Shown: positions 1 through 64,000 of the stretch, piece by piece
How the letters are laid out: each line of letters begins with the position of its first letter
How positions within the stretch are numbered: the first letter of the stretch is position 1
Virus record (IMG/VR): IMGVR_UViG_3300020331_000002
Strand: one strand, 5' to 3'
DNA length: 64,000 nucleotides
Source: a virus
Taxonomy: Duplodnaviria; Caudoviricetes
The notes under the pieces: model-generated
Told to the model about the DNA's origin: nothing
Databases searched by the model: none
What the model saw: the letters and a program-made list of their open reading frames with translations, nothing else
Translations under genes and position numbers: made by a program

Positions 1-668
1 AGTTTTTCAGTAAGGATAAAAAACCACACGTTGTTAGCCGCTACGCTACCCGCCTCAAGCACAACAAGAAGCTGATTCTCAGAACCGGTGTTGTTGGCTT
101 TTGTGGTGAGTTTTATCCCTACGCTTACGCTAACATCATGGACTATTTCGATCACGACTACGAATCCGGCGAGTACTTTTATTCGTACGATGAGTTGGTT
201 GAATTCATACGTGGTTATTTTCCTGATTATGTTAAGCGCGTCAAGGGAATTGATCTACTAGATATACCGAACGAGATTCATCGCTGGCACGCTGACGAAT
301 TACATGAACATTTTATCGGAAAATACACCAAGCTTGAGTCGATATTCAGGGATCGTGGAATAGCGTACTTTGATATATCACCTAACCAATCGTACCATTA
401 CGGTGTTGGGTTCGTTAAGTACCCCGAACTTAAGAAGCTTAATTTTGCACGCGTGGTTGACCCGTTTACTGCGTTCCAGAAGATAGAGCAGTTTATTACC
501 GGTGTGCTAGGTGTAGGTGAGCCCGAAACTGTAGAAATAGGTGATACATACAAGCGCGACGCAAAAGGCTTTGATGAGTGGAGTTTCAAAAACCAGCCGC
601 CCATGCCCGGTAAGAGTCGCAAAATACGCAAACAAAAACGTAAACTAAAAGGCCGCAACAATGGGTGA
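1..668 (+). CDS. conserved phage hypothetical protein, 5'-truncated (frame open from window start)
   Basis: Frame of ORF 138..668 has no stop back to position 3 (…GVVGFCGEFYP…); C-terminal DPFTAFQKIEQFITGVL…KGFDEWSFK. Confidence 0.7.
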   Translation, partial: FFSKDKKPHVVSRYATRLKHNKKLILRTGVVGFCGEFYPYAYANIMDYFDHDYESGEYFYSYDELVEFIRGYFPDYVKRVKGIDLLDIPNEIHRWHADELHEHFIGKYTKLESIFRDRGIAYFDISPNQSYHYGVGFVKYPELKKLNFARVVDPFTAFQKIEQFITGVLGVGEPETVEIGDTYKRDAKGFDEWSFKNQPPMPGKSRKIRKQKRKLKGRNNG

Positions 669-1035
669 TTTGATTTACGAGTATGAATTAGGTAAAGCAT
701 GGGCGAAATGCTACTTGGCTTCCTACTACGGGTGGTCAGACCGTAGCACCGGTGAAGACAAAGAGTTGTTTTTGATTTACAATGCTTTCCGTTCATCGAG
801 AGTAGTTTCTGTTAGGTTTTCACATGTTGATTGTCCGAATAGCCGCGATAATGCTACCAGTTTGGTATTACATCTTGGCCCGAGAACCGAAGACTTGATA
901 GAGGCTTTGCAAATAGAAATATTGCAAGGCCGTTGGCCACATGCTGGCATTACCAGCATAATCAAAATGATAAAGGCAGAATATGATAAACAATGTGGCA
1001 CTGAAGCCTGTGCGAGTCATAGTAGAGACGACTAA
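661..1035 (+). CDS. hypothetical protein
   Basis: ORF track; overlaps stop of upstream gene. Confidence 0.6.
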   Translation: MGDLIYEYELGKAWAKCYLASYYGWSDRSTGEDKELFLIYNAFRSSRVVSVRFSHVDCPNSRDNATSLVLHLGPRTEDLIEALQIEILQGRWPHAGITSIIKMIKAEYDKQCGTEACASHSRDD

Positions 1036-1420
1036 TGATTCTTTTAGTATCGATGCCTATGTCATTTACGAGGATGGCGCCGAGACATTAGCTCTAAGGA
1101 TTGATCGTGTTGAAGAGCGAGTGCTGTATGAGGAACTAGCGCGGTCAGTCGATTTAAGTGGTGACACTTCCTCGCTACTATATGTCGTGAACCACACCGC
1201 AGCTTATTTCGGGGAGGATTACGAGTTGTGGTGTAGTGCCCCGGCCTCTCCTGAACACTTCAGATATGCATCTCGCGGAATGCGTCTGGAACATATGTTG
1301 ATGAAAGCTGGACTAAAGAACCAATACAATAACGGCATAATATTGTTTGAAAACTGGCGCACTCCAGAACAGCGCGACGAGGCAGTGACTCTTTTAAAAT
1401 TACAGCACGGTGGCGTATAA
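983..1420 (+). CDS. hypothetical protein
   Basis: ORF track; start uncertain. Confidence 0.55.
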   Translation: MINNVALKPVRVIVETTNDSFSIDAYVIYEDGAETLALRIDRVEERVLYEELARSVDLSGDTSSLLYVVNHTAAYFGEDYELWCSAPASPEHFRYASRGMRLEHMLMKAGLKNQYNNGIILFENWRTPEQRDEAVTLLKLQHGGV

Positions 1421-1455
1421 AGTCTTGCGCTTAACCGACAGACGTGCTGTAATAA

Positions 1456-2229
1456 TTACCAATGTTTCCAGAACTGCCACCAGGGCGCTTTTTTCTTATC
1501 CGGTACACTGTCGGATGGTTCAGAGGGAGCGGGCTTTTCTGGTTCATCGTCTTGTGGCGGTTGTGTTTGCTCGACTATCTTCTCCTTGAAAACGATACTG
1601 TCGCTTTCTTGGTCGACGGCACGATCGCCACAAACCTCAATACCACCCCACCCGTCGTCTTTATACAAGTACTGCAAACTGAATATAATTTTACGCGGGT
1701 AATGACGGTTTTCTTCTTTAGCCCAATCAGCACGCGCACTCACATCCTCAACTGAGTTCCAGTATTGATCCCTGTTACCGCCTTGTTGTTCTACTAAGTT
1801 TTTCTCACGGAATATCCACCCAGCGCCGCCGTTATACGCTGCGAGACTAAAGCCGTAATCGTTACATTCGTCTATGGCAGAAATGCGCCTCTTTAAGTCG
1901 CCCATGTAAAGCGCTTGTGCCTTAATAGCCCATTTAGGGTTCATTACATCGCCGTCATCTAACTCGGGGAACTTGTTGTTGACATAGTCGCGAGTATCGT
2001 CAGTGAACTGTGATAGCCCACATGCATACGGCGAGCACACATCCGGACGCCATGTGCTTTCCTGGTGTATTTGTCCTGCTAGCATGCTGACAGGCGCGTC
2101 TAAGCCAAAGACGTATTGTGCTTCAGCTATCACAGAACGCTTATAACGGTAGGCGTTGTCCGGTATTGACTGTGCGTTTACTGCAAAGCACAGCACCGCC
2201 AGCGCACTAAATGCCCAGCGATACACCAA
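1456..2229 (-). CDS. lytic transglycosylase (SLT domain), probable endolysin with signal peptide
   Basis: GQIHQESTW catalytic Glu motif, GLSQF, LAAYNGGAG, ENRHYPRKI; hydrophobic N-terminus ending A-V-N-A. Confidence 0.9.
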   Translation of the reverse strand: MVYRWAFSALAVLCFAVNAQSIPDNAYRYKRSVIAEAQYVFGLDAPVSMLAGQIHQESTWRPDVCSPYACGLSQFTDDTRDYVNNKFPELDDGDVMNPKWAIKAQALYMGDLKRRISAIDECNDYGFSLAAYNGGAGWIFREKNLVEQQGGNRDQYWNSVEDVSARADWAKEENRHYPRKIIFSLQYLYKDDGWGGIEVCGDRAVDQESDSIVFKEKIVEQTQPPQDDEPEKPAPSEPSDSVPDKKKAPWWQFWKHW

Positions 2230-2524
2230 GTATTACCCCTACAATAATAACAGCTCTACGGATCATAGCGGATCCCGCTAGCTTGCTGAAAGTCGCGTGC
2301 CTATCAGTATCGATTGAGTCGCGCATGTCGGCAGCAATGTTGTGTGGCCTAAAGTTAGGAAACAACATCAAGTCAATGCCGTAGCCTAAGACCGCTGCTA
2401 TCGAAACAAGTGATAATTTATAAAGAACTAAAGGTACTTTGACTGGACTTAGTAATCCTATGGTTACTAATAATAGCAAAGTTACAACGATGAAAGTTAT
2501 TCGTCCTTGGTTAACTGGTCTCAT
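2207..2524 (-). CDS. putative 2/3-TM holin (Holin_2-3-like)
   Basis: VLGYGIDLMLFP…RP and AMIRRAVIIVGVILGVSLGI pattern; directly upstream of SLT gene; start taken at MRPVNQ. Confidence 0.75.
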   Translation of the reverse strand: MRPVNQGRITFIVVTLLLLVTIGLLSPVKVPLVLYKLSLVSIAAVLGYGIDLMLFPNFRPHNIAADMRDSIDTDRHATFSKLAGSAMIRRAVIIVGVILGVSLGI

Positions 2525-2621
2525 TATGTTATGCTCCTTTAAAAGACTATAATATTTAGTCACAAGTGGTTCTTAATATGGCACGCCCTGTGTGTCGCAC
2601 ACTAAGTAACCATTAAAAGAG

Positions 2622-2906
2622 GTGAATATGAAACATTTAGGAAGACTTGATCAATGGTTTCGTGTCGGCGTGGACGGCCCGGGAAAATCGGTTATATTCG
2701 GGGTAATCAGCGGTAGTGATGTTGCTGAAGATGGCGTGAGCTATTGCACTGGCGCAATACATATCCTTGATCACACAAAGGATTTAGCAATAACAGCCGA
2801 TGGCCATTTTACACTTGGCGACAAGAACGATGACGAGGCGATTCTTGACGAGATACTCAAGAGTTTTAAAATTTATGAACACAAGGATTCACTAACCTAC
2901 CTATGA
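2622..2906 (+). CDS. hypothetical protein
   Basis: ORF track, AGAGG RBS. Confidence 0.6.
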   Translation: MNMKHLGRLDQWFRVGVDGPGKSVIFGVISGSDVAEDGVSYCTGAIHILDHTKDLAITADGHFTLGDKNDDEAILDEILKSFKIYEHKDSLTYL

Positions 2907-3259
2907 ACTTGGAACCAAGTAACAGACGTATACTCTTAGAAGACTTAACACCTCCACTAGTGTTCGGATACGCATGGGGATTTTTTGGGTTATATGTCGA
3001 GATGTCTTTCGGCCCGTTTTTCACTGGCATGGGTGCCATAGTACTCGGATGCGTTGAATTGGCAAGGTATAGACGATCACGCCGCAAGCACTTGAAGCAA
3101 ATGCGCGACTTGGCTAATATTGCGAGAAAGTGTCACGGCAACACATCACTCTCGTATTCAGTCGACGACGGACAGTATTACCTGCACTCGCTAGAGTACG
3201 GGACAATATGGTTTGCTGACAGCGAAGGTCAGGGATTCTCTGTTTATAACCGTTTATAA
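2903..3259 (+). CDS. hypothetical membrane protein
   Basis: Two hydrophobic segments; ATGA overlap with upstream gene. Confidence 0.6.
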   Translation: MNLEPSNRRILLEDLTPPLVFGYAWGFFGLYVEMSFGPFFTGMGAIVLGCVELARYRRSRRKHLKQMRDLANIARKCHGNTSLSYSVDDGQYYLHSLEYGTIWFADSEGQGFSVYNRL

Positions 3260-3328
3260 AGTTTTCATCTTGAACGTTGACTTGGTAAAAACCGGTGTTA
3301 TTATGCGGTTTTTACCGGAGGGAATAAG

Positions 3329-3799
3329 ATGGAAAAGGCTAAGGCACTATTCAAAATTAAAGATCGCAATCTGATTGCCGATCTGGATGATACTGTTAGG
3401 CGCTTTGTGACGCGCAAACAAGATGTCAATATTGATGTGACTTGCTGTGAAGAAGTGGAAAGCATTAAAAAGAAGCTTAAGCCCTATCTTCCAGCAAGCG
3501 CACTTCGTTCACTTTATATGTATAGCCCGATGGATCTATCGCAGGGCGTCATCATACATGAAGACCGCGAGTTCGTCGAAAGCACACATCTAAAACCCAA
3601 CGCGTATGTTATTGTTACGCATGCAAGTGACGCACCATCAGCTGGGCCGGACAGCCCGTCTAGTCAACTAATCATTAATTCTGGCAGGCAGCTCTGTGAA
3701 TTAGCAGAAGGCCTCGCATTCAGGTTCAATGCAACAAAACAACACGGCCTGATCAACAATTCTACCTTACGTATGTTGGTCCTGTGGTTCGCTAAATAG
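3329..3799 (+). CDS. hypothetical protein
   Basis: GGAGG RBS; upstream TTGACT-16-TATTAT. Confidence 0.65.
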   Translation: MEKAKALFKIKDRNLIADLDDTVRRFVTRKQDVNIDVTCCEEVESIKKKLKPYLPASALRSLYMYSPMDLSQGVIIHEDREFVESTHLKPNAYVIVTHASDAPSAGPDSPSSQLIINSGRQLCELAEGLAFRFNATKQHGLINNSTLRMLVLWFAK

Positions 3800-3825
3800 T
3801 CACTAAAGCAGTAAGGTTTGAGTAT

Positions 3826-4074
3826 ATGTCACATTGTTGGATCAAGTCATCTAATATTACAAAAGCGCTCCATAATTTGAACTGGTTTAGAAACACAGGT
3901 AAAGTGCCCGTAATAGCCTGGGCAATTGATATGCCACTCGGTTGCCGCCATGTATTAATATACGAAGAAGGTAGCGACAAAATTAGAAAAGATCCGCATC
4001 GGTCCACACATAGATTTGAATTTGTGTCTGAAGATGAATTCAGGGATATTGTTGAAGAAAAGTTGTTATCCTAA
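3826..4074 (+). CDS. hypothetical protein
   Basis: ORF track. Confidence 0.5.
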   Translation: MSHCWIKSSNITKALHNLNWFRNTGKVPVIAWAIDMPLGCRHVLIYEEGSDKIRKDPHRSTHRFEFVSEDEFRDIVEEKLLS

Positions 4075-4118
4075 AATTCAGGTGTTATAGTTTGTTTAAC
4101 CACAAAAAGGATAATACT

Positions 4119-4247
4119 ATGAAAACTATATTACGATGGCTTGAGAATCTATCACCCTTTGCTTATATTGTATTACTCGCGGCATTAGCGGCCATTGGCA
4201 TGACAATCGGTAGCTTTATTTCGTTTTTTATTGCATCGGGGAATTGA
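4119..4247 (+). CDS. 42-aa small membrane protein (not in ORF track)
   Basis: AAGGA RBS; MKTILRWLENLSPFAYIVLLAALAAIGMTIGSFISFFIASGN; TTGTTA-17-TATAGT promoter just upstream (4062-4090). Confidence 0.6.
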   Translation: MKTILRWLENLSPFAYIVLLAALAAIGMTIGSFISFFIASGN

Positions 4248-4249
4248 GT

Positions 4250-4567
4250 ATGGAACCTGCTGTTATACAAGTACTGTTAATCGCGGCCGGTTTGTTCGTA
4301 GGCTTTGTGTTGGCCATGTCTGCACATCTTTGGCTTCCTAAGCTGTTTTGGGCTGTACTCAAGCGAATGCCTCTTGCTGCCGCCAAAAACACGGTAGTTG
4401 GTAATACCCCGGATCAACGTGCGCGAGAGTTTATTTGTAGAGTCGACGGATGTATAACTGTTGGGTCATACTACGGTATGGCACAAGCAACCTGCAGGCG
4501 CTGCGGGCATAAAAACGCATGTGCTGGCACACACGTTCCTGAATGGCGCGACCCATCACTGGAGTGA
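4250..4567 (+). CDS. membrane-anchored protein with Cys/His cluster
   Basis: N-terminal TM segment; CRRCGHKNAC. Confidence 0.55.
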   Translation: MEPAVIQVLLIAAGLFVGFVLAMSAHLWLPKLFWAVLKRMPLAAAKNTVVGNTPDQRAREFICRVDGCITVGSYYGMAQATCRRCGHKNACAGTHVPEWRDPSLE

Positions 4568-4631
4568 TTTAAAAAATACTAATCTTCGCCCTGCTCGTAC
4601 TAAATACCACTAAAAATAGTATGAGTATCAC

Positions 4632-7600
4632 ATGCAACGAATTCAAAATGTGGTTGCGCTCGGGACACCGGGCGAGCCTACCCCTATACCTGAAATTACA
4701 ATAGACGACGGCTCTGTCGTTGAAGGCTCCGGCACCGGCTCAACAATGCTAGTGTTTCCTATTCGCCTAACTGCGCCGTCTAATGCGTCAGTGCAAGTAT
4801 CATTTTCTACCGAAGTAACGGGTTCAGCTGCTAATGAAGCAACACCAGGCGACGACTATGATGCTGTATCCGGTGCTGTGTATACTATATCACCTGGACA
4901 AACTCAAGTAAATGCCATGGTCGCAATAAATCGTGACTTTGATGCAGAGTATGACGAATTTGTGCAAGCCCGTATCACATTTGTTTCCGGGCCCGGAAAC
5001 ACCACTATTGCTCGTAGCGTAGCCCGTGGCATTATCACAAATGATGATGGATCGATCGGCAACCCGTATACCGTTTCGCTATCTGGCAGCACAGTTACCG
5101 AGGGCGCACCCGGTGAGCATCCAAAATTAGAGTTTGTGGTTGATTTCGGCGCAGTGACTAACGTGCAGACAAGTTTTGACTTTGAAACACTACCAACCGG
5201 CACGGCTACTGAAGGTGTTGATTATCAGTATACCCAGACTACTGTGATCCACCCAAGCGGGTCTCGCTTTGCTTACGTGTATGTTGATATTATCGGCGAT
5301 GATGTTTTAGAAAGTGACGAGACTGTAGACGCCAGAATTTATAATTTAGTGGCGCCGACCGGTTCTACTATATCAGTAGACACCGCTACAGGTACAATAA
5401 GTGACAATGACGCGCCCTACGCTGTATCATTAGCTACTCACAGACCTTCAGAAACCGACAATGGCGCCGGGGTGTCTACTGCGATGTTCAGATTGATAGT
5501 ATCAGCACCAAACTACATCAGCGCGCCGAGGCGCTCGGGTGGCACGGTCAAATTTAGAACTCTGGATTCTGGCACAGCTACGCCGGGCGTTGACTTTGAG
5601 CCAGTCGATAATTATGTGGTGACTATCCCTGACGGATCAGTATATGCGTCTGATAGTATACCCGTTCGAATATACGGGGACTATAGCCCGGAGTCAGACG
5701 AAACGGTGGTTGGTGAAATATATGATTTGGACACTACTGATAACAGAGCGTTTATAGATACGGCACAAGCATCCGCAACTATTGTAGATAATGACCAGTA
5801 TGCGCCTTATCGTGTGGTACGAAGAAGTACATTGTATGATGAAGATGACGGGTCAGCTGTATTTCGCATAGAAAACACTAATCCGACCTCAAAGCCATTC
5901 GACGGTGCTACTGTTCAGATAACGTTTGAAACTTTTGTAAAAGGTGTTGCTAACGAAGCAGTACCGGGCACTGACTATGTGGCCAAGACCCAAACAGTTA
6001 CCTTTACTGATTCTTCTGCTACCTTTTTTGACATACCTGTTTCGCTTATAGACAACGAACAGTTAGATGGCAATAGGCAGTTATACGCAAGAATTAAAGA
6101 TATGGTTACTAACGATCCACGTGCTCAACTAGCATCAACCGAAACATACACGACCATACAAAACGAAGATACTGCATATTTTCCGTTACTGACAGGCTCT
6201 AGTCAGTCTGAGAGTTCGTCTAACTTGGTGTTTACTGTGCGAGCGTACTTCGAAGACGTGAACGGTAATTATGTTGGGTATAGTTCACCGCCTGAGCCTA
6301 TTACGGGTATGTTTAGAACGCTAGTACCAACACAAGCACAGATAGACAATCAGAACTATGCGGAGCCTGGCGTCGACTTTACGCCGGTAAATACCGGGTT
6401 CACTCTATCCGGATCGTCAGTTAACATAATTGTGCCTATTATTTCTGATCTTGACATTGAATCAACTGAATCTGTTATGGGTGAGATTTATAATATCCAG
6501 TCAGACTCACCTCGTGTTATAGTGGATAGAGTAGCAGACCACTCAGCTACTGGTACAATTACAAATGACGATCAACCAATTGTGTTTACTGTTGGTTACA
6601 CGGCATTAAATGTGTCTGAAGGCGATCCGGGCGATAACAGTAAAGCGAGATTCTACGTAACAAGTAACCGCGCTGTGGCGCCCGGTAAAACGATTAATGT
6701 GCGGTTGACTACAACGAGTAACGATCGTGGCTATACATACAGCGCAGGTGAAAGACTAGCAGTCGCAGGCGTTGACTACACTGCTATTGACCAAACACTG
6801 ACTTTTACTAATGCAGACGGTGTAGTAAGCGACTCAAGGAAGTTCGTTGATGTGCCTATTATCGACGACAACATAGAAGAAGAAGATGCGTTGGTGTTTG
6901 TCGAGATAGCAGAGATATCAGGCGACGACCCGCGCGGCGAAACTTCAACTAGTCGTGAATATGCTTGGGTACGTATTACAGACGAAGACTACCCGGCATT
7001 GCAAGTGACATGGCCTTACCCGGCTAATACTGGTGAAGAGTACTCCGCAAATCAACAACGAACGTTTTCTGAAGAAATAACAGTAAGCGGCGGTGACGGC
7101 AATTACTCCCATGTGTGGTATGTCGACAAGCCGTCACTAGTTACCGAGTTTAATGGTAATCTGCTTACTAACTATACCGTTCGTGTTAAAGAGTTCACAG
7201 GTGCAGACGAGCTCATAACAGTAGGGTTAGATGTTAGTTCCACTGACGGTCAAACGGTAACGAACACGACCACTATTACCGCACTATCGCTGGGCGCACC
7301 GATAACATATGATAGAATGACCGTTATAGAGAGCCCATGGGCTCCTGAATATGTGTTTGATATCGGCTCGCCTTATCGAAACACGCGGGTATCTGCAAGT
7401 AAGCCGCCATGGAGTACGCCACCTACGCCGTCTGATCCCAGTGAGGCAGCAACAGGCAGAGGCATAAGTGTTATTGAGTTTGACTCGGCCATTAACTTGC
7501 GTGCTGTCAAGTTCCTAGTAGGCGCCGACGGCGCAGGCGAACCGACTCGTTTCAGAGTAAGGTACTGGACAGGCACTGAATGGGCTATAGCACATGGCGG

Positions 7601-7745
7601 ATATTACTTTTCTCGGAATTCAGGAAATACCGTTCAAATTCTTCCACTTAACTCGGTGACTACTACTAAGATAGAGATAGCTACCGGCAACGTGCCATCA
7701 GGTACAGTTTTATATATGACATATATTGACATATATGGTACTTGA
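4632..7745 (+). CDS. Calx-beta repeat protein (probable virion surface/adhesin), possible C-terminal discoidin-like domain
   Basis: About five repeats of TAT(P)GxDY…I(I)xDxxxExDE…ATGTIxDND; upstream late promoter TACTAAATA. Confidence 0.85.
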   Translation: MQRIQNVVALGTPGEPTPIPEITIDDGSVVEGSGTGSTMLVFPIRLTAPSNASVQVSFSTEVTGSAANEATPGDDYDAVSGAVYTISPGQTQVNAMVAINRDFDAEYDEFVQARITFVSGPGNTTIARSVARGIITNDDGSIGNPYTVSLSGSTVTEGAPGEHPKLEFVVDFGAVTNVQTSFDFETLPTGTATEGVDYQYTQTTVIHPSGSRFAYVYVDIIGDDVLESDETVDARIYNLVAPTGSTISVDTATGTISDNDAPYAVSLATHRPSETDNGAGVSTAMFRLIVSAPNYISAPRRSGGTVKFRTLDSGTATPGVDFEPVDNYVVTIPDGSVYASDSIPVRIYGDYSPESDETVVGEIYDLDTTDNRAFIDTAQASATIVDNDQYAPYRVVRRSTLYDEDDGSAVFRIENTNPTSKPFDGATVQITFETFVKGVANEAVPGTDYVAKTQTVTFTDSSATFFDIPVSLIDNEQLDGNRQLYARIKDMVTNDPRAQLASTETYTTIQNEDTAYFPLLTGSSQSESSSNLVFTVRAYFEDVNGNYVGYSSPPEPITGMFRTLVPTQAQIDNQNYAEPGVDFTPVNTGFTLSGSSVNIIVPIISDLDIESTESVMGEIYNIQSDSPRVIVDRVADHSATGTITNDDQPIVFTVGYTALNVSEGDPGDNSKARFYVTSNRAVAPGKTINVRLTTTSNDRGYTYSAGERLAVAGVDYTAIDQTLTFTNADGVVSDSRKFVDVPIIDDNIEEEDALVFVEIAEISGDDPRGETSTSREYAWVRITDEDYPALQVTWPYPANTGEEYSANQQRTFSEEITVSGGDGNYSHVWYVDKPSLVTEFNGNLLTNYTVRVKEFTGADELITVGLDVSSTDGQTVTNTTTITALSLGAPITYDRMTVIESPWAPEYVFDIGSPYRNTRVSASKPPWSTPPTPSDPSEAATGRGISVIEFDSAINLRAVKFLVGADGAGEPTRFRVRYWTGTEWAIAHGGYYFSRNSGNTVQILPLNSVTTTKIEIATGNVPSGTVLYMTYIDIYGT

Positions 7746-7879
7746 TTTATGAATGAAAATGCCTTATTATAGATTCTAACAACAAGATTGGATAAAAAGT
7801 AAAAATTATCCAACGACAAAACAGAAAGCAAGTCCTAAGAGACTGCCAATAATAATAACAATAATAAGGCATTTTGCAC

Positions 7880-9157
7880 ATGACTGACAATACACCATAC
7901 GTACCCGATCCATCTGAGTTTGCATCCATGTTTTTAGGTGTGGCGATGAATTTAAAAGAGCGCCAAAAACAACAAGAGGCCGACTATGTTGATGTGTCTA
8001 AATTCATTACCATGAATGATCGTGATAATGATTTTGACATAACAAAACGATCGTCCATGCACTTCTTAGGACACGATGCCCCGAACGGTTATGATATCCT
8101 CCCGGCTGTTGATTTAGGCGGCCTAGCCAACACAGATAAAAACGGGTACGATATGTTTATGCAGGTAGATGGCAGAATTGTCCCGGCCGAATTAAAATCC
8201 ACATCACTTAGTCCGACTGACCGTAATAACGAATATTGCTTAGACGTAATGTCGCGACTATGCAAGCGTGTGGCATCCGGTGATTCATTTACGTTAGTGC
8301 CGCTTGAACAAGCACTAACTATCAGTTTTAAAATTAAAACCCACTCAACCATGATGCTGAAACACTGCGACTGTTACTTGTACTTATTTGACGGTGACGC
8401 TCGTTCAGATGTTATCCAAATTTGGAAAGTCGCTGGTGACCGCATCCTGGCATTCTTAGAAGAAAGACTTAACTTTGACAGCAAAGGACGTTTAAGAGGC
8501 GGATCCGGCGCGGTGAGTGTTCCTTTACAATTCTTCATAGACAACGGGTATGTAGTTCCGCCAATGTCAAGCAAGCAGTACGGTTGGGAGAATGCTCTTA
8601 GAGTATTACGCGAGCACTGTGACTATGACTTTAGAACAGACCAGCCAGGCCAGAAAAATGGCGAACAATTTATCAAGTATTTGTCACCGGCACTAGATAA
8701 AGAAACAAACGAAACATTTAAACAACTACTAGAGCACCGCGGTCCTACCGACTCCGAAACTAAGTTTGCAATTAACAAGCTACTTACTGAACGTGGTCTA
8801 GACACTAGTCGTGTAATTATGACGGTGGTTAACAAAACCAAAGACGGCAAACGTATGTACTTTATGTCCGGGGCACTACAAAAGAAAGGCAAGCCCGGCG
8901 ACGTGTTAATGATGCTTATGTACGAAGACATCTCCCAAAAAACATATATGGCGGTTGTACCACACCACGAGTATGTCACTACGTATAACGGCCGCTTGTA
9001 CCTTAATCAAGCCGACGGTACTTATGCACCTCGCCCAAGACAGTCTAAAAGGGGCGATACTCTTGAAATGTATAACTTTCTTGTAAAAGATGTACATGAC
9101 GCACTTGAAACAATTGAAGTGTATTTGAACGAAGAAGCGCCTGCTTCTGATAAATAA
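7880..9157 (+). CDS. putative PD-(D/E)xK nuclease
   Basis: GYD(x10)ELKST motif; otherwise unassigned. Confidence 0.45.
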   Translation: MTDNTPYVPDPSEFASMFLGVAMNLKERQKQQEADYVDVSKFITMNDRDNDFDITKRSSMHFLGHDAPNGYDILPAVDLGGLANTDKNGYDMFMQVDGRIVPAELKSTSLSPTDRNNEYCLDVMSRLCKRVASGDSFTLVPLEQALTISFKIKTHSTMMLKHCDCYLYLFDGDARSDVIQIWKVAGDRILAFLEERLNFDSKGRLRGGSGAVSVPLQFFIDNGYVVPPMSSKQYGWENALRVLREHCDYDFRTDQPGQKNGEQFIKYLSPALDKETNETFKQLLEHRGPTDSETKFAINKLLTERGLDTSRVIMTVVNKTKDGKRMYFMSGALQKKGKPGDVLMMLMYEDISQKTYMAVVPHHEYVTTYNGRLYLNQADGTYAPRPRQSKRGDTLEMYNFLVKDVHDALETIEVYLNEEAPASDK

Positions 9158-9183
9158 AAACTATAAAAAGAAGGAAACTGAAA

Positions 9184-9456
9184 ATGTCAGACGAAAGACC
9201 AAATGTACGCCACTATAACCAGGAAGACAAGGAGCGCCTCAAAAAGCTGGTTAGAGAAGGGGTAGCGGTGAAACAAGAAGTTAAGGACCTTAACGACGGT
9301 TTAGCCGACGCGGTGAAGGCAGTTGCTGAGGAACTAGACATTCCTGCATCGCAGCTGAAGAAAGCGATTACTATTGCGCACAAACAGAACCTAAGTGATG
9401 AGCGTGCTAAGTTTGAAGAAGTCGAAGACATCTTAGAAACTATAGGATTCAAGTAA
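9184..9456 (+). CDS. dsbA: T4 DsbA-like dsDNA-binding protein
   Basis: 90-aa helical protein: KQEVKDLNDGLADAVKAVAEELDIPASQLKKAITIAHK. Confidence 0.7.
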   Translation: MSDERPNVRHYNQEDKERLKKLVREGVAVKQEVKDLNDGLADAVKAVAEELDIPASQLKKAITIAHKQNLSDERAKFEEVEDILETIGFK

Positions 9457-9457
9457 A

Positions 9458-9793
9458 ATGAGCCAAGACACACAACACACTCTTATCAGTACTGCTGAAG
9501 AAATTGAATCGAACCAAGAAGCTGCGGCATTTGCGAGCAAGCTTTACAGCGACAACGATGACTCTACTGTTGATATTGACTTAACTTTCGATACTCAACG
9601 AGTTCTTATCGCGACAAAGCTGAGCGAATTAATTAGTGAGACATCACGGCGACATTTCGTTAGCCAGCTACAGAAACATGGTGATGTGTGTCTTGCAGCC
9701 GGTGAAGCCATACTAAACGAAGGCATCATCGACACACTACAAGCCGCAATTGACCACGGTGTATTTGACACAGACGAAGGCAGCGAAGAATGA
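9458..9793 (+). CDS. hypothetical acidic protein
   Basis: ORF track, tightly packed operon. Confidence 0.6.
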   Translation: MSQDTQHTLISTAEEIESNQEAAAFASKLYSDNDDSTVDIDLTFDTQRVLIATKLSELISETSRRHFVSQLQKHGDVCLAAGEAILNEGIIDTLQAAIDHGVFDTDEGSEE

Positions 9794-10758
9794 GAAAGAA
9801 CGTACTTGTGCTGGGCTTAGGAATAGGCTCAGTTTATGTTGACGAATTGTCCAAGACCCATGATGTGGACACTCTTGACAATAATCCGGAGTTAGACACG
9901 ACATACAATGAGTTATCTGATCTTGAGGTCATTGATCGCAAGAAGATGTACGACATTGCTATTGTGTGTTTGCCTAATTTCCTACACGAACCAGCAATCG
10001 AAGCGCTGCGAGATTTGGCTGATATCATCCTTGTAGAAAAGCCAGGCTTACCATCTCTTCCTGAATGGCAACGCATGCGCACTGAATGTGAAGTTGAAGG
10101 CACACGACTAGTGATGGCCAAGAACAACATGTACAGAAAAGGTTTAGGTGAGTTCTTTGACTTGGTTGATGTAATGATCGATCATGGCAGCGTCAAAAAG
10201 GTCTGTATTAGTTGGGTCAACAACGCCCGTATTCCTAATCCCGGATCATGGTTTACTGACAAAGACAAAGCCTGGGGCGGCGTTGGCCGCGATCTTATGC
10301 CGCACTTGTTAAACGAACTATTCATGACAATGTACACCGATCCTGCAGATGAGCCATGCGACTGGATCAAGTCCGCAAAACTCACACAACGCTACGATAT
10401 AGACAGCGCATCAAAGTTATGTGGTGATCCGGAATACGCGAATGGTGATGCCACAGGCGTTTATAACGTAGACGATCGAGCTGTGATAGTTGCAGAAGAC
10501 GACGGTGTGGAATACCATCTCACTGCTGACTGGGCACACGACTATGGCGCCGAAGATGTAGGCATATCAGTTGAGCTTACCGAAGGTTATATGCTGTATC
10601 GTTTAGGCTTATGTCCTAACGAGTGCTACGGTGATATGGTAAACACGATGCTCGCGTTTGTTGACGATCAAACATTCTGGGAAGAACAAGCCGAGATTGA
10701 CGATTTCACGCTAGGTGCAATCGACTATTTGTATGAAAATGGAGGCGAAAATGTCTGA
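9790..10758 (+). CDS. Gfo/Idh/MocA family NAD(P) oxidoreductase
   Basis: VLGLGIG Rossmann motif, CLPNFLH, LVEKP, WGGVGRDLMPH. Confidence 0.9.
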   Translation: MRKNVLVLGLGIGSVYVDELSKTHDVDTLDNNPELDTTYNELSDLEVIDRKKMYDIAIVCLPNFLHEPAIEALRDLADIILVEKPGLPSLPEWQRMRTECEVEGTRLVMAKNNMYRKGLGEFFDLVDVMIDHGSVKKVCISWVNNARIPNPGSWFTDKDKAWGGVGRDLMPHLLNELFMTMYTDPADEPCDWIKSAKLTQRYDIDSASKLCGDPEYANGDATGVYNVDDRAVIVAEDDGVEYHLTADWAHDYGAEDVGISVELTEGYMLYRLGLCPNECYGDMVNTMLAFVDDQTFWEEQAEIDDFTLGAIDYLYENGGENV

Positions 10759-11713
10759 GAAGATTAGATACCTGCACGCCTATGGCGACAGAAAGATTGT
10801 GTTTAGTGAAATAGACAAACCTTCTTGTCCTGATAACGGCGTATTAGTAAAAACTATTATGACTGGTGTATGTCGTTCAGACGTAGCACAGTACCTTGGT
10901 GATGAAAAAGGCGTGCCGTTTGGTATGTTCGGTCACGAAGGTCTTGGCGAAGTAGTTGAGATTGGTAAAGATTGCCATAAACCGGGACTAAAAATCGGTT
11001 CTATAGTCAGCACTTGGAGCGACCCCGCGTATGCTGATTACTATCCGGCCAAGATGAATGAGTTTGTTATTGTCCCGGAAGCTGATCCTAAGTATATCTT
11101 GCAGCCGGTGGCATGTGCGATCAACATTCTCATGCAGACTATTAAATTCATGGAGCGCATGAATTTAGAAGGCGAAGAAATCCTGCTTCTTGGCACTGGC
11201 TTTATGAGTACTATCATCGGTGACGCTGCTAAAGCCCGCGGGATTGACATGACTGTCGTCGGTCGCGCTAATACCGAGAAGTGGGATTCGCTTGGTTTTA
11301 AACGTTACGACACCAGTGCTGAATTGTGTGACGAAATAAAAAATAAAACGCGTAAAAATTTTAGTGTAGTCATAGACTTATCGTCAAAAGAAGAAAACTT
11401 TTACGCCATTTCTGAAACCCTTGCTGGTGACGAAGCGTTAATATGTTATGCAGGCACTCCTATGAGTGATGTGAAAACAAACTTCTTTGCCAACTGCTGG
11501 AAATGTCATACGTTAATTATGCCTAGCCCCAGAAACCGTGACTTTAATGATAGTATGGCAGAGTCTGCGAAACTTATTGAAGAAGGTGTTCTTGACACAG
11601 AAAAGCTTTGGACTTGCGGTTATACCCGTGATGTTGAAGCTGACGTGATTCAAGCATTTGAAGACGGGTCTGAAAGGACACCGGATTATATCCGGGGCTA
11701 CATTGTCTGGTAA
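10751..11713 (+). CDS. Zn-dependent medium-chain dehydrogenase (sugar/polyol type)
   Basis: GVCRSD and GHEGLGEVVEIG catalytic-Zn motifs, LLGTGFM nucleotide-binding motif; no structural-Zn lobe. Confidence 0.88.
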   Translation: MSEKIRYLHAYGDRKIVFSEIDKPSCPDNGVLVKTIMTGVCRSDVAQYLGDEKGVPFGMFGHEGLGEVVEIGKDCHKPGLKIGSIVSTWSDPAYADYYPAKMNEFVIVPEADPKYILQPVACAINILMQTIKFMERMNLEGEEILLLGTGFMSTIIGDAAKARGIDMTVVGRANTEKWDSLGFKRYDTSAELCDEIKNKTRKNFSVVIDLSSKEENFYAISETLAGDEALICYAGTPMSDVKTNFFANCWKCHTLIMPSPRNRDFNDSMAESAKLIEEGVLDTEKLWTCGYTRDVEADVIQAFEDGSERTPDYIRGYIVW

Positions 11714-11721
11714 GGTAACTA

Positions 11722-14655
11722 ATGTATATTGACGCAATAAAAGACGCTAAGAATAATAAAATACACACGGTCAACAGGGTTAACGGCGAACGAATTTATA
11801 AGTCGTACCCGATCGACTGGTCTTTTTATTACGACGATTCAACCGGCGAACACATGAGTTGGTATAATACACCAGTCAAGAAAGTGGAGCCGACAAGTGC
11901 CGCTGACTTTAAAAAGTTGGTGGGGTCTTTTGGTAATCGTAGACTTTACGAGTCTGACGTTAACCACGTGTTTAGATGCTTAGAGCAGCATTACCCTGAT
12001 ACGAGTCAGAGTCCCGACTTGCATGTTGCTTTTTTCGATATCGAGACTGACTTTGACGAAGAAATGGGATATTCGTCACCGACAGAAGCATTTAATCCTA
12101 TTACGTCAATTGCTGTATACTTGCAATGGTGTAATACTATGGTGTGTTTGGCAGTGCCGCCTCCTACGTTATCGTGGGAAGAGGCAAAAGCCATTGCAGC
12201 GCAGGTCCCTGATGTCATACTGTGCGCCACCGAGAAAGAAATGCTACAAGATTTCTTGAGCATTATTGAAGATGCTGACGTATTGTCTGGCTGGAACAGT
12301 GCAATGTACGATATTCCGTACACTATTCACCGCTTGCAGAAAACTATAGGCGGCGAAGCTGCACGACAAATGTGCCTTTGGGGACACATGCCACAGCGCA
12401 AGAAAGTGAATCACTTCGGTAAAGAAGAAGTGACATATTCGCTTATAGGACGACAGCATTTGGATTATCTTGATCTGTACAAGAAGTACACGTATGAAGA
12501 GAAACAAAGTTACAAGCTGAACTCAATTGCTGAAGCCGAGTTAGGCGAGCAGAAAGTCGAGTACCAAGGCACGCTTGATGACCTGTACAAGAAAGACTTT
12601 AAAAAGTTTTTAGAGTACAACATTCAAGATACCAAGCTACTTGATAGCCTAGACGAAAAGCTCAAGTATATTGACCTGGTTAACACCATTGCACACAACA
12701 ACCAGGTGCCGATCCAAACAGCACTGGGCACAGTGTCTATGATGGAACAGGTCATCACTGTTGAAGCACATAACAACGGGTTTATAGTTCCGGACAAACG
12801 TAAAGATATTACGGACGACGGGCAAGCCGCAGGCGGATGGGTTAGTAGGCCTAAAAAGGGATTACACCGCTGGGTAGGCAGCTCGGATTTGAACTCACTT
12901 TATCCGTCAGTTATCCGTGCATTTAACATGAGTCCTGAAACGATTGTTGGGCAAGTAGATATGTCTTACACTCGTAGTTGTGTTGAAGAATATATCGCTA
13001 AAGGATCCAAGTATACATTCTCCGGCTGGTGGAATGATCGTTTCAATATTCTTGAAATGGAAGCGTTTTATGACGGCAGCAAGACTACGCCTGTTAAACT
13101 ACACATTGAAGACAACGGCAAGAAGGGGCCTATACTTGATATAACAGGGCGTGAATTACGTGATGTTATTTTCAGTGAAGATCATGACTGGTGTATAAGT
13201 GCTAACGGGACTATATTTGATAATAGTCGTCAAGGTACTGTGCCCAGCTTGCTTTCAAGATGGTATAACGAACGTAAACAATTACAGAAAGTAATGAAAC
13301 GTCTAAAGTTCCTTGCAGCGGCCAACTATGAAGTGCCCAGCGATCTAGTTGCGCACTTTGCAGCTGATGAAGAAAAAGAACTTACCAAGAACGACGTTTA
13401 CGACTTTCCGCTTGATGCGTTTGACGAGATGGTCAACAACAAAGACGTTGAGACACTTAAAAGCTTTATGGACACATGGGGCTTGACTGTACACAACGGC
13501 CACTTTGCACCTTGTCCTGCTTGGAAGACTGCGTACACGTATGCCTGTGACTATTGGGATAAACAACAATTAGTTCGTAAGATTAACCTGAACTCGTGTT
13601 ACGGCGGACTATTGAACGCGCACATGAAGTTCTACGATCAGCGAATTGGTCAGAGTACTACGCTAAGTGGCCGTTCAATCACACGTCACATGACTGCTAA
13701 GACTGCTGAATTGCTTGAAGGCAAATACGACATAGAAGACGTGAAGTCTATTATCTACAACGATACTGACTCTGTGTATTTCTCAGTATGGCCTGTAATC
13801 AAAGACAAGGTAGAAGCGGGTGAAATGGAATGGAACAAAGACATAGCTGTGAAGCTGTATGACGATGTATCCGATCAGGTGAGCGATACTTTCCCTGAGT
13901 TCCTTAAAACGAAGTTTAATGTACCCGAACACCGCGGTTCTATTATTGCAAGTGGGCGTGAAATTGTTGCTGAGTCTGGATTGTATATTACCAAGAAACG
14001 TTATGCTGCTCTAGTGTATGACGATGAAGGTGTTAGACGCGATACAGACGGCAAGCCCGGTAAACTAAAAGCCATGGGTCTTGACTTGCGACGAAGCGAC
14101 ACCCCTGTTTATATCCAGGAATTTTTAAAAGAGATTCTGTTGGATACGCTACAGAACAAAGGTGAAAGCTATGTCGTTGACAAGATACTTGACTTTAAGA
14201 AAAACGTACAAGGCAAGCTCAAGCCGTGGCAGCGAGGAGTACCGAAAGCTGTAAACGGCATGTACAAGTATACCAAAAAGAAAGAACAACACATCGAGAA
14301 TCTGATGCGCGGTGTGAAGTCATCCTTGGCTATCCCGGGTCACGTACAAGCTAGTTTCAACTGGAACGAGTTGCTTGAATCCAATGGCGACATGGAGTCT
14401 ACTAAGATAACAGACGGCACGAAAGTTATTGTATGTTACTTAAAGACTAACGAGCGCAACTATACGTCTGTTGCGTACCCGGTGGACCAGTCACGTTTAC
14501 CTACTTGGTTTACTGATTTGCCATTTGACGTTGATGACATGGAAGAACGTGTTCTTGACAAGAAAGTAAGTAACTTACTTTCGGTGCTTAAGTGGGACTT
14601 AAGCATGGCTAGTAAACAAGGCGAGGTATTTGGTAACTTGTTTACTTTTAATTAA
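11722..14655 (+). CDS. polB: family B DNA polymerase
   Basis: Exo FFDIETD, GWNS; pol motifs SDLNSLYPS, KINLNSCYG, YNDTDS, KKRY. Confidence 0.98.
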   Translation: MYIDAIKDAKNNKIHTVNRVNGERIYKSYPIDWSFYYDDSTGEHMSWYNTPVKKVEPTSAADFKKLVGSFGNRRLYESDVNHVFRCLEQHYPDTSQSPDLHVAFFDIETDFDEEMGYSSPTEAFNPITSIAVYLQWCNTMVCLAVPPPTLSWEEAKAIAAQVPDVILCATEKEMLQDFLSIIEDADVLSGWNSAMYDIPYTIHRLQKTIGGEAARQMCLWGHMPQRKKVNHFGKEEVTYSLIGRQHLDYLDLYKKYTYEEKQSYKLNSIAEAELGEQKVEYQGTLDDLYKKDFKKFLEYNIQDTKLLDSLDEKLKYIDLVNTIAHNNQVPIQTALGTVSMMEQVITVEAHNNGFIVPDKRKDITDDGQAAGGWVSRPKKGLHRWVGSSDLNSLYPSVIRAFNMSPETIVGQVDMSYTRSCVEEYIAKGSKYTFSGWWNDRFNILEMEAFYDGSKTTPVKLHIEDNGKKGPILDITGRELRDVIFSEDHDWCISANGTIFDNSRQGTVPSLLSRWYNERKQLQKVMKRLKFLAAANYEVPSDLVAHFAADEEKELTKNDVYDFPLDAFDEMVNNKDVETLKSFMDTWGLTVHNGHFAPCPAWKTAYTYACDYWDKQQLVRKINLNSCYGGLLNAHMKFYDQRIGQSTTLSGRSITRHMTAKTAELLEGKYDIEDVKSIIYNDTDSVYFSVWPVIKDKVEAGEMEWNKDIAVKLYDDVSDQVSDTFPEFLKTKFNVPEHRGSIIASGREIVAESGLYITKKRYAALVYDDEGVRRDTDGKPGKLKAMGLDLRRSDTPVYIQEFLKEILLDTLQNKGESYVVDKILDFKKNVQGKLKPWQRGVPKAVNGMYKYTKKKEQHIENLMRGVKSSLAIPGHVQASFNWNELLESNGDMESTKITDGTKVIVCYLKTNERNYTSVAYPVDQSRLPTWFTDLPFDVDDMEERVLDKKVSNLLSVLKWDLSMASKQGEVFGNLFTFN

Positions 14656-14665
14656 AACGGAATCC

Positions 14666-14697
14666 GACTTGACAAAAACTGTCAAGTCGCGTATAAT
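14666..14697 (+). promoter_or_regulatory. sigma70-type promoter overlapped by a 9-bp inverted repeat
   Basis: TTGACA-17-TATAAT; GACTTGACA-aaaac-TGTCAAGTC palindrome. Confidence 0.75.
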
Positions 14698-14740
14698 ACA
14701 TCAGATAATAATAAGAAGAAGCCTAGGAGCTCACACACAT

Positions 14741-15511
14741 ATGTCTAAAGTAACCTACGAAGGTCTAAACGATCTTCTTCAATTCACTCACCGTCTTGGT
14801 TTCATCCCTGCTGTTAAGCTAACAGGTACAGCGGAAGAGACTCAGGCAGCGTCTATCCTGGAAGACAAGTCTGTTGTCTTTTTTGGTAAACTGCGCACAC
14901 CAATCAGCGAACTACAGGGGCAAGTAGTAGGCCTTTCTCGTATGAACGTACTTGACGGCTTTATGCGTTATCCCGACTTTACACCGACTAAAAACGGTAC
15001 TATCTCGTTCAAGAAAGAAAACCACCCATCTCATGGTGATGTTGTTAGTGAAGTGCACTTTGAAAGTAAAGCTGGTACGACTGGTAGCTATCGTTTCGTA
15101 GGCCGTACTACAATCGAAGAACAGATTCGTGTACCGGAGTTCCGTGGCGTTAACTGGGACATTACCTACGTACCTACTAAAGAAGACTACGAAGACTTAA
15201 AATACCTAGCTGGTATCTTCGCAGCGCAAGAAGCTGTATTCATTCCTGAAATTGCAGGCGATGAACTTGTATTCAGCATCGGTACCCAAGCAAGTGACCG
15301 CACACAAATTCACCTAAACACTGGTGAACTCACTGTGGAAAACACGTTGAAAGGTAATTTGAGCTGGCCGCTAGATAAGGTACTAACTATTCTAGCTAAA
15401 GGCATGGACGCAGAGTGTAAGATGTTTATTTCTTCAGCCGGTGCGCTTAAGATTGAGATCGACACTGGTGTTGGCCTTTACGAGTACATCCTGACAGCGA
15501 AGCCTGTTTAA
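14741..15511 (+). CDS. probable sliding clamp (gp45-like fold)
   Basis: 256 aa, beta-rich, directly after polB; C-terminal GALKIEIDTGVGLYEYIL; start at MSKVTY after AGGAG. Confidence 0.55.
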   Translation: MSKVTYEGLNDLLQFTHRLGFIPAVKLTGTAEETQAASILEDKSVVFFGKLRTPISELQGQVVGLSRMNVLDGFMRYPDFTPTKNGTISFKKENHPSHGDVVSEVHFESKAGTTGSYRFVGRTTIEEQIRVPEFRGVNWDITYVPTKEDYEDLKYLAGIFAAQEAVFIPEIAGDELVFSIGTQASDRTQIHLNTGELTVENTLKGNLSWPLDKVLTILAKGMDAECKMFISSAGALKIEIDTGVGLYEYILTAKPV

Positions 15512-15540
15512 AACAACAATAACAAACACACGAGGCTCGA

Positions 15541-17280
15541 ATGAGTAGAGAAAATCACGATTTGAGTGCCGAGTTTGATGAGCAGAATTACGCGGTCTAC
15601 TTGCCCGCGTTATCTGGCTTTTATACTCAGTCACTTGCTAAGGTTAAAGACAAACCTGAAACTATGCGTAAAGACGGTCCGCCTAAGGGATTCGAATACG
15701 GCTTTGAAGGCTTAGACTTCTTGAGAAAAGAAGACAATTACTTTAGGTACCGTTATGCGCTATACTCTGCAGGTCACGCGCAACTGGACTTAGAAAAAGC
15801 TAACGCTGATTCACCTATGGTGCACGAACGTCCAGACGATACTATTATTGTTGGCGACTCGGGCGGGTTCCAGCTTGCAACTGGCGTAATTAAAATGAAC
15901 TGGGAAAATGCGAAGTCTGCAAATGACCCAGAGCGTGAAAAGTTGTGTGAGAAAATCCTGCGTTGGCTAGAGCATACTGCTGACTGGTCAATGACGCTGG
16001 ATGTGCCGGCCCTAGCGGCAGCGCCACCACTAAACAAAAAGACTGGTTTAACAAGTTTCCAAGATACACTAGATATTACTCTGCTGAATCTTGATTACTT
16101 TATGAAGAATCGTGTACCCGGTGCGACTAAGTTCCTGAACGTGCTTTCTGGCTCCACACAAACCGATCTTAAGCGTTGGTACGACGCGGTAATAAAGTAT
16201 TCAGATCCAGAGCAGGTAAAAGCTATGGGCTATACAGAAGACCGCACACTGGAAGGCTTTGCATACGCTGGTATTAACGCACTTAATATTGGCTCTGCGC
16301 TTGAGACAACGTGTCGACTAATTGACGACGGCATGCTTAAAGAGTGTGAGTGGATTCACATACTAGGTATTGGCCGCACTGACTACGCGTGTTATATCAA
16401 CTCACTACAACGTGAACTGAATAAACACCATGCGCCTAAACTTAAGATTAGTTACGATGCGGCAAGCCCGTTTGTATCTACTGCGTATGGGCAGTTTTAC
16501 GGTGACGGCACGTACACCAAACACCGCATTGGTTACAACATGGGCAAGGCACCAGACGACAAGCGCTTAGCGTTCTGTGAAGATCGCATGCCGTGGAACA
16601 ATCCTATTATGAACCGTTGTCGTATTAATGACATCTGTGTTCGTAAGCCGGCGTATGCTGAGGTCAACGGTGAACTACTATTCCCGCGACAAAGCAAGTT
16701 TAAAGACAAGAAGAAAGCTGAGGCTGAAAACGAAGTGTTCCTAGCTGAGTTTGAAGATCAGATTAATGACTTGCGCGAAGCAGGGGTAGAAGCAACGTTT
16801 TATCCGCCAGAGCTTAATCGCCAGGATAAAGAAACACGTACTTCATGGGACATTGGTTCTTACATGATTATGATGGGTCACAACGTGTGGACACACATTG
16901 ACTCAGTAACACAAGCGATCCGCTTAGGCAAGCTTGAAGCACATAACTACCGTGATGTGTCGTGGCGCGACTGGATGCCCGGAAAGGGCAAGAGTTCAAC
17001 TAACGCTTTCGCTGAATATGTGCCCGGCTCTGTTATCTACTTTGATAGCTTGTGTCGCGACTTGTTTGATCCAGCGCGTACTAGCGAAGAACGCATGCAA
17101 ATTCTTAAAGAAGCGCAACCGTTCCTCAACACTATTAACGCACGTAACTTGGGATCGGGCAATGTGTTCGACAGCTTATTTGATATAGGCGACGAAGGCG
17201 CGACTGACCCTGAAAGCTCTTATGCTAGCCTCGATGATGAAAAGATGGTAAATCTGGAACAGCATCAAGACGACTTGTAA
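15541..17280 (+). CDS. dpdA: TGT-fold guanine transglycosylase, DpdA-like (7-deazaguanine insertion)
   Basis: GDSGGFQ signature, MTLDVP, WIHILGIG, SYDAASP; adjacent to queE. Confidence 0.8.
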   Translation: MSRENHDLSAEFDEQNYAVYLPALSGFYTQSLAKVKDKPETMRKDGPPKGFEYGFEGLDFLRKEDNYFRYRYALYSAGHAQLDLEKANADSPMVHERPDDTIIVGDSGGFQLATGVIKMNWENAKSANDPEREKLCEKILRWLEHTADWSMTLDVPALAAAPPLNKKTGLTSFQDTLDITLLNLDYFMKNRVPGATKFLNVLSGSTQTDLKRWYDAVIKYSDPEQVKAMGYTEDRTLEGFAYAGINALNIGSALETTCRLIDDGMLKECEWIHILGIGRTDYACYINSLQRELNKHHAPKLKISYDAASPFVSTAYGQFYGDGTYTKHRIGYNMGKAPDDKRLAFCEDRMPWNNPIMNRCRINDICVRKPAYAEVNGELLFPRQSKFKDKKKAEAENEVFLAEFEDQINDLREAGVEATFYPPELNRQDKETRTSWDIGSYMIMMGHNVWTHIDSVTQAIRLGKLEAHNYRDVSWRDWMPGKGKSSTNAFAEYVPGSVIYFDSLCRDLFDPARTSEERMQILKEAQPFLNTINARNLGSGNVFDSLFDIGDEGATDPESSYASLDDEKMVNLEQHQDDL

Positions 17281-17295
17281 GAATAAAATATATTT

Positions 17296-17321
17296 AAAAA
17301 GCGCCAAACAGGCGCTTTTTT
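17296..17321 (+). terminator. intrinsic terminator (bidirectional type)
   Basis: AAAAAGCGCC-aaaca-GGCGCTTTTT. Confidence 0.85.
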
Positions 17322-17388
17322 GTTGCAATTTTTGGTAGTTCTGCTATACTACTTAAAACCGTAGAATAAAAATTATAAGGTTGTGTAA

Positions 17389-18294
17389 ATGTCTAAAGAA
17401 TATAGATATACTGAAATTTTTAGAAGTTTGCAGGGTGAAGGCATGTACACCGGCGCTAACACCGCTTGGTTACGTTTCTTTATGTGTAACTTGGAGTGCC
17501 GTGGTTTCGGACAACCGGAGCCAGCTAATCCAGAGTCTTACTACCCTGTGGGCCAGACTATTGATATCACTGATATCACTAGCTTAGATGATGTACCGGT
17601 ACATGAGTACGGTTGCGACAGTGCTTACTCTGTTGCCAAGCAGTACAGAAACCTTGCTATGAAAGGTACTGCTGCTGAAATTGCGGACAAGATAACTGCG
17701 ATGCTGGCCAATGACTTTAATCCAGATGGGTTGTTTTTAAATCCGCATACTGGCTTAGACACGCATATGGCATTTACTGGTGGCGAGCCCATGATGCAAC
17801 AACCAGCCATAATCGAGATTATGGAAGAGTTTAATCGCAGAAGTAATCCTATCCGTTACATGACTATTGAGACCAATGGTACACGTAACTTGAACGGGAA
17901 GTTTGGGTCTTATATTGCGGAGCAACTTCTCTGTTCAGAATTACAAGAAGTGTTCTGGTCAATTAGTCCTAAACTAAAGCACGTATCGGGCGAGGATCTT
18001 GAAAAAGCGATCAAGCCAGCAGTGTTGGCAGCTTACGCTGATACGTACGATCACGGACAATTAAAGTTCGTGTTAAACAACGATCCCACAGCATGGCGTG
18101 AGTTGCACTCGGCAATTAAAAAGTTCCGTGATGTTGGTGTCGATTGGCCTGTATACATTATGCCGGTTGGTGGTCTTAAAGAAGATCAAGAATGTGACGC
18201 AACACGTAGAGTAGTTGAACGCGCATTATACGAAGGGTTCCATGTCAGTGGGCGCTTGCATGCGCACATCTTTGGTAATGAACACAACACGTAA
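17389..18294 (+). CDS. queE: 7-carboxy-7-deazaguanine synthase (radical SAM)
   Basis: EIFRSLQGEG, CX3CX38C cluster, FTGGEP, IETNGT, SPK, SGRLHAHIFGN. Confidence 0.92.
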   Translation: MSKEYRYTEIFRSLQGEGMYTGANTAWLRFFMCNLECRGFGQPEPANPESYYPVGQTIDITDITSLDDVPVHEYGCDSAYSVAKQYRNLAMKGTAAEIADKITAMLANDFNPDGLFLNPHTGLDTHMAFTGGEPMMQQPAIIEIMEEFNRRSNPIRYMTIETNGTRNLNGKFGSYIAEQLLCSELQEVFWSISPKLKHVSGEDLEKAIKPAVLAAYADTYDHGQLKFVLNNDPTAWRELHSAIKKFRDVGVDWPVYIMPVGGLKEDQECDATRRVVERALYEGFHVSGRLHAHIFGNEHNT

Positions 18295-18307
18295 TAAGGA
18301 CGAGGAC

Positions 18308-18514
18308 ATGGCCATGTTTTACGACGATGTTAGCTATGATGTGCTTAGCGAGTCAGGCGGCAGAATTGACTGGCTCGAGGAAGACTTAGAAAAAGCAGAG
18401 GAGCGAAATAAAAAGCTCTTGGAAAAATTAGAGTTTATATTGGAGAACTCTGAAGAAGCCCGCGGCCTGGCAAACGTCTGGGACGCCTCGATCAAAATAC
18501 AGAAAGGTGGTTAA
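18308..18514 (+). CDS. small coiled-coil protein
   Basis: GAGGA RBS; start corrected from ORF track. Confidence 0.65.
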   Translation: MAMFYDDVSYDVLSESGGRIDWLEEDLEKAEERNKKLLEKLEFILENSEEARGLANVWDASIKIQKGG

Positions 18515-18515
18515 C

Positions 18516-18668
18516 ATGATGTTCGAAGAAGATGGTCCTGACACTGTTTTTAAAGGTAGTAAATCAAATCACGACCTTGAAGAAGAGAACCGGGAGTTGA
18601 AAGCACAACTCGACGCACTTACTGAGAGACTCGATAAGCTCGAAGAGAGGATTCAAAATGAACGATGA
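18516..18668 (+). CDS. 50-aa coiled-coil protein (not in ORF track)
   Basis: MMFEEDGPD…LKAQLDALTERLDKLEERIQNER; fills gap in operon. Confidence 0.55.
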   Translation: MMFEEDGPDTVFKGSKSNHDLEEENRELKAQLDALTERLDKLEERIQNER

Positions 18669-19023
18669 TGACGTTTTCAAACCCGGTGATATCTGGAAAA
18701 GATCACTGCAAAAAGCAAGTGATAAGTATGACCCGTGGGCGGACCAGCGTGCCGCCGACTATATGTCAGAAACCATAAGAAAACAGCGAGATAACGATTT
18801 TAGGGATTTCCTGTTACACGGTTTATACAAGTCTGAGGAAAGCGCTGCTACCAAACGCGTCAAAGAAGCAGAAGAGCGCTACCAACGCCTGCACCGTGAT
18901 TTAAAAGACCTTCTGGATATGTGCCCAGAAGCGCAGGACGCTTGGAATAAGCTAATGGGAATCAGACGTTTACAAGGCGAGGACGAGTACAATGACAGTA
19001 TATCCAAAAGATCCGGAGGTTAA
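18658..19023 (+). CDS. coiled-coil protein, paralog-like to 18308 gene
   Basis: EERYQRLHRDLKDLL…EA vs EERNKKLLEKLEFIL…EA. Confidence 0.6.
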   Translation: MNDDDVFKPGDIWKRSLQKASDKYDPWADQRAADYMSETIRKQRDNDFRDFLLHGLYKSEESAATKRVKEAEERYQRLHRDLKDLLDMCPEAQDAWNKLMGIRRLQGEDEYNDSISKRSGG

Positions 19024-20011
19024 GCCGGGCCCAAGTATCGGAGGCTACATTAACGTGCTCGGCTTCATTAAAAGTTACGGTAATGAATTCGGCATTGCTG
19101 ATTACATAAAATCCGTAGAAGATCAACAAAAGCCTGCTATGATAGCAATCAAAAAGGCTTGCGCCAAGTTTATCCCTGTTCTTAAAAACGAAAACCGTTT
19201 TTACACAGACTGGGCAGCTTACGTGATTGGTAAGAAACAACACATTCGGACTGTATCAACTGATAAAGCTCTTCAATCAGCGTTTCAGTACATGGATAGT
19301 TTTGATGGATGATAAACATGTAGAGCGATATACTCGTTTAGTCGAATGGTTTGCGAGTCGCTACCGTATTTGCCAGTATAACCGCAACAACCTTATAGCC
19401 TTTCAGATATGGTCGTTGTCGCACCTAGAGCACGAACAATGTCTTACTAATGCTGTGGCTGTATCACGCGAAGCTAGTGTTTTAGAGAAACAAGCTAAGA
19501 AGACTAAATGCGAAAGAGTATCTCCCTTTTGGGCAGAAAGACGTGTTCTTACCGCACTATTCAGGAGGTTTTTAGAAAAGTATGGCAACAAATAATATAG
19601 GCGAGGCCCAACGTATCCGACATGAAAAAGCCATCTTTGACACTGCGCGTGAGCTGCTAATCGGTTACACCCGAAGCGGTAAGATTGCTGTTCCGATGCA
19701 GGTCGAAGAGATTTACGATAGTGCGGTAGTGCTGCACAAAAAATTCCAAGATAAATTGGAAGAAAGTGAGGACTGGAGAGATGACTAAGAAAGCATTCCA
19801 ACCGGCTGCGCCAATAATGAGTGTTGATATGGCGCTAGGCGAAGCACCGGGCCTAAATAAATTAGAGATATTTACTCTTCACATTGCTAGTGGATTGACT
19901 TCTGCGAACCAGCAAGCAATCAATAACATGGCAGCTAGGCAAATAGTAGCCAGCGCGGTTAATTTATTAAATGCTGTAGAAGAAAAAGAAAAAGAACTAC
20001 GAGGCGAATAA
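18992..20011 (+). other. run of four small hypothetical CDSs (18992-19312, 19305-19595, 19582-19788, 19781-20011)
   Basis: Overlapping, tightly packed ORFs. Confidence 0.55.
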
Positions 20012-20012
20012 C

Positions 20013-20546
20013 ATGGGATTATTTTGGCTGTGGCCAAGACATTGGGGATTGCGCGGCCGCGACAGAAAAGAAGCACGTATTAGATACAATGCTAAGTCTG
20101 ACTACGATGCTGAACTGGAAATCATTAAATTGGATTTCCCGCAATTGTTTGATGAGAATCTCGAACAAGACGAGGACGAAGACTTCATCGCAGCTGAACA
20201 ACGTGCGTATGACGAAGCTGTTCTTGACGTGCAACTGAAGCACGGCAAGATACGCAAGAAGGAATACGACGAAAAAATGAAAGACATGTCGGGTGAAGGC
20301 TGGGTTAAAGTAGTCGGGGTAGAGTATAACCCTGATAAACCCGAGCAAGCAGGCATGGTGCTGGACTATAACGAGCAGTTTGTTATAGACTTACGGGCAG
20401 CCGGTTACGAAGGCCAAACAGATGACGATGTAGTGTCACAATGGCTGGACCATTTATTCCTTAGTTCTCTTGTAGAGGACGTTGATTTGGAAATCGCAAG
20501 CGACATAAAAACACAACTAGAAGCCGCTAGACGGGGGAAACGATGA
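20013..20546 (+). CDS. hypothetical protein
   Basis: ORF track; coupled to rnh. Confidence 0.65.
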   Translation: MGLFWLWPRHWGLRGRDRKEARIRYNAKSDYDAELEIIKLDFPQLFDENLEQDEDEDFIAAEQRAYDEAVLDVQLKHGKIRKKEYDEKMKDMSGEGWVKVVGVEYNPDKPEQAGMVLDYNEQFVIDLRAAGYEGQTDDDVVSQWLDHLFLSSLVEDVDLEIASDIKTQLEAARRGKR

Positions 20547-21547
20547 GCAAAAAGAGACTTTACATACTCGTAGACACTATGAACATGGCGTTCAGGGCAC
20601 GACACGGTGGTAGCAAAGCTGCCGACATTGATCAACAAATCGGTATGAGCATGCATATTATGCTGACTTCTATCGCGTCCTGTGTGCACCGCTTCGGGCA
20701 AGACACAGAAGCAAGGGTAGTGTTCAACTTCGAGGGGAAGTCCTGGCGTAAGAAGGTTAGTGCGCAATACAAAGCAAACCGTGACTTAAAGAAACTAGAA
20801 CGTACACCGCGTGAAGTGGAAGAAGACGAATTGTTTATCGAAGCAGTAGAAAGCTTCAAGGAGTTTGTCACCGAAAAGACTAACGCGATTTGTCTTCAAC
20901 ACGACGAGCTAGAAGCCGATGACTTTATTGCATTCTGGATTCAGCACCACCCGGATGATGATCACATCATAGTAAGTACCGATTCTGACTATAAACAGCT
21001 TATTGCCGAGAATGTTGATTTGTTCGACGGTGTTCGTGACTATTTGTACACAATAGACGGCGTGTTTGACAACAAGGGCCGACCGGTAGAAAAGAAAGGT
21101 GTGCCACTTACTGTTGAACCCGAATACGAATTGTTTATGAAGTGCATACGCGGCGACAAGTCAGACAATATCTTTTCTGCATACCCGGGCGTCAGAGAAA
21201 AAGGCACCAAGAACAAAGTGGGTATCCGTGAGGCTTTTGAAGACCGTCACGACAAGGGTTACAACTATAACAACTTCATGTTACAACGTTGGACAAATCA
21301 CGAGGGCGAGGAAGTAAGAGTAAAAGACGCTTACGCCATGAACCGTCTTTTAATTGACCTAACTGCGCAGCCTGAAGAGTACAAAGTCAAAGGCGCGATT
21401 ACCATTGAAAATGCCAAGAATGCCGAGCCAATCCCGGCTGCATCAATTGGTTTTAACTTCATGAAGTTCTGTCAAATGTGGGCACTAAACCGCATTGGTG
21501 AGAAAACAGACTTCTTTGCTGGATTGCTGAGCAAAGGCTACCAGTAA
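20543..21547 (+). CDS. rnh: 5'-3' exonuclease / T4 RNase H-like
   Basis: ILVDTMN, YKANR, LEADD, STDSDYKQL, GDKSDNI. Confidence 0.93.
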   Translation: MSKKRLYILVDTMNMAFRARHGGSKAADIDQQIGMSMHIMLTSIASCVHRFGQDTEARVVFNFEGKSWRKKVSAQYKANRDLKKLERTPREVEEDELFIEAVESFKEFVTEKTNAICLQHDELEADDFIAFWIQHHPDDDHIIVSTDSDYKQLIAENVDLFDGVRDYLYTIDGVFDNKGRPVEKKGVPLTVEPEYELFMKCIRGDKSDNIFSAYPGVREKGTKNKVGIREAFEDRHDKGYNYNNFMLQRWTNHEGEEVRVKDAYAMNRLLIDLTAQPEEYKVKGAITIENAKNAEPIPAASIGFNFMKFCQMWALNRIGEKTDFFAGLLSKGYQ

Positions 21548-21595
21548 ACTTTTCCATTAAATACATACCTATAATAAAAACAATAAAGGTACACA

Positions 21596-22108
21596 ATGAC
21601 AAGCAAGTTTTATCAAGTTGAAGAAAATGCGTTAATGGTTGTTGACGGTGAAGAAACCCGTCTTATTGTCGAAAACCCAGGCATCGGTCTCGTGTTTATG
21701 GGCAATGACTCTGTTGAGATGTACAACGACCGAACATCCTTTACAAAGGCAACTGGTGTGGAACTAAACAACGTTCGCACTAAAACGCTTCCTGAAAAGT
21801 CTCAGCTGTATATTCGCGGCGTTAAAATGCCTGCTACTGGCGAATTTTATCTACCAACGCCTGAATATGCAAATAAATATAACTTGCCGTTATTTAGGAA
21901 AAACGAAGTTACCGACATCCACTTTGTTGCGGGTATCTACTTGCTTAAAGAAGGTGAGGGCAAAGTAACGCCTAAAGATACCCCGAAATTAGACACGCTA
22001 CTTGACGCGGCTGAAGGATACGAAGGCCCGTTTAAAGATATGCGCAAAGCTCGTGATAGAGCGATGGTTCTACGAAAAGAATACAAAAAAAGGACTAGAA
22101 ACACATGA
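21596..22108 (+). CDS. hypothetical protein (late promoter TAAATA at 21558)
   Basis: ORF track. Confidence 0.65.
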   Translation: MTSKFYQVEENALMVVDGEETRLIVENPGIGLVFMGNDSVEMYNDRTSFTKATGVELNNVRTKTLPEKSQLYIRGVKMPATGEFYLPTPEYANKYNLPLFRKNEVTDIHFVAGIYLLKEGEGKVTPKDTPKLDTLLDAAEGYEGPFKDMRKARDRAMVLRKEYKKRTRNT

Positions 22109-22329
22109 ATAAGATTGTAGTATATACCAAAGACAACTGTAAATTCTGCACCAGAGCCAAAGAGCTACTGGAGTCACGTGGATTAGAATATGATGAAATC
22201 AGTTTTAATGATCCAGACGTGTTAGCAGAGTTCAAAGAAAAGTATCCAATGGCGCGTACTGCACCTCAGATCCTTATCGACGGTGAGCGCATCGGCGGAC
22301 ACACTGAACTGGTTCAGCTATTGGGCTAA
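22105..22329 (+). CDS. grx: glutaredoxin
   Basis: CKFC, TAPQI, IGGH. Confidence 0.95.
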   Translation: MNKIVVYTKDNCKFCTRAKELLESRGLEYDEISFNDPDVLAEFKEKYPMARTAPQILIDGERIGGHTELVQLLG

Positions 22330-22332
22330 TTA

Positions 22333-24006
22333 ATGACAATACGTGATGCTATAACAACGCATACGAGCAAGCCGGGCGATGCGTGGGCGAGATCTAATAT
22401 CTTACCTACGAAGCCTGGCTTCGTTCTTTTTATGCACGACTCAAAACCAGACCTCGAACACCTTGACTTCAGACATGCCAATGTAACACTGAAGGCAGGT
22501 CACCACCTTAAACCAGACAAACATGGCCACCGAGCTTTATCCGCCGCCTGCGGACAGTACGGCACAGCTTGTGATATAGACGTTGACTTCTACGCATTTG
22601 ACCGTAACAGTATTACTGAACTGATCGCGTCGTTTGAGATGTTAGTTCGTGATGCGGTGAGCGACCCAAGACGAGTTGCGGTTTCTGTTAACTGGCAAAT
22701 CACCGACGCAGTGTACGCAGAAAATGCAGATCGTTTAGACTACTGTTTTCGCACGCTTGCTGACGCCAATGTACCTGTATTTGTCGCAGCCGGTAACATG
22801 GGGACTGACCTTGTCATATACCCGTGTAACCACAAATCAGTAATAATCACAGGCTCTCATGACAAAGACGGTATGATAAGCCTGTTTAATAACACGCCTG
22901 AATTAATACGAGTGTTTGCGCTAGGCAAGGATGTTCGTGTCGCGTCCTTAGACAGCCGTACAGGGTACACAACTGATAGTGGTACTAGCTTTAGTAATTC
23001 AGCAGTGGCTGCGGCTATGGCTTACTACGATACCGTAGACGAGTTGTTGGCTGCATCGATACAAAATACGTTGAACTGGAAACGAGCTAGCCTTAACAAA
23101 CTAACATCCAGAGCATTGTTTTGTGGTGATCTTGATAGAACACGATCAGTCAATAACGTAACACATGGCAACACTGAACTCAAATACGAGGACGGCCTGC
23201 AGATTATCGTACACGACTTCAACACACGTAACTATTCAAGTGATAAGACGCATGTTGAATACTGTGTTGAACACATAAACGAAAAGCTTGCTGGCGAAAA
23301 CGTTTGGATACCTATGTCTGGCGGCCTTGATAGTGAGTATGTGATGCACTGTGCTCTGCAATCAGAAGCAAGAGTGCGCCCTGTAATTATGCGGTACATG
23401 TCTGATTTCGGTAAGCCGCTTAATGAATACGACTACAAGAACGCCATAGCCTACTGTGAAGCAAACAACTTAGAACCACGATTTATTGATGCAAAGATAC
23501 GTGAATTGTTTGATAACGGTGAGTACTGGTATTTTGTTAAGAAGTTTATTACCCGTAGCCCGCAACTCGCAGCGCACCTGTGGATGATCAATCAACTAGA
23601 TGCCAACTGTATATTACCGGGCGACCCACTAACGTTACACGGTTCTGGCAACATAGGCATACAACCGTATGACTATTACTGCTATGACAGGATGTTTCAT
23701 AGTAAGCATATGACGAGCAGTATAGCTAGGCTACACACTGCATCGGGCAACATAGTTAAAAAGAGTTTAGAAATTACGGCAAGCTTGGATCCTGCAATGG
23801 CGCCTGCAGAAAGAAAGCATGCGTTCTATTCTCGTTGTGGTATGCCTGATACCGCGCCACGGATTAAGTACACTGGCTTCGAAAAAGTGCGTGAGGAGTA
23901 CGACAAAAAGTACAGCGCAATAGATTATTTTAATCGCAAGTTTAGGATGCCAGCAAAGCACCTTCACACCTACGGGAGTAAGTTTTTCTATGACGGACTT
24001 GACTAA
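22333..24006 (+). CDS. S8 subtilase domain fused to PP-loop (adenine nucleotide alpha hydrolase) domain
   Basis: MHDS (Asp), DKHGH (His), VAAGN (oxyanion), SGTSFS (Ser); then PMSGGLDSE. Confidence 0.8.
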   Translation: MTIRDAITTHTSKPGDAWARSNILPTKPGFVLFMHDSKPDLEHLDFRHANVTLKAGHHLKPDKHGHRALSAACGQYGTACDIDVDFYAFDRNSITELIASFEMLVRDAVSDPRRVAVSVNWQITDAVYAENADRLDYCFRTLADANVPVFVAAGNMGTDLVIYPCNHKSVIITGSHDKDGMISLFNNTPELIRVFALGKDVRVASLDSRTGYTTDSGTSFSNSAVAAAMAYYDTVDELLAASIQNTLNWKRASLNKLTSRALFCGDLDRTRSVNNVTHGNTELKYEDGLQIIVHDFNTRNYSSDKTHVEYCVEHINEKLAGENVWIPMSGGLDSEYVMHCALQSEARVRPVIMRYMSDFGKPLNEYDYKNAIAYCEANNLEPRFIDAKIRELFDNGEYWYFVKKFITRSPQLAAHLWMINQLDANCILPGDPLTLHGSGNIGIQPYDYYCYDRMFHSKHMTSSIARLHTASGNIVKKSLEITASLDPAMAPAERKHAFYSRCGMPDTAPRIKYTGFEKVREEYDKKYSAIDYFNRKFRMPAKHLHTYGSKFFYDGLD

Positions 24007-24397
24007 AGAAAAGGTATACGAGTTACTAAGCGGAGAAAACGATTTCAGTATTTTTGCCAGTCAGGATTCTTGGTTATTAACACCCGCAGCGTTTCGTGCG
24101 TTGCGGGAGAAGATAACAGCATATAAGCTGGAGTCAGATCCTAGTATGATGCTGATTAATCGTGATGTGATACGCTTATCGCGCACAATGCGCGAGCCGT
24201 ATTATATCCAGTACCCTAATGACAAGCGTAGAACAGTGTCATATGGCAGACGCAACGGCAAATTAGCTAGGATATATTCTGGTGTTGATGATAATGAAAA
24301 GCAAAGCGCCGTGGTGTGGGTGTTCAACTTTAATATGGCAGCAACGGCAAAAGTAATGGGCGATTTCCGCCCATTACTTGATCAATTAGACTATTGA
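23990..24397 (+). CDS. hypothetical protein
   Basis: ORF track; overlaps the fusion gene's stop. Confidence 0.55.
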   Translation: MTDLTKEKVYELLSGENDFSIFASQDSWLLTPAAFRALREKITAYKLESDPSMMLINRDVIRLSRTMREPYYIQYPNDKRRTVSYGRRNGKLARIYSGVDDNEKQSAVVWVFNFNMAATAKVMGDFRPLLDQLDY

Positions 24398-25444
24398 TAA
24401 TATTAGTGTTTCTCTTGTAAGCTTGCCGTTCATTCTAGCGTCAAGCTTATCTACTCCCTTGTAGTACTTCTTTAATTCCTTAGCATCAGTGACCCCAGAC
24501 ATCTTTTTCTTATAGTCTTTTAAGTCAACACGCTTACTTCTTGAATCAGTACTAAAGCTGATTAGACTAGAGCCTTTTACGCTTAAGCCATTCGCATCTT
24601 CAGCATAGTACACGCCTAGTTTATTGAGACGAGTATCAAATACCCATACTTCCTTGGAACCGATAAGTGTTTTTAGGTCTGCGCTTTTAACGCCGATCTC
24701 ACTCCATCCAGGCCTAACTTTAAGTGATTTTATTAGCTGAGCAGGATCCTTGGGCGTTACTTGTTTGCTGTACAAGTATCTAACGTCAGTTAACAACTTG
24801 TCGTAAACCTTAGCCAAGCGTTTGGCGTTCATGCGAGTAAAGTTATCACCTATAAGTTCATAGTCGCTATCGGCTTCTATGGCGTTATTAACATTAGCAA
24901 GTTCTTCGCCGTAAACTGCGATTAGCATCTCTAGGGCTTTTGCTTTAGGATCATGTGGTGCAAGAATAGTAACAAAGTCGTACTTGGGGTCAAGTAAAGT
25001 CGTATCAATGATCATACCATCAATGATATTGTCAATCTCGCCCGAAATTTGTTCTACTTGCTTTTGAGCAATTTGCTCAGCTGAAGGCTTTTTTACTTTT
25101 GGTTTGCTGTCCTCCTCGACAGCGACTATGGACTGTGACTTTTCGATAACTTGATCAACGTATTTCCACAGGGAGCCGTATTTGTCGGGAAGTTCTGCGC
25201 CGCTATTAAGTGCGTAAAGGTATTTGCCTATTACTGCGAATTCGTAATCGGGCAGCTGGTCCAAGTCTTTGGTTACAGACGTGCCTTTATTCTCTCTGGC
25301 CCAGCGAAGGGTTTCGGTTTTGAGTTTCTTTTCCAGCACTTCGGACTGAGCCCAGTGTAGCCAATGTCGCCATTGTTTAAGGCATTCAGGGCTATTAAGC
25401 TCAGTCTTGGTGAAGCGCGGTTTAGTTTGTAATACTTTTGCCAT
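24386..25444 (-). CDS. conserved T4-like-phage hypothetical protein, late
   Basis: EVWVFDTRLNKLGVYYA…LSVKGS motif; GTAAATA upstream. Confidence 0.65.
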   Translation of the reverse strand: MAKVLQTKPRFTKTELNSPECLKQWRHWLHWAQSEVLEKKLKTETLRWARENKGTSVTKDLDQLPDYEFAVIGKYLYALNSGAELPDKYGSLWKYVDQVIEKSQSIVAVEEDSKPKVKKPSAEQIAQKQVEQISGEIDNIIDGMIIDTTLLDPKYDFVTILAPHDPKAKALEMLIAVYGEELANVNNAIEADSDYELIGDNFTRMNAKRLAKVYDKLLTDVRYLYSKQVTPKDPAQLIKSLKVRPGWSEIGVKSADLKTLIGSKEVWVFDTRLNKLGVYYAEDANGLSVKGSSLISFSTDSRSKRVDLKDYKKKMSGVTDAKELKKYYKGVDKLDARMNGKLTRETLILSIV

Positions 25445-25585
25445 AATTTCCGTCTGTGTGTTTTAATTATAGTTATTTACGATGTGCTATGATGCTCGTT
25501 CTCTAATCATAGTCACATAAGCAAACAATAATCTCCAGTCATTGCCTGACTCGCTGTGCTAGCAGACATGTACTATCGCAGATAC

Positions 25586-25612
25586 TGAAGAGTCGCTTTA
25601 AGCGACTCTTCA
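25586..25612. terminator. 12-bp perfect hairpin
   Basis: TGAAGAGTCGCT-tta-AGCGACTCTTCA. Confidence 0.7.
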
Positions 25613-25652
25613 AACATCAGAATAGAACCATACCTCTTTATATATTTCAAGG

Positions 25653-26321
25653 CTAGGTGCCTGTCCCGGTGTTTATTCTCCATATGTAAAGTGAATAATT
25701 CCATATCGAGGCCTTAGAACCGGATAAACCGGCTTTCAGTTGTACATCGATTGTATGCGTGCCTTCAGCCAATGTTAGGATAGAAAAGTCATTGTAGCCG
25801 CGTTTGATTGGAGTTCCGGTAGACATGTAGTCGCCTGTAACAAGGTCGTCATTGGTGTCGGCGATTTCGTTTAAGTCTGTGGATGAATCTAACCGTACTT
25901 TCCAGCCGGCTACATTTTGCGAATCGCTACAATTGTAATTAAACCTATAGCCCACAAAGTAAGTACCGCCACCAACAGGCACACTAAATGTGTTTGACGG
26001 TCCTGTTGTCCACGCATCAGAGGTCACGGTAGTCAGTGTCGGTGCACTGAAATAATTAAAGCCTGTAAGCTCTTGAAACTCGAGTGAGGCGATGGCGGTA
26101 TTGACATATTCTTGTGTGGCGCTCGAGGCACTAGCAAGGTCTAACCAATCGGTGTTAAGCTCGTTCCTGAATTTTATTGCGCGTGTGGTTGAGTTAATCC
26201 AGACACTTCCAGCGATGACACTAGTAGGTTCTACAGGAGTGTGGTAAATTTTCGGGCTTTTAGATCCAATTTGTATTTCGGATTTAACAGTCCCAGTAAA
26301 AGCAAGGAATTTATCACTCAT
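25653..26321 (-). CDS. probable virion structural/fibre-associated protein
   Basis: GSVWINS, ATQEYVNTAI fibre-like motifs, beta-rich C-terminus; ATAAATA late promoter. Confidence 0.6.
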   Translation of the reverse strand: MSDKFLAFTGTVKSEIQIGSKSPKIYHTPVEPTSVIAGSVWINSTTRAIKFRNELNTDWLDLASASSATQEYVNTAIASLEFQELTGFNYFSAPTLTTVTSDAWTTGPSNTFSVPVGGGTYFVGYRFNYNCSDSQNVAGWKVRLDSSTDLNEIADTNDDLVTGDYMSTGTPIKRGYNDFSILTLAEGTHTIDVQLKAGLSGSKASIWNYSLYIWRINTGTGT

Positions 26322-26613
26322 ATCACATTTATTCTTTTTGTTCTTATATTTATCGTGTCCTAAACCTTGAATAGTAAGTATTATACTGGAGTATAATCAA
26401 CTAGGCAAAGGCCGAACAGGAATAGTGTTTTTCGAGAGTTTGTCTTTGAGATTTGTCTTTTTATGTTGTATGCACTTACCACAAGCCGTACCAACCAAAT
26501 CCTTTTTGCTAGGCGGGTCGCTTTCCTTAACTGCATGACAAATACAAAGGTATGCCATTTTATTCCTCTCTTATTGTTATTTAATACCAGCTCAGATGTA
26601 GCTGTGTCAGAAA

Positions 26614-27414
26614 TTAATCACTTAAGTACAGTTCGTTTTCTAGCTCTGCTCTGTATTCTGGATCTCTAATCGCCCGTGCGTATCTGTCTGGATCATACGA
26701 ACTGACTTTACCTGCCAAATAGTACTGATGGGCTTTTATGTTTGATAACTTGCGAGTAACCTGTCCTTCACTCATTATACCGGTATGGTGATAATGTGAT
26801 TTTTCCATATACCTTAGTACATGGTCAAGTATCATCGGTGTGTACAGTATGCGGTTTCGGGTTGCTGTGTGGATCAAATGTCCGAAACTAACTTCTCGTT
26901 TATGTGCATTTCCGAGTGGTCTTGAAACAGTCACATAGCGCTTTATATAAAAACTCTTGTGTAGACGATCGGTGTTGTTTTTTACTATGGTTTCATATGC
27001 ACATTGCATGAGGTTCGCAAAAAACTTGGCGCGATCGCCGGCCACGCCGTAATACGGGCCGTCAAGTCTTATCACCTTTTTCGACATGAACTGGAAAAAC
27101 TCATGCTCTTCTAGTAATAAGTACTCACCGACGTGACAGTAATATGGTATTCCTATTCCCATCTTCGCTATAGAAGCGAGAGCATTAGCTGTCTTTACCA
27201 TTTCTTTAGGACTAGGAATATAACCGTCACATACGGCGCTAAGGTCTAGGTCCGGTGTACACAATGAAGTGCCTAGCCGCATTGCTTGCCAATGTTGGTG
27301 ATTGCTACCCGACGAATAGTAGTCGAAACCAGTCAGTGATCCAGGCCTACATAACCGAGCTTTCGCTAGGTCTATGTCGATACCGACTTTCTCGAAAAGT
27401 TCACGATATGTCAT
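26614..27414 (-). CDS. hypothetical protein
   Basis: ORF track. Confidence 0.6.
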   Translation of the reverse strand: MTYRELFEKVGIDIDLAKARLCRPGSLTGFDYYSSGSNHQHWQAMRLGTSLCTPDLDLSAVCDGYIPSPKEMVKTANALASIAKMGIGIPYYCHVGEYLLLEEHEFFQFMSKKVIRLDGPYYGVAGDRAKFFANLMQCAYETIVKNNTDRLHKSFYIKRYVTVSRPLGNAHKREVSFGHLIHTATRNRILYTPMILDHVLRYMEKSHYHHTGIMSEGQVTRKLSNIKAHQYYLAGKVSSYDPDRYARAIRDPEYRAELENELYLSD

Positions 27415-27452
27415 GCATTACACTCTGTTATGAATAGCTTGGCTAAAAACAC

Positions 27453-27611
27453 TTAGCAAAATGCCTTTAGCCAAGAATCTTCACGACCCTTGTGTTTGCG
27501 CTTTCTGTTATACTTGGTAGCGTCTTCTTCAACACGCTTCCTAAACATCGGAGTTCTTACCACTTGTTTAATGGCGCTTGGTTGGCTATGTTTAACTTTC
27601 TTCTTGCCCAT
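27453..27611 (-). CDS. arfA: ArfA-like alternative ribosome rescue factor, 52 aa (not in ORF track)
   Basis: MGKKKVKHSQPSAIKQVVRTPMFRKRVEEDATKYNRKRKHKGREDSWLKAFC aligns by eye to the ArfA AI…PLFRQRVE…Y.RK.KH pattern; GGAGG RBS; stop codon lies in a 15-bp hairpin. Confidence 0.7.
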   Translation of the reverse strand: MGKKKVKHSQPSAIKQVVRTPMFRKRVEEDATKYNRKRKHKGREDSWLKAFC

Positions 27612-27653
27612 AATTTCCTCCTGGCGTTAGAAGAGGGCATTGTATTAATGCCC

Positions 27654-27929
27654 TTACATTAGAACTGGTATGATCATCAAAGTCAACATCAAAGCGTAGA
27701 AAATTATCCGTAGGTAGATATTAGTCTTGTGCTTGAATGCCTCGAACCTTTCCAGATACTCGGCCACTTTGCGTGCTGACGGCAGTGCTAGTAACACCGC
27801 AATAATACCCACAAAAGCTTCTAGATACACCGTTAGCACTACGGCAGCGATACAGAGTACCACAACAATAATGCCGTGGCCTATACAGTCTACGGTTTCT
27901 TCGTCTAAGTCGCTGAATAAATGATTCAT
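27654..27929 (-). CDS. small membrane protein
   Basis: Multiple hydrophobic segments. Confidence 0.6.
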   Translation of the reverse strand: MNHLFSDLDEETVDCIGHGIIVVVLCIAAVVLTVYLEAFVGIIAVLLALPSARKVAEYLERFEAFKHKTNIYLRIIFYALMLTLMIIPVLM

Positions 27930-28058
27930 AATTAGCCCAGTTCTTCTACTAGGTTGCTGTAATGCATAATTGTTTTTGCATGAAGCAACGCGTTTTCAAT
28001 ACTAAATGAGTAGCATTCCAAAAAGGCCACTGCATATATGTATATATCCATAACAAGA

Positions 28059-28388
28059 TCACTCCATCGGCGGCACGGTTATTTTTCCTTGAAACGCAAG
28101 TAGAGCAATGGTTTCTGGCTCTATCTTAACAAACGTTTCACGGGTTTTATTAGACGCCCGGTTAGAGTGGCTAGGGGTACCAACTCGCACAGATGATCCT
28201 ATCCACATAGAAGCGCCGGAGGCAGTAGGCTTTTTGATGCGGCCCAGCTTTAAACCCGACGACTTGTAAACACTCACAGCAACTATGTCGCCTGCACGTA
28301 TTTCATTTCCGAGACAGTCAGTCCCTACTTCATCTGATGTATCTGACATAAGTTCCTCAACTTTTTGGCGATATGATTTTTGCGTCAT
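28059..28388 (-). CDS. hypothetical protein
   Basis: ORF track. Confidence 0.6.
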   Translation of the reverse strand: MTQKSYRQKVEELMSDTSDEVGTDCLGNEIRAGDIVAVSVYKSSGLKLGRIKKPTASGASMWIGSSVRVGTPSHSNRASNKTRETFVKIEPETIALLAFQGKITVPPME

Positions 28389-28720
28389 TACTCTTCTTTA
28401 AGATTCAGGAGGACAGGAGTGTCAAACCCGCCTCGTATTTCTCTCTTGTACTTACGCTTATCTTCAATGCCGGTCTCAGAAACCTTACCAATTTTGATAA
28501 TTGCTGCCAAAACTTCAAACACGTCGGCTAGCTCTTCTTCAAGCGCGTCAGTATCACCGCGATAAATTTCAGCCAGAACTTCTTCGACTTCTTCGTGCGC
28601 TTTGTCACATAGTAAGGCAAGGTGATCTTGAGTGGTAAGCTTGTCTACTGGAAGTAGAGGTAGTGGGTCAGATGCAATATCGGGGATTTTATCCCTGATC
28701 AATTTATGCGGGTATTTCAT
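28388..28720 (-). CDS. MazG-like / PRA-PH family nucleoside triphosphate pyrophosphohydrolase
   Basis: KLIRDKIP, EEVEE, EELADVFEV, KREIRGGF. Confidence 0.85.
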   Translation of the reverse strand: MKYPHKLIRDKIPDIASDPLPLLPVDKLTTQDHLALLCDKAHEEVEEVLAEIYRGDTDALEEELADVFEVLAAIIKIGKVSETGIEDKRKYKREIRGGFDTPVLLNLKEE

Positions 28721-28773
28721 CAGATATTCCTCTTGTTATTATCTCCTTATTATAAGGCAAGAGGCTGTCAAAA

Positions 28774-31700
28774 TCAAGACTTGGTTGAGAACTTTCCGGA
28801 AAATGTGTCTTCGTGTAACGAGTTTGTGAGGTGACTGATATACGCCATATCAGCCGCACGCACTGCGATCATGTTTTCGACATAGTCGCGCATGTCATGG
28901 GCATCGATAGCCTGATCTAAGGTGCCTGCGAAGCTGCTAATCATAGGTATGGTAGACACACCCGTATAGACAGCGACTCTGGCCTGATCTTTAAATTGTT
29001 GAGCTACTTTTATGCCATCAGCCATCTTTGTCTCCTTGCTTGTTGGATAAAAACCCGGGTATCAGATCCAAGTATGCGTCGGTGATAGGACACCCTAACA
29101 ACCTCAAACGAGCAACTGTTTCGGTATCCATCTTCATTGCGCCTTTGCCTTTCCAGTTATCGTACTCGTCATCTACCATACAAAACGGCAGATACTTTTT
29201 CCAGCGCATATATTCATCAACATCGTGTCTGATCATCGGGTGCATCAGAGGTTTCAACTCGTCAGCACTCATTTTACCGCGCAATAAGGCTTCCGTAAAA
29301 GATCCCGGACTCACACCGTAAATCCAGAACATTTCAACAGCCGAACAAATGTTTGTGTCTAAGCTAAATTTTAAATCGCCCATGTGAACTCCAGATCACT
29401 ATCAGAAATCGGCTCGCCGTTCTTGTGCATCATCTTAATAATTTTAACGTAATCCTCGCGCAGCCTCTTCAGTTTATCCTCGCATTCTTCGCGTATAATA
29501 GATATAGTCTCGTCGAGATTAGATTCCAAAACGCCGGTTGCCATAGTCCAATAATTTCTTTCTATAAAACATTCACGTATCCGGCGAAGTGCCTGCGCGT
29601 CTGTCACTTCTACTTTGACATGCTCGACATAATGCGCACGTAATGCGGCTAGGCGTGATGTAAGCGTATCGGCTATGGATTTGTCAATAAACATCATCGC
29701 GTCGGAGACTACTTCTAAATCAAGGATAGATGTGCTTCGGGGATATTCATAATCACCGTCCTTTTCAATCATGCCAAGTATAAAATGCAAGTTATCCATA
29801 TCTTTTTGGATTAGGCTCACATATGGATGTAGTGGATCATTGCTCATTGATATGCTCCTTTACACCCTCGGTTAATGTTTGTTTAATTTTGGTAGCCAAG
29901 TTCCAAAATTTCTCTGCTAGTTTTTGTTCCAACGCATTGTGTTTCAACGTGTAGAGGTCTTTTCTTATTACTTGTCTGCGCAATGACTCTATCATCCCGG
30001 TACTTCTTCTGAGATCAAGGTGGTGCTGGCGTGTCACCGCTTCTTGTGAACCATCTAGAACACTGCGTGATGCCAAGGCATGTGAGTATGCATCATACAA
30101 ATCAATATAGGCACGAATCGCGTCAATCGTCTCTTGCCATTTTAGGGTGTAATCGAGGTTTTCAATCAAAGTTAGCCTAAACGGTGCAGACGCGAATATA
30201 CTGTCGCTCTGGTTGACACCGTCAATCTTTGAAACCATAGCGAGTGCATCTATCAGATTAGACCTTAGTTGCTTGGTATTCATTATTGTGTCATTCCTTC
30301 TGCTATTTTATCAGCCAACGTTCGTACTTCGTTAGTGAGAACTTCGTGCTTGAGTGTCCATTCACCTGATGTCATGAGTTTCTTTATCGCAATCGCAACC
30401 AGCATATATGCGGTAGTAGGCGATACTCGAGTTTCAAGACGCTTGCATAATAAAGCAGGATCACCTAGTATGCCGTTGTCCATCAAATTCAACTCACCAA
30501 GTAACGCCTTGCACGTTTTGTCAAATTTAGCAACGTCAGTTCCGCGGCCGTGGCGTGCAACGCCCGGGTAGGTTTTAATGATATAATTAACGTAAGGCTG
30601 CACAGCGAATAAGTCATATCCAATCGGATCAGTTGGTCGTGTAAATTTATGACGTGCTAATTGCAACGCGCACAAATCAACCAACATATTAGATGAGTGG
30701 GCACGTACCTTGCGCCGCATTTCGAGGCCAAAGCCGTACAGCTTACCGAGTCTCTCGCATAATCGATCAGCGTTGTAGGCAGCTATACGAAACCGGGCCT
30801 GACCTAATATGAGGTGGCCGTTGTCGCGTCTGACATCGTCGATTAACTCACGGTCGTCAGCTGTGAGTTTTTTATACTCGGCTGGGGTATCATATAACCA
30901 CCCTAACATAGCGTCGACAAACACCAACAAGGTGTGCCGGTATGGCCTTTTAGACATTTGCGCATTCCTTCAATACAGAGTCGATGTGTGTCACTGCCTC
31001 TTCAACTTGCTCTTCGACGGAACCGTTGCACTTGCCTTCTTTGCGCAATTCGACAACTAAGTCGTATCGTTCCATAGGTTGAAGATGATTGATCCAAATA
31101 GAATACGCCGGGTCAACTAAATCAACCGGTGTGCCTAACTCTTCAAACAATTTTTGATCAACTGCTTTGCGTGCCTTCTCTGCACTAAGTATTCTGTCTT
31201 TAAAAATCATCTTATCACCTTTCATCTATTAAGCAAGAATTAAGTTTCTCGCTACTGTTAGATATTATAGGGCAACTCAGTCAGAATAGCAAACTTATTT
31301 TCAACAAGGTCTTCTATTAGTGCAACTCTTTCTTTTTTAAGTATCAAGATAGCTTCTTCTATCACAGCATCAAGCTTTTGGCGTGCCAACTCCAGCTGTA
31401 TTGTCCAGCCACCGTCAGCGCCGAAGTCAACTATGTCACTGCAAAAGTTACCGGTATACTCTAAACCTGCATCGAATATAAAATCAATAAACTCAGTACA
31501 GCCGCTTATTATATCCGCTGCCAAATGAGCGTGCTTTGTGCGGTTTAAGAAAGTCCATGAACACAAGTCGTAATTGATTTGGTCATAGTCATAGTAGCCG
31601 TTGATTTTGGTTTCGAGTCTGGATATCAACGTGGAATATGCCACCTCTTGACGCGCTATACGACAAGCTCGTTTAAATTGCTGAGAGCCGTATTCTTCAT

Positions 31701-32031
31701 CCAGTAACTGTACCGCTTTGATAATAGTCCCGAACGCTAGCTTATTTGAGATACCGATCTCATTCTTGGGCGCCGTCTGTGCTACCGTGCCCCACGTAGG
31801 AAACGAGTCGCCTGACATTCGTGTGTTGGTCATAAGCCGAGAAATCGTATACGCCTTGTTTTCGAAATTGCGCCTGATCACGCTTCCTTGGTCTACCTTA
31901 CCGGCGTAAAAATGCAAGTATCGAATATACCAGAACGTGCGATCACCGGCCCAACAAACCATAGGCGATGGATCGAAATGATTTAAGTTTCCGAGGTTGA
32001 GTATTAGTAACTTATGTTTTTGGATGTTCAT
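28774..32031 (-). other. run of seven hypothetical CDSs (28774-29025, 29018-29383, 29371-29847, 29837-30283, 30283-30957, 30950-31225, 31258-32031)
   Basis: Abutting minus-strand ORFs in the ORF track. Confidence 0.6.
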
Positions 32032-32575
32032 TATATCGTGGTAACCCTAGTACGGCAAGCATATGGTCTATTTCATCTTCCGTCATAGCGGCCATGTCTT
32101 CAGCAGCCGGAATGTAAATATCATCAACAAAATTCTTGATGTGATCTCGCTCTCGCTTCGTTGATTCAAGAAGGTGATCATTATCACGAACAAGTATAGT
32201 CCTACGACCGCGTGATGTGATCCAGTTACGTGTGCGCTTGTGTATGTTAGACGACAACATCGCTAAGCTTGTATAGCCGCGGTTTGCTAGCCTGATAGCA
32301 TCAAATGCGCCTTCACTCAAAAATATAACCTCTGGACTCCAGTGAAAAGTCTCCATACCAAACAACGGCACCATGCCTTCCTTGCTTGATTTCGAAAAGT
32401 ACTTGCTATTTGAATCAGTTGTGTCTTTAGACCCATTCGGGTAATATTGTAATATACCGGCTAGACGCAACCTATCATCAGCCAACCAAAACGTGACTTT
32501 GTCAGCTTCGTCATCAACATGACAGTGGTACATATCCACGTCAAGATGTCGTTGCTTCAAATGTTTTCTTATCAT
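32012..32575 (-). CDS. small TOPRIM primase-like protein
   Basis: IFLSEGAFDA, LVRDND. Confidence 0.75.
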   Translation of the reverse strand: MIRKHLKQRHLDVDMYHCHVDDEADKVTFWLADDRLRLAGILQYYPNGSKDTTDSNSKYFSKSSKEGMVPLFGMETFHWSPEVIFLSEGAFDAIRLANRGYTSLAMLSSNIHKRTRNWITSRGRRTILVRDNDHLLESTKRERDHIKNFVDDIYIPAAEDMAAMTEDEIDHMLAVLGLPRYNEHPKT

Positions 32576-33153
32576 TCCAAACCTAACTCTTCAGTCAATT
32601 TTAGTTGGTCGATTAATTTGCGCATACGCTCACGCGGGCGCAATTCGGAAATTTTTACTTCGGTACGTTCGTCCTGAAATTGATTTCCGCGGTGGATGTA
32701 CAGTAGCGACTTGTTTTTGTCGTAGTAAACATCGTGAGTATCATAGTGCATGAGGAACTCAATATCCTCCCATGCGGCGTACTTATTGCCGAAATTAGGC
32801 GTGCGCTTTCCCCTGCGATACATGTTTACCGCAATCTCGTTCAATTGTCGTGCATAGCGACATATTCTAGGAGCGCCACTGACTTCTTTAGTCCAGTAAC
32901 GGACTTGGCCGGGTGTAAGTGTTCTATACTTTAAAAAGTACTCGGCATGTTGTGTACCGATAAAAGAATCGAACGAAGTAAACCCACGTCCGTTATGTTC
33001 AACGGTAGTAGCTGCTTCTTTCTCGTCTTCAGTTTGACGGTTGTACAGATTTACGAGTGCTTTGCCTATATAAACGGAGACGTAGTTGGTGCCCTTTTCG
33101 GACAATACCAGTGCCATGCTTTCGCGACTGATAATAGTGTGTTTGACTGCCAT
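32572..33153 (-). CDS. hypothetical protein
   Basis: ORF track. Confidence 0.65.
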   Translation of the reverse strand: MAVKHTIISRESMALVLSEKGTNYVSVYIGKALVNLYNRQTEDEKEAATTVEHNGRGFTSFDSFIGTQHAEYFLKYRTLTPGQVRYWTKEVSGAPRICRYARQLNEIAVNMYRRGKRTPNFGNKYAAWEDIEFLMHYDTHDVYYDKNKSLLYIHRGNQFQDERTEVKISELRPRERMRKLIDQLKLTEELGLE

Positions 33154-33233
33154 AGTTTATACCTGTTAAATTGAATGTTTATCAAATTGTAAGGTATAAA
33201 TTGACCAAAGTAAAGAAAAGATTGAATAAAAAA

Positions 33234-33477
33234 TGGCACACAAGGTAAAAGTAAAAAATCAAAAATCAAGGACTAGGCCTTCAACGGCGCACGCCCACAA
33301 CCCAAAGCATACTATCAACTAATCAAAGGACATCATTATCGATCAAAAATCACATGTATTGGCTTGCAATATTCTAATATTCGATTTATCAATATCCTGC
33401 GGAAAGACTAGTAATCTACATTTAGTTAACTCGTATACGAGTAATAGGTTTTTACTTTTATTATTCCTAGTGTGCCA
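33234..33477 (-). ncRNA. candidate structured intergenic RNA closed by a long terminal stem
   Basis: TGGCACAC/GTGTGCCA plus TAAAAGTAAAA/TTTTACTTTTA end-to-end pairing; no convincing ORF. Confidence 0.4.
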
Positions 33478-33548
33478 AAATCGGGGCCAGAAACGATCGA
33501 AATCACGCCCCTATCTAACAAGGTGCCTAAGCACCCCGTGAGAATTCG

Positions 33549-34133
33549 TTAAACTATTTCAAATTCACGTAGTGTGTCGATAACGTCATCTGACAGTGTG
33601 ATTTTGTTTGCAAGGTTCAGCTCAAGAAGCTCTTCGTCAATTTCACGAAGTCTGCGCTTCTTCAAGTTAATGATGTCTTTGATACGGCTAACATGATCTT
33701 CCGACATGATGACCACATCAGCTGTACCGGATCGGTAGTTAAACTCGTCCGAGTTTGTGCGCTCTGCTTTTGACTTGATGCGTTGATCTAATTCATCAGG
33801 GCCCGAAATCAGTGGCTGATGAATGTGGCGCGGGTCGAAGCGCTGTAGCATTTTAATTACTTCTTTTGCTTCGTTGTACTCAGACAACAAAACATTAATG
33901 CCGTACTTGGCATTTGCTAGCGACAGTTCTTTTCGGATGAAAAACATTGCTGCCGTTACTTCTTCAATTTTTTCGATAGTGTTCCAGATACTATCTGACG
34001 CCTTTTGCGCGGACTGCACTGCCTTTTCCGGACTGTCGAGTGAAATTGACTTAGACATAGCAAAGTCAGTGTTGTGTAGTTCAGCTGACAGTAGCTTCGC
34101 CAGGGCTGAAGCCTTCTTTAGATTTACTTGCAT
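33549..34133 (-). CDS. coiled-coil hypothetical protein
   Basis: ORF track; TTGCAA-16-TATAAT upstream. Confidence 0.7.
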   Translation of the reverse strand: MQVNLKKASALAKLLSAELHNTDFAMSKSISLDSPEKAVQSAQKASDSIWNTIEKIEEVTAAMFFIRKELSLANAKYGINVLLSEYNEAKEVIKMLQRFDPRHIHQPLISGPDELDQRIKSKAERTNSDEFNYRSGTADVVIMSEDHVSRIKDIINLKKRRLREIDEELLELNLANKITLSDDVIDTLREFEIV

Positions 34134-34320
34134 CGGATTTCCTTCCTTTATAATGAATATTGAATCGCACGTGATTTCTGCGAATTACTTTCTTTTTCAT
34201 TTATTTTTCCTTATTATACATTATTAATTTTCAGTTGCAAGACCTTTTTGGGCATTTCTTAAAAGAAAAGTGAGTAGGGAATCTGACTTACTACCTACTC
34301 ACTACCCGGATTGTGAATTA

Positions 34321-34734
34321 CTACTGCGCAGGAGTAGTATACGCCTCACGTTTTCCGAACATGATACGTGTGCTATCTCTGCGCTCATAGAAACGTCCAT
34401 TTTCTGGGTTGCGTTCGACCAAAATAGGTCCGTTAGATTTCATTTTAAATACATGTTTCTCACCGCTTTTGTTGCGGGTAATTTTGTATTCCTGGATAGT
34501 TGCGTGTTTGCCGTTACGATCAGTTCTCGTTGCGCGGTCTTCTTGAACCACTACATAAGAAAATCGACCATGTGTAAACACGTCTATTACCGTGGCTGGC
34601 GTCTTGCCTTTCCACGTAACTAAGGTTGCTGGTTCGCCTATTTCGCGACCCTGTACAGGGTCAGGCCTCGGCTGTATTGGTGCTTTGATAGCTACCCCCA
34701 CACCCTTAACCACATTTACTCGAATATTAGACAT
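34321..34734 (-). CDS. hypothetical protein
   Basis: ORF track, GGAG RBS. Confidence 0.65.
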   Translation of the reverse strand: MSNIRVNVVKGVGVAIKAPIQPRPDPVQGREIGEPATLVTWKGKTPATVIDVFTHGRFSYVVVQEDRATRTDRNGKHATIQEYKITRNKSGEKHVFKMKSNGPILVERNPENGRFYERRDSTRIMFGKREAYTTPAQ

Positions 34735-35104
34735 ACAAAAATTTCTCCGTGTTGTGTTAATTACACTGAGATTATTATACAGAAACGACCATAAGTCAAC
34801 AAATTTCCTTAAAATAATTAAAAAACTTCGAAGACAAATTACGTAATGTTAACTCTGATTATTTGTAGTCATGAACCAGCGCACCAAAAAAGTTCTTAAA
34901 AGTCTGTGTTTAAAATTGTTTTTCACAAACTTAATACTACCAAGTCCCTTGTCGATCTTGTCCGATTCCAGCTTTTACTAGGAGCACCTACAGTGTGCGC
35001 TCGAATAAAACAAAAGTAGCATCCCTGGACAACGTGATATAATATACGAAAGTATATTTGGCCTTGCAAGCATTTTCTGTATGTTTTACAAGGCCGTGTA
35101 TATC

Positions 35105-35569
35105 TTACACTCTACGCCTTATAGACAGCGAAAGTCCAGTCGGTTTTACTTTATGCCACGCACGCACTGCCAAGTAATATATCTTAGCCATATTGAAGCC
35201 TAAGTCCTCCAACATCTCTTTAAAGATTACATCAATCTGCTTGATGGTAACCCATTCCATTTCTTTCGGGTACTCGTCTTTGATTTGGAGAAGAACATCA
35301 TGGACTAACGTGGCACGCCACAATTCAGGCCTTCCAATACTGGTGTCCCACTTGCCGTCCCATGTGCCAATAATCATTGGACCTATTCTGAATTTAGGTG
35401 AAGCACCGTCCCATGCGTATCCCGGATGTACCGTTAGTTCACCGGCTTTTGTTAGTGTTGCTAGAACTTTAGTACCGTCGGCTGTAGTAATGTTGAGGTC
35501 GGTATAAGGTTCTATATCGAAGCTCTCAGAAACATTTTCTGTGAGCGTGTAGAAGTAATTTTTAGACAT
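35105..35569 (-). CDS. DUF1353-like protein, late
   Basis: VHPGYAWDGAS…ATLVHDVL motif; GTAAATA upstream. Confidence 0.7.
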   Translation of the reverse strand: MSKNYFYTLTENVSESFDIEPYTDLNITTADGTKVLATLTKAGELTVHPGYAWDGASPKFRIGPMIIGTWDGKWDTSIGRPELWRATLVHDVLLQIKDEYPKEMEWVTIKQIDVIFKEMLEDLGFNMAKIYYLAVRAWHKVKPTGLSLSIRRRV

Positions 35570-35628
35570 ATCACTTTCCTTAGTTAAGTATTAGTGATAT
35601 TTACTTAGATATGAAAATTGGGGCGGTT

Positions 35629-36834
35629 TTAATCCCAGCCCCAAGGATCCTCCCAGCGCTTGTTAGGTTTGAACTCGTAACAAGTAGTGGGGTCAATTGC
35701 CATTTTGCGACACGCATCGCGTTCATAACAGCGACGGGCGCGATTGTCGTAATGCTTGACGTCGCGCAGATAACCGCGCCAGTGGCCAATATCACGAGTG
35801 TAAGTCCTCATGTAAAACTTTTCGTCAAATTCATAATACCAATGAGAATCAAGACTCTTATTAATTTGACGTTCGATGTGTGCCTTTAGCTCACCTTTCG
35901 TTTTACAGTAATGGCGCTTACGTACAGTTCTAGACATAGTGTCCTCCGTTGAAAATTAATTCAACGAAAAACTAGTGCTGGTCCTAACATAATTTATACC
36001 GATTCAGTTGATTCCGGAACAGGGAATGTAGCGTAAAACATGCCGTCGCCTTTAGTCTGTAACTCAGATCCAAGGTCGCTTAGCTTTACAAATAACCCCG
36101 ATTCACCGGATATTGTATACGCTGTGATTGTGCGCATAGTAATGCCAAAAAGTTGGCTATGATATTCAAGAGTGCAACGTTGCGAGCCTGTAACATCAGT
36201 TAACATCACTGGCGCCATTTTTACATTAGCGTCCGCTCGTAACGTGGTGCCAATCAAACCGTCTTCGATTACTACTGCCGGGAAGGCATTTAAGTCGTAA
36301 TCAATTTGTACTTCTTGCTCTTCCGCTACTACCACTTCTGTCATGTTAAATCCTACGTGTTTGTTAATGTATAGGTATTTAACGTGCGGTACTCAGTGTT
36401 GCGTCAAAAAGTACTCATTTTTTTCGCTTGCGTGCCTTACTGCGTACAGCCTGGTAATAAGATCTTTCATCTTCCTTACTGTCAAATACTGTACGGTAGC
36501 CGAATCCGCGAGTCGAAGCAGTCATTTTGCCGTTATATTTGGCAAGATTACGCGCTTTTGCGCGTAACCTAGCATATTGCTTTCTGCCTGCATGAGTCCT
36601 TATCTCTGGCACAACCGACAATAATATTTGCCGGTTAAACCATTTTCGGATGCGCCTTAGCACTAAAACTCTCGTGAGCGATCAGTCAAAATGATAATCG
36701 CATCAGGGTCAGCAAGCTCTGGTTTAGACTCACGACCACTTACAAATTGCATCTCATTGACACGGCGCAAATAATCCGGCTTGTCTACATGAGAGTTGAT
36801 TTCGCTTATTAAGTCGTCGAGTAATTGATCCATT
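35629..36834 (-). other. four small hypothetical CDSs (35629-35937, 35994-36344, 36415-36663, 36664-36834)
   Basis: ORF track plus a 56-codon ORF MDQLLDDL… read by hand. Confidence 0.55.
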
Positions 36835-36851
36835 TGCCTAAACCCTTAAAG

Positions 36852-37051
36852 TGGTGCCCGGCTTCATTTCATGTATTCTATCCACTAACATCAAAGCCTC
36901 CAAGCGCTATGACTAGTATTAGCAACTAACGCAAACCCAGCCCGTAAGCACTATGTTTTCTATTATATTCCACAGTCAATTCACTACTCGGGGTAGAGCG
37001 TACTAAACATTTAATGATCGTCGTGGACGGGCAGTTGTAAACCCGCCGGGC
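36852..37051 (-). ncRNA. 200-nt RNA with tRNA-like acceptor stem and CCA end
   Basis: GCCCGGC/GCCGGGC 7 bp + A + CCA; own TTGCAA-16-TACAAT promoter at 37071-37098. Confidence 0.65.
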
Positions 37052-37104
37052 GTTGTTAATTAAGCCGTGATTGTAACAAACCAAATCACACTTGCAAGGT
37101 GTTT

Positions 37105-37615
37105 TTAAGAAATCTTGTATTTCAATATCTTGTCTAAGTGAGCACTCATTTGGTTATAAGCTTTGACACTAATGCCGTCGGTGTTATTGCCGATCGCATC
37201 GTCAAGCGCCTTTATTGCTAAGCCTAGCTCAACAGGCACACCAAGCCTTGACGCTTGCGCTTGTCTTTTTGCTGCTAATTCTTCCGCAGCTTCATCCGCT
37301 TGCTTGTCGTGCCAATATTGTTGTCCTGAACTCATAAGCTCATCCTCTTAGTATATCATTCACTTTCATTGTTTTGACTTTACCGCGTCTTTCGTAGAGT
37401 ATAGTCTTCACGCCTATTTCTTGCAGTAATTTGACACACTCTTCATATGCTTCACGCGTTAGGTTCTCGCCATGTGCGCCTGAAATATACACGGTCGTAT
37501 CCGATATATGCTGTATTGTAAAAATACCAGTATATGGTTTACGATCTTCATATCCGTCGGAATCCTCGTATACCCTAATTTGGCTGACTATTCTGCTTAA
37601 ATGTGCGCCGTACAT
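37105..37615 (-). other. two hypothetical CDSs (37105-37335; 37340-37615 with late promoter)
   Basis: ORF track; GTAAATA at 37638. Confidence 0.55.
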
Positions 37616-37647
37616 AAAATATCTCCTATTATAGAGATATTTACCGG

Positions 37648-37887
37648 TTACTCACTCGGGTTCCAAATCCAGAGCATTACTTTTTTGGAAGCCTTGTATT
37701 CAGTCCAGCCTTTTGGTATATCACCAACTCTGCCATTTTTACGCGCTTCGGATGTTGACTTTACCACCTTTAACTCTTTCAACAAGTTAGGTATTGGCAT
37801 ATCATCTACAAAGATAACTTCTTCGTCACCGTACAAGATGTCGAGATCGTTTTGTGTCCACGGACTTGATCTTACTACTACATTCAT
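37648..37887 (-). CDS. small protein resembling the S4-like RNA-binding C-domain of TyrRS
   Basis: LLKELKVVKSTSEARKNG resembles the LL…S.SEARR S4 motif. Confidence 0.4.
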   Translation of the reverse strand: MNVVVRSSPWTQNDLDILYGDEEVIFVDDMPIPNLLKELKVVKSTSEARKNGRVGDIPKGWTEYKASKKVMLWIWNPSE

Positions 37888-38484
37888 TGATTCATGCGCC
37901 TAAAGTGTTTGGCTAAGCTGCGAGTCCTGCACTCTGACAGGTAGCGTCTCAGTTTTGATACTTTTACATGGAACAAATTAGCGGCCTCGGAATCAGTACA
38001 GTCGTGTTCGTTAAGATACTTGGCTGCTCTGCGTACTGCATTACAGTGACGTCTGTACTGCCGTGCCACTTCTTTTTCGGTATGATTAAACTTTTCGGCG
38101 ATGCTTTTTGAGCACGTAACTACCACAGGATCAGAATCGTTTAAGATTGAAATACCTGTTGTGCTCAATACCAGGCGTTCCATTTCCCTGTTTGCTTGGT
38201 AATATTTTCCTGGCATACATCCTCCGTGTTTACTTCACGCCCATTATGCCCTCGATTTCTTTCTTAGACATCATGACATATGTGTTGTCAATTACTTTGC
38301 ACCACTTGCCGTTGATTTTGGTAGCCACCTCACTGCGGTATTGATTACAGCAAGGATCGTGACCATCAGGGAATCGTGCATTAAGGCTCACTTTTTCACG
38401 ATCATGTGGATACGTTGAAGCGTGGTAAACCTCGCCTCGTTTAATCCCTAGTCTCGTGTCGTTTTTCAAAATCATTACTTCCAC
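37884..38484 (-). other. two hypothetical CDSs (37884-38216, 38230-38484)
   Basis: ORF track. Confidence 0.55.
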
Positions 38485-38752
38485 TGGGTATTCCTTTTTC
38501 TAGAGCTTGTATTTCGCCGGTGTCGGTGTCTAATACGTAGACAAATACACGGCAGTATGAACGTATTGTTTCGTCACGGCATTGTTTACGGTCTGTAAGT
38601 GAATCTAACCGCTCGCATCCTGACAATATGGTGTTGAATGCAACGCGGTCTTCTCCGACCACATCAGTACAATCGTGTTCAGTAAATGGATGGAATCGGG
38701 AACAACCGGCGATAAACAATAATGGGACTAACACGCTGAATAGTTTTCTCAT
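38441..38752 (-). CDS. putative lipoprotein
   Basis: MRKLFSVLVPLLFIAGC lipobox; start corrected. Confidence 0.65.
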   Translation of the reverse strand: MRKLFSVLVPLLFIAGCSRFHPFTEHDCTDVVGEDRVAFNTILSGCERLDSLTDRKQCRDETIRSYCRVFVYVLDTDTGEIQALEKGIPSGSNDFEKRHETRD

Positions 38753-38940
38753 ACTTCGCTGCTCCGTTATGAATAAGGCCCGGGCGCTTTGAGCAGAACA
38801 GACGGCCAGTGCTGTATCTACCCATAACGCCCTTGAAGGCATAGAATCATCCCTCTATATGTTTTTTGCGCACGGCATACGCGCCGCGGTGGGATTCGCA
38901 CCCAAATGAAACATGCCAACCAATTTAACTGGTTGAAAAG

Positions 38941-39063
38941 GGTGGAGAGCAAGGAATTGAACCTCATCTTCCGGCTTGGGCTGAATGAAAACATGCTGTT
39001 AGAATACTAATACAGTATTCGTTATTTTCGTGGCCGGCGTGCAACCGTTACACTTTCTCTCCA
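38941..39063 (-). ncRNA. tRNA-like RNA with anticodon loop replaced by ~57-nt insert
   Basis: TGGAGAG/CTCTCCA acceptor, D arm GTGT/GCAC, CCGGC/GCCGG stem, T arm TGAGG-TTCAATT-CCTTG. Confidence 0.7.
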
Positions 39064-39082
39064 TATTCGCTATTATACATTT

Positions 39083-41032
39083 TTACTTGTCGGCGTCAAG
39101 TAGTTTTAGCAAATTTTTAAAAAGTTCTGGGTCTAGTCGTGGGGTTGGTGCAGTGGTTGGTGCTGGCGCGACGCGCACAAACTCGGCTTCTTTATCTCGT
39201 TTGCATGTCATGACACATCCGCATGTCATATCAAAAGCAGACTCGCCGAAGCCGTGACTCACTAAGTCTTCTATTTCGGTGACGCAGTTGCAATTGGTGC
39301 ATATTATCAGTTTATCAGACATTATAGTTGCTCATATAACAGACAGGCTAAAGGTATCGCGGATAGCAGGGCTAAAGGTACTCTATGTCTATTACCTTAG
39401 CACTAGGCACGGTGAACTCGGTCTCGCGATCAGTTATATTACCGAAAATGATATCGTTTGGGTTGAACTCAAACGTTACCAAAATTTCTTCTTCTGCTAG
39501 GCCGCTGTAATAGTCAAGCACATAATCACGGTCAAGTGACATATAAATGCCATTACCGGGCATTCGCATTGTGTCGCCTTTCTTTATATCAAGTACGATA
39601 CGATTGTTAGCGCCTGCGACTACCTTACCGTTTTCTATGGCCATAACTTTATAGCCGGTCATTGTTTGTTCTCCAGCAATGTTTTCGGCCATGCTGCGCA
39701 GTGCAGCTGACAGATCATCCTGAAAAAGTTCATCTAAAATCATACAAGTCCCCGTTAGTTGTTACACTATTTATATGATTTTAGTTGAACGCTTTCAATC
39801 CTGTGCGGGAAAGCGAACAGCTACCTGGTTACCGTTTGTGTCAATGCCATTGGCAGTCCAGGTCTTGTTAATATGATTTTGACGCACCATAGCAGTCAAT
39901 GTCACAGATTCACCGGTAGTGAACTCTACGAACATCTTACACATATGGGTGTCAACGAATTGCAGATCATCAAAGTCCACAGATGCGACAACGCGGGTGT
40001 CATACCCGCGATATCGTTTACTAAACCATTTGAGTGTTATTACTTCCATCAACCTCTCGCTTGTTTCATTGCTTCAATATCATCTTCATCGTACAAATAC
40101 GCATCACCAACAGCGTCGTGAGCTGGGCTACCGTAACGCGGCGCCACACTGTACCATAAATCTGAACGATGTAATTTAGGATAGCGACCTTCAGAAATTT
40201 TATGGCGCATAATTTCTAAGCGCTCACGTTGCAAGTCTAAATCTTCACTTGCCGCTACGTGACGATAACGCTTACCGTTGAATAGTTCAACTTGAAAATA
40301 ATAAACATCAACAATGACGTTGTCACCGTCTTCAGTGTAATGACCGGCTTTGTATTGCTGATCAGAAACAATCTCAAGCGAATGTATTTGAACGCCTTCT
40401 AGGGCCTTAGTGTACTGGTCTGTCATATCGTTTTACCTTGTTTGTTAGCTTACAATAGATATGATAGCGCCTTGAGCGTCAATGTCAAGGCCTTTTTGAA
40501 GAAAAATTAAAAATTATTTCGGTAAACGGTCGAGCACTTCTTTTGCTGCTTCGTCCATCCTCGCATCTAGCAGGTTTGAGATTTCGTTCATGTAACCCAA
40601 GCGCAGATTAACGTCGTGGCCGTCGCAGTCGTTTTCAATGTAACGAAAGCGTTCTTCGTGTAGTTGCTCAGTTGTCATTGTTTGTAACTTTTCTAGTGCT
40701 TTGTTTTTCATGATATTACCTCATTAATTGGGAGGAAGGAAGGGTTGTCAAAACAACCCTTAGCGCAAGTAAGTTTGCTTCAAACTGTCAATCCAGTTTG
40801 TCATGCTTACTAGTTGCTTCTGAGTCATGCGCTCAGTGCCTGCCAATTCAAGCACCTCGTCTAACATGTAACCAATTTGGTCACTGTTAGCGTAGTAAGG
40901 GTTATTTTTGCTCAACACATAGCCAGTGTTGCGAGTACGGCGTTTAACAAAAGCTTTTAGGTCAGCCACAGTGTGCTTCGGCTTTTCAATCAACGCTAAA
41001 TGTTCTTTTTTAATGCTGCTCAAAGTGTTCAT
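39083..41032 (-). other. six small hypothetical CDSs (39083-39322, 39372-39743 late, 39795-40052, 40049-40426, 40514-40711, 40760-41032)
   Basis: ORF track; TATAAATA at 39768-39775; sigma70-type promoters near 40460 and 41075. Confidence 0.6.
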
Positions 41033-41136
41033 AGTGTCTTACCTTTGTTTGTTAAATGTCGTCTTCAGTATCTATATTACTACCTTGACGACCAAAGTCA
41101 ACACCTGTTTGAAAAAATTTCAATTATTTTTCGACA

Positions 41137-41580
41137 CTACTTTAGAAAGCTTTTTGCCATTAAGCTACCAGCAGGAATAATAATATAGTACACCGCGTTG
41201 TCACCGTGTCCCATTTCATTCCAGAAAAACAGCACGTAATCACCTGAGTTTACTTCCTGGATTACTAACGACTCACCGTGCATGTCATTAATGCTGAACG
41301 GATCCGTAGCGGAGTCGTATTGCACGGGCGATGATATAAATTCAAGGCCCTCTCGCTCTACGCCAATTAAATCAGCTATCACTGACTCGTCAGAGTCAAC
41401 AATATAAAGGTAGAAGCTTTCTACGCCGGGATCAAGGTTTATGATACCGTTACATAGCACGTTCGACACCATACCGGGCGGGATAGGGGTATGTAAAACA
41501 GAGCCGGGGCGTATAAAAGAAAGTGACGAAAGTCCTGATCTAACAATGCCATCAACGGTGTTTGCGATTAACTGTGTCAT
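41137..41580 (-). CDS. hypothetical protein
   Basis: ORF track. Confidence 0.6.
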   Translation of the reverse strand: MTQLIANTVDGIVRSGLSSLSFIRPGSVLHTPIPPGMVSNVLCNGIINLDPGVESFYLYIVDSDESVIADLIGVEREGLEFISSPVQYDSATDPFSINDMHGESLVIQEVNSGDYVLFFWNEMGHGDNAVYYIIIPAGSLMAKSFLK

Positions 41581-41640
41581 AATATTACCCTTGTTATAAA
41601 AAAGTTCAAAGATAATATTACATATATGAGGTTTGAACGC

Positions 41641-41803
41641 AAGACTATTCGCGAGTTGCCTTGCCGGTCATTTCTTTCTACCTTCTAGTTGCCATTTAGT
41701 AAGGCTGACCCCGGACCTTCCCCTAACTAAGTTAGGCTAGCTGGTTAAGTAGCTGGCTAGGCTCCACAGCACATACGGCCCCAGTTTGTCGCGATCCGGT
41801 CTT
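41641..41803 (-). ncRNA. candidate ~165-nt structured RNA
   Basis: Ends pair (AAGAC…TCGCGA / TCGCGA…GTCTT); internal CCTAACT/AGTTAGG and CTAGC hairpins; purine-rich GGGGAAGGTCCGGGG. Confidence 0.45.
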
Positions 41804-41809
41804 TTTCGT

Positions 41810-42569
41810 TTAATCTTTGGTTGTCTTTTCAACATCCTCGATGTTCTGCATTACATCTTGCCTAAATGCTTTATACGCGCTCGCTAGCACATCAGGCCGC
41901 GTTAACCCGATCCACCACGACATGATGTTATTGATTCTATTCGAATCGTCAGAGGGAGCCTGCGGCGTTTTAAACCAATGGAATACAGTTAGCATACCCA
42001 ACAGTGTGAAGAATATACCACTAACCGAGAGTAAAAACAAAAATAGTGACAGAATCATAGAACCTCCTTTTCTTTTATTTACTGTCACCAAGCGCGGAGT
42101 TTATCAGTTCTGCCTCGCCGCTTAAAACGATGTCAAATTCAGCTTGCGCTTTCTTGAAAGCTCGCTTCTTTTTCTCTTTGAGCGCGGATATTTCGTCAGC
42201 ATAGACATTGATAAAGTGTGCTTTGCCTTCCGTGTTCAAGAAGTTCCATAAGTAGAAGACTGACACAAAATCATTATACGGGTTGTCAAGCTTTGCGCGT
42301 ATTACCTGTACTGTATTAAAGTACTCAACACCGCCGAGATCGTATACGCGAGCTCCGGTGATTTCGATATTATAATCTTTATTTTCGTGACGAGTCCAGC
42401 CATTACTTTTGCCAAGAAAATCACCCTCGACTTCAGTAAACTCGATATCAAAATATGACATGAATGTTTTCATTTCAATACGAGTCGGCTTCTTGAAATT
42501 GATTGTATTCCTATCAACAGCACCGGCGATAGTCTCAATACCAGGCGATAGGCTAAAAGCTTCTTTCAT
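41810..42569 (-). other. small membrane protein (41810-42058) and hypothetical protein (42075-42569)
   Basis: ORF track; GGAGG RBS before 42058. Confidence 0.6.
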
Positions 42570-42587
42570 TACTTACTCAATAAAGGC

Positions 42588-42663
42588 TGGAGCACACTGC
42601 GGGATTCGAACCCGCGTATCTGGATTTGCAATCCAGTGCCTATATCCTCTCGGCCAAGCGTGC
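42588..42663 (-). tRNA. trnC: tRNA-Cys(GCA)
   Basis: Full cloverleaf, CTGGA-TTGCAAA-TCCAG, CCA. Confidence 0.92.
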
Positions 42664-42670
42664 TCTATGA

Positions 42671-43731
42671 TTAAGAACTAGCAGATGCAACAAGCGCAAC
42701 GGCGTCAACTAGTGCAAGGATTTCATTTTCAGTTTTGTTTTCCAAATTTTCAAAACATAGATCCATTGACACACAATCTACGAACTGAAGCTCAAATGAG
42801 TCAGTCATTGTCGGAATTACACCGACGTGAAACATGATCGGTGCCTTACCGCGAATATGTTTAGTCAATTCGTTAAAGAATTCTTTCGAAATAATCTTCT
42901 TGTTTGGCATCTTTTTTCCTAGTATGTACTTACGTCTTGAGCGAACTCGTCGCCAAACCCAACCAATAACTCAGTCATGTTTTGGCAATCAAGATAGTTG
43001 GCAGCGTGCACGTCTGCAAATATAGCAACGTCGCCGCGCTCACGGGGCTCTAACATTTCTGTCGACTTAACTAAAGTTTCGACGTCCATTTCATAGTGTG
43101 CTTTAATATACGCGCCGTTTACAATGCTTCCTAAGCGCTGGCCATCGGCGTTGCCGCCATATAACATGAATTCTTCAGCGACGTAGTTACCTACGGGCAT
43201 CGAGAAAGACTCACTATCGATTACTGCAATACGGTATTCGCCGATTTCGCATACTAGCAGACCGTTCAAGCCGTTCAGGCCTTCGTGCTTTGCTAGATCA
43301 GCCGGGTCGAGCATAGATATAACTTCGTCTATGTGTTCTTGGCTTTCGCATAGTGCAAGGCTTGTGCCGTCAGCGCCGCTGATGTCGAGTGTAAAGCTAG
43401 TAGGCGGCTTTACGTTAGGTTGACAGTAATACGTGCCTTTGAGGTCAAGCTTACTGCCTGGATAGTGGATTTCTACCTTGTGTGGTACGAGTTTCATGAT
43501 CGTTCTCCGTTACGTAAAGCCTAATTACTTTACTATGCACAGTGTAGCACCGGATCCAAATCAGTCAACTGTTTTGTGAAAAATAAATTATTTCTTTTTC
43601 TTCTTTTCTTTTTTGGCTGGCGCTACTTTTTCTTCAACTTTTATTTTAGGTGCGCTAACTGCTTGAGGTTCAATGTTATTTGCAAACACCGATTCTATTA
43701 GTTCAACAAACCATATTCCGTTTTTTCCCAT
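42671..43731 (-). other. hypothetical CDSs 42671-42910, 42919-43497 and a 47-aa Lys-tailed ORF 43588-43731
   Basis: ORF track and manual reading. Confidence 0.55.
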
Positions 43732-43870
43732 ATATCCTCCGTTATTATGATGATGGTGACCCTAGTGAAATTTAAACAAGCTTGATAGGCAATGTTCGAT
43801 TCAGAAGGAGACGGTCTTATAAGTATATACTAGAAAATTTCATTAATTACCGGCATGTGGTGTAAAGAAG

Positions 43871-43991
43871 TGGTAGGGAGTGCAGGACTCGAACCTGCGA
43901 CCCACGGCTTACAAGGCAATAAGGATATGCTGTTAGAATACTAAAACAGTATTCATGTTTACGTTGCTCTACCCAACTGAGCTAACTCCCT
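43871..43991 (-). tRNA. tRNA-Thr(UGU) interrupted by a 44-nt insert in the anticodon stem
   Basis: Removing 43918-43961 yields a canonical 77-nt cloverleaf with ACGGC-CTTGTAA-GCCGT. Confidence 0.8.
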
Positions 43992-44848
43992 AGAAGTTTC
44001 TGATGAACTGTCTTAAGTCTTTGACACCTCCACATCCGAGTATTATTAATCCGCCTAGCGGCACTGCGCTAAAAATACCCACAAGCACGTTAAACGCGAA
44101 ACAGTATATTATAGCCATTGCCAAACCCACATTAAGGGTCAATATGCCTGCCATCAAAAGCATTGCACAAAAACGGATTAATGTTTTAAATGTATTTTCC
44201 ATTTTCTTAGTATGAACCCAAGCTTACTTTTTGTCAAGGAATTTTTTAAAATCACTGTAAATTTCTATGCCAGCTTCTTCAACTTCCGCCTGTGTCAAAA
44301 ACGCAGAGTCTGAGTACAAGGTACCGTCGCGTTTAATGAAGTAAAACCGATCATCGACTTTGCCCAAAACAGCACCCCGGCCCAAAAGTCCGGGCACCAT
44401 ATCAATCAACGAGGCTGCGCCAAACACGGTTGCCTTAAACAGTTCAGCATCAGGCACGATACCGATTAAAATGTCAGTGACGTCATTTATAGTAGCCATG
44501 ATAACCTCACTTAAACTTAACCGGTAGTGTTATATAATTGTTTGTATCGAATTCTACGATGCGCATGAGAGCCCAGCGTTCAGCGATAATATTGCGCTTT
44601 TTCCCTTTGACAGAAAGTTGGCAACGGAAGCGACCGTCCCAGAAGCTGCGCTTGAGCTTCTTTAGCTGGCCGGATTTAATCGAGAACACTTCTTCGCGCT
44701 CAATAGAAACGTAGTATCCGGGCGCATTTGAAATTGGATGTAAGAGATTCGAGTCGTTTAGATCAACGATATCACAGGGCGGGGATAGGTGTTGTTCATT
44801 AAAGCGGTCTAGCGCCGCTAGCACAGCTTCTTTAATTCTTTTAATCAT
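43990..44848 (-). other. three small CDSs (43990-44202 membrane, 44224-44499, 44507-44848)
   Basis: ORF track. Confidence 0.55.
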
Positions 44849-44864
44849 AGTAACCTCGAGTTAA

Positions 44865-44970
44865 GGTTGCCGGGCCAAGGAATCGAACCTCGTTCGGGTG
44901 CATACTTGCGAAGTTTGCTGCGACAAATCTAAACAGACTTAATGGAGTCCCTCAGAATCATTCACCCGGC
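44865..44970 (-). ncRNA. tRNA-like RNA with hairpin-CAGCAA insert
   Basis: GCCGGGT/GCCCGGC acceptor, CGAGG-TTCGATT-CCTTG T arm, no normal anticodon arm. Confidence 0.65.
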
Positions 44971-45015
44971 ATAATAGGTACGTATAAGGATAGTACCTAT
45001 TTGATTAAAAGTCTA

Positions 45016-45486
45016 TTAGTTTCCAGGATGTCTACGATGCCATTCGCGCTCTTGTTCAGCTTCGGCGTCGTCGTGCCATTGTTGCTTTTCGTCACTTGTT
45101 GCTTCGAACTCAATCTCAGAGCCATTCACATCATATGTGACATTGTCGAAATACTTCTCGTTCGTGTCGAAGAATTCCTGCACTTGGTCTGGGTTCGCTG
45201 TGCGCTTTGCTTCGCTAGCCAAACGCTGGATTTCTTTGTCAGTGATGTAATCGTTTGGACCAAACGAATCGGAGTTGGCGATTTCACGATCCATGTAAAT
45301 CTCTACCGGATCCTTAGTGCCTGCCATCTTATTGAGATAACGTAGCATAGATACTAGGAGTTCTGCCACTGCCATGTTTTGACACATGTAGAATTGATCG
45401 TCTACACTGTGGTCAATAACAAGAGCAAGGTCTACGTTTAAAGAGCTCTCCATGAGCTTTGTTGATTTGGTGATTTTATCAAACAT
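45016..45486 (-). CDS. acidic late protein, candidate internal head protein
   Basis: CTAAATA at 45523; N-terminal …KLME. Confidence 0.6.
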   Translation of the reverse strand: MFDKITKSTKLMESSLNVDLALVIDHSVDDQFYMCQNMAVAELLVSMLRYLNKMAGTKDPVEIYMDREIANSDSFGPNDYITDKEIQRLASEAKRTANPDQVQEFFDTNEKYFDNVTYDVNGSEIEFEATSDEKQQWHDDAEAEQEREWHRRHPGN

Positions 45487-45561
45487 TATGAATTACGCCT
45501 TGTCGTTGTGTTTTAACGTGTGTATTTAGCACTCATCAAAACACAACGTCAAGATCTTTAC

Positions 45562-46506
45562 TCATCGTTTTGATTTCTTCTTAGGTTTTGGTCTGTAAGC
45601 TGGTTTTGGTTTCGGCTTAAGCTTTGGCTTTGACGTGTATGATGAAGTCGGCTTCGGAGTAAAAGAACTCGCGGTGGCTTTAGTAACCGGTTTACGGGTA
45701 GTTATTGTCTGATTAGCTTTAGGCGTTTGTGTAGTGGTAGACGATGCTGCTTTGGCATTGGCGTTAGCCGCTGCGCGGTTCTTCTTACAGGTAGTAGTGG
45801 TGCAGTTATTCCAAGCGCTGTCTTTGTTGCCCGTCTTCTTGCTACCCCAGCCACCTTGCGCTACTGAGCTCGATTGTGTTTTGGGCTTCGTGTCGGTTGT
45901 CTTTGGCTTTGATTTGATCTTAGACGACACTGTCTGTTTAGTCTCTGTATACTTACGCTTGCGCACGTTATACATCGCATCGCTCGACGACTTACGTCTA
46001 CGGTAATCAGCCTCTGTAATTGACTTTCCTTCTGACGACGTGTAGTTATTAACAGTGACGTTGGTAGTGCGCCAACCGCCTGGATTAGAGCTTTCCCAGC
46101 TGTTACGAGTTAAAGCATATGCCGCTGACGCTGCTAGAACACCAGTCGCTATCTGATACGACACGTAGTTTCTAGACTGCTGCGCATAAATGCTATTAGG
46201 GTCATGCCATTCCCAGTTACCGAATGCGTTCCAATAACCGTATTGTAGGTTGCCACGGTAATCAACATACGCGCCAGGTGCTACAGGGCGGTTATAATAC
46301 GCCATTCTTTCTTCATGTCTGGATTTGTTTAGTTGCTCGTAATAGCCGGATTCAATCCTTGCTAATTCCAGTTCATGTTGACGTGCGCGTCGTAGCTCTT
46401 TTTCTTCAGCTGTTTCGCATCCGCTTAAGCTTGTACCTACGACTATAATGCAGAATGCCACTACCAAGGTGGTTATTGCGTTCCTTACCGATTTACTGAT
46501 TTTCAT
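45562..46506 (-). CDS. putative lipoprotein with Lys/Pro/Thr low-complexity tail
   Basis: LSGC lipobox after hydrophobic signal; KPKPKP tail. Confidence 0.75.
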   Translation of the reverse strand: MKISKSVRNAITTLVVAFCIIVVGTSLSGCETAEEKELRRARQHELELARIESGYYEQLNKSRHEERMAYYNRPVAPGAYVDYRGNLQYGYWNAFGNWEWHDPNSIYAQQSRNYVSYQIATGVLAASAAYALTRNSWESSNPGGWRTTNVTVNNYTSSEGKSITEADYRRRKSSSDAMYNVRKRKYTETKQTVSSKIKSKPKTTDTKPKTQSSSVAQGGWGSKKTGNKDSAWNNCTTTTCKKNRAAANANAKAASSTTTQTPKANQTITTRKPVTKATASSFTPKPTSSYTSKPKLKPKPKPAYRPKPKKKSKR

Positions 46507-46558
46507 GCTCTTTCCTTATGTGGTGAATGGGGCCGAAGCCCCAAACGTTTTGATTACA

Positions 46559-48541
46559 TTACTCGCCTTTCTTATCCGTAGATAGGAACTGTGCAATGTT
46601 GTTGGTCGTGCCAAGTAATGTGGCTGCCGCTGTGGTGCTTTCGCCACCGTCGCCGCCTACAAATACAGTAGCAGTTTTAACCATCTCTGGGTTCTTGACA
46701 GCGCCGTCTACAGCCATTTTAAATAACACCTGTTCTTGTACTTTCTCTTCACCCATTACTGCTACTAGCTCGCGCTGGCCTTTCGCAGCTTCAATGTCGC
46801 GGTCACGCATACCTTCACCCTCTTTCTTAAGTTCATAAGCGCGGGCGTCAGCTAACTTTTCACGTTCAGATTTGATCTTGTCAGCTGCTTGGTCACGTAG
46901 TTCAGCAGTAACAACGATCTTCTGATTCTCTGCTTCTACACGAGCTGCCTCTGAGTCTTTACGCTGCTCGTAGGTAGCTTGCTCTTCCTTAAACGTGTTT
47001 TGTAACTGTCGAGCGTAGTTAGCACGCATACGCGGGATAAGAGACTCAACTGGTAAGTTAGGATGACCCATAGTCTGGATGTTAATGCCCAGGCCGTAGT
47101 CAGAAACAAACTCATTAAGAGCTGTAATGCTTTCCGATTCAATCTCTGCACGGTTGTTAATCAAGTCAAATAAACGTCGACTTTCTTCAACACATTCTTG
47201 ATCCTTATAAGTACCCGCGGCGTATTTTAGTTTTTTGCCTTCGTACACATCGTTTTCGTAAACGGCACATCGCATGATGTCCTGGCCCTGGGCTGCAATA
47301 CGGAACGTACTTTCAATTGGGTTTTTAAGGAACTGCTCCACCGCATGTAAGCCTGTGTTTCTGTCTTGCACGAAGTCACCAATCGTCGCAACTACTAGCG
47401 GCGCGTCAACAACTTGGTATTTCGTTTTAAGATCAATAGGCACAGTCCAGCCTTCTACCACTACATCAATGGCTTCGCCTTCTGCGTTAGCTGGTTTAGT
47501 GATAGTGTCAGATCCAATAATGTTTTTGATCTTGCCGTCATCTTCCATTTCAAACGATACGGTTTTCTTGACGTATCCGCCGAAACGATCAAAGTCTTGT
47601 TGGCGAGTAGGTACGTGGGTAATCGTATACACTTTAGGGTGGAAACGATACGTTTTAGGCTCAAGGTGTTCGTTCCAAACACCGGCACAGCCCTTAGGTA
47701 CTAAGTAAGTAACCGCGCCATTAAACGAACGTACTTCTCTACGATTATCATTACAAAATGCACTAGGCAAGTCGTCTGTAGCTGAGCGCACAACACCTAC
47801 TTCACCTGTCTTAATGTCTTCCGCTGGGTAGTTTCTAAAGCTGTATAGGATTTTGTTTGCCATGATCACACCACCCGTTACAAGTGTTGATTGATCACCG
47901 CGGTATCCAAGCTTGTTGCCGTCTTTGTCAGTTTTGGATAAGAATGTCGCAGCATCAAGGAATTCGTTTTGGTCCTTCCATTTTGGTGCAAGAATCATGT
48001 CGTCTGACATTGGACGACCATCACGTGTATTCACGATAGCGAAGTGGTTCGCAGGAATGCTGTGAGGCTTGGTCAGGTCAATTTCAGTACCGTTGATCTC
48101 AATCTCGTCTAGCTCGGTATACAAGACATCAATTAGCGGGAACCATTTAAAACCAGGCGTGAATACTGTCGCTTGCGGGCCTTTCATGCCACCAAACGGG
48201 TTCGCTGTCATTGGCTTGGTCGCAACATAGTGTCCAACTGGAAGTGGCTCACCACCATATACACGAGAGAAGTGTTTGATTTCACCATCACTAACGTATA
48301 CTGAGTTGAGGTCAACCATCAACACAATTACCAACACTGCTGCGATCACTGCCGGAAACTTGGAAACGACACGAACGATGCCCTTAGCAACTTTTGCTTG
48401 AGGTGATTCGTTTCGTCTACTGTACTGATCTTGATGCGAATGTTGCTCTGCTTGTTTTTGCTGGTTTTCTCGCTTCTTGCGCGTTAGTGCGAAGTACACG
48501 AGATAGATTATTCCTACGAGTAGGAGTAGTAGCTTGAACAT
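46559..48541 (-). CDS. SPFH/Band-7 (flotillin/stomatin-like) membrane protein
   Basis: Two N-terminal TM segments, PGFKWFP, coiled-coil AEAE-type C-terminus, TVFVGG…LLG. Confidence 0.8.
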   Translation of the reverse strand: MFKLLLLLVGIIYLVYFALTRKKRENQQKQAEQHSHQDQYSRRNESPQAKVAKGIVRVVSKFPAVIAAVLVIVLMVDLNSVYVSDGEIKHFSRVYGGEPLPVGHYVATKPMTANPFGGMKGPQATVFTPGFKWFPLIDVLYTELDEIEINGTEIDLTKPHSIPANHFAIVNTRDGRPMSDDMILAPKWKDQNEFLDAATFLSKTDKDGNKLGYRGDQSTLVTGGVIMANKILYSFRNYPAEDIKTGEVGVVRSATDDLPSAFCNDNRREVRSFNGAVTYLVPKGCAGVWNEHLEPKTYRFHPKVYTITHVPTRQQDFDRFGGYVKKTVSFEMEDDGKIKNIIGSDTITKPANAEGEAIDVVVEGWTVPIDLKTKYQVVDAPLVVATIGDFVQDRNTGLHAVEQFLKNPIESTFRIAAQGQDIMRCAVYENDVYEGKKLKYAAGTYKDQECVEESRRLFDLINNRAEIESESITALNEFVSDYGLGINIQTMGHPNLPVESLIPRMRANYARQLQNTFKEEQATYEQRKDSEAARVEAENQKIVVTAELRDQAADKIKSEREKLADARAYELKKEGEGMRDRDIEAAKGQRELVAVMGEEKVQEQVLFKMAVDGAVKNPEMVKTATVFVGGDGGESTTAAATLLGTTNNIAQFLSTDKKGE

Positions 48542-48631
48542 ATATGCTCCTTGTGTGTGTATGAGTATGTTCGGTTAGGTTTTACATTATAGTCATATAG
48601 CCGTTCTGTCTAGATAACTATGAATTTTTTA

Positions 48632-48898
48632 TTAATACGAACGTCGCTGCCCGGCTCTTATTTGCGAGTAGCCTGACTTGGACTTTACTTCGCCGATGGC
48701 GTCGACACAATGGTTTATCGACTTATCAATGCTGCGGCCTAGCTCATCCAATTCTTCATAGTCACCGAGCTTGGGTTCATGTATCTTGTTAAATCTTTCT
48801 TTAATGCGTGTGAGGTCTCTGTGGATAGACTCCAGCACGCCCAAGTCGCCTGGAGATTCTAAAAGTAGTGCTATTTGTTTGAAATCTTGATTGTTCAT
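48632..48898 (-). CDS. late small protein
   Basis: TTAAATA at 48921; N-terminal …LLLE. Confidence 0.6.
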   Translation of the reverse strand: MNNQDFKQIALLLESPGDLGVLESIHRDLTRIKERFNKIHEPKLGDYEELDELGRSIDKSINHCVDAIGEVKSKSGYSQIRAGQRRSY

Positions 48899-48956
48899 TT
48901 GTTATCCTCAATTAGCACAGTATTTAATTAACTGCGCACGGATAACGCCGTATCAG

Positions 48957-50898
48957 TTACCAATCAATGTGCAAATCAAGCATTTCGCTGTATACAAAAC
49001 CGTCTTCTTCGTCATACGAATCGTTGAGCTCAGAGGTATACCTTTTGATTTCTTCTTCTTCGAAGCCAGCACGCTTCATGACATCGGCAATTGCGTCAAT
49101 CGCTTCTTGCTTATTTTTACATTCAACAAAGCCGTCTTCAACTGATAAAATCATTTCAAGGTCGTAGCTACCATCGTTTGGCAGGTCTAAAATAATAGCG
49201 TCATTGGCGTCAATAATTTTAAACGTGTTCGGTTGTGCCATTTTTTTTGCCTTGTTTTGTTAAGTTCGTATACATTATAGCTATTTGATGCTCAATGTCA
49301 ATACCTGTTTGAAAATAATTTCAAAATAGAAACAAAAAGAGCCCTGTTAAAAACAGAGCTCAGTGTAGTATGAAGTTATATCACGCCAGTGTTATGACGT
49401 TACCCTTACGGACTGCAAAGCCTTCATTCAAAACGCGATGCACCCAGCGTATTGCTGTTTTTTCAGTGCAGCCAAACTTCGCACTAACTAGGCCGCGTAC
49501 TTGCCAATCAAAAGCTACAAACTCAGTTTCTGACAAAAACTCTGCTACTGCTTGAGGGTTAAATTTAGCCATTTTTGACACCCTGTGTTGTTAAGTTCGT
49601 ATACATTATAGCAATGTGAACACCAAACACAAGGCCTAATTGAATTATTTCTTCTGAATATACTTGTATATTGCGGCGCACTTGCCGAGAACTTCTTCTA
49701 TTTGGTTATCGAGTTCAACCAACGCACGATCAAGGCTAGGGTCTGCAAGGTCAGGCATGTCGTTTTCAAGCTTTTGTTTGGCTGCTTTGATAGCCATGTA
49801 TGTGTTTCGAATTGGCTTGGTTACCGCTGTCGAGCGTTCAGTAATACTACTAATTTTCACGGGCTACTCCGATCTTATTCGCAGTATTTAGCCGCCGGCT
49901 CAGATTACCATACAAATCGCACGCCAGGGACAAGGGTGGGCTCGAGTGCGTCGGTGTCATCGTTAGCATCATGCTCTGCTGCCGTGATGTAGGCATCAAC
50001 TACTTCTAAGTCAACACCATTGCCGATCAGTTCGATTGCTAGTGTGTCAAGGGCTTCTTGCTTTGATTTGAATTTACGTTCTTTCATAGTCTTCACCTTT
50101 CTTTTTAGTACGTGAAGACTATAGCATCTGCCAATTAAACAATCAAGATGATTTAAAAGTAAAAAGATTCATCGTCTTCACGATAGTTTTTAAGGTTAGG
50201 TAGTATTTTGCCGTCGTTGTAATTCTCGGTGATTTCCTTTTTGTATCCCATGGCGCTAGCGCAATAGAATTTATCACCAGGACATAATAGGTAGTTATTG
50301 AGGAAGAACGGTCTCAAAACACTGTCACCGTTGTGCCACGGTTGTGTTTCAATATACCCGTTGCGTTCGAGATGGCCGCGCAGTTTCTGAAAGGCTGGAT
50401 GATAGTCATGCGATACAGACCCAAACGATTCTTGTTTCGAGTTATAGTACTTCAAACCAGAAAAGACACTACATAAGTATTCCGGATTAATAAAGTAATA
50501 CGGAGGACAGTCTAGATCAAGCTCAAGCTGATAATACACACCTTGACTTACTGCGATGTCATGGATTAAGCCTATTGGCACTGCGCCGAACATTCTTCTA
50601 CCCCCGTTACTAAATCTAGCATTGCAGCAAGGAACCTTTCAACATCACACAGGTGCCACATGTTGATATCGACATTTGCGGTGTGCATGTCTTGTCCTGC
50701 GAACACCCATTTCTCAGACACCATGGTGTCTATTTTTTCGATGTTTGTTTTGTTAGTTGTAATTGAAAGGCTGCCACTAGAAGTGACATTTATGATAACT
50801 TTATTCTCGTACAAACGAGATATGATATTTTTGCCCTGTGTATCGGGATAAAAGAACTCGCCCAAGTATATAGGACGAATGAGGTTTGCTACGAGCAT
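48957..50898 (-). other. small CDSs 48957-49241, 49381-49581, 49645-49860 (late), 49905-50096, 50153-50593, 50572-50898
   Basis: ORF track; duplicated leader GTTAAGTTCGTATACATTATAGC near 49260 and 49590. Confidence 0.6.
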
Positions 50899-50920
50899 GG
50901 ATCCCTTCTTGTTATAATAG

Positions 50921-51128
50921 TGGTGCCCCGTGAGTCACTAGACTCATAAATGAAACGACAGGTTTATTGTACTGCCACGCTTAGGAGGCCACCACAGCCG
51001 TTCCCCTAGGTGATCAACGTCCTACTTATGCAGACAGTACATGAGTGGTTAGTCCATATAGCGGCCTACATACTTTCAAACTCAACAGTGACCAGAGAGA
51101 TCATTTCATAAGTGCCATGCACCGGGGC
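50921..51128 (-). ncRNA. 208-nt RNA with tRNA-like ends and CCA
   Basis: GCCCCG/CGGGGC + A + CCA; TGAGTC/GACTCA hairpin at T-arm position. Confidence 0.65.
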
Positions 51129-51265
51129 ATAGAACTTTTACGACTTCTTGTCGTTTTGTTTCTTTTCTAACTCTTCAACACGTTTTGTTAACTCTTTGAC
51201 CTGTTCTATTAATTTAGATACAGGATCTACACCAGCTGTAATCGTTAACATACTTTGTCTCTATT

Positions 51266-51352
51266 TGGCAGTGGGTGTGGGATTCGAACCCACGTGCCCC
51301 GAAGGACAATTGCTTTCCAGGCAATCGCGTTAGACCGCTCCGCCAACCCACT
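51266..51352 (-). tRNA. trnS: tRNA-Ser(GGA)
   Basis: ATTGC-CTGGAAA-GCAAT, long V arm, CCA. Confidence 0.93.
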
Positions 51353-51372
51353 AAAATTCGGATATAAACTTA

Positions 51373-51675
51373 CTACGCTTTGACCACATATGTGATTGAC
51401 ATGTTACTGTTAATCATTGTGGGCGTTCTGTGCTTGGTGCGCTTAAGGTCACCTTTCTTTAACAACCGTTTCAAGTCTGGATCCTTGTCCAGTACAATAC
51501 AACCACGGAAATTTACAGGAATAGCCATACCTTCTTTACAATATGCAAGGATACGGTCTCTGCGCTCCTTGCCGTATGGCGCTCTATAAAGCCATTGTTG
51601 CACTTCTTCTTGTACCTCGAAGCTTGCGGCTTTGAGCCATGCATCGGGGTTACTGATGGTTTCTGCGGTCATCAT
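51373..51675 (-). CDS. hypothetical protein
   Basis: ORF track, GGAG RBS. Confidence 0.6.
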   Translation of the reverse strand: MMTAETISNPDAWLKAASFEVQEEVQQWLYRAPYGKERRDRILAYCKEGMAIPVNFRGCIVLDKDPDLKRLLKKGDLKRTKHRTPTMINSNMSITYVVKA

Positions 51676-51693
51676 AGACTCCCTTAAGTGTTA

Positions 51694-51971
51694 ACCATTT
51701 TGTGTAATACCTCATGGTAGGACCTGATCCCTACTTCGTCAAGCCAAGCTTGATTTACCGGTACCTTTAAACCTGCCTTTCCTCGAGTAAACGAGCACAA
51801 AGTATTACACAAAATGGCACCAGCACCCCGCCGCATTCACAACGCTTATCTGGCTTATCCGCTCCGCATTCAGCGCAGAGACTAACAAGGTGATTACTGC
51901 AACGGTTGACAGGATTAGTAGGATTCCCGGGGTATCCACACCCCGCCTGTCATTGCTCGCCTGCATGGTGC
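51694..51971 (-). ncRNA. two tandem structured RNA modules (51815-51971 CCA-ended; 51694-51817 closed by a 16-bp perfect inverted repeat)
   Basis: GCACCA-T-GCA / TGC-TGGTGC-CA; CCATTTTGTGTAATAC / GTATTACACAAAATGG. Confidence 0.6.
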
Positions 51972-52056
51972 GGTTCTATTAATCCTAGCGATTGAATCCC
52001 GTGGACTGAATTAATCACCAATAGACGCTCGATACCGCATCGTTACAATAATTCGG

Positions 52057-52668
52057 TTACAAGTCGTTTACTTCAACGACTCGTACAAAGTCAATAATAA
52101 ATTGTACAATATAATCCCAAGAATGACCGTTTTCAATGTTGTATTCAGCAATACGACACAGCGCGTCGAGCGTAGCTTCGTATTCTTCATCATCATCACC
52201 ATCAACGGTGCACGTTCCTTCGTCGTACATTTCTTTGGCCGCTTCAAAATCCATTTCCAAGTCGTGTACGAGCATTGCAGCCAAGTCACAATCATGGATG
52301 GCAACATCGTCCATTTCAGCACCGAAACAAATCATATGTTCGTGCACGAACTCATTAACTTCGGGTCTCAGTGAGTCACCATCAGTAAACAAAATGAAGT
52401 AGTCAGCCACTTCAAATACGATAATCTCGTCGGAGCCAATATTGTCGACCAGTGCCTCAATATCACTCTCATCTAACATACCTAAGAAAGTTTGGATATC
52501 AGACTCGTTAGACGTCACATAAACACTAGCATAATCGCTACCTGTCAAAAAAGACGTATCGTCTACGTCACCGCGCACGGTGTCTGAGTCAGCAGGCAAG
52601 TATGATGTATATTCAACATCAAGCGTTTCGTGTACTAACTTACGTTTTTCGGTGGTGAATTCCATCAC
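52057..52668 (-). CDS. highly acidic protein
   Basis: Very D/E-rich 203-aa ORF. Confidence 0.65.
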   Translation of the reverse strand: MMEFTTEKRKLVHETLDVEYTSYLPADSDTVRGDVDDTSFLTGSDYASVYVTSNESDIQTFLGMLDESDIEALVDNIGSDEIIVFEVADYFILFTDGDSLRPEVNEFVHEHMICFGAEMDDVAIHDCDLAAMLVHDLEMDFEAAKEMYDEGTCTVDGDDDEEYEATLDALCRIAEYNIENGHSWDYIVQFIIDFVRVVEVNDL

Positions 52669-52681
52669 GCCTCCAAAGAAA

Positions 52682-52757
52682 TGGTGCCCCCAACTGGATT
52701 CGAACCAGTGACCTAACGATTATGAGTCGTCCGCTCTGCACGCTGAGCTATAGGGGC
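52682..52757 (-). tRNA. tRNA(CAU), Ile2-like or Met
   Basis: GACGA-CTCATAA-TCGTT; resembles ileX-type body. Confidence 0.85.
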
Positions 52758-52851
52758 TTTAGATAACTTCTTAAAACTTGTGTCTATTATACAACCATTT
52801 AGGTTGTTTGCAAGAAAAACTTTTAATTATTTTCCACATTGACACGGTGAT

Positions 52852-52926
52852 TGGAGCGGATAAGGGGAGTCGAACCCCTTCACTACGGCTTGGAAGGCCG
52901 AGGGCGTCACCAGTGAGCTTACCCGC
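52852..52926 (-). tRNA. trnG: tRNA-Gly(UCC)
   Basis: CGGC-CTTCCAA-GCCG, CCA. Confidence 0.88.
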
Positions 52927-52937
52927 GTATTATGTTA

Positions 52938-53387
52938 CTAAGCATGATTCACATAAGCCGTACTAATAATACAAGCAGTGTGATAATCAGCTTCCTGTTT
53001 AAAAGCGTTAAAGAGTTCAGCGTACTGTTCCTTAACAGATAATTCTTGATCCATGTCAGTAATTTTGAAACGACATTTATGACCACACAGCTTCATGCTA
53101 ATTGAACGGCCGATGTCTGTTTTTGGATTACTGTCACAGTAAACGTAAAGGCCAATACGTTCTAGTGCAATACCGCCGCCCCATTCTACGACTAGGCGAT
53201 ACGTGTTATCAATTGCATTACCGCGTATGTTAAGGAAACAACGGGTACTTCTGAACGTAGTGTCAACGTCGACGTTGTACTTTTGCTTGAGTTGCTCAAT
53301 ATAATCGACTAACTGCGCCTTTATAAAAGCAAAGCTGTCAAGTTCTTTAACAGCTTCGCCCATACTAATCATGCCTGGTAATCTCAT
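52938..53387 (-). CDS. hypothetical protein
   Basis: ORF track. Confidence 0.6.
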   Translation of the reverse strand: MRLPGMISMGEAVKELDSFAFIKAQLVDYIEQLKQKYNVDVDTTFRSTRCFLNIRGNAIDNTYRLVVEWGGGIALERIGLYVYCDSNPKTDIGRSISMKLCGHKCRFKITDMDQELSVKEQYAELFNAFKQEADYHTACIISTAYVNHA

Positions 53388-53452
53388 CTTTGTAGCCTTC
53401 TTTCTTAAAGTTCACAAAGAGTATAACAAACGATTCCCAGTTTACAAGACTT

Positions 53453-53998
53453 TTAAGATACTACTTTGACCCACTGGTTATAAAACGCATCGCGACCAAA
53501 GCCAAGGTACATATCGTCACCAACGAGAACAAGAGCTACTTCACGTGAACTTGTCTTAGTTGCGGACGGATTAGGTGCCGCAAGATATTTGCTCCAGTCA
53601 GCACTAACGATACCGTGTTTGTCAAGAACGCTTTCGATATCTTCATAATAAACAACGTTATTGCCGTGGCCTATTTGGCGCCAATTAGAAGGCTTAGTGT
53701 TCCACTCTGCACCCAAGTCATGTAACGCTTGGTAAATTTCACTTACTGCGTCATCGTCTTGTTCTGTTATCGACATTAGCTTACGCATTGCGCTAGGCTG
53801 TTCAGCACTTTCGTCCATATCTTCGCCTATTTCATCAGCCATCATGTCTTCAAAGTCCATAAGCTTATTCATGATATTATCATAAAATGCTTTGACTTTA
53901 TCTGATGATGCTTGATCATCGACTTGAAGCATCAAGTAATTGCGCTCTTTAGTCAGCGCATTATAAGTGGCGTTCGCCAATGAGTTAAATTTTGACAT
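53453..53998 (-). CDS. candidate internal head protein (internal MRKLMSITE motif)
   Basis: Internal copy of the family motif. Confidence 0.55.
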   Translation of the reverse strand: MSKFNSLANATYNALTKERNYLMLQVDDQASSDKVKAFYDNIMNKLMDFEDMMADEIGEDMDESAEQPSAMRKLMSITEQDDDAVSEIYQALHDLGAEWNTKPSNWRQIGHGNNVVYYEDIESVLDKHGIVSADWSKYLAAPNPSATKTSSREVALVLVGDDMYLGFGRDAFYNQWVKVVS

Positions 53999-54038
53999 TC
54001 TGATATCCTATTCTTTTTATTTTTCGTTATTAGGATTT

Positions 54039-54114
54039 TGGAGCGGGTAACGGGGCTCGAACCCGTGGCCTCTACCTTGGCAAGGTAGCGCTCTACCAAC
54101 TGAGCTACACCCGC
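54039..54114 (-). tRNA. trnG: tRNA-Gly(GCC)
   Basis: CTACC-TTGCCAA-GGTAG, CCA. Confidence 0.95.
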
Positions 54115-54122
54115 ATAATTGG

Positions 54123-54371
54123 TTATTCGCCTACGTACTCGTGATACTTTTCACAATGTCGATCTGAACAAGTCTGGTCAGTATAAGTCATAGTACCGCA
54201 TTCAGGACAAGGAATACTTCCTTCTCTTCCTTCACGCACTTGGGATTCGCTTCTGCGAGAACGGCGCTTATCTGAGCTTTCCGGTTGGTTTATGTCAGCT
54301 TGTTGATCGTCGTGGCCCATGCTATCACTTTCAGTAATGGCATTCATAAATTTACGCATTGTATCAGACAT
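54123..54371 (-). CDS. candidate internal head protein with Cys4 zinc finger
   Basis: MSDTMRKFMNAITE; CPEC…CSDRHC; CTAAATA at 54396. Confidence 0.7.
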   Translation of the reverse strand: MSDTMRKFMNAITESDSMGHDDQQADINQPESSDKRRSRRSESQVREGREGSIPCPECGTMTYTDQTCSDRHCEKYHEYVGE

Positions 54372-54394
54372 TAGTATGTCACTCCTATTTTTAG

Positions 54395-54790
54395 TTATTT
54401 AGCATGTTGCTCAAGGACTGATCTATTATCTTCTTCATCCGGATGCTTGTTTCTGCGTGCATCGGCTTCTTGCCTCATACTGACTAAATGCTTGCCGGGC
54501 TTACCGAGTACCACATCGTGAATAGGTTCTATACGTATAGTATCAATAATTTGACAATACTTTGCTCTTAACTCGTCACTTATCTTAGTATACTCGGTAC
54601 GCGAGCCAAAAAAGAAATTACTAACTTCTTTAGGAGATCCTGCGATTAACCATTTTAGATGATTGACTGTTTTACCGATTCTTTCAACTAAATGGCCGTA
54701 ATTGCATCCCGCAACAAGTGAGTCACCGTCTAAAAGAAATTCAGTATCACCATCTTTCAAAGTGTAAACAACGATGTATATTTTGGCCAC
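54395..54790 (-). CDS. hypothetical protein
   Basis: ORF track. Confidence 0.55.
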   Translation of the reverse strand: MAKIYIVVYTLKDGDTEFLLDGDSLVAGCNYGHLVERIGKTVNHLKWLIAGSPKEVSNFFFGSRTEYTKISDELRAKYCQIIDTIRIEPIHDVVLGKPGKHLVSMRQEADARRNKHPDEEDNRSVLEQHAK

Positions 54791-54811
54791 AGTATTGCCT
54801 CGTTAAGAAAT

Positions 54812-54963
54812 TGGGCGAGCCGCCGGGATTCGAACCCGGGAATACAGAATACTTCCGCTATTTGCATTTCACTTGGCATTGTCCGTACCTTTAAACCCCT
54901 CATACCAATACTTGGCTTAAAGAACCGATGCACCGATTCTTAAAGTTGCAAGGAGTCAGCCCG
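54812..54963 (-). ncRNA. 152-nt tRNA/tmRNA-like RNA with G3:U70 acceptor stem
   Basis: CGGGCTG/CGGCTCG + C + CCA; T arm CCGGG-TTCGAAT-CCCGG; no D or anticodon arm. Confidence 0.7.
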
Positions 54964-54973
54964 ATTGTTAAAA

Positions 54974-55053
54974 TGGCGCAGGTGTAGGGAGTCGAACCCT
55001 CAAGTCTCTCGACACGGTTTTGGAGACCGCTTTGCTCGCCAATGCGCACCTAC
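54974..55053 (-). tRNA. trnW: tRNA-Trp(CCA), atypical (V-arm hairpin, weak D arm)
   Basis: GCGGT-CTCCAAA-ACCGT; GTC-GAGA-GAC variable stem. Confidence 0.75.
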
Positions 55054-55242
55054 TTAATTCAAATTACCTAGTATCGCAGTAAGCACGATACCGACTTCTA
55101 GTCCCAGTAAAACGCCTACACAAGCGCAGGGAATCATATAACGATATTCACTCTGCCGTGCATGGACAGGTTTTCTTGCATAGAACACCAACGGTGCAGC
55201 CATGCCTAATAACAATCCGATAATACCGCATACGATTATCAT
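55054..55242 (-). CDS. small membrane protein
   Basis: Two hydrophobic segments. Confidence 0.55.
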   Translation of the reverse strand: MIIVCGIIGLLLGMAAPLVFYARKPVHARQSEYRYMIPCACVGVLLGLEVGIVLTAILGNLN

Positions 55243-55259
55243 AATTCACCCAAATAAAT

Positions 55260-55344
55260 TGGTACGGATGGAGAGACTTGAACTCTCACGTCTTTCGACA
55301 CTGGAACCTAAATCCAGCGTGTCTACCAATTCCACCACATCCGC
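55260..55344 (-). tRNA. trnL: tRNA-Leu(UAG)
   Basis: CTGGA-TTTAGGT-TCCAG, long V arm, CCA. Confidence 0.93.
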
Positions 55345-55348
55345 GTTG

Positions 55349-55948
55349 TTACTTTTTAACTTTCTCGCCGAGCGGAAGATCGTCTAGCTCATACGCTTCG
55401 TAATCGCCGAGCACCGTCTCTGCGTGCTCTATTGCATCTTCCACTGACCAAAACGGTTTAGGTGGTATATCATCTTCATGATCACCTAACCCTTTTGCTA
55501 CGTACCGTCTTGTATCTAACATTAGGTACACATTAAAGCGCTCATACGGGTCTTTGTATTCTATGAATGCCTTAAACTCGTATAAAGGCAATAAATCGTC
55601 TAACAACATATTCGTACATCCTTATGGTATACGAATATTTATGCATTTGATTTAATGCTCGAAAATATCGTCGCAGGTTATTTCACCATCAATTACGGCT
55701 CTAACTAGCGCACGTTTTTCGTCAGCTTTTCCAATAACGGGACAACCAGCAGTTTCAAAGTAAAAATCACACTTATTACAACCTGCGTTGGTTGAGCCTG
55801 ATACAAAATCTTCGAACGTTGGTGTCATCATGGCCAACGCTTGCTCGCGCTGCATATCATACGAAGCAACAACTTTATCAATGGCGGTTGCTAGATGATT
55901 GATGAACCATGCTCGTAGATCATTTGAAATCTTTATACCTTTGCGCAT
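55349..55948 (-). other. two hypothetical CDSs (55349-55609 late; 55652-55948)
   Basis: ORF track; ATAAATA at 55636. Confidence 0.6.
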
Positions 55949-56028
55949 AAGTAAACCTCATGTGCTATCTAAAACATAGCGTTAGTATAAGGCCTTTTTT
56001 AGCATTGTAAAGACTTATCTGGCATAAA

Positions 56029-56059
56029 AAATGCGGCTAACTTTCGTTGCCGCATTTTG
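56029..56059. terminator. intrinsic terminator-like hairpin
   Basis: AAAATGCGGC…GCCGCATTTT. Confidence 0.7.
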
Positions 56060-56080
56060 TGAACTACTTAATTTAATTTA

Positions 56081-56488
56081 CTAAGCAGAACGCATAATTG
56101 TGGCATAAATTTCTAACAGGTCGTTGAGTTGGAAAACTTCTTCTTGTAGAAAGTCGATTGCTTCCATAGCAACGTCGTTGCCGTATCCTACACGCTTAGC
56201 CCAATCAAAAAAGTACTGCTCAACAGCACGGTATTGATCGTCGCTAGCTGTACCGAAGTTAGAGATACCGAATTGCTTGAGGAAGCGGCCAGGGCGACGG
56301 CGTTTCATCTCAGCTGTGATTTCCCACGCTACGTGAACGATTTGCTCAGGCACGCCATAATCGCTAGCAAAGTCCATGACTTCTTCAGACTCAATTGTAG
56401 CGCCAGGCAGGGCAGCAATGTCAGCAGCATATTGACCAACTTCTGAATCTTCTTCAGTCATAAGGTTCATAATTTTTCTCATATCCAT
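56081..56488 (-). CDS. candidate internal head protein
   Basis: MDMRKIMNLMTE; TCGTACTAAATAC upstream. Confidence 0.7.
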   Translation of the reverse strand: MDMRKIMNLMTEEDSEVGQYAADIAALPGATIESEEVMDFASDYGVPEQIVHVAWEITAEMKRRRPGRFLKQFGISNFGTASDDQYRAVEQYFFDWAKRVGYGNDVAMEAIDFLQEEVFQLNDLLEIYATIMRSA

Positions 56489-56591
56489 AAAGCGGTCTCC
56501 TTTAAAATGCTAATTGGAATGGTTGTCGCATGCATATCTCGCATAAATTACAAGAGTATTTAGTACGATATCGCATTGCTAGTTTCGAATA

Positions 56592-56792
56592 TTATCGCCT
56601 TATCAGTTCTACACGACATTTTCGCTTTATTTTGGCAGAAAGTTTTTTTGCTTTGGCCTGTAAGCGAAGCCACTCAATGGCAATTTCGTTGCCGTGGTCA
56701 CTTTCTATATGCAACATTCTTTCTTCAAGTTCGCCGATGCGATCGAGAACCTCAGCTTCCTTCTTAAGCAGTTTCAGGAGTTTATGTGACAT
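56592..56792 (-). CDS. small coiled-coil protein
   Basis: ORF track. Confidence 0.55.
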   Translation of the reverse strand: MSHKLLKLLKKEAEVLDRIGELEERMLHIESDHGNEIAIEWLRLQAKAKKLSAKIKRKCRVELIRR

Positions 56793-56807
56793 TATGTGCC
56801 TATAATA

Positions 56808-56884
56808 TGGCAGGTGCGGCAGGATTCGAACCTGCGACCCTTGGCTTAGAAGGCCAATGCTCTATCCAGCTGCGCTACGCACCC
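56808..56884 (-). tRNA. trnR: tRNA-Arg(UCU)
   Basis: TTGGC-CTTCTAA-GCCAA, CCA. Confidence 0.95.
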
Positions 56885-56896
56885 ATTAAAGATGAT

Positions 56897-57190
56897 TTAA
56901 TCAAACGGCCAGTTCGGGTCTTGTTCAGAGAATTCCATCATAGAGCCATGGAAATCAAGGTTAATTGAACCTACCTTAGCTTCGTGATAAAATATACCTA
57001 TCACCGAGTCGTCTTGGTTGTATATTACCTCAACACGGTGCCCGTCAATTTCTGACTGTTCAATGTCGTCGCTGCTAACCTCCATGGTGAGGTCTTCCCA
57101 ACGACTGTAATTAACTTTTTTGAAGTTTCCGGATTCAGTAAGTGGCTTACCTTCCATCACGTTCATAAATCCGCGCATTGTATCTGACAT
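56897..57190 (-). CDS. candidate internal head protein
   Basis: MSDTMRGFMNVME; CTAAATA at 57216. Confidence 0.7.
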   Translation of the reverse strand: MSDTMRGFMNVMEGKPLTESGNFKKVNYSRWEDLTMEVSSDDIEQSEIDGHRVEVIYNQDDSVIGIFYHEAKVGSINLDFHGSMMEFSEQDPNWPFD

Positions 57191-57460
57191 ATTAAGTTAT
57201 CCTATATAATGTACGTATTTAGTGACAGTGGCTCAACTACTGTATATTAAGACTCACTCTCGTGTATCTTCTTCCACTGTTCAACAGCATCAAAAAACAA
57301 GTCACTCACGGCATCTGCACCGGCGTCTGCAATAGATATCATCGTTTCTGAATCGTTCCATTGCGAGAGCCACTTCATGGTTTCATCAAACCATTTAATT
57401 TTATCTTCGTCTGTCATTATGTATACGCCTTTAAAACAGTACACACTTGCAAATTTAATT

Positions 57461-57544
57461 TGGTGCACGGTGTGGGACTCGAACCCACACGCCTAAGGCC
57501 ACGGCTTTTAAAGCCGCTATGTCTACCAATTTCATCACCCGTGC
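57461..57544 (-). tRNA. trnL: tRNA-Leu(UAA)
   Basis: GCGGC-TTTAAAA-GCCGT, long V arm, CCA. Confidence 0.93.
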
Positions 57545-57555
57545 ATGAAAGACAG

Positions 57556-57987
57556 TTAGATAACTGCCTTTGCGATTGCTGAAGCCGATTTACCGTCGTA
57601 CAAGCCTTCGTGATTAGCTTTAAGGTGCTTCATCACTTGGCCCATATTACAACCAGGGTTGGCTTCTACGAATGAAACGATTGTGCCTCTCAGCTCATCT
57701 TCATTCATTTGTTTAGGAATGTACCCGTTTACCACGTCAAGCTCAAGCTCATAAGCGGCAAGCTCTGATACCTGATTGCGCTCTTTCATGTTAGTGATAG
57801 TTTCATCAATTGACTTGACGAACTTTTTGCACACTTGCACAACCTCTGCATCAGTCGATAGACGCTTTCCATCGTCTAAGCCGATGCGCGAAGCTTCAGA
57901 ATACAACGTGGTTAAAATACTAACTCTGGCGCTGTCTCGTGCTTTCATAGCTGCCATACGGTCAGCCTTTATCTTTTCTATCAACAT
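57556..57987 (-). CDS. yqeY: GatB/YqeY domain protein
   Basis: IKADRMAAMKARD…YIPKQMNEDEL…MGQVMK…DGK. Confidence 0.9.
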   Translation of the reverse strand: MLIEKIKADRMAAMKARDSARVSILTTLYSEASRIGLDDGKRLSTDAEVVQVCKKFVKSIDETITNMKERNQVSELAAYELELDVVNGYIPKQMNEDELRGTIVSFVEANPGCNMGQVMKHLKANHEGLYDGKSASAIAKAVI

Positions 57988-58004
57988 TTCTTTGTTTCCT
58001 TCGG

Positions 58005-58234
58005 TTATGTGCCGGCTACAGTGTCGCGGTAAGCGGTGTCGAGTTTCCCAACAACTTTTACTTTCATAATACGGTGCGGCGGGTAGTGTTCAAAATATTC
58101 TTCGCCTTCGGGGTTTTCAGGATTGTGGCGATAGCCAGTTGCAACAATAGCGGAAGAGTGTTCGCGGGCTTTATTTGCGTTCGCCACGTTGTATTTGAAT
58201 ACTCGGCCATCGTCAATGTAAACTTGGATTTCCA
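58005..58234 (-). CDS. hypothetical protein
   Basis: Start at MEIQVY. Confidence 0.6.
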
Positions 58235-58307
58235 TTAGTGTTACTCCGTGTATGTAGAAATGCAGGATCATGTCGCCAAACACTCACCTGCATTGAGGAC
58301 AAACTAA

Positions 58308-58661
58308 TTAATAATCGTCGGTAGGATCAAACACAAGATAAGTATAACGGCCGCCATATGCATTCACTGTGTGAACACGAGCGTATACGCCGCCTTCAGT
58401 GTCTACGCCACGATTACTACCGTAGGCTACTTGCACCTTAGATCCGTGCTTGGCTTTCACTTTTTGCAAGTCACTGATCAACTCGTCGATGTCATGTGCG
58501 CCAGATATTCTGTCGCCTGCATCTTCGTGCGGTTCATCTTCATCATCGTCTGGCATGTCGTAATCGTCTTCATTAACTTGTTCGACGTTCTCTTCAACAG
58601 CCCTGTTTTGTTCTGTTTCATCGCCAATGGCATCCATCAGCGAGCGCATATAATCCGACAT
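58308..58661 (-). CDS. candidate internal head protein (start corrected to MSDYMRSLMDAI)
   Basis: CTAAATA at 58690 and GAGGAG RBS lie inside the longer tracked ORF. Confidence 0.7.
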   Translation of the reverse strand: MSDYMRSLMDAIGDETEQNRAVEENVEQVNEDDYDMPDDDEDEPHEDAGDRISGAHDIDELISDLQKVKAKHGSKVQVAYGSNRGVDTEGGVYARVHTVNAYGGRYTYLVFDPTDDY

Positions 58662-58713
58662 GTAGTTCTCCTCGTTGTCGCTTTCTTTGTATTTAGCTAC
58701 GACAAGGTCGATA

Positions 58714-58788
58714 TGGTAGAGACACCGTGGGTCGAACACGGAGCACCAGCCTTATGAGAGCCGGGCGAATACCTTCCATTCTGTCTCT
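58714..58788 (-). tRNA. trnM: tRNA-Met(CAU)
   Basis: CGGCT-CTCATAA-GGCTG; AGAGACA/TGTCTCT, CCA. Confidence 0.8.
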
Positions 58789-58794
58789 AGTATT

Positions 58795-58884
58795 TGGCGG
58801 AGAGTACAGGATTCGAACCTGTGCGCCCCTTTCGGGACTCTCGATTAGCAGTCGAGCGCGATAGACCTACTCTGCCAACTCTCC
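58795..58884 (-). tRNA. trnS: tRNA-Ser(GCU)
   Basis: CTCGA-CTGCTAA-TCGAG, long V arm, CCA. Confidence 0.93.
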
Positions 58885-58891
58885 TTTAAAC

Positions 58892-58988
58892 TAGTACCAG
58901 GTACGGGATTCGAACCCGCAGGGTCATTATTGCAGACCGCGACAAGCACTTCCGTGATGCCGCGCCTTCCCATTCGGCGCAACCTAGT
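58892..58988 (-). tRNA. atypical tRNA, CGG (Pro) at anticodon position; A33, 25-nt V region, CTA end
   Basis: ACTAGGT/ACCTGGT, D and T arms intact; loop CACGGAA. Confidence 0.55.
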
Positions 58989-58991
58989 ATA

Positions 58992-59085
58992 TGGCGGTGA
59001 GGGTGGGATTCGAACCCACGGCCGATGTTACCACCGACGTTTGATTTCAAGTCAAGTGCAATAAACCAGACTCTGCCACCTCACC
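58992..59085 (-). tRNA. trnS: tRNA-Ser(UGA)
   Basis: TTGA-CTTGAAA-TCAA, long V arm, CCA. Confidence 0.92.
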
Positions 59086-59241
59086 ATAAACCTTTACAAG
59101 CTGTTTATATCAGCTATAGCTTCTTTGAGAGATTCACGCGCACGTTTTTCGCGCTCGAGTTCTTCAACTCTTTTTTCTAGCTTTTTTACAAGCTTAACAA
59201 GATCACCGTGTGTCATTGTCATTGTGAACCTCTATTTAATA

Positions 59242-59279
59242 TGGCGCCGGCCCTGCGATACAACAGGGGATCACCCGGC
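59242..59279 (-). ncRNA. 38-nt CCA-ended minihelix
   Basis: GCCGG-GTGATC-CCCTG-TTGTATCG-CAGGG-CCGGC-G-CCA. Confidence 0.5.
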
Positions 59280-59288
59280 ATTGTAAAC

Positions 59289-59363
59289 TGGTAGGTTAGG
59301 TGAGTATCGAACTCACTACAACTGCTTTGTAAGAACAGCGCCTCACCTGTCGGCCTCTAACCT
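59289..59363 (-). tRNA. trnV: tRNA-Val(UAC)
   Basis: CTGTT-CTTACAA-AGCAG, CCA. Confidence 0.88.
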
Positions 59364-59370
59364 ATAATTC

Positions 59371-59667
59371 TTAAACTGCTTCGTGTGTAAACTTACACAT
59401 TACTCGGTAGAATATCTGCGTTGCAGCATACTTGTCGATATTGTCAAGAAACATTTGGAAGAACTTCTTCTCCGAGTCACTATTGTCCATAGCAACTGCT
59501 TTATTCAAAGTATCTACATATGTTTCTCTAGGAATCAACATAAAGTTTGCGTATTCTACACGACCCCATTCGATTAACTGCTTAAATGTTTCGGGGTCTA
59601 ACTCCGCTTTAAGCTCGTTGACGCGCTCTGTAAGCTCGTCTATGAAGTTATTTTTGTAATCTTCCAT
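59371..59667 (-). CDS. hypothetical protein
   Basis: ORF track. Confidence 0.6.
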   Translation of the reverse strand: MEDYKNNFIDELTERVNELKAELDPETFKQLIEWGRVEYANFMLIPRETYVDTLNKAVAMDNSDSEKKFFQMFLDNIDKYAATQIFYRVMCKFTHEAV

Positions 59668-59786
59668 AACGTTACTCGTTAAGTTTTAATCTATAATAGC
59701 ACGTCTGTAGAAGCTTACAAGAATAATTTCTACTTTATTTAAAAATAAAAAAGTGCCAAAGTAATTACTACAATGACACCTTAAAA

Positions 59787-59859
59787 TGGTTGCGGGTGCA
59801 GGTAACGATCCTGCCGGTCCTGGGTTATGAGCCCTGGTTGAACACCATGTTCACCCGCG
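59787..59859 (-). tRNA. trnfM: initiator tRNA-fMet(CAU) copy 1
   Basis: C1:A72 mismatch, GGG/CCC anticodon stem; unusual ATCGTTA T loop. Confidence 0.8.
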
Positions 59860-59866
59860 ATAGATT

Positions 59867-59945
59867 TGGTTGCAAGGGCGGGATTTGAACCCGCGTCCGC
59901 TAGGGTTATGAGCCCTGCCATCTGCCAGACTGATTGTACCTTGCT
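59867..59945 (-). tRNA. trnfM: initiator tRNA-fMet(CAU) copy 2
   Basis: 1:72 mismatch, GGG/CCC anticodon stem, CCA. Confidence 0.85.
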
Positions 59946-59951
59946 ATTGTT

Positions 59952-60031
59952 TGGCGCGGCAGGTAGGAGTCGAACCCACATGTTTCCAATTACTCTTTCG
60001 ACTGGTTCGTAGCCAGAGGAGATACAACCGC
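59952..60031 (-). tRNA. arm-rearranged tRNA-Arg(ACG)-like RNA
   Basis: Acceptor, 8-nt linker, CTGG-CTACGAA-CCAG, then GAG-TAATTGG, T arm, CCA; no 5' D arm. Confidence 0.7.
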
Positions 60032-60041
60032 ATTAAACTTT

Positions 60042-60536
60042 TTAACCTTTTTCGTCAAGAAGGATATCTGTTATAATTTCTTCAAATGCGTGGTAGTCTT
60101 CCATACCATCCCAATTGCCTTCGTTATAAAAAATATCCGTCGTTAGTGATACTATCTCGCGTCGACGATTACGTGGCATTGCCTTCCAATCATCTATCGA
60201 AGTAACGCCTTCTCTACGCAAGGCCGACAAAATAGCAACAGAAAAACTGTCATCATTGTTGCCTGACTTATTAGCATCATTTAACACCGAATCTATCATA
60301 TCAGCAAACATTGCTGAATCCGGCATCGCTTCATCGTCAATCCAGCCATGATTGTAAAACAAGTCACTAGCTTGATCGCCGTAGCGATATTTTTCGCGTC
60401 TTGACAACGCGTTCCAGTCAGCCAGTGTGTTGATATTATCACGAGCTAACATCTGCAATACACCTGACTTAACAACGGCATCGTTACCGCTAGTGTCTTC
60501 CATCAAGTTCATTAATTTTCGCATCTGATCTGACAT
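60042..60536 (-). CDS. candidate internal head protein with internal duplicated domain
   Basis: MSDQMRKLMNLME; two similar halves (L.R..I.(T/S)..DW.A..R…D(L/I)FYN.G.). Confidence 0.7.
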   Translation of the reverse strand: MSDQMRKLMNLMEDTSGNDAVVKSGVLQMLARDNINTLADWNALSRREKYRYGDQASDLFYNHGWIDDEAMPDSAMFADMIDSVLNDANKSGNNDDSFSVAILSALRREGVTSIDDWKAMPRNRRREIVSLTTDIFYNEGNWDGMEDYHAFEEIITDILLDEKG

Positions 60537-60545
60537 AAATGTTCC

Positions 60546-61025
60546 TTATTTGATCTGCAATATGCTTGCTACTTGTCGTAATGCGACTTCGCGCATCGCT
60601 TGCGACTTGTATCTTTCTTGCATAAAACTCAAAAGTTGGTTTATGCCATCTTCGAAATCATCATACGCAGAGTTAGGGTCACCAATACCGTAAGCACCGA
60701 TGATAACACCGTTAGCAAAGTATTCACCGTCTTCTGCTATTTCAAGGACTTCGGCTTCTTCTTTAGCTTGCGCGGCCTGGATGACCTTAGTAGCAAACTC
60801 GTACGGAGCCATAGCGCCATATGATAAGAGTTGCTTGCCTACTTTTTGCGTATAAGACTCTACCGAACCTTGTTCTATACCGTATATTAACGCCGACGCT
60901 TTATCGTAAAACTGATCAACTGATATAGCATCAGAGTTTTCCGAAATAGCTGTGTCAATATTTTGATTTAATGGCTCGGATTGACCTTCCATTAAATTCA
61001 TTATTTTGCGCATCTGATCTGACAC
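60546..61025 (-). CDS. candidate internal head protein
   Basis: MSDQMRKIMNLME; GCGTAAATAAGCTATAT upstream. Confidence 0.7.
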   Translation of the reverse strand: MSDQMRKIMNLMEGQSEPLNQNIDTAISENSDAISVDQFYDKASALIYGIEQGSVESYTQKVGKQLLSYGAMAPYEFATKVIQAAQAKEEAEVLEIAEDGEYFANGVIIGAYGIGDPNSAYDDFEDGINQLLSFMQERYKSQAMREVALRQVASILQIK

Positions 61026-61075
61026 TTAGTATCTCCTATAAACTATTCGTATATAGCTTATTTACGCATTTAAGT

Positions 61076-61152
61076 TGGAAGGGGTGGCAGGATTCGAACC
61101 TGCGAGTACCGGGATCAAAGCCCGGGGCCTTAGACCGCTTGGCAACACCCCT
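61076..61152 (-). tRNA. trnQ: tRNA-Gln(UUG)
   Basis: CCGGG-CTTTGAT-CCCGG, CCA. Confidence 0.93.
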
Positions 61153-61158
61153 ACAAAC

Positions 61159-61235
61159 TGGTCGGTGTAAGACGACTTGAACGTCTGACCCCTTGGTCCC
61201 AAACCAAGTGCTCTACCAAACTGAGCTATACACCG
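61159..61235 (-). tRNA. trnP: tRNA-Pro(UGG)
   Basis: CTTGG-TTTGGGA-CCAAG, CCA. Confidence 0.95.
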
Positions 61236-61241
61236 TTTAAC

Positions 61242-61319
61242 TGGTTGTCCCTGCTGGATTTGAACCAGCGATCAGCGATTATCAGTCGCACGCTTTAGAC
61301 CAGACTAAGCTAAGGGACA
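61242..61319 (-). tRNA. trnI: tRNA-Ile(GAU)
   Basis: GCGA-CTGATAA-TCGC, CCA. Confidence 0.92.
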
Positions 61320-61327
61320 ATAAACCT

Positions 61328-62428
61328 TTATCGTTTACGTAGAGTAATCTCAACGCCTTTAATTGCATTGAGTTCATCTACGATTTGTTGAGGATCTACC
61401 TCTATGTCGGTACGACGTCTAGGCACATACTCAATGTCTCTACCTATTAATTGAATACGTTTAGGCAAAACACGCAATATAAACGGACCACCAACCTGTA
61501 GATTTCTATTAGTTAGGTCATAGTAATAACCGAGCATTTTGAGCGCTTTCGCCACTTCGTCCGATACTACTTGTTTTTTCACCTGTTTTGATGGCTTGTC
61601 CGAAACGACATACTCTTCTGCAGGTGTATCGTCGTCATACTCAAGTGCTAACTCAACCACAGCCTTTACGTGTTTCTTTGCAATAAACAAAACGCCGTCG
61701 TCCATGTCATGCTCTTCGTCATCTAATTCAAGATCCGAAACAAGACCAGCGATTTCACTTGCTGACCACCCGGGCATGGTTAATTGTACCATATTACGCT
61801 TGGACTCTCTGACTGACTTTTTCGGACCGTTGCTTTGGCTAGCATAATACTTACTGAACTCTTCGTCAGCATATTCAGCCATTTCTTCAATGAAATCCCA
61901 GCGAGGGCCATCTTCAGCATATGCCAAATCCGGAACTATTTTTGTCAGCACTTCGTTTTCAACTGCCGACCCATCATCATCTAGAATTGCGCGGGTCAAG
62001 TCATGTAAGCGATCTCTGTCGTCGCCAAATAACTCGTTGCCAGCGTCATGTGCCATGCCATCTAATTTAGACATCAAACGGCCGAAAACATGTCTTCTTG
62101 CTTTAGCATGAATGTTCTGCGATTCTTGAGATTGTTCTGCTATTTGTATATCAAACGATACGCTACCGTAGCCGAGCTTGGCAATTGCCCTTTCAACGGC
62201 GTCTTCGTTAGTTCCAGAGAACGTTACAAAAGCAACTAAATCACGGCCTCTTATTTCAGCCTCGTGTACTTGACCGTATTCATCAAGGATATCTTCAATA
62301 GCATAACCGTCGCTACTATCAACACCTGATACGACCACACGGTAGCGGCCTTCTAAGCGATACTCTTCGGCGCTTTCGTTAACACCTTCAACTAAATTCA
62401 TTAATTCGCGCATTTTTTCAGACATCAT
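61328..62428 (-). CDS. candidate internal head protein (multi-domain, acidic)
   Basis: MSEKMRELMNLVE; GCGTAAATAAGCTATAT upstream. Confidence 0.7.
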   Translation of the reverse strand: MMSEKMRELMNLVEGVNESAEEYRLEGRYRVVVSGVDSSDGYAIEDILDEYGQVHEAEIRGRDLVAFVTFSGTNEDAVERAIAKLGYGSVSFDIQIAEQSQESQNIHAKARRHVFGRLMSKLDGMAHDAGNELFGDDRDRLHDLTRAILDDDGSAVENEVLTKIVPDLAYAEDGPRWDFIEEMAEYADEEFSKYYASQSNGPKKSVRESKRNMVQLTMPGWSASEIAGLVSDLELDDEEHDMDDGVLFIAKKHVKAVVELALEYDDDTPAEEYVVSDKPSKQVKKQVVSDEVAKALKMLGYYYDLTNRNLQVGGPFILRVLPKRIQLIGRDIEYVPRRRTDIEVDPQQIVDELNAIKGVEITLRKR

Positions 62429-62472
62429 TGTCTCCCATAAACTATGTCATATAGCTTATTTACGCAGGTAAT

Positions 62473-62572
62473 TGGTGGACCCCCGCGGACTTGCACCACA
62501 CGCCTCAATACTACCCCCACTTTATTTCTTTTAAGACACCGGATTTACAGTCCGGGGTGGGGAAAGGGATCC
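62473..62572 (-). tRNA. arm-rearranged tRNA-Tyr(GUA)-like RNA
   Basis: GGATCCC/GGGGTCC; CCCCAC/GTGGGG stem enclosing CCGGA-CTGTAAA-TCCGG; T arm, ACCA. Confidence 0.7.
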
Positions 62573-62634
62573 TTAATCTGTTACAAAAAACTGTTTTGGG
62601 AGGGGTCGCTACCAACCCCTCAATAAAACAATTC

Positions 62635-63126
62635 TTAAAAGTGCGGGTTTCTGTCATTGTGAACACCGCGTGCAAGCGTCCAAGTGCCTGCGCGTTTATA
62701 AGTAGCAGTGTTGCCTTGACGCCAAAACACTCCGCCGTCGCTTGTTGTAACTTTCTTCATAGTTTTAGAAATCTTTTCAATTGTACCGCACGGATACCAG
62801 TCACCGTTGAAACCGTAACTTACTACGTCACCAATCTTTGGCATGCGCTCTACTGCATAATCATCGTGACGCTCTACAGCAATATAGGTATCACCGGTTT
62901 CTTCACTTAACTGCTCAGCGATTCGTTGCGCAATAAAGCTAGAGCCGCAATAATTAAGGGTAACAAACTGGGTCATTATTTCTTTGTAAAAGTCCGGCGC
63001 TTTTTCTTCATCGCCGCCTGCCATCTTTAGTGCAGTTTCACGGACTTCTTCTGCCCATGCTTCAGTGTAGTCTTCGTTACGATCAATAATGTTACCAGTT
63101 TCTAAATCTACTCTATAATGTATCAT
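62635..63126 (-). CDS. hypothetical early protein
   Basis: ORF track; promoter-like AT tract upstream. Confidence 0.65.
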   Translation of the reverse strand: MIHYRVDLETGNIIDRNEDYTEAWAEEVRETALKMAGGDEEKAPDFYKEIMTQFVTLNYCGSSFIAQRIAEQLSEETGDTYIAVERHDDYAVERMPKIGDVVSYGFNGDWYPCGTIEKISKTMKKVTTSDGGVFWRQGNTATYKRAGTWTLARGVHNDRNPHF

Positions 63127-63227
63127 AATTTGCTACCTTGTGTTTGTTTAATCAACCTACACAGACATAATAGCAAAATGACATTCAAGTACAAGACTTG
63201 TTTGAAAATAATTTAAAATATATTTTG

Positions 63228-63311
63228 CACAGCGGACGGGTCTCGAACCCGCAATGCGATATTCGCGCTGCCTTGAAAGGGCAGTGACTTTACCAGTTTG
63301 TCCACCGCTGT
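63228..63311 (-). tRNA. trnE: tRNA-Glu(UUC) with long variable arm, CCA not encoded
   Basis: CTGCC-CTTTCAA-GGCAG; GCG-AATAT-CGC V stem. Confidence 0.85.
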
Positions 63312-63383
63312 GGAAAATATACTTATTCTGGGCAAAAATAAAGCGACTTAATAGCCGCTTGATCATGGCATTAAGGGTTGTTA

Positions 63384-64000
63384 CTATGCGCGTCTGCGAA
63401 CAGCTATTCCTAGTACCGCTAAAAGCGCAAGCGCTAATGATCCCGGTTCCGGAACCGCTGTTACGCCATCTAACTGCAAATCATATGAACGCTGCATTAG
63501 CCCAGTATCAGGCGATGCAATATTACCGCGCACTTGGATGGCTCCTATATTTGTGAAGTCAGTATTACTAAATTCACTCGAAAGGAAAAACGCATCACGT
63601 CCTGGACGATCAACGCCCGGTATCGGTAACTCAACAGTTTCGGCGGTTCCGTTAGGACCTGACCAAAACGTTACGTCAAACCAAGCATCCAAATCTGATT
63701 CAATCATAGTTGTAATGAATTTTATCGGGCCGCCGATAGCAGTTAAGTCAAGTCCGCCTAAGCCGAAAGGATTAATTGCATTTGATCCGTCAACGCCGTC
63801 CCATTGAATGGTAAACATTGATTCATTACCTGCGCCTGAACTAAAGAAAAAGTTATCAGCCGCTACGTTTACAGAAGCGCCTTGGTTGTACACGTCAACA
63901 ACGCTTGTTATTTCTAAATCTCGTTCTCCACCGATCATAGAACCCAATACCGAGCTAAACAAAGTTTCGCCTTGCATCACTGCTAATGGTCCTTGATCAT
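63384..64000 (-). CDS. PEP-CTERM protein, 5'-truncated by window end
   Basis: C-terminal VPEPGSLALALLAVLGIAVRRRA; frame open to window end. Confidence 0.9.
   Translation of the reverse strand, partial: DQGPLAVMQGETLFSSVLGSMIGGERDLEITSVVDVYNQGASVNVAADNFFFSSGAGNESMFTIQWDGVDGSNAINPFGLGGLDLTAIGGPIKFITTMIESDLDAWFDVTFWSGPNGTAETVELPIPGVDRPGRDAFFLSSEFSNTDFTNIGAIQVRGNIASPDTGLMQRSYDLQLDGVTAVPEPGSLALALLAVLGIAVRRRA

Follow-up and report, generated by a model that had tools for sequence, protein, structure and literature searches.

An ArfA-like gene with a hairpin at its stop codon in a marine jumbo phage: a candidate ribosome-rescue factor

Introduction

ArfA (YhdL; Pfam PF03889) is a bacterial peptide by which ribosomes stuck on broken messages are set free; it occurs in E. 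coli and in further gamma- and betaproteobacteria. In E. coli ArfA, F25 and the strand Q27-E30 dock the release factor RF2, the "KH" motif at K44-H45 lies in the mRNA channel, and the N-terminus and the RF2-contact elements are ordered only on the ribosome with RF2 (review PMC8012679). According to the same review, the substitution A18T abolishes RF2 activation by steric hindrance (PMC8012679). The mature peptide comprises 52-55 amino acids (PMC6299226).

Several phage genes already bear the name ArfA. These include ATN93434 of Pseudoalteromonas phage J2-1, g10 of Citromicrobium phage RXM (excerpt of PMC8953757) and gp30 of pelagiphage HTVC027P, an ArfA homologue that was reported to be transcribed during infection (excerpt of PMC12753301). 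Phage ArfA genes are thus not new as annotations. The excerpts of the RXM and HTVC027P papers discuss neither a hairpin nor a stop-less message (PMC8953757; PMC12753301), and a literature search returned neither a functional test of a phage ArfA copy nor any treatment of the hairpin design in phages.

Here, an ArfA-like gene is described from a stretch of 64,000 nucleotides (hereafter the window), which is the minus strand of bases 22685-86684 in a 310,672-bp IMG/VR virus record. The record is of marine origin and carries direct terminal repeats, which identifies it as a jumbo phage. The gene is best explained as that of a phage-borne ArfA-type rescue factor whose 3' hairpin corresponds to the regulatory hairpin of arfA, a reading that the sequence comparisons below favour with moderate confidence.

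Sequence data and searches

Approximately 130 family loci were gathered from IMG/VR and from cultured phages. The family was first collected by a word-seeded profile search and then by a full HMMER scan. The whole-family alignment was too diverse for a locus scan and sub-alignments were used instead. Pattern scans of IMG/VR and of metagenomes returned only two DNA relatives of the window, both near-identical to it.

The gene and its genomic setting

A first-pass annotation of the present DNA had claimed a basic ORF of 52 amino acids, and this was confirmed; the coordinates of the ORF, of its strong Shine-Dalgarno sequence and of the surrounding features are collected in Table 1. The encoded peptide is strongly basic, with 17 lysine or arginine residues against five aspartate or glutamate residues. 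The gene had further been called unannotated, which is correct as far as a name is concerned; the exact peptide has nevertheless been recorded by gene callers on 118 contigs, always nameless. The contigs that bear the peptide come from marine samples, Tara being among the sources.

Table 1. Features at and around the ArfA-like gene (positions are those of the window)
Feature	Position	Strand	Description
ArfA-like (DUF7230-type) ORF	27453..27611	-	52 aa plus TAA stop at 27455-27453
Shine-Dalgarno AGGAGG	27617..27622	-	5 nt upstream of ATG; read from sequence
Main hairpin	27438..27475	-	17 consecutive pairs, loop UGCU; spans codons 46-52, TAA and a further 15 nt
Extended helix	27430..27484	-	main stem, small internal loop and 5 outer pairs, about 22 bp in total; no U-tract after it
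Hairpin loop, polymorphic site among relatives	27455..27458	-	4 nt
Downstream gene	26614..27414	-	266 aa, co-oriented, no family match; starts 23 nt past the main hairpin
Upstream gene	27654..27929	-	91 aa, hydrophobic, co-oriented; DUF2975 match below threshold
Small hairpin	27635..27653	-	7 bp, between the stop of the upstream gene and the Shine-Dalgarno sequence; read from sequence
MazG-type nucleotide pyrophosphohydrolase domain protein	28388-28720	-	110 aa, about 1 kb upstream of the ArfA-like gene
Cluster of 17 tRNA genes	42588-63311	-	about 15 kb upstream of the ArfA-like gene, co-oriented with it
Protein of 1,037 aa	4632-7745	+	

All neighbours of the ORF are co-oriented with it, and the nearest ones lack an informative family except for the MazG-like gene. 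The phage genome contains 23 tRNA genes, 17 of which form the cluster listed in Table 1. When the 1,037-aa protein was searched by tblastn against 50,697 cultured-phage records, nothing matched at E 1e-5, so that the phage represents a jumbo lineage without a cultured relative in that collection; a megablast search against the cultured-phage collection found nothing either.

Homology to ArfA and extent of the family

In a Pfam scan, the 52-aa peptide matched DUF7230 (PF23876; E 4.9e-5, 23.8 bits against a cut-off of 27) and ArfA (PF03889; E 0.0029, 17.5 bits against a gathering cut-off of 25.5). Both matches lie under the cut-off, and no further Pfam family and no NCBIfam entry was matched. 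Among PHROGs, the matches were solely to families of unknown function, the ESM Atlas contributed nothing but DUF7230, and Pfam lists DUF7230 itself as a family of unknown function. When the peptide was compared by phmmer with all PDB sequences, all six matches were ArfA chains, residues 10-47 being aligned to ArfA 12-51. On aligning 118 family members with 41 enterobacterial ArfAs by hhalign, a probability of 94.6% was obtained (P 6.5e-8, score 37.6, 38 columns). As controls, 60 column-shuffled ArfA alignments scored at most 13.3 and a reversed alignment 9.0. These values are far lower, and hence the basic composition of the peptide does not explain the match. The ArfA-like core claimed in the first-pass annotation is therefore real. 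The comparison with an ArfA profile that it had proposed falls short of the Pfam gathering score and reveals, at the level of profiles, a homology that is specific to ArfA.

The wider family gave a consistent picture. Out of 38 diverse members scanned singly against Pfam, 35 matched DUF7230 and nine matched ArfA (best E 3.9e-8), apart from which there were stray weak matches. A profile built from 38 members retrieved 1,296 cluster representatives at E <= 0.001 in an HMMER scan of 1.84 billion representatives; among them was a read-through allele of the window peptide itself (P0004; 68 bits, E 3.9e-14). The family consensus reads N-P-I-A-K-A-x-R-T-P-x-F-x-x-x-V-x-x-D-x-T-K-Y-x-R-K. DUF7230 is thus a large and mostly viral family, a few members of which have already been named ArfA by NCBI or JGI pipelines. 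Judged by these alignments, it is very likely a divergent branch of the ArfA superfamily to which the window peptide belongs.

A chance open frame that is not expressed would fit the shortness and lysine-richness of the ORF and the two sub-threshold Pfam scores, but it is exceedingly improbable in view of the Shine-Dalgarno sequence, the orientation shared with all neighbours, the recovery of the read-through allele from so large a protein collection, and the pattern of variation. On comparing the window with its 306.5-kb relative L005, it was found that the sole substitution across the 51 shared codons is synonymous, and the remaining alleles differ by at most one residue within those codons. 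The 52-codon ORF is a real gene.

Members of the family also occur in cultured phages and in bacterial chromosomes. In at least 55 records of cultured T4-like Acinetobacter phages, a DUF7230/ArfA-like mini-gene adjoins rIIA; it is annotated as hypothetical, and in phage 133 it is not called at all. A 36-aa peptide of the same type (P0075; loci L151-L156, Pelagibacterales) appears to be chromosomal in SAR11. Among 101 sampled genomes of Pelagibacterales, 46 carry one match at E <= 0.001 (best 5e-14), many of these matches being marginal and the peptide being lysine-rich. A tblastn search with the SAR11 peptide against phages found nothing, possibly owing to low-complexity masking. A survey from 2024 reported arfA in none of 2,376 Alphaproteobacteria (PMC11633108). 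Judging from these matches, DUF7230 may be an unrecognised rescue factor in SAR11.

Functional features kept and lost

When the peptide is aligned with E. coli ArfA, several features of the latter are found again. F23 and K25-R26-V27-E28 align with F25 and Q27-E30, and no other part of the family is as well conserved as this RF2-docking segment. The KH motif is kept as K39-H40, and 10 of the residues 33-43 are lysine, arginine or histidine, so that the C-terminal tail is basic as in ArfA. A tryptophan follows the basic tail in both peptides, and the length of 52 residues is that of mature ArfA.

Two features are missing. The KGKGS motif, which belongs to the tail entering the mRNA channel, is absent, the alignment having a three-residue gap at that place; the family member P0091 retains a KGKAS version. 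The position aligned with A18 is occupied by Gln16 in the window peptide and by lysine in most of the family, and not by a small residue. Because of these two differences, the activation of the release factor may differ from that by E. coli ArfA, and this is the main reason for caution regarding the mechanism.

The bulky residue at the very position where A18T stops RF2 activation, together with the missing KGKGS, would also suit a peptide that binds the ribosome or RF2 without rescue, for instance an A18T-like dead end that blocks host rescue or tmRNA entry, or else a basic RNA-binding peptide of a general kind that has a different role. A literature search on the name DUF7230 gave no functional test, in keeping with the Pfam entry, and so leaves room for such a role. 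Conservation argues the other way, since the docking segment is what the family keeps best, and a distribution over 1,296 cluster representatives and nearly half of the sampled SAR11 genomes fits a benefit of the housekeeping type better than an inhibitor. A non-rescuing binder is therefore considered improbable.

The 3' hairpin

The end of the gene is folded into a long stem (Table 1). RNAfold gave -30 kcal/mol for the 81 nt of positions 27420-27500 (minus strand), with z = -5.3, and none of 200 shuffled sequences folded as well. The stop codon had been placed within the hairpin loop by the first-pass annotation, which is nearly exact: the first base of TAA is the last base of the loop, and the other two are the first two bases of the 3' arm.

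When stems were counted throughout the 310,672-bp genome, just one longer uninterrupted stem was found on the same strand (24 bp) and one on the other (18 bp), the 17-bp stem being the second-longest on its strand. With so few longer stems, the hairpin counts as rare for this genome, and a repeated or generic intergenic element was ruled out on this ground. The longest perfect hairpin of the genome (24-bp stem, 4-nt loop) lies at G000:C1:22419-22470, just outside the window and near the tRNA region. A consensus scan called neither a promoter nor a terminator at the gene, and a search of Rfam around the hairpin gave no match. An intrinsic terminator was likewise rejected, because the U-tract is missing and the scan calls none.

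The 3' part of E. coli arfA, taken from the K-12 record, was folded for comparison. Its main stem begins at the codon for W51, with four outer pairs just before it. The main stem of the window begins 2 nt before the codon for W47, the residue that aligns with W51. Both hairpins are thus located at the same point of their gene and are similar in total length; the 3' hairpin of the phage gene sits at a position equivalent to that of the E. coli arfA regulatory hairpin.

Allelic variation at the hairpin loop

The 52-aa form is the commonest allele, and four read-through variants of 64 aa were found on 41, 5, 2 and 1 contigs (49 in total). L005 and a 307-kb metagenome contig (L150) are 99% identical to the window in this region. 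In both, the loop contains one extra base and two substitutions, by which TAA is lost and the frame is shifted through the 3' arm. Their reading frame continues for 12 more codons past the loop position into a hydrophobic tail. All 64-aa alleles bear this 13-residue tail, which the window allele lacks. A hairpin followed by read-through into a hydrophobic tail is the same layout as in bacterial arfA.

Between the window and L005, there are about six differences in about 320 nt, three of which are clustered in the loop; both arms are identical. The sole arm substitution among the alleles is K49R, which would change an A-U pair into G-U if it arose by a single AAG-to-AGG change, the codon being deduced from the protein. 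Since the window and its relatives are 99% identical, they offer no real test of covariation in the hairpin. The frameshifting loop indel persists at high frequency, which fits the idea that ribosomes seldom translate past the hairpin loop. What the window itself adds to the subject is a pair of natural alleles, one having a stop in the loop and one lacking it.

Hairpins in other members of the family

Comparable designs were found elsewhere in the family. In Acinetobacter phage Morttis (L003, CPT_Morttis_003), the ORF itself contains an 18-bp hairpin with a T-run, ahead of its stop codon. Including Morttis, seven loci (the others being L007, L026, L030, L032, L045 and L092) have, well ahead of the stop, a strong or T-run, terminator-like hairpin with a hydrophobic tail after it, and their stems are mutually unrelated in sequence. 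At L047 (IMGVR_UViG_3300036770_003300), a TAA stop is placed in the loop of a 9-bp hairpin, as in the window. In the 100 nt that follow the KY motif, 10 of 30 non-redundant loci carry a stem of 9 bp or more, against about 14% expected from the same loci (P 0.005). Most members have a plain stop with no hairpin nearby, which holds for the abundant marine groups as well as for the J2-1 gene annotated as ArfA, and in several T4-like Acinetobacter phages a hairpin coincides with the stop or follows it closely, as an ordinary terminator would. From these sequences, the putative stop-less design is recurrent in DUF7230 but not universal.

These data bear on the question whether the hairpin has anything to do with tmRNA sensing. 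If the rescue factor were real and the peptide were made constitutively from a normal stop, the hairpin might be an intercistronic processing site or a 3' stabiliser acting as a barrier to exonucleases. The prevalence of the in-frame TAA allele, the plain stops of most members, the terminator-like hairpins of the Acinetobacter phages and the start of the next gene just past the stem would all suit this. Against it stands the start of the stem at the codon aligned with that of E. coli arfA. An in-frame hairpin with a hydrophobic tail, as seen in the close relatives and at no fewer than seven other loci belonging to diverse phages, is an unusual layout for an ordinary terminator; the common loop indel also speaks for a sequence that is rarely translated past the loop. 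A hairpin for processing or stabilisation is hence regarded as a somewhat unlikely explanation.

Proposed mode of action

Going by its homology, the peptide is probably a rescue factor of the ArfA type, which in infected cells would recycle ribosomes that have stalled on truncated messages. Where a ribosome has stalled at the 3' end of such a message and its mRNA channel is empty, the basic C-terminal half of the peptide (KY-RKRKHK) would enter that channel, and the conserved segment preceding it (P-M-F-R-K-R-V-E) would dock the RF2 of the host. The docked RF2 would then release the peptide, and the ribosome would be freed for phage translation. No tmRNA gene, no RF-1-domain protein (release factor) and no RNase III were found in the phage genome, and all three, including any enzyme that cuts the hairpin, would need to be supplied by the host.

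By analogy with arfA, it may tentatively be proposed, at somewhat less than even confidence, that the hairpin makes the message stop-less and so ties expression to the saturation of tmRNA. A double-strand RNase of the host would cut the 5' arm of the hairpin, giving a message without a stop codon. The peptide made from it would be tagged and destroyed by way of tmRNA, and would accumulate only when tmRNA is saturated. An uncut message of the window allele would end at the TAA of the loop and give a tail-less peptide of mature-ArfA size; from a read-through allele, it would give the 64-aa form with its hydrophobic tail. As the uncut message of the window allele would yield a peptide of mature size, the arrangement would be leaky by design, and as this allele has a normal stop, neither the stop-less message nor the tmRNA sensor can be obligatory for it. 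The first-pass annotation had assumed that the phage keeps the sensor logic of arfA. The homology, the equivalent position of the hairpin and the read-through relatives agree with that assumption, but an obligatory stop-less message does not agree with the normal stop of the window allele and the lack of a hairpin in most members.

A stricter version of this scheme, which appears unlikely, is that the full arfA sensor has been kept and that cutting is so efficient that the sequence past the loop escapes selection. The peptide would then be made only when the tmRNA of the host is overwhelmed, as could follow from RNA cleavage driven by the phage or by a defence system, and the gene would be a conditional counter-measure to immunity that targets translation. 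Cutting of such efficiency would explain how a frameshifting loop indel that decides between stop and read-through persists at high frequency in ocean populations. The purpose suggested in the first-pass annotation, rescue after anti-phage cleavage by the host, is speculation.

Should the peptide act in the manner of ArfA, large phages would be equipped with a back-up factor of their own for ribosome rescue, and this process would join tRNAs among the translation functions supplied by phages. Some phage lineages would, if the proposal is true, use the bacterial style of self-limiting control by a stop-less message, and DUF7230, with at least 1,296 cluster representatives, would gain a testable function. 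The cultured Acinetobacter phages with a homologue next to rIIA provide tractable systems.

Comparison with known systems

BrfA of B. subtilis and ArfT of Francisella are small and basic, like the proposed phage factor, and likewise bring release factors to non-stop ribosomes; no sequence relationship of the window peptide to either was detected. In brfA, a terminator before the stop brings about control by tmRNA, which resembles the control proposed here. ArfT differs in that it is not regulated via a stop-less message and can use RF1 (PMC6299226).

The genes of J2-1, RXM and HTVC027P share with the present one that they encode small basic phage peptides named ArfA by homology. The J2-1 peptide is the best match among cultured phages, with 50% identity; its gene differs in that it lacks a strong hairpin and ends in a plain stop, which overlaps the start of the following gene. 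With DUF7230 at large, the window peptide has the consensus and the small size in common, although its N-terminal half (S-A-I-K-Q-V-V) is nearer to canonical ArfA (N-A-I-E-A-L-L) than to the family consensus.

E. coli ArfA differs from the phage peptide in that the latter is phage-encoded, scores below the Pfam cut-off, has the three-residue gap in place of KGKGS and glutamine at A18, and ends, in the window allele, at a stop in the hairpin loop. The likeness consists in profile-level homology over residues 7-44, in the F-R-x-R-V-E segment for RF2 docking, the KH motif, the tryptophan after the basic tail and the mature size, and at the level of the gene, in a hairpin of about 22 bp that starts from the aligned tryptophan codon and is followed, in the read-through alleles, by a hydrophobic tail.

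What the first reader, a model, noticed from the sequence alone, without database searches (positions are those of the whole stretch)
38941..44970. Family of tRNAs carrying a shared hairpin-CAGCA module inserted in the anticodon arm
Seen: three tRNA scaffolds have extra sequence in the anticodon arm. At 43871-43991, a 44-nt insert whose exact removal restores a canonical tRNA-Thr(UGU). At 38941-39063, a ~57-nt insert replacing the loop. At 44865-44970, a hairpin followed by GCAGCAAA. The first two inserts share GAATACTGT(A/T)TTAGTATTCTAACAGCAT at 27/28 nt (38993-39020 vs 43927-43954), although their host tRNA bodies differ. The module is a 6-bp hairpin whose loop (CTGT) could pair with the downstream ACAG as a pseudoknot. 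It is too short for a group I intron and is not a bulge-helix-bulge. Inference: a new small tRNA intron or mobile module, or tRNA chimeras presenting a protein-binding aptamer, such as decoys for host anticodon nucleases. This is the best candidate here for an undescribed RNA system.
Basis: partly seen in the sequence, partly recalled or inferred. Interest (0 to 1): 0.85.

Follow-up and report, generated by a model that had tools for sequence, protein, structure and literature searches.

The report
Phage tRNAs carrying a Y-RNA handle
Three tRNA-shaped genes of a 311-kb marine phage carry, inside the anticodon arm, the same small stem-plus-ACAGCA "handle" that marks the partner RNAs of a Ro60-like ring protein in hundreds of phages, so they are most likely tRNA-shaped Y RNAs, not tRNAs with a new kind of intron.

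Summary
c1 (43871-43992, minus strand) is a complete tRNA with 44 nt inserted exactly between nucleotides 29 and 30. c2 carries the same 28-nt core in place of its anticodon loop. c3 carries a diverged copy (GCAGCAA).

The insert belongs to a wider RNA family: helix, 1-3 nt, ACAGCAA (range NCNGCAA), helix.
- Four free-standing copies lie just outside the window.
- Arrays of copies flank genes for a DUF2828/DUF7788 protein in phages of Enterococcus, Listeria, Staphylococcus, Bacillus, Campylobacter, Mycobacterium and E. coli, and in metagenomic phages.

This phage encodes that protein. Its model matches Ro60/TROVE structures over its full length.

Some family members are circularly permuted tRNA mimics that score as Rfam YrlA, below threshold. 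A Synechococcus phage has c1-type and c2-type chimeras directly beside its gene, with compensatory changes in the hairpin.

Metatranscriptome contigs hold c1 with the insert. No spliced form was seen.

Best reading: Y-RNA-like partner RNAs built on tRNA scaffolds, in a permuted topology. Splicing is not excluded. The proposed pseudoknot is not supported.

This scan already found the DUF2828/ACAGCAA pairing on more than 100 other genomes. I found no published description.

The parts
43962..43992 (-). c1 5' part: acceptor strand, D arm, nt 26-29 of the anticodon stem (ends ACG)
   Evidence: Almost identical to the 5' part of the Synechococcus phage BUCT-ZZ01 chimera.
43918..43961 (-). c1 44-nt insert (the handle). 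Hairpin GAATACT/AGTATTC at 43954-43948 and 43942-43936, spacer TA, motif ACAGCAT at 43933-43927, flanked by A-rich and U-rich strands.
   Evidence: Kept in metatranscriptome contigs.
43871..43917 (-). c1 3' part: GC, anticodon loop CTTGTAA, GCCGT, variable loop, T arm, acceptor strand, ACCA
   Evidence: The anticodon is GAT in the 90%-identical relative and GTT in BUCT-ZZ01.
38941..39064 (-). c2: tRNA-like body (acceptor, D arm GTGT/GCAC, stem CCGGC/GCCGG, T arm 38966-38950). It encloses the handle: hairpin 39020-39014 and 39008-39002, motif ACAGCAT 38999-38993.
   Evidence: The same D-arm type with a handle occurs in BUCT-ZZ01 and in metagenome locus L011.
39072..39099 (-). sigma-70-type promoter match TTGACG-16-TATAAT placed to start transcription at the 5' end of c2
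   Evidence: An RNA-library contig ends at 39064.
44865..44970 (-). c3: acceptor-like stem GCCGGGT/GCCCGGC, T arm 44892-44876, diverged handle (hairpin AAGTCT/AGATTT at 44940-44935 and 44930-44925, spacer GTC, motif GCAGCAA at 44921-44915)
   Evidence: The motif lies within the NCNGCAA range seen in homologues.

Best explanation
c1, c2 and probably c3 are stable non-coding RNAs of the Y-RNA kind, built on tRNA scaffolds.

The inserted module is a helix-bulge-helix 'handle': helix Pb, then 1-3 nt plus ACAGCA(A/U) left unpaired on one strand, then an A/U-rich helix Pa. It is the shared mark of RNAs that accompany a phage Ro60-like ring protein (DUF2828 + DUF7788/vWA). This phage encodes that protein at about 159.8-161.2 kb of its genome.

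Inferred mechanism:
- The ring protein binds the handle.
- The rest of the RNA is displayed as the working part. That part can be an anticodon stem-loop look-alike, a whole tRNA-like body, or here a complete tRNA with a CCA end.
- The displayed part engages enzymes that recognise tRNA, such as tRNA-cutting defence nucleases, repair and end-healing enzymes, or exonucleases such as PNPase.

In ordinary family members the handle is closed by the RNA's two ends. In c1-c3 it is closed by a loop and opens into the tRNA's anticodon stem. This is a circular permutation of the YrlA plan.

Shown here: the handle, its family, its genomic link to the protein gene, the protein's Ro60-like fold, and the presence of unspliced c1 in RNA libraries.

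Inferred: binding, the absence of splicing, and the cellular target.
For: Anatomy
-.
- Four free-standing copies (7-bp stem, UAACAGCAA, helix, hairpin) lie at genome 20086-20740, each behind a promoter-like site.

Link to YrlA
- Enterococcus phage UTI-EfS3 has three tandem units with the same motif.
- Two of them are circularly permuted tRNA mimics, broken at or near the same 29/30 site.
- They score as Rfam YrlA at 45.9 and 34.3 bits, below the gathering score of 69.
- The next gene on the strand is DUF2828 + DUF7788/vWA.

The protein
- G000 encodes a 478-aa homologue.
- Its AlphaFold model has pLDDT 90.9.
- The model's 13 best PDB matches are all Ro60/TROVE proteins over about 500 columns, with E from 7e-10 to 5e-5.

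Genomic association
- Within 1.5 kb of 14 DUF2828 genes, on the gene strand, there are 36 ACAGCAA heptamers where about 2.6 are expected. Of these, 31 are closed by a 6-bp helix of differing sequence.
- In the rest of the same loci there are 24 heptamers, 7 of them closed.

Homologous chimeras beside the gene
- Synechococcus phage BUCT-ZZ01 has a c1-type chimera with the same ACG|insert|GC site, plus a c2-type chimera.
- Aeromonas phage Ah1 and metagenome locus L011 have chimeras too.
- Their hairpins differ by paired changes: GAATACT/AGTATTC, CATTCT/AGAATG, GAATCT/AGATTC, TACTCT/GGAGTA.

Conservation and expression
- In the 90%-identical relative the module is invariant while the c2 body drifts.
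- Four RNA-library runs hold contigs with c1 plus its insert and show no joint. In X20 the c1 contig has depth 136, against 3-7 for its neighbours.

Precedent
- Thermus phage Ro60 binds two upstream stem-bulge-stem RNAs and host PNPase (PMC12135203).
- YrlA RNAs mimic tRNA (PMC4201824).
Against: - No binding data exist for any DUF2828 protein or any ACAGCAA RNA.
- In this genome the protein gene lies about 113 kb from c1 and c2, so the local link rests on other phages.
- The canonical Ro60 motif (GNCGAA / CGAA) is absent, and Pfam TROVE does not match the protein.
- c1-type chimeras in three phages restore a flawless anticodon arm when the insert is removed. A Y-RNA role does not obviously require that, but a spliced tRNA would.
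- Logan contigs cannot show that a minor spliced form is absent, and DNA carry-over in the RNA libraries is not excluded.
- c3's motif differs at its first base, and its hairpin has two G-U pairs.
Confidence: 0.66

Rival explanations
1. The insert is a small intron. c1-type genes are real tRNA genes (Thr here, Ile in the relative, Asn in the cyanophage). A protein that recognises the handle cuts the insert out and the ends are ligated. The Ro-like protein could be that recognition factor or a chaperone for it.
For: Exact removal restores a canonical 5-bp stem and a 7-nt loop with U33 and A37 in three phages. The CCA end is encoded. A 689-aa protein with a weak RNA-ligase domain (PF09414, 25.4 bits, below the cut-off) lies 6 kb from the Ro-like gene. 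Metallophosphoesterase and HD genes flank the Ro-like gene. The Listeria phage has RtcB and RNA ligase genes near its DUF2828 gene.
Against: No spliced contig or joint appears in four RNA runs, while the unspliced form is abundant. c2, c3, the Ah1 element and all E-type units yield no tRNA when the handle is removed. The phage already has a tRNA-Thr(UGU) and a tRNA-Ile(GAU). No RtcB, Rnl1 or EndA-type endonuclease was found. There is no bulge-helix-bulge, and 44 nt is far too short for a group I or group II intron.
Confidence: 0.17
2. The module is a selfish or decaying insertion. It copied itself between tRNA genes and inactivated them, so c1-c3 are pseudogenes without function.
For: The c1 and c2 cores are 27/28 identical although the bodies differ. 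The c2 body accumulates changes in the relative that weaken its T stem. c3 is degenerate.
Against: c1-type and c2-type chimeras are conserved as a pair in a distant cyanophage, directly beside the DUF2828 gene, with compensatory hairpin changes. The module is invariant between relatives. c2 has its own strong promoter match, and an RNA contig ends at its 5' end. c1 is the deepest contig of its neighbourhood in an RNA library.
Confidence: 0.07
3. The RNAs act without the Ro-like protein, for example as free decoys or sponges for host anticodon nucleases or tRNA-modifying enzymes. ACAGCA would then be recognised by a host factor.
For: 7 of 31 payloads fold into anticodon-like 7-nt loops, against 0.19 in shuffles. 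Most such loops end in U36-A37 (Lys UUU, Arg UCU, Ser GCU, Thr UGU, Ile GAU, Asn GUU). The anticodon changes between close relatives while the body stays the same.
Against: The motif clusters tightly around DUF2828 genes across unrelated phage families and hosts. This points to the phage protein, not to a factor of one host. Many payloads are not anticodon-like.
Confidence: 0.1

Closest known systems
Bacterial and mycobacteriophage YrlA Y RNAs with Ro60/Rsr (Rfam RF02553; Chen et al. 2014, PMC4201824)
   Same: Small RNAs encoded beside a Ro60-type ring protein gene on the same strand. They have a protein-binding stem with an unpaired conserved motif plus a tRNA-like domain (T arm, D arm, acceptor-like stem). 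The permuted members of the present family hit the YrlA model.
   Different: The motif is ACAGCAA (NCNGCAA), not GNCGAAN0-1G. The protein is DUF2828/DUF7788, not Pfam TROVE. All hits are below Rfam's gathering score, and c1 and c2 give no hit at all. In c1-c3 the topology is inverted: the tRNA ends are free, with CCA, and the handle is loop-closed inside the anticodon stem. c1 keeps a full anticodon stem-loop.
Thermus phage phiLo Ro60 with Yrl1/Yrl2 (PMC12135203; PDB 9KOP, 9L5Y)
   Same: A phage-encoded Ro60 ring with vWA domain, and stem-bulge-stem RNAs encoded next to the gene. It is the best structural match of the G000 protein model.
   Different: The motif there is CGAA. No tRNA scaffold is reported. 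Only about 15% sequence identity. Binding and PNPase recruitment were shown there and are only inferred here.
Class I RNAs of dictyostelid social amoebae (Kjellin et al. 2021, PMC7919456)
   Same: RNAs of 42-65 nt with a short stem joining the 5' and 3' ends, an unpaired conserved 11-nt motif next to the 5' stem strand, and a variable remainder. The paper's invariant positions (T3, C6, C9, A10, A11) fit xxUxACAGCAA and the NCNGCAA range found here. The full motif CCUUACAGCAA is from my memory and is not in the text I read.
   Different: Eukaryotic nuclear genes, reported as unique to Dictyostelia and bound by an RRM protein. No tRNA scaffold. A link to DUF2828 proteins was not tested here.
tRNA introns and permuted tRNA genes (archaeal/eukaryal bulge-helix-bulge introns; group I introns in bacterial tRNAs; permuted tRNA genes of Cyanidioschyzon merolae)
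   Same: Extra sequence in the anticodon arm whose removal restores a tRNA. The Enterococcus phage units are permuted tRNA-like genes, broken at the same 29/30 site.
   Different: There is no bulge-helix-bulge, no group I core and no splicing endonuclease gene. No spliced product was seen. Most family members have no exons to join.

Membership tests
Y RNA (partner RNA of a Ro60-type protein) | Encoded close to, and on the same strand as, a Ro60-type gene | tested here: inconclusive
   Met for the family: 31 closed ACAGCAA units lie within 1.5 kb of 14 DUF2828 genes, and c1/c2-type chimeras lie directly after the BUCT-ZZ01 gene. Not met for c1-c3 themselves, which lie about 113 kb from the G000 gene.
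Y RNA (partner RNA of a Ro60-type protein) | Stem - unpaired conserved motif - stem architecture | tested here: met
   Pb helix, 1-3 nt plus ACAGCA(A/U), Pa helix. Pb differs in sequence in nearly every copy but always pairs.
Y RNA (partner RNA of a Ro60-type protein) | Physical binding to the Ro60-type protein | not testable with these tools
   Needs EMSA, RIP or cryo-EM.
YrlA (Rfam RF02553) | Score at or above the Rfam gathering threshold (69 bits); GNCGAAN0-1G motif | tested here: not met
   No YrlA hit on c1-c3 at E<=1. Related permuted units score 27.7-45.9 bits. The motif is ACAGCAA instead.
YrlA (Rfam RF02553) | tRNA-like domain with T arm, D arm and acceptor-like stem | tested here: met
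   c1 has a complete cloverleaf. c2 has acceptor, D and T arms. c3 has acceptor and T arms only.
Ro60/TROVE protein (for the partner protein P0001) | HEAT-repeat ring plus vWA domain fold | tested here: met
   The top 13 Foldseek PDB hits are all Ro60/TROVE, full length, TM 0.33-0.58. VWA_2 and DUF7788 match.
Ro60/TROVE protein (for the partner protein P0001) | Match to Pfam TROVE (PF05731) or sequence similarity to solved Ro60 | tested here: not met
   No PF05731 match in G000 or in P0001 at E<=1. No Ro60 hit by sequence or by profile against the PDB.
Canonical tRNA (RF00005) | Contiguous cloverleaf with a 7-nt anticodon loop | tested here: not met
   ARAGORN default and Rfam tRNA at E<=1 miss c1-c3. 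c1 qualifies only after the 44 nt are removed.
tRNA intron (bulge-helix-bulge or group I) | BHB motif at the splice sites, or a group I catalytic core; a spliced product | tested here: not met
   No BHB is seen by inspection. There is no intron family hit in Rfam, no EndA and no joint in the RNA contigs. The last point cannot prove absence.

The most novel reading that the evidence does not exclude
c1-type RNAs are working, chargeable tRNAs that permanently carry a Ro-handle, or are spliced by a handle-guided, protein-dependent pathway unknown in bacteria and phages. The phage Ro-like ring would then escort, gate, repair or mature a chosen set of tRNAs, mostly those reading ANN codons. The anticodon would be swapped between relatives (Thr, Ile, Asn) to follow host defences. 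The same handle would tie phage RNAs to the unexplained Class I RNAs of social amoebae.
Probability: 0.15. Interest if true: 0.9.

Novelty: new variant of a known kind. Interest (0 to 1): 0.68.

Why it matters
Ro60 and its Y RNAs are conserved from bacteria to humans, yet what the tRNA-like part of bacterial Y RNAs does is still unknown.

- **Scale.** This is a second, much larger phage branch of the system. About 700 phage records and more than 6,700 metagenomic proteins carry the DUF2828 protein. The branch has its own RNA handle, which is absent from Rfam.
- **Variety of cargo.** The cargo runs from bare anticodon-loop mimics to whole tRNAs. The chimeras in this window show that the handle can be grafted into a real tRNA frame at a fixed site.
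- **Evidence of selection.** The frame is conserved between a marine jumbo phage and a freshwater cyanophage, while the anticodon changes.
- **Testable hypothesis.** The ring protein presents tRNA parts to tRNA-directed enzymes during the phage-host conflict.
- **Ready models.** Cultured phages are available for testing: Felix O1-type, Listeria P100-type, Enterococcus Schiekvirus and Synechococcus BUCT-ZZ01.
- **Annotation.** Unannotated gaps and spurious small ORFs in many phage tRNA regions are explained.

Tried and rejected
- **Pseudoknot CUGU:ACAG.** Lost without compensation in BUCT-ZZ01 (motif TCTGCAA) and Ah1 (ACCGCAA). It is impossible in the open units, which have no loop.
- **Known ribozymes, riboswitches or other Rfam families.** Nothing hits c1-c3, E1-E4 or the units of other phages, apart from sub-threshold YrlA on the permuted ones.
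- **Group I intron or BHB intron.** Size and structure do not fit.
- **tracrRNA or CRISPR-repeat mimic.** AACAGCAUA recalled the SpCas9 anti-repeat, but only from memory. No further similarity was seen, so the idea was dropped.
- **Hfq (ARN)3 site.** Unlikely to explain a motif shared with Enterococcus phages.
Not kept in the relative.
- **Extra ACAGCAA sites at genome 127510 and 162442.** Both lie inside coding regions and are false positives.
- **Single-sequence AlphaFold model.** Useless, with pLDDT 41.
- **Sequence or profile search of the PDB.** No Ro60 hit.
- **Close relatives.** Only one exists in IMG/VR. Its E1-E4 region is 98% identical, so it carries no information.
- **Ten neighbouring proteins in the window.** No Pfam hit for any.
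- **Literature on 'permuted tRNA' in phages and on DUF2828.** Nothing relevant was found.

Full report
**Setting.** The window is the minus strand of a complete 310,672-bp IMG/VR phage record with terminal repeats, 43.6% G+C, from marine metagenomes. It covers most of a tRNA region with 23 standard tRNA genes, all on one strand, interspersed with small genes that have no Pfam match.

**Check of the observation.**
- c1 (43871-43992, minus strand) reads AGGGAGT TA GCTC..GAGC A ACG | 44 nt | GC CTTGTAA GCCGT GGGTC GCAGG TTCGAGT CCTGC ACTCCCT ACCA. ARAGORN finds it only when introns are allowed. It places the break in the loop, but the break between nt 29 and 30 is the only one that gives a perfect 5-bp stem.
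- c2 (38941-39064) has acceptor, D and T arms. Its stem CCGGC/GCCGG encloses 57 nt, from which no canonical loop can be recovered.
- The 28-nt core occurs exactly twice in the window, and none is expected by chance.
- c3 (44865-44970) has an acceptor-like stem and a T arm, and a 6-bp hairpin, a 3-nt spacer and GCAGCAA. That is the same geometry as c1 and c2.

**The module is a family.** Just beyond the window's end (genome 20086-20740, tRNA strand) lie four small units. An earlier first-reader note pointed to them, and I read and folded them. Each has a 7-bp stem of different sequence, then (U/G)AACAGCAA unpaired, a second helix and a terminal hairpin. Each sits behind a promoter-like TTGACA/TATAAT pair. 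Three terminal loops look like anticodon loops: CUUCUAA, CUUUUAA and CUCAUCC.

These units and the inserts are the same object in two topologies. One strand runs Pb-bulge-Pa and the other runs Pa-Pb without a bulge. In the free units the Pb end is open and the Pa end carries the cargo. In c1-c3 Pb is closed by a loop and Pa opens into the tRNA.

**Bridge to a known kind.** A megablast hit of c1's 3' part in Enterococcus Schiekvirus phages led to three tandem unannotated units there. Each has AAGAAnnn, ACAGCAA, a cargo, and nnnTTCTT closing the stem, with covariation CGC/GCG, TCT/AGA and CC/GG.

Two cargos are circularly permuted tRNA-like domains: anticodon stem-loop, T arm, acceptor hairpin, D arm. 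In one, the break falls at the same ACG|GC site as in c1. Rfam's YrlA model hits them at 45.9 and 34.3 bits, below its threshold of 69. YrlA RNAs are the tRNA-mimicking Y RNAs bound by bacterial Ro60, with the motif GNCGAAN0-1G (PMC4201824). That motif is absent here.

**The protein.** The gene directly after the Enterococcus array encodes a 510-aa DUF2828 + DUF7788/vWA protein. The marine phage has no Pfam TROVE, RtcB, Rnl1 or EndA gene. It does encode a 478-aa DUF2828/DUF7788 protein.
- With an alignment of 64 homologues, AlphaFold gives pLDDT 90.9.
- Foldseek's best 13 PDB matches are all Ro60/TROVE structures aligned over about 500 columns. They include Thermus phage phiLo, Xenopus, human and Deinococcus. 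Isolated vWA domains follow.
- Sequence and profile searches do not see the relationship.
- The gene is flanked by metallophosphoesterase and HD-domain genes. Metallophosphatase or phosphohydrolase genes lie close to it in the Bacillus, Mycobacterium and Listeria phages too, and in Listeria also RtcB and RNA ligase genes.

**Association test.** The protein occurs in about 700 phage records, where it is often annotated 'Ro-like RNA binding protein', and in more than 6,700 metagenomic proteins. I fetched 14 loci.
- The set comprised three metagenomic phages and phages of Enterococcus, E. coli, Vibrio, Aeromonas, Synechococcus, Bacillus, Campylobacter, Mycobacterium, Staphylococcus, Listeria and Erwinia.
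- On the gene strand, within 1.5 kb of the gene, there are 36 ACAGCAA heptamers where about 2.6 are expected. Of these, 31 are closed by a 6-bp helix whose sequence differs from copy to copy.
- The rest of the loci hold 24 heptamers, 7 of them closed (the units are listed).
- Rfam has nothing for them except sub-threshold YrlA on the tRNA-like ones.
- Seven of 31 cargos fold into anticodon-like loops, against 0.19 in shuffles.

**Homologues of the chimeras.** Running ARAGORN with introns on these loci found more handle-bearing tRNA frames beside the gene.
- Synechococcus phage BUCT-ZZ01 has two directly after its DUF2828 gene. One has c2's D-arm type.
- The other is almost base-for-base c1: the same 5' part, the same ACG|insert|GC site, and the stem ACGGC/GCCGT. 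It differs in its anticodon (GTT), in a T stem changed by paired substitutions, in the hairpin CATTCT/AGAATG and in the motif TCTGCAA.
- Aeromonas phage Ah1 (GAATCT/AGATTC, ACCGCAA) and metagenome locus L011 (TACTCT/GGAGTA, ACAGCAC) add two more.
- The motif range is therefore NCNGCAA, which admits c3.
- Within a genome the two modules are nearly identical. Between genomes they differ by compensatory changes.
- In the 90%-identical relative of this phage, c1's anticodon is GAT instead of TGT while the rest is almost unchanged. c2's body drifts while its module is invariant.
- c1 without its insert is not a copy of the phage's own tRNA-Thr (50 of 83 aligned columns identical).

**Expression.** Four marine metatranscriptome runs hold contigs covering c1 with the insert and no differences. 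No joint is reported.
- In run X20 the 605-nt contig over c1 has depth 136, while its neighbours have depths of 3-7.
- A contig ends at 39064, the 5' end of c2, 7 nt after a TTGACG-16-TATAAT match.
- Contigs cannot exclude a minor spliced form, and DNA carry-over is possible.
- The loose ends at 43882/43917 belong to uninterrupted tRNAs of other organisms with nearly the same anticodon arm.

**Reading.** The handle is best explained as the binding site of the phage's Ro60-like protein. c1-c3 are then Y-RNA-like partners in a tRNA frame. The Thermus phage Ro60 binds stem-bulge-stem RNAs encoded beside its gene and recruits host PNPase (PMC12135203). A comparative survey of jumbo phages lists ROT/TROVE proteins with a tRNA-like partner among RNA-repair systems (PMC7824862).

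What the displayed tRNA part engages is unknown. The excess of anticodon-like loops ending in U36-A37 and the switching anticodon suggest tRNA-directed nucleases or repair and modification enzymes. That step is inference.

The main rival, splicing to a working tRNA, keeps about one chance in six, because removing the insert gives a flawless anticodon arm.

**Prior notes.** After reaching this reading I queried the scan's notes. The DUF2828/ACAGCAA pairing had been reported on more than 100 other genomes, with the same conclusion and no publication found. One note led me to Dictyostelium Class I RNAs. Their published description (a stem joining the ends, an unpaired 11-nt motif with invariant T3, C6, C9, A10 and A11, and a variable rest) fits this handle. 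I did not test a protein link.

Noticed in passing
genome G000:C1:20086-20740 (tRNA strand; about 1.9-2.6 kb beyond the window's end; locus L025 287-941): Four free-standing handle RNAs (E1-E4). Each has a 7-bp stem, UAACAGCAA, a helix and a hairpin, behind promoter-like sites. Three loops mimic anticodon loops (UCU, UUU, CAU). No Rfam hit.
   Followed up: yes
window 54978-55053 (-): tRNA-like gene with anticodon loop CTCCAAA (Trp CCA) and an extra arm. ARAGORN misses it. Weak Rfam tRNA-Sec hit (32 bits).
   Followed up: partly
window 54815-54963 (-): RNA-like element of about 150 nt with a 7-bp acceptor-type stem (CGGGCTG/CGGCTCG), a T arm and CCCA, enclosing about 110 nt that include the hairpin AAGAATCG/CGGTTCTT. 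No ACAGCAA.
   Followed up: no
window 59867-60035 (-): Two more T-arm-bearing tRNA-like elements missed by ARAGORN. One has a CAT anticodon loop and the other a possible ACG loop without a D arm. Weak tmRNA hit (24.9 bits).
   Followed up: no
window 58894-58988, 63227-63311; genome 21617-21708, 21874-21958: Several standard tRNAs are unusually long for their type (Pro 95 nt, Glu 85, Asn 92, Lys 85), which implies extra arms.
   Followed up: no
L015 3930-3969 (Vibrio phage KVP40): A handle-like unit (GACATT tt ACAGCAA ... AATGTC) spans the ribosome-binding site and start codon of KVP40's own DUF2828 gene. This could allow the protein to repress its own translation.
   Followed up: no
L023 3427-3978 (Listeria phage LMTA-148): ROOL RNA match (90 bits, just under the 99.1 cut-off) among tRNAs upstream of the handle array and the DUF2828 gene. 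RtcB and RNA ligase genes lie 1-4 kb downstream.
   Followed up: no
L028 (G000:C1:150001-166000): The Ro-like gene is flanked by a calcineurin-type metallophosphoesterase and an HD-domain protein. A 689-aa protein with a weak RNA-ligase domain (PF09414, 25.4 bits) lies 6 kb away.
   Followed up: partly
L019 2726-2841, 3116-3250, 4005-4090 (Bacillus phage vB_BanS-Thrax1): Handle variants ACAGCTA, ACAGCAA and ACAGCGA followed by T arms, inside the annotated tRNA cluster. One scores as YrlA (37.5 bits). These are unannotated tRNA-mimic Y-like RNAs.
   Followed up: partly
window 43882-43917, loose ends: Metatranscriptome contigs from other organisms carry uninterrupted tRNAs whose anticodon arm and T arm match c1's 3' part (2 differences in 36 nt). 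They run straight into ...GAGCAACG, so c1's split stem copies a natural tRNA of the community.
   Followed up: no
L017 7488-7606 (Aeromonas phage Ah1): tRNA-like element with two T-arm-like hairpins, next to the handle-bearing chimera.
   Followed up: no

Follow-up and report, generated by a model that had tools for sequence, protein, structure and literature searches.

Small structured RNAs have been known in phage tRNA clusters since RNAC and RNAD of phage T4 were sequenced in the 1970s. The question raised here is what is encoded by a 381-nt gap (51676-52056) among the tRNA genes of an uncultured marine jumbo phage that is abundant and widespread. The window, i.e. the whole stretch of 64,000 nt (64 kb) that was analysed, is the reverse strand of 22685-86684 in a 310,672-bp IMG/VR record with direct terminal repeats, and holds 17 tRNA genes according to ARAGORN, all on the minus strand, and 16 according to Rfam. 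The gap is flanked by a 203-aa ORF (52057-52668) and by a 100-aa ORF, hereafter ORF100 (51373-51675); since both genes are on the minus strand, the gap was read on this strand as well. Inside it, an ORF-free, folded stretch of about 360 nt runs from 51694 to 52052. On balance, we find it somewhat probable that a structured non-coding RNA is encoded here on the tRNA strand, as a single molecule of about 360 nt or as two to three cut pieces, in view of the fold signal, strand specificity, constraint and absence of coding capacity that it displays.

Each of the two flanking proteins falls into one 90% cluster among 5.8 billion proteins, and this cluster is represented on well over 100 contigs (Tara, Logan, JGI and NCBI assemblies). 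The population set consisted of 17 sequences that span the gap and come from 16 assembled contigs, and a search of IMG/VR with the flanking proteins returned one sister genome, 98% identical. Contigs over the stretch also occur in four marine metatranscriptome runs from two studies; these are assembled, give neither strand, ends nor levels, and may include carried-over DNA. Breaks of such contigs near 51813-51833 were considered as RNA ends and rejected, because they fall on variant sites.

Predicted fold of the gap

The minimum-energy fold of 52100-51660, taken as minus-strand RNA, consists of three domains, A, B and C. For the whole gap the fold reaches -130 kcal/mol on the minus strand against -98 kcal/mol on the plus strand, with 22 G.U pairs among its 125 pairs.

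Domain A (51893-52052, minus strand) is a 160-nt three-branch fold. Its 12-bp closing helix (52052-52041 with 51904-51893) has a pair probability of 0.93-0.98 in the fold of 52100-51660, and two hairpins lie inside, a long irregular one (52039-51969) and A3 (51952-51907). On the minus strand the domain folds with a z-score of -3.25, one of 200 shuffles doing as well; in the comparison of strands the values are -2.9 (minus) and -0.8 (plus). Immediately upstream of the domain, the stop codon of the 203-aa ORF is spanned by an 11-bp hairpin (52058-52085, minus strand; UACGAGUCGUU/AACGACUUGUA), which lacks a U-tract and is therefore not a standard terminator. Further upstream, a sigma-70-like sequence, TTGAAA-17-TATATT (52136-52108), was set aside as a promoter of the RNA, as TCGAAA replaces its first hexamer in the sister lineage.

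Domain B (51819-51892, minus strand, 74 nt) is composed of two hairpins taken from the helix list of the minimum-energy fold (51889-51854 and 51853-51820), in each of which the word UGAAUGCGG is present. Its energy is -24.9 kcal/mol on the minus strand against -9.9 kcal/mol on the plus strand, and compared with shuffled sequences it folds no better (z = -0.9). A long-range pairing of 51890-51883 with the RBS region, proposed by RNAalifold, was discarded, since a population variant breaks it and it is missing from the single-sequence minimum-energy fold. Within domain B, 51854-51865 is a 12-nt perfect complement (GGAGCGGAUAAG) of the 3' end of tRNA-Gly(UCC) (52853-52864), the discriminator and CC included; chance alone would give about 0.6 matches of this kind in 4.6 kb.

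Domain C (51694-51818, minus strand, 125 nt) has a 23-bp closing helix around a 16-bp core and four small inner hairpins. The core is a perfect inverted repeat (51695-51710 and 51802-51817) whose arms are separated by 91 nt, one of two such repeats of at least 14 bp within 200 nt across the window; the preliminary description of this DNA had placed it one base away. Three further turns containing G.U pairs extend the repeat to the 23-bp helix, which has a probability of 1.0. The fold of the domain, computed for a 123-nt module, has a z-score of -5.6 and was equalled by none of 200 shuffles. A loop-junction complementarity (GUUUACU with GGUAAAU) occurs inside it, and several of its loops carry palindromic words. 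Folded alone, domain C adopts an equally good fold on either strand because its repeat is perfect, which leaves room for a role of this domain at the DNA level. At that level, 51683-51787 contains seven 6-bp palindromes in 105 bp (CTTAAG, GTTAAC, AAGCTT, ACCGGT, GGTACC, TTTAAA and CTCGAG), a density within the top 0.4% of the genome's 140-nt windows and equalled in 36 genome regions.

Constraint, coding capacity and mobile DNA

The population data support strong purifying selection on the gap. Counted over eight long population loci, the whole gap has 2.1 variable sites per 100 nt (8 of 381) and domain C has 0.8 (1 of 123), compared to 8.7 in the 203-aa ORF and 7.6 in ORF100, where nearly all are third positions. 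The nearby non-coding segments 52758-52851 and 50899-51265 have 5.3 and 10.6 variable sites per 100 nt, respectively, tRNA-Ser has 1.1 and tRNA-Gly 0. The corresponding value for the CCA-ended module of the preliminary description, discussed below, is 3.9, and for the upstream 85 nt it is 2.4, or 1.2 when an indel is left out. Third codon positions vary at 56 of 305 sites (18 per 100 nt), which differs from domain C with p = 2.8e-8 and from the whole gap with p = 8e-14; when all coding positions are taken instead, p for the whole gap is 1e-5.

The variants themselves largely respect the predicted pairs, and none of those among the 17 sequences changes a loop. The sole variable site of domain C, 51817 C>U, keeps a G.U pair, and the inner 91 bases are invariant. 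In domain A, 51948 A>G and 51911 U>C form a compensatory pair, occurring always together, in four contigs, and turning A-U into G-C. Five one-sided transitions retain pairing: besides 51817, these are 52045 U>C (U.G to C-G) and 51931 C>U (the pair becomes G.U) in domain A, and 51832 G>A (U.G to U-A) and 51819 U>C (G.U to G-C) in domain B. One terminal pair of domain B is broken by 51884 U>A, and a 1-nt indel at 51997 coincides with a predicted bulge of domain A. In a shuffling control the observed covariation score was reached by 92 of 500 shuffles, a control with almost no power given the very few changes; the main support for the structure therefore comes from energy, strand asymmetry and constraint. 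Since each flanking protein forms a single 90% cluster, there are no diverged relatives to supply covariation, and with no relatives beyond one near-identical population the fold itself rests mostly on thermodynamics.

The gap could also be read as protein coding. Two small frames are open on the minus strand of the window, a 53-aa ORF (51966-51805), whose product has a hydrophobic, membrane-helix-like segment, and a 50-aa ORF (51836-51684), which reads the 13-mer discussed below as G-L-K-V. We nevertheless give next to no credence to the gap encoding these small proteins: in the sister lineage the 53-aa frame carries a stop at codon 28 together with L>P and R>G replacements, neither start has an RBS nearby, neither ORF matches Pfam or PHROGs, and a 1-nt indel is tolerated upstream. 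Moreover, domain C is devoid of synonymous-type variation, unlike the neighbouring genes.

The terminal, perfect 16-bp repeats around 91 bp could alternatively mark domain C as a relic or site acting at the DNA level, such as a miniature inverted-repeat element, a retron-like msr/msd, or a target of recombination or of a nuclease, the more so as tRNA clusters of the T4 type are hot spots of mobile DNA (e.g. segB in T4). We regard this as highly improbable. A reverse transcriptase (PF00078) is absent from the 310-kb genome, and the element is therefore not a retron; it is present as a single copy and fixed in place, and is therefore not a mobile miniature element. There is no visible target-site duplication either, and the domain occurs at the same place, invariant, in 17 of 17 contigs.

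The two-module model, relatives and the RNAs of T4

The preliminary description had divided the gap into two tandem small RNAs, a CCA-ended module of 157 nt (51815-51971) followed by one of 124 nt (module 2, corresponding to domain C), the latter sharing a protein partner or target with a 152-nt RNA (54812-54963, minus strand) through a common 13-mer. Part of this picture stands, namely that a structured non-coding element lies here on the tRNA strand; the division into a CCA-ended RNA and a second RNA does not. The 157-nt module folds no better than shuffled sequences (z = -1.4), and its GCACCA/UGGUGC closing stem has a pair probability of about 0 once the whole gap is folded and is broken by the change at 51819 (T>C in the DNA, U>C in the RNA). 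Its terminal CCA (51817-51815) is buried in the 23-bp helix, where it supplies the opening three pairs of the 16-bp repeat, and is replaced by UCA in 4 of 17 population contigs. In the cluster, several tRNAs do end in CCA followed by a T-rich stretch, resembling the ...GGTGCCA/TTTTG found here, and the T4 tRNA cluster does have two tandem small RNAs. The three-domain architecture is nonetheless better supported than a CCA-ended module plus a second RNA.

As for the 13-mer, GGTTTAAAGGTAC is indeed common to both RNAs, exact and on the same strand, and is restricted to these two places in 310,672 bp. In domain C, one copy (GGUUUAAAGGUAC, 51761-51773, minus strand) makes up the loop and the 5' strand of the second hairpin, which is weak; the other (54885-54897, minus strand) lies inside the 152-nt RNA, which is not part of the gap element. 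The computed expectation of 0.05 covers that particular word and is the wrong null. In the window there are 68 maximal exact direct repeats of at least 13 nt, mostly plainly random. Aligned locally, module 2 and the 152-nt RNA reach a score of 15 (p = 0.017 against shuffles), and a score of at least 15 against module 2 is attained by 99 of 8172 genome chunks (1.2%), so that the match is at chance level and does not speak for a common partner or target. In the sister phage, the base right after the 13-mer of the 152-nt RNA (54884) is already changed from G to A. An extended form of the motif, GGTTTAAAGGTACSG, is found in 72 IMG/VR stretches, one of which is the sister genome; 66 of the other 71 are in open frames of at least 100 codons, and none is within 1 kb of a tRNA. 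Nor is the motif kept in three aligned rnaC genes of the T4 type, the only relatives that could be detected for the 152-nt RNA; thus, as far as it can be tested, the motif lacks the conservation in homologous RNAs on which the proposed link had been made to depend. Judged from these comparisons, it is by coincidence that the 13-mer recurs in the rnaC-like RNA, and the model of two tandem small RNAs with a joint partner is, taken as a whole, very unlikely.

Searches for relatives of the gap element outside this phage population returned none. Neither blastn with the region nor tblastn with both flanking proteins gave a match among INPHARED phages, ARAGORN reported nothing over 51676-52056, and Rfam covariance models gave no match on this interval, either at the gathering score or with E relaxed to 10, the families covered including tRNA, tmRNA, Y RNA/YrlA, 6S, GOLLD, ROOL, Polynucleobacter-1, ribozymes and riboswitches. 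A covariance model of domain C found one copy in the 310-kb genome, hence no paralogue, and the module 2 model had no match in the genomes related by DNA polymerase, which in IMG/VR are at 49% identity or less only, or in four loci holding relatives of ORF100. A 17-mer of hairpin A3 gave one match, unrelated and due to chance, and the similarity of the 3' part of the 157-nt module to tRNA-Cys is marginal. By these sequence searches, the element belongs to no Rfam family and is an orphan.

The nearest analogues are found in T4, where rnaD (119 nt) and rnaC (139 nt) lie in tandem directly after tRNA-Arg. The roles of their products, RNAC (species 1) and RNAD (species 2), are still unknown (PMC3014915, PMC9697503). 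The gap element resembles them in consisting of tandem structured non-coding units of about 120-160 nt within a tRNA cluster and on the tRNA strand. It differs in sequence, as its upstream part, the 157-nt module and module 2 show no similarity to T4 rnaC or rnaD in local alignments (p = 0.30-0.97), and it has neither a T arm of the GTTCGA type nor a conserved CCA end; conversely, RNAC and RNAD lack the perfect 23-bp closing helix of domain C. Without T4 sequence, T arm or CCA end, the element would therefore at best work like RNAC and RNAD and is not a member of their family.

The true rnaC relative of this phage appears to be the separate 152-nt RNA. Aligned with T4 rnaC it scores 22, as high as none of 500 shuffles, and the likeness lies in the last hairpin, the 3' strand of the acceptor and the T arm (CCGGGTTCGAATCCCGG), which is identical; further blocks align with the three rnaC genes of the T4 type. 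The 152-nt RNA has an acceptor stem of 7 bp with G3:U70 and a CCCA end. A search for tmRNA-like relatives with the pattern GGGCTGA..GGGTTCGAATCCCGG found only the sister genome and an ordinary tRNA-Met. From these sequence features, this RNA, described before as tmRNA-like, would be better called rnaC-like than a mini-tmRNA. The ORFs beside it (54123-54790 and 53453-53998, minus strand) are 18-31% different between the sister phages, and the RNAs and tRNAs near them 0-4%; by this sequence comparison, the ORFs in 53453-54790 mark a local hot spot at which proteins diverge or are replaced.

Domain C, ORF100 and possible functions

A further reading takes domain C as a cis-acting control region of the ORF100 gene and not as a free RNA. 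In one form it would be a DNA operator, its 16-bp arms, 107 bp apart centre to centre or about ten helical turns, being bound by the ORF100 protein and flanking a weak promoter. In another it would be a leader with a promoter in a hairpin, as in T4, so that read-through and locally started transcripts are treated differently. The motif YGKERR...PVNR...DPDLKxLLKKG marks the small family to which ORF100 (phrog_20476) belongs, and remote relatives of ORF100 were found. Its model, built with these relatives, is winged-helix-like (pLDDT 84), and its best Foldseek matches are weak and all winged-helix DNA-binding proteins (wHTH regulators). A putative sigma-70-like site, TTGACG-17-TACCAT (51714-51742, minus strand), lies within the repeat, shortly ahead of the 3' arm. 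In the window there is just one other long perfect inverted repeat (7756-7770 and 7861-7875, plus strand; 15 bp, arms 90 nt apart); it has nearly the geometry of the domain C repeat, its right arm overlapping the RBS of the next gene. The equal folding of domain C on both strands and the seven 6-bp palindromes would suit this reading as well.

Several observations count against it. The promoter match is weak (9 of 12 positions), and sigma-70-like sites in the region are as frequent in shuffles. The RBS of ORF100 (AAGGGAG, 51686-51680) begins 7 nt past the 23-bp helix and is not paired by the 3' arm, which ends at 51694-51695; the probability that the site is unpaired is similar in the long and the short transcript. 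In the T4 genes e, soc, 49 and I-TevI, transcript-specific hairpins hide the RBS. Domain C shares with these a long-range inverted repeat upstream of a gene and a promoter-like site between the arms, and differs in that its helix ends before the RBS, that the predicted accessibility is unchanged and that its 91 inner bases match a tRNA in conservation. An operator or a simple clamp leaves the invariance of all these inner bases unexplained. Relatives of ORF100 in other phages, moreover, have no such upstream repeat, and domains A and B, with their strand-specific, RNA-type signals, are not covered by this explanation. As ORF100 is predicted to be a winged-helix protein, a promoter-like site is present inside the domain and the RBS is not hidden, we retain the operator or leader reading for domain C as an unlikely alternative, albeit one to be taken seriously.

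Relatives of ORF100 are also located in the tRNA clusters of other marine phages (loci L039 and L044). One of them, in a different marine phage, again has tRNA-Thr and tRNA-Ser(GGA) downstream; its upstream neighbours are odd tRNA-like genes and not domains A-C. Directly upstream of the ORF100 relative in L039, at 2325-2487 (plus strand), two tRNA-like genes were missed by ARAGORN. The first, of about 60 nt, has a CAU anticodon, ends in CCACCA and is without a normal D arm, and the second, of about 88 nt, is tRNA-Gly-like (GCGGGTA...GACCCGCTCCA) with an irregular D region.

Returning to the structured RNA that we favour, a possible course of events can be proposed. The gap RNA would be transcribed within the transcript of the tRNA cluster. 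The uninterrupted 23-bp helix may then provide a handle for an enzyme specific for double-stranded RNA, e.g. host RNase III, or act as a protective clamp, and domain C would be released or stabilised as a small RNA, in the way that RNAD and RNAC of T4 derive from the tRNA transcript. Stems cut by RNase III flank rRNAs, and the R-sites of T7 are processing stems. The likeness to these lies in an uninterrupted helix of more than 20 bp flanking a structured core in a polycistronic transcript; the difference is that cleavage at domain C is only proposed and that this phage has no RNase III of its own. A Pfam search of the phage found no RNase III, dsRBD or TROVE/Ro60, and the first two of these results count against the processing view. 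A maturation of the RNase P type as in T4 is not indicated, given that the element has no tRNA-like T arm and its CCA is not conserved. The invariance of the loops leads us to propose that they would contact a specific protein or RNA partner.

A more far-reaching proposal, which we hold to be rather doubtful, is that the element represents a new class of phage non-coding RNA, with a helix-clamped core of 125 nt, invariant across ocean populations, that acts through its loops and is neither a processing signal nor the leader of a gene. Such a core might be a decoy for some factor of the host or the phage, or a scaffold for it, or might self-associate in the manner of ROOL and GOLLD. With these ornate RNAs the element has in common that it is multi-domain, several hundred nt long, phage-carried and beside tRNA genes; it differs in having no Rfam match to GOLLD, ROOL or Polynucleobacter-1 up to E 10 and in being known from one phage population only.

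For the study of phage RNAs, the removal of the 13-mer link takes away a false lead, and the gap element now has exact coordinates and a fold that can be tested. The rnaC-like 152-nt RNA may offer a second, distant sequence for working out the role of rnaC. If the structured-RNA reading holds, an abundant, uncultured marine jumbo phage would keep another, unrelated tRNA-cluster RNA under a constraint like that on its tRNAs.

Follow-up and report, generated by a model that had tools for sequence, protein, structure and literature searches.

The targeting propeptides of T4 comprise 10-19 residues and are removed by gp21 (PMC9026906, PMC9958956); as reviewed from Mullaney and Black (1996), gp21 cuts the capsid-targeting sequence (CTS) of IPII and IPIII and also removes the propeptides of IPI, Alt and gp24, which are related to it (PMC9026906, PMC9958956, PMC3012670). 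At the hypervariable internal-protein loci of T-even phages, diverse ORFs are described as sharing the CTS only (Repoila et al., 1994, as cited in PMC9026906; PMC3012670). In the phiKZ-like giants (phiKZ, 201phi2-1 and SPN3US), the propeptides of head and ejection proteins are cut at S/A/G-x-E (PMC9026906, PMC5694885, PMC10052503), and the Dar anti-restriction proteins of phage P1 are loaded into the head via N-terminal determinants (PMC9024508, PMC12810830). In the T4 record, the leaders MKTYQEFIAE↓A, MELITELFDE↓D, MAKINELLRE↓S and MLKEQLIAE↓A all end in φ-x-E followed by a small residue (φ, hydrophobic; the arrow marks the cut or candidate cut), and ipII, ipIII and ipI lie on one strand to either side of the tRNA cluster, the same setting as that of the locus described here.

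The window, i.e., the whole stretch of 64,000 nucleotides analyzed, belongs to the 310,672-bp genome of an uncultured marine T4-type jumbo phage. A 13-residue leader with the motif MS[DE]xMRxφMNφφE was found in exactly eight ORFs of this genome, all on the minus strand and spanning less than 9 kb in a tRNA-rich region. The family with a shared N-terminal peptide reported in the first-pass annotation was thus recovered in its entirety, with the leader at the N-terminus in seven ORFs and internal in the eighth, where the reported AMRKLMSITE copy was located at about window positions 53759-53791, with a helical part on its N-terminal side and the C-terminal domain behind it. The members, together with two possible outlying ones that are both conserved in the sister phage, are as follows.

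61328..62425, minus strand: g62428, 365 aa, pI 4.7, leader MSEKMRELMNLVE↓G
60546..61025, minus strand: g61025, 159 aa, GTG start, pI 4.3, leader (M)SDQMRKIMNLME↓G
60042..60536, minus strand: g60536, 164 aa, pI 4.4, leader MSDQMRKLMNLME↓D
58308..58661, minus strand: g58661, 117 aa, pI 4.1, divergent leader MSDYMRSLMDAIGDE, no canonical φ-x-E
56897..57190, minus strand: g57190, 97 aa, pI 4.3, leader MSDTMRGFMNVME↓G
56081..56488, minus strand: g56488, 135 aa, pI 4.3, leader MDMRKIMNLMTE↓E
54123..54371, minus strand: g54371, 82 aa, pI 5.0, leader MSDTMRKFMNAITE↓S
53453..53998, minus strand: g53998, 181 aa, pI 4.4, internal AMRKLMSITE↓Q at residues 70-80
48632..48898, minus strand: possible outlying member, 88-aa putative late gene, leader MNNQDFKQIALLLE↓S, TAAATA at -28
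45016..45486, minus strand: possible outlying member, 156-aa putative late gene, leader MFDKITKSTKLME↓S, TAAATA at -42

The genome-wide motif search proposed in the first-pass annotation, run with the regular expression MR.[FILMV]M[NDS] in six frames, matched these eight ORFs only, all in one 9-kb stretch, and gave 0-2 matches in ten shuffled genomes; with a 15-column HMM of the leader, the eight members scored 21-30 bits and the next-best ORF 5.9 bits. When degenerate DNA patterns of the leader were searched in the IMG/VR and JGI metagenomes, they occurred in this phage type and the sister type only (the latter being G001, MDTA01088739.1 and Tara contigs), a match in L003 being dismissed as chance since it was out of frame. 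No match was obtained when the leader was searched with tblastn in 50,697 records of cultured phages, and in the more distant relative G002 (250 kb) the shared N-termini identified de novo comprised one T4-like pair and no Met-rich family.

As for the upstream regions, TAAATA was the most enriched upstream word in the genome (10-fold) and was also present upstream of the head operon and a gp25-like gene. It preceded six of the eight family genes by 30-74 nt, versus two of the nine interspersed genes, at the following positions.

62457..62462, minus strand: TAAATA, 37 nt before g62428
61059..61064, minus strand: TAAATA, 39 nt before g61025, directly after tRNA-Gln
58690..58695, minus strand: TAAATA, 34 nt before g58661, directly after tRNA-Met
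57216..57221, minus strand: TAAATA, 31 nt before g57190
56557..56562, minus strand: TAAATA, 74 nt before g56488
54396..54401, minus strand: TAAATA, 30 nt before g54371

The assignment for g56488 is less certain because 74 nt is unusually long. The claim that each gene or operon of the family has a TAAATA late promoter held, as far as the presence of the word is concerned, for these six genes, as well as for g60536, which begins 9 nt downstream of g61025 in an operon-like manner, and was slightly overstated since no TAAATA was found in the 120 nt upstream of g53998. Sigma-70-like (early) promoters were not enriched, their frequency being no higher than in shuffles. Because phmmer with T4 gp55 gave no match in the genome, the term late promoter denotes position and enrichment only. 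The Pfam sheath family PF04984 likewise gave no match there.

The bodies behind the leaders proved to be unrelated, as had been proposed: their best mutual similarity was at an E-value of 0.88, no paralogues were found elsewhere in the 310,672-bp genome, and none of the bodies matched Pfam or PHROGs. Two homology searches, the ESM Atlas and two AF2 models also gave no indication of what the bodies do. Behind its leader, g62428 has a βαββαβ domain, then a helical domain in the middle and a further domain at the C-terminus; its AF2 model (pLDDT 53.5) was too poor for a structure search. The AF2 model of g60536, the only one searched with Foldseek against the PDB, gave no match and consisted of a helix at residues 3-13, a disordered stretch at 14-18 and two helical repeats. 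A helix at residues 3-13 followed by a disordered linker was predicted in both models. The body of g54371 is Cys-rich toward its C-terminus. The eight proteins are without exception acidic (pI 4.1-5.0, against a genome median of 5.35), and several have extra φ-x-E sites in their linkers (LTE↓S, VNE↓S and ISE↓N), such as the LTE↓S at residues 18-20 of g57190. Since no body matches a known family or fold, the earlier suggestion that the bodies may be a rich source of anti-defence proteins has nothing beyond analogy behind it.

The genome encodes a gp21-type prohead protease (Peptidase_S77, PF03420; 85.5 bits), homologues of gp20 (portal), gp23 (major capsid protein, MCP) and gp25, and a gp67-like acidic core protein, with the head genes in the order gp67-like, protease, scaffold and MCP. 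The leaders end in L-M-E↓G, V-M-E↓G, L-V-E↓G, L-M-E↓D or I-T-E↓S. A clean φ-x-E before a small residue was present in five of the eight members, MTE↓E and ITE↓Q passed under looser rules only, and AIGDE in g58661 did not fit, under a rule that was partly set after data inspection and that may differ from the specificity of this protease. A similar site is present at residue 14 of the scaffold (MSVNKVLKNAQLSE↓S) and of the gp67-like protein (…LLINE↓D), and is kept as AELTE↓D in 78 relatives. The leader HMM showed no significant match to the scaffold, gp67-like and protease sequences among the head-module ORFs of 80 relatives. Kinship of the leader with the N-terminus of the gp67-like protein (MSESRSKLEEILE…) or with the C-terminal helix of the protease (…LMKAITG…, …MLMALIKE…) was rejected, the apparent likeness having no statistical support.

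The best evidence for a capsid-targeting function came from comparison with the sister phage G001, in which three leaders have been swapped for non-homologous DNA with sharp borders. All three replacement leaders (3/3) end in φ-x-E-G/S at residues 10-17, and so does the leader of an additional G001 gene that the window's genome lacks; the background of this ending was 14 of 374 genes (3.7%). N-terminal remodelling was observed in four of the eight motif genes versus about 2 of 36 neighbours, and the g62428 family keeps its leader while domain A is absent from G001 and domain B from P0002.

Overall, there is about an even chance that the leader system is a form of T4 capsid targeting specific to this lineage. 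The capsid-targeting signal postulated in the first-pass annotation agrees with the gp21-type protease, the T4-type head module, the promoter-like TAAATA, the helical N-terminal leader, the modularity and the φ-x-E-G/S endings in G001, and the acidic cargo, unlike T4 internal proteins, does not fit it. In the mechanism that we propose, the family genes would be transcribed from the TAAATA late promoters along with the head genes, and the amphipathic, Met-rich N-terminal helix would dock each protein onto the scaffolding core of the prohead. Cleavage by the gp21-type protease behind the Glu of the φ-x-E ending could then release the body inside the capsid. From there the body would travel with the DNA or, as a less interesting outcome, be broken down in place; the cargo repertoire would grow whenever a promoter-leader cassette recombines onto a new body.

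The peptide might instead direct the tagged proteins into the prohead merely as expendable accessories of the core or scaffold, which are degraded into acidic peptides like T4 gp67 and gp68 and never injected. Their strong acidity, which resembles that of T4 gp67 (pI 4.1), T4 gp22 (pI 4.6) and the gp67-like protein of this phage, and the further φ-x-E sites in several linkers are in line with such a role, but diverse, non-paralogous and partly globular bodies (βαββαβ, helical repeats) are unexpected for filler, and their rapid modular turnover better suits accessory effectors, which makes this explanation improbable. Alternatively, the helix may be a docking handle for a common partner of another kind (such as a chaperone of the phage, a protein of the host or a different virion component), with neither capsid entry nor proteolysis. 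The genome does contain another shared tag, an N-terminal anchor of 47 residues carried by lectin-like proteins, there is no direct link between leader and head, and the Met-rich leader differs from a T4-like leader of the same genome; we nevertheless consider such a handle unlikely, as it leaves unexplained both the φ-x-E-G/S at residues 10-17 of non-homologous replacement leaders and the disordered linker after the helix.

Two further explanations concern the leader itself. That it is a mere passenger of a promoter-RBS-first-codons cassette spread near tRNA genes, the peptide being functionless, would accord with the cassette-like, sharp-bordered replacements between the sister phages and with the nearly identical promoter and 5'-UTR (about 35 nt) of g62428 and g61025. 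However, the remaining members show no conservation of the upstream DNA, the internal copy of g53998 has no promoter, and the leader of a 69%-identical orthologue differs solely at positions where the paralogues differ too. The codons at conserved residues vary synonymously, up to four being used (CGC, CGA, AGA and CGT for the Arg), and six different codons occur at the hydrophobic position; selection therefore acts on the leader as a peptide, and the passenger explanation appears very improbable. Even slighter is the chance that the leader is what an enzyme of protein modification or degradation recognizes (RiPP-like, with a radical-SAM partner, or a degron): the sole radical-SAM-like match in this genome (PF04055, 19.3 bits) is below the Pfam cut-off and about 35 kb away, the interspersed neighbours (a YqeY protein and ORFans) have no enzyme domain, and the bodies, at 82-365 aa and folded, are unlike RiPP cores.

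As a point against capsid targeting, the same genome has candidates that look more like T4 internal proteins, namely a separate small basic protein with the T4-like leader MTTLKEFVQE↓A and another, very basic one in which the junction …INE↓ARRVW is conserved; a loose T4-CTS pattern matches a non-family gene at genome positions 180279-180524. Given these better T4-like candidates, the Met-rich leader would be a second code. We tentatively, and with considerable doubt, suggest two orthogonal capsid-loading codes, an ancestral T4-like one (…KEFVQE↓A, and …INE↓A on the very basic DNA-binding protein) and a younger Met-rich 13-mer for fast-changing acidic, possibly DNA-mimicking effectors, whose leader cassettes lie behind tRNA genes and recombine. 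Tag and cargo would then evolve as independent modules, since the leader cassettes are themselves exchanged by recombination.

If confirmed, the address label plus cut site of T4 would be no peculiarity of T-even coliphages but a general device re-invented across the T4 superfamily, to which abundant jumbo phages of the ocean belong. The eight, perhaps ten, acidic proteins would be candidates for the DNA-co-delivered cargo of a marine giant phage, and a second, sequence-unrelated cargo tag would become available for loading foreign proteins into capsids. The swapped leaders of G001 would amount to natural mutagenesis, pointing to a helix and then hydrophobic-x-Glu-Gly/Ser at residues 10-17 as the required features of the tag.

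Compared with the known systems, the present leader shares with the T4 CTS its nature as a short N-terminal peptide common to unrelated proteins and usually ending in hydrophobic-x-Glu plus a small residue, as well as the accompanying gp21-family protease, T4-type head module, putative late-type promoters and location around a tRNA cluster. In contrast, it has 13-14 residues rather than 10, shows no sequence similarity to MKTYQEFIAE, being Met-rich with Arg at position 6, and has Asn at P4, which is hydrophobic in T4; its cargo is acidic (pI 4.1-5.0), whereas T4 IPI-III are small, basic (pI 8.9-9.5) and DNA-associated, and its eight members plus variants, one with an internal copy, are known from gene sequences. 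The phiKZ-like propeptides likewise belong to many head-internal proteins cut after Glu by a related protease at redundant sites, but they are long, have no shared short tag and carry a small rather than hydrophobic P3. The P1 Dar system resembles it in that N-terminal determinants load cargo, in that case anti-defence proteins, into the head, although it belongs to another phage lineage and has no common short cleavable tag. The internal-protein loci of T-even phages show the same fast-changing ORFan bodies, constant leader and cassette-like exchange between close relatives; unlike those loci, the one described here is interleaved with about 15 tRNA genes, and its leader, too, has been swapped for non-homologous versions.

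The first-pass annotation had read here a family of proteins that share an MRKLMNLME-type N-terminal peptide. All eight ORFs (designated g plus start position) were confirmed to be real and to bear this leader as claimed, in one case as an internal copy (g53998), and a six-frame search of the whole genome with MR.[FILMV]M[NDS] returned exactly these eight, on one strand and within 9 kb; shuffled genomes gave 0-2 matches to the same expression. A 15-residue profile scored the eight members at 21-30 bits versus 5.9 bits or less for all other ORFs, and a de novo screen of the genome for shared N-termini recovered the leader family and one other, with an MPIRFRGPV anchor. The Met-rich leader, 13-14 residues long, is predicted to be helical over residues 3-13 and to run directly into a disordered linker. 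Its C-terminal ends, L-M-E/G, V-M-E/G, L-V-E/G, L-M-E/D or I-T-E/S (slash, presumed cut), have a hydrophobic P3, Glu at P1 and a small P1' residue (φ-x-E, hydrophobic-x-Glu); the φ-x-E sites of two members are poor. Outside this lineage, the exact leader was not found in IMG/VR, JGI metagenomes or cultured phages. Since four codons are used for the conserved Arg and six for the hydrophobic position, and since upstream DNA is similar only in the g62428/g61025 pair, selection acts on the leader peptide rather than on any RNA or DNA element.

The leader region of the sister phage G001 (306.5 kb) is 86-94% identical at the DNA level. Five G001 orthologues keep the canonical leader; in the other three, the DNA from the TAAATA box through the linker end is unalignable, with sharp borders, and the replacement peptides are MSERIRRILE/G, MSKYDKTNKKLLSKLTE/S and, for the internal copy, …RIQAILE/S. 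An extra G001 gene starts with MADRNRVNKILE/G. Because φ-x-E followed by G or S occurs in all three new N-terminal leaders (two replacements plus the extra gene), far beyond chance given its presence at residues 9-18 in 14 of 374 other genes of this genome (3.7%), the comparison suggests that what is constrained is a Glu site lying a set distance from the N-terminus. Four of the eight family genes differ between the two phages by a remodelled N-terminus, and about 2 of 36 neighbouring genes failed to align end to end. The g62428 family occurs in three genotypes, leader-A-B-C in the window's phage, leader-B-C in G001 and leader-A-C in the 69%-identical relative P0002, so that the leader is kept despite the loss of whole domains; the leader changes in P0002 are confined to positions also variable among the paralogues. 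A 142-aa ORF in the tRNA region of G001 (L002:9036-9464, minus strand) contains an HNH-type motif (…HIDGD…CPNCH…), and no counterpart ORF was seen in the window. This ORF may encode a homing endonuclease comparable to segB of the T4 tRNA cluster.

Without the leader, the eight bodies showed no similarity to one another, as the first reading had held, and no paralogues. They matched no Pfam or PHROG family and had almost no homologues outside the lineage among 5.8 billion proteins. All eight proteins are acidic (pI 4.1-5.0; genome median, 5.35). Domain A of g62428 (window 61328-62425, minus strand; residues ~27-94) was predicted as βαββαβ at pLDDT 67-78, and on this model it may adopt an RRM- or ACT-like fold; it contains an RNP1-like stretch, RGRDLVAFVTF.

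TAAATA corresponds to the core of TATAAATA, the late promoter of T4. It was enriched 10-fold, more than any other word, in the 80 nt preceding genes, with 77 of its 177 copies in the intergenic DNA that makes up 7.5% of the genome, usually 25-45 nt ahead of start codons. TAAATA boxes stand ahead of the gp67-like/protease/scaffold/MCP operon, of the gene before that for the portal, and of a gp25-like gene. Six of the eight leader genes have this box (-30 to -74), one is operonic and one lacks it; the box was present at two of nine interspersed non-family genes. Sigma-70-like sites were no more frequent than in shuffles. As phmmer found no gp55 homologue, late expression of the leader genes is something that we infer. 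Several leader genes begin immediately after tRNA genes (tRNA-Gln, tRNA-Met, tRNA-Gly), and the leader-gene region contains 15 of the 17 tRNA genes of the window, each encoded on the minus strand. A stretch just upstream of the g62428 promoter (window ~62465-62500, minus strand) resembles a tRNA 3' half (…GGTGCAAGTCCGCGGGGGTCCACCA) and received no ARAGORN call. Two annotated features are relevant here and below:

Window 57556-57987, minus strand: YqeY-like protein among the tRNA genes (PF09424, E 3.8e-21)
Genome G000:C1:207322-207957, minus strand: gp21-type prohead protease (Peptidase_S77, 85.5 bits)

The window corresponds to bases 22685-86684, minus strand, of a 310,672-bp IMG/VR record with direct terminal repeats and a completeness rating of 100%; the phage occurs in Tara assemblies, and no near relative was found among cultured phages. 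It encodes a T4-type head module, comprising homologues of gp20, gp23 and gp25, the protease and an acidic gp67-like core protein, in the head gene order gp67-like, protease, scaffold, MCP. Because a ~60%-identical protease lies on about 480 IMG/VR contigs, and the three long ones checked were rated fragments of ~350-380-kb genomes, the phage represents one branch of a T4-superfamily clade of marine jumbo phages that is widespread. A 236-aa protein (window 63384-64094, minus strand), conserved in G001, combines a signal-like segment at its N-terminus with a PEP-CTERM sorting motif at its C-terminus (PF07589, E 1.4e-5), which hints at a host with exosortase.

The first 14 residues of the scaffold end in L-S-E/S, aligning with AELTE/D in 78 relatives, those of the gp67-like protein end in I-N-E/D, and the MCP has VLE/N and LRE/S at the position where T4 gp23 is cut. 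Given these sites on the scaffold, gp67-like protein and MCP, it is plausible that the clade has retained the T4 cleavage rule. The leader profile detected nothing in the scaffold, gp67-like or protease sequences. The protease C-terminal helix (…SMLMALIKE… in the window's phage, …HLMKAITGFINE… in relatives) loosely resembles …KLMNLME and …KFMNAITE; at about 1 bit the likeness is not statistically supported, and mimicry of the leader is a lead only.

The putative capsid-targeting role of the Met-rich leader is, on these sequence comparisons, about an even call. The proteins might instead enter the prohead and be degraded there as filler, like gp67 and gp68; the acidity of all eight fits this reading, which the diversity of folded bodies renders improbable. 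It is possible that the leader is a docking handle for another partner, a reading that leaves the conserved Glu site and the linker without explanation. Recognition by a maturase is unlikely, with no enzyme gene in the vicinity, and a passenger promoter-leader cassette encoding a functionless peptide is contradicted by the synonymous codon drift.

For comparison with the capsid-targeting sequence (CTS), the corresponding leaders were read from the T4 record.

T4 leaders (slash, end of leader)
IPII and IPIII: MKTYQEFIAE/A
IPI: 19 residues, ending ITE/A
Alt: MELITELFDE/D
gp24: MAKINELLRE/S
gp22: MLKEQLIAE/A

Other candidate leaders lie elsewhere in the genome. An 81-aa basic protein (pI 9.2; G000:C1:180279-180524, minus strand), outside the window, starts with MTTLKEFVQE/A, strikingly close to MKTYQEFIAE/A; a loose T4-CTS pattern matched this gene as its only N-terminal hit, plus one internal match, and the protein may be a classical internal protein. 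A small protein of pI 11.5 (G000:C1:147776-148111, minus strand) has the junction …INE/ARRVW, conserved as …ILE/ARMVW in the distant jumbo relative G002 (G002:C1:32859-33146, minus strand), where a leader of this type (MLLEDFTKPVIKE/A) also begins a 778-aa protein; the pI-11.5 protein resembles a propeptide joined to a DNA-condensing internal protein. Since both resemble classical internal proteins, the phage would have a T4-like code and, in the Met-rich leader, a second one. Two unrelated proteins begin with the 9-residue leaders MRIDEIINE/S (G000:C1:146405-146725, minus strand) and MKINQIITE/T (184601-185161, minus strand; TAAATA box present), which resemble gp24's MAKINELLRE/S and may form a further small class.

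In T4, propeptides of 10-19 residues target proteins to the scaffolding core; within the CTS, targeting depends on residues 4 and 7, and processing on residues 8 and 10 (P3 and P1), and the T-even internal proteins are diverse defence proteins with the CTS as their sole common part (PMC9026906, PMC9958956, PMC3012670). Several different propeptides are in use within T4 itself (PMC9958956), and foreign proteins can be packaged via the CTS (PMC3012670). The T4 genes ipII, ipIII and ipI flank its tRNA cluster on the same strand, a setting similar to that of the leader genes here; in contrast, the leader has no sequence relation to the CTS, and IPI-III are basic whereas the proposed cargo of the window's phage is acidic. 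The principle is already known from T4, and what is new here is the putative tag sequence, the acidic nature of the proposed cargo, the leader swapping and the co-existence with a T4-like leader.
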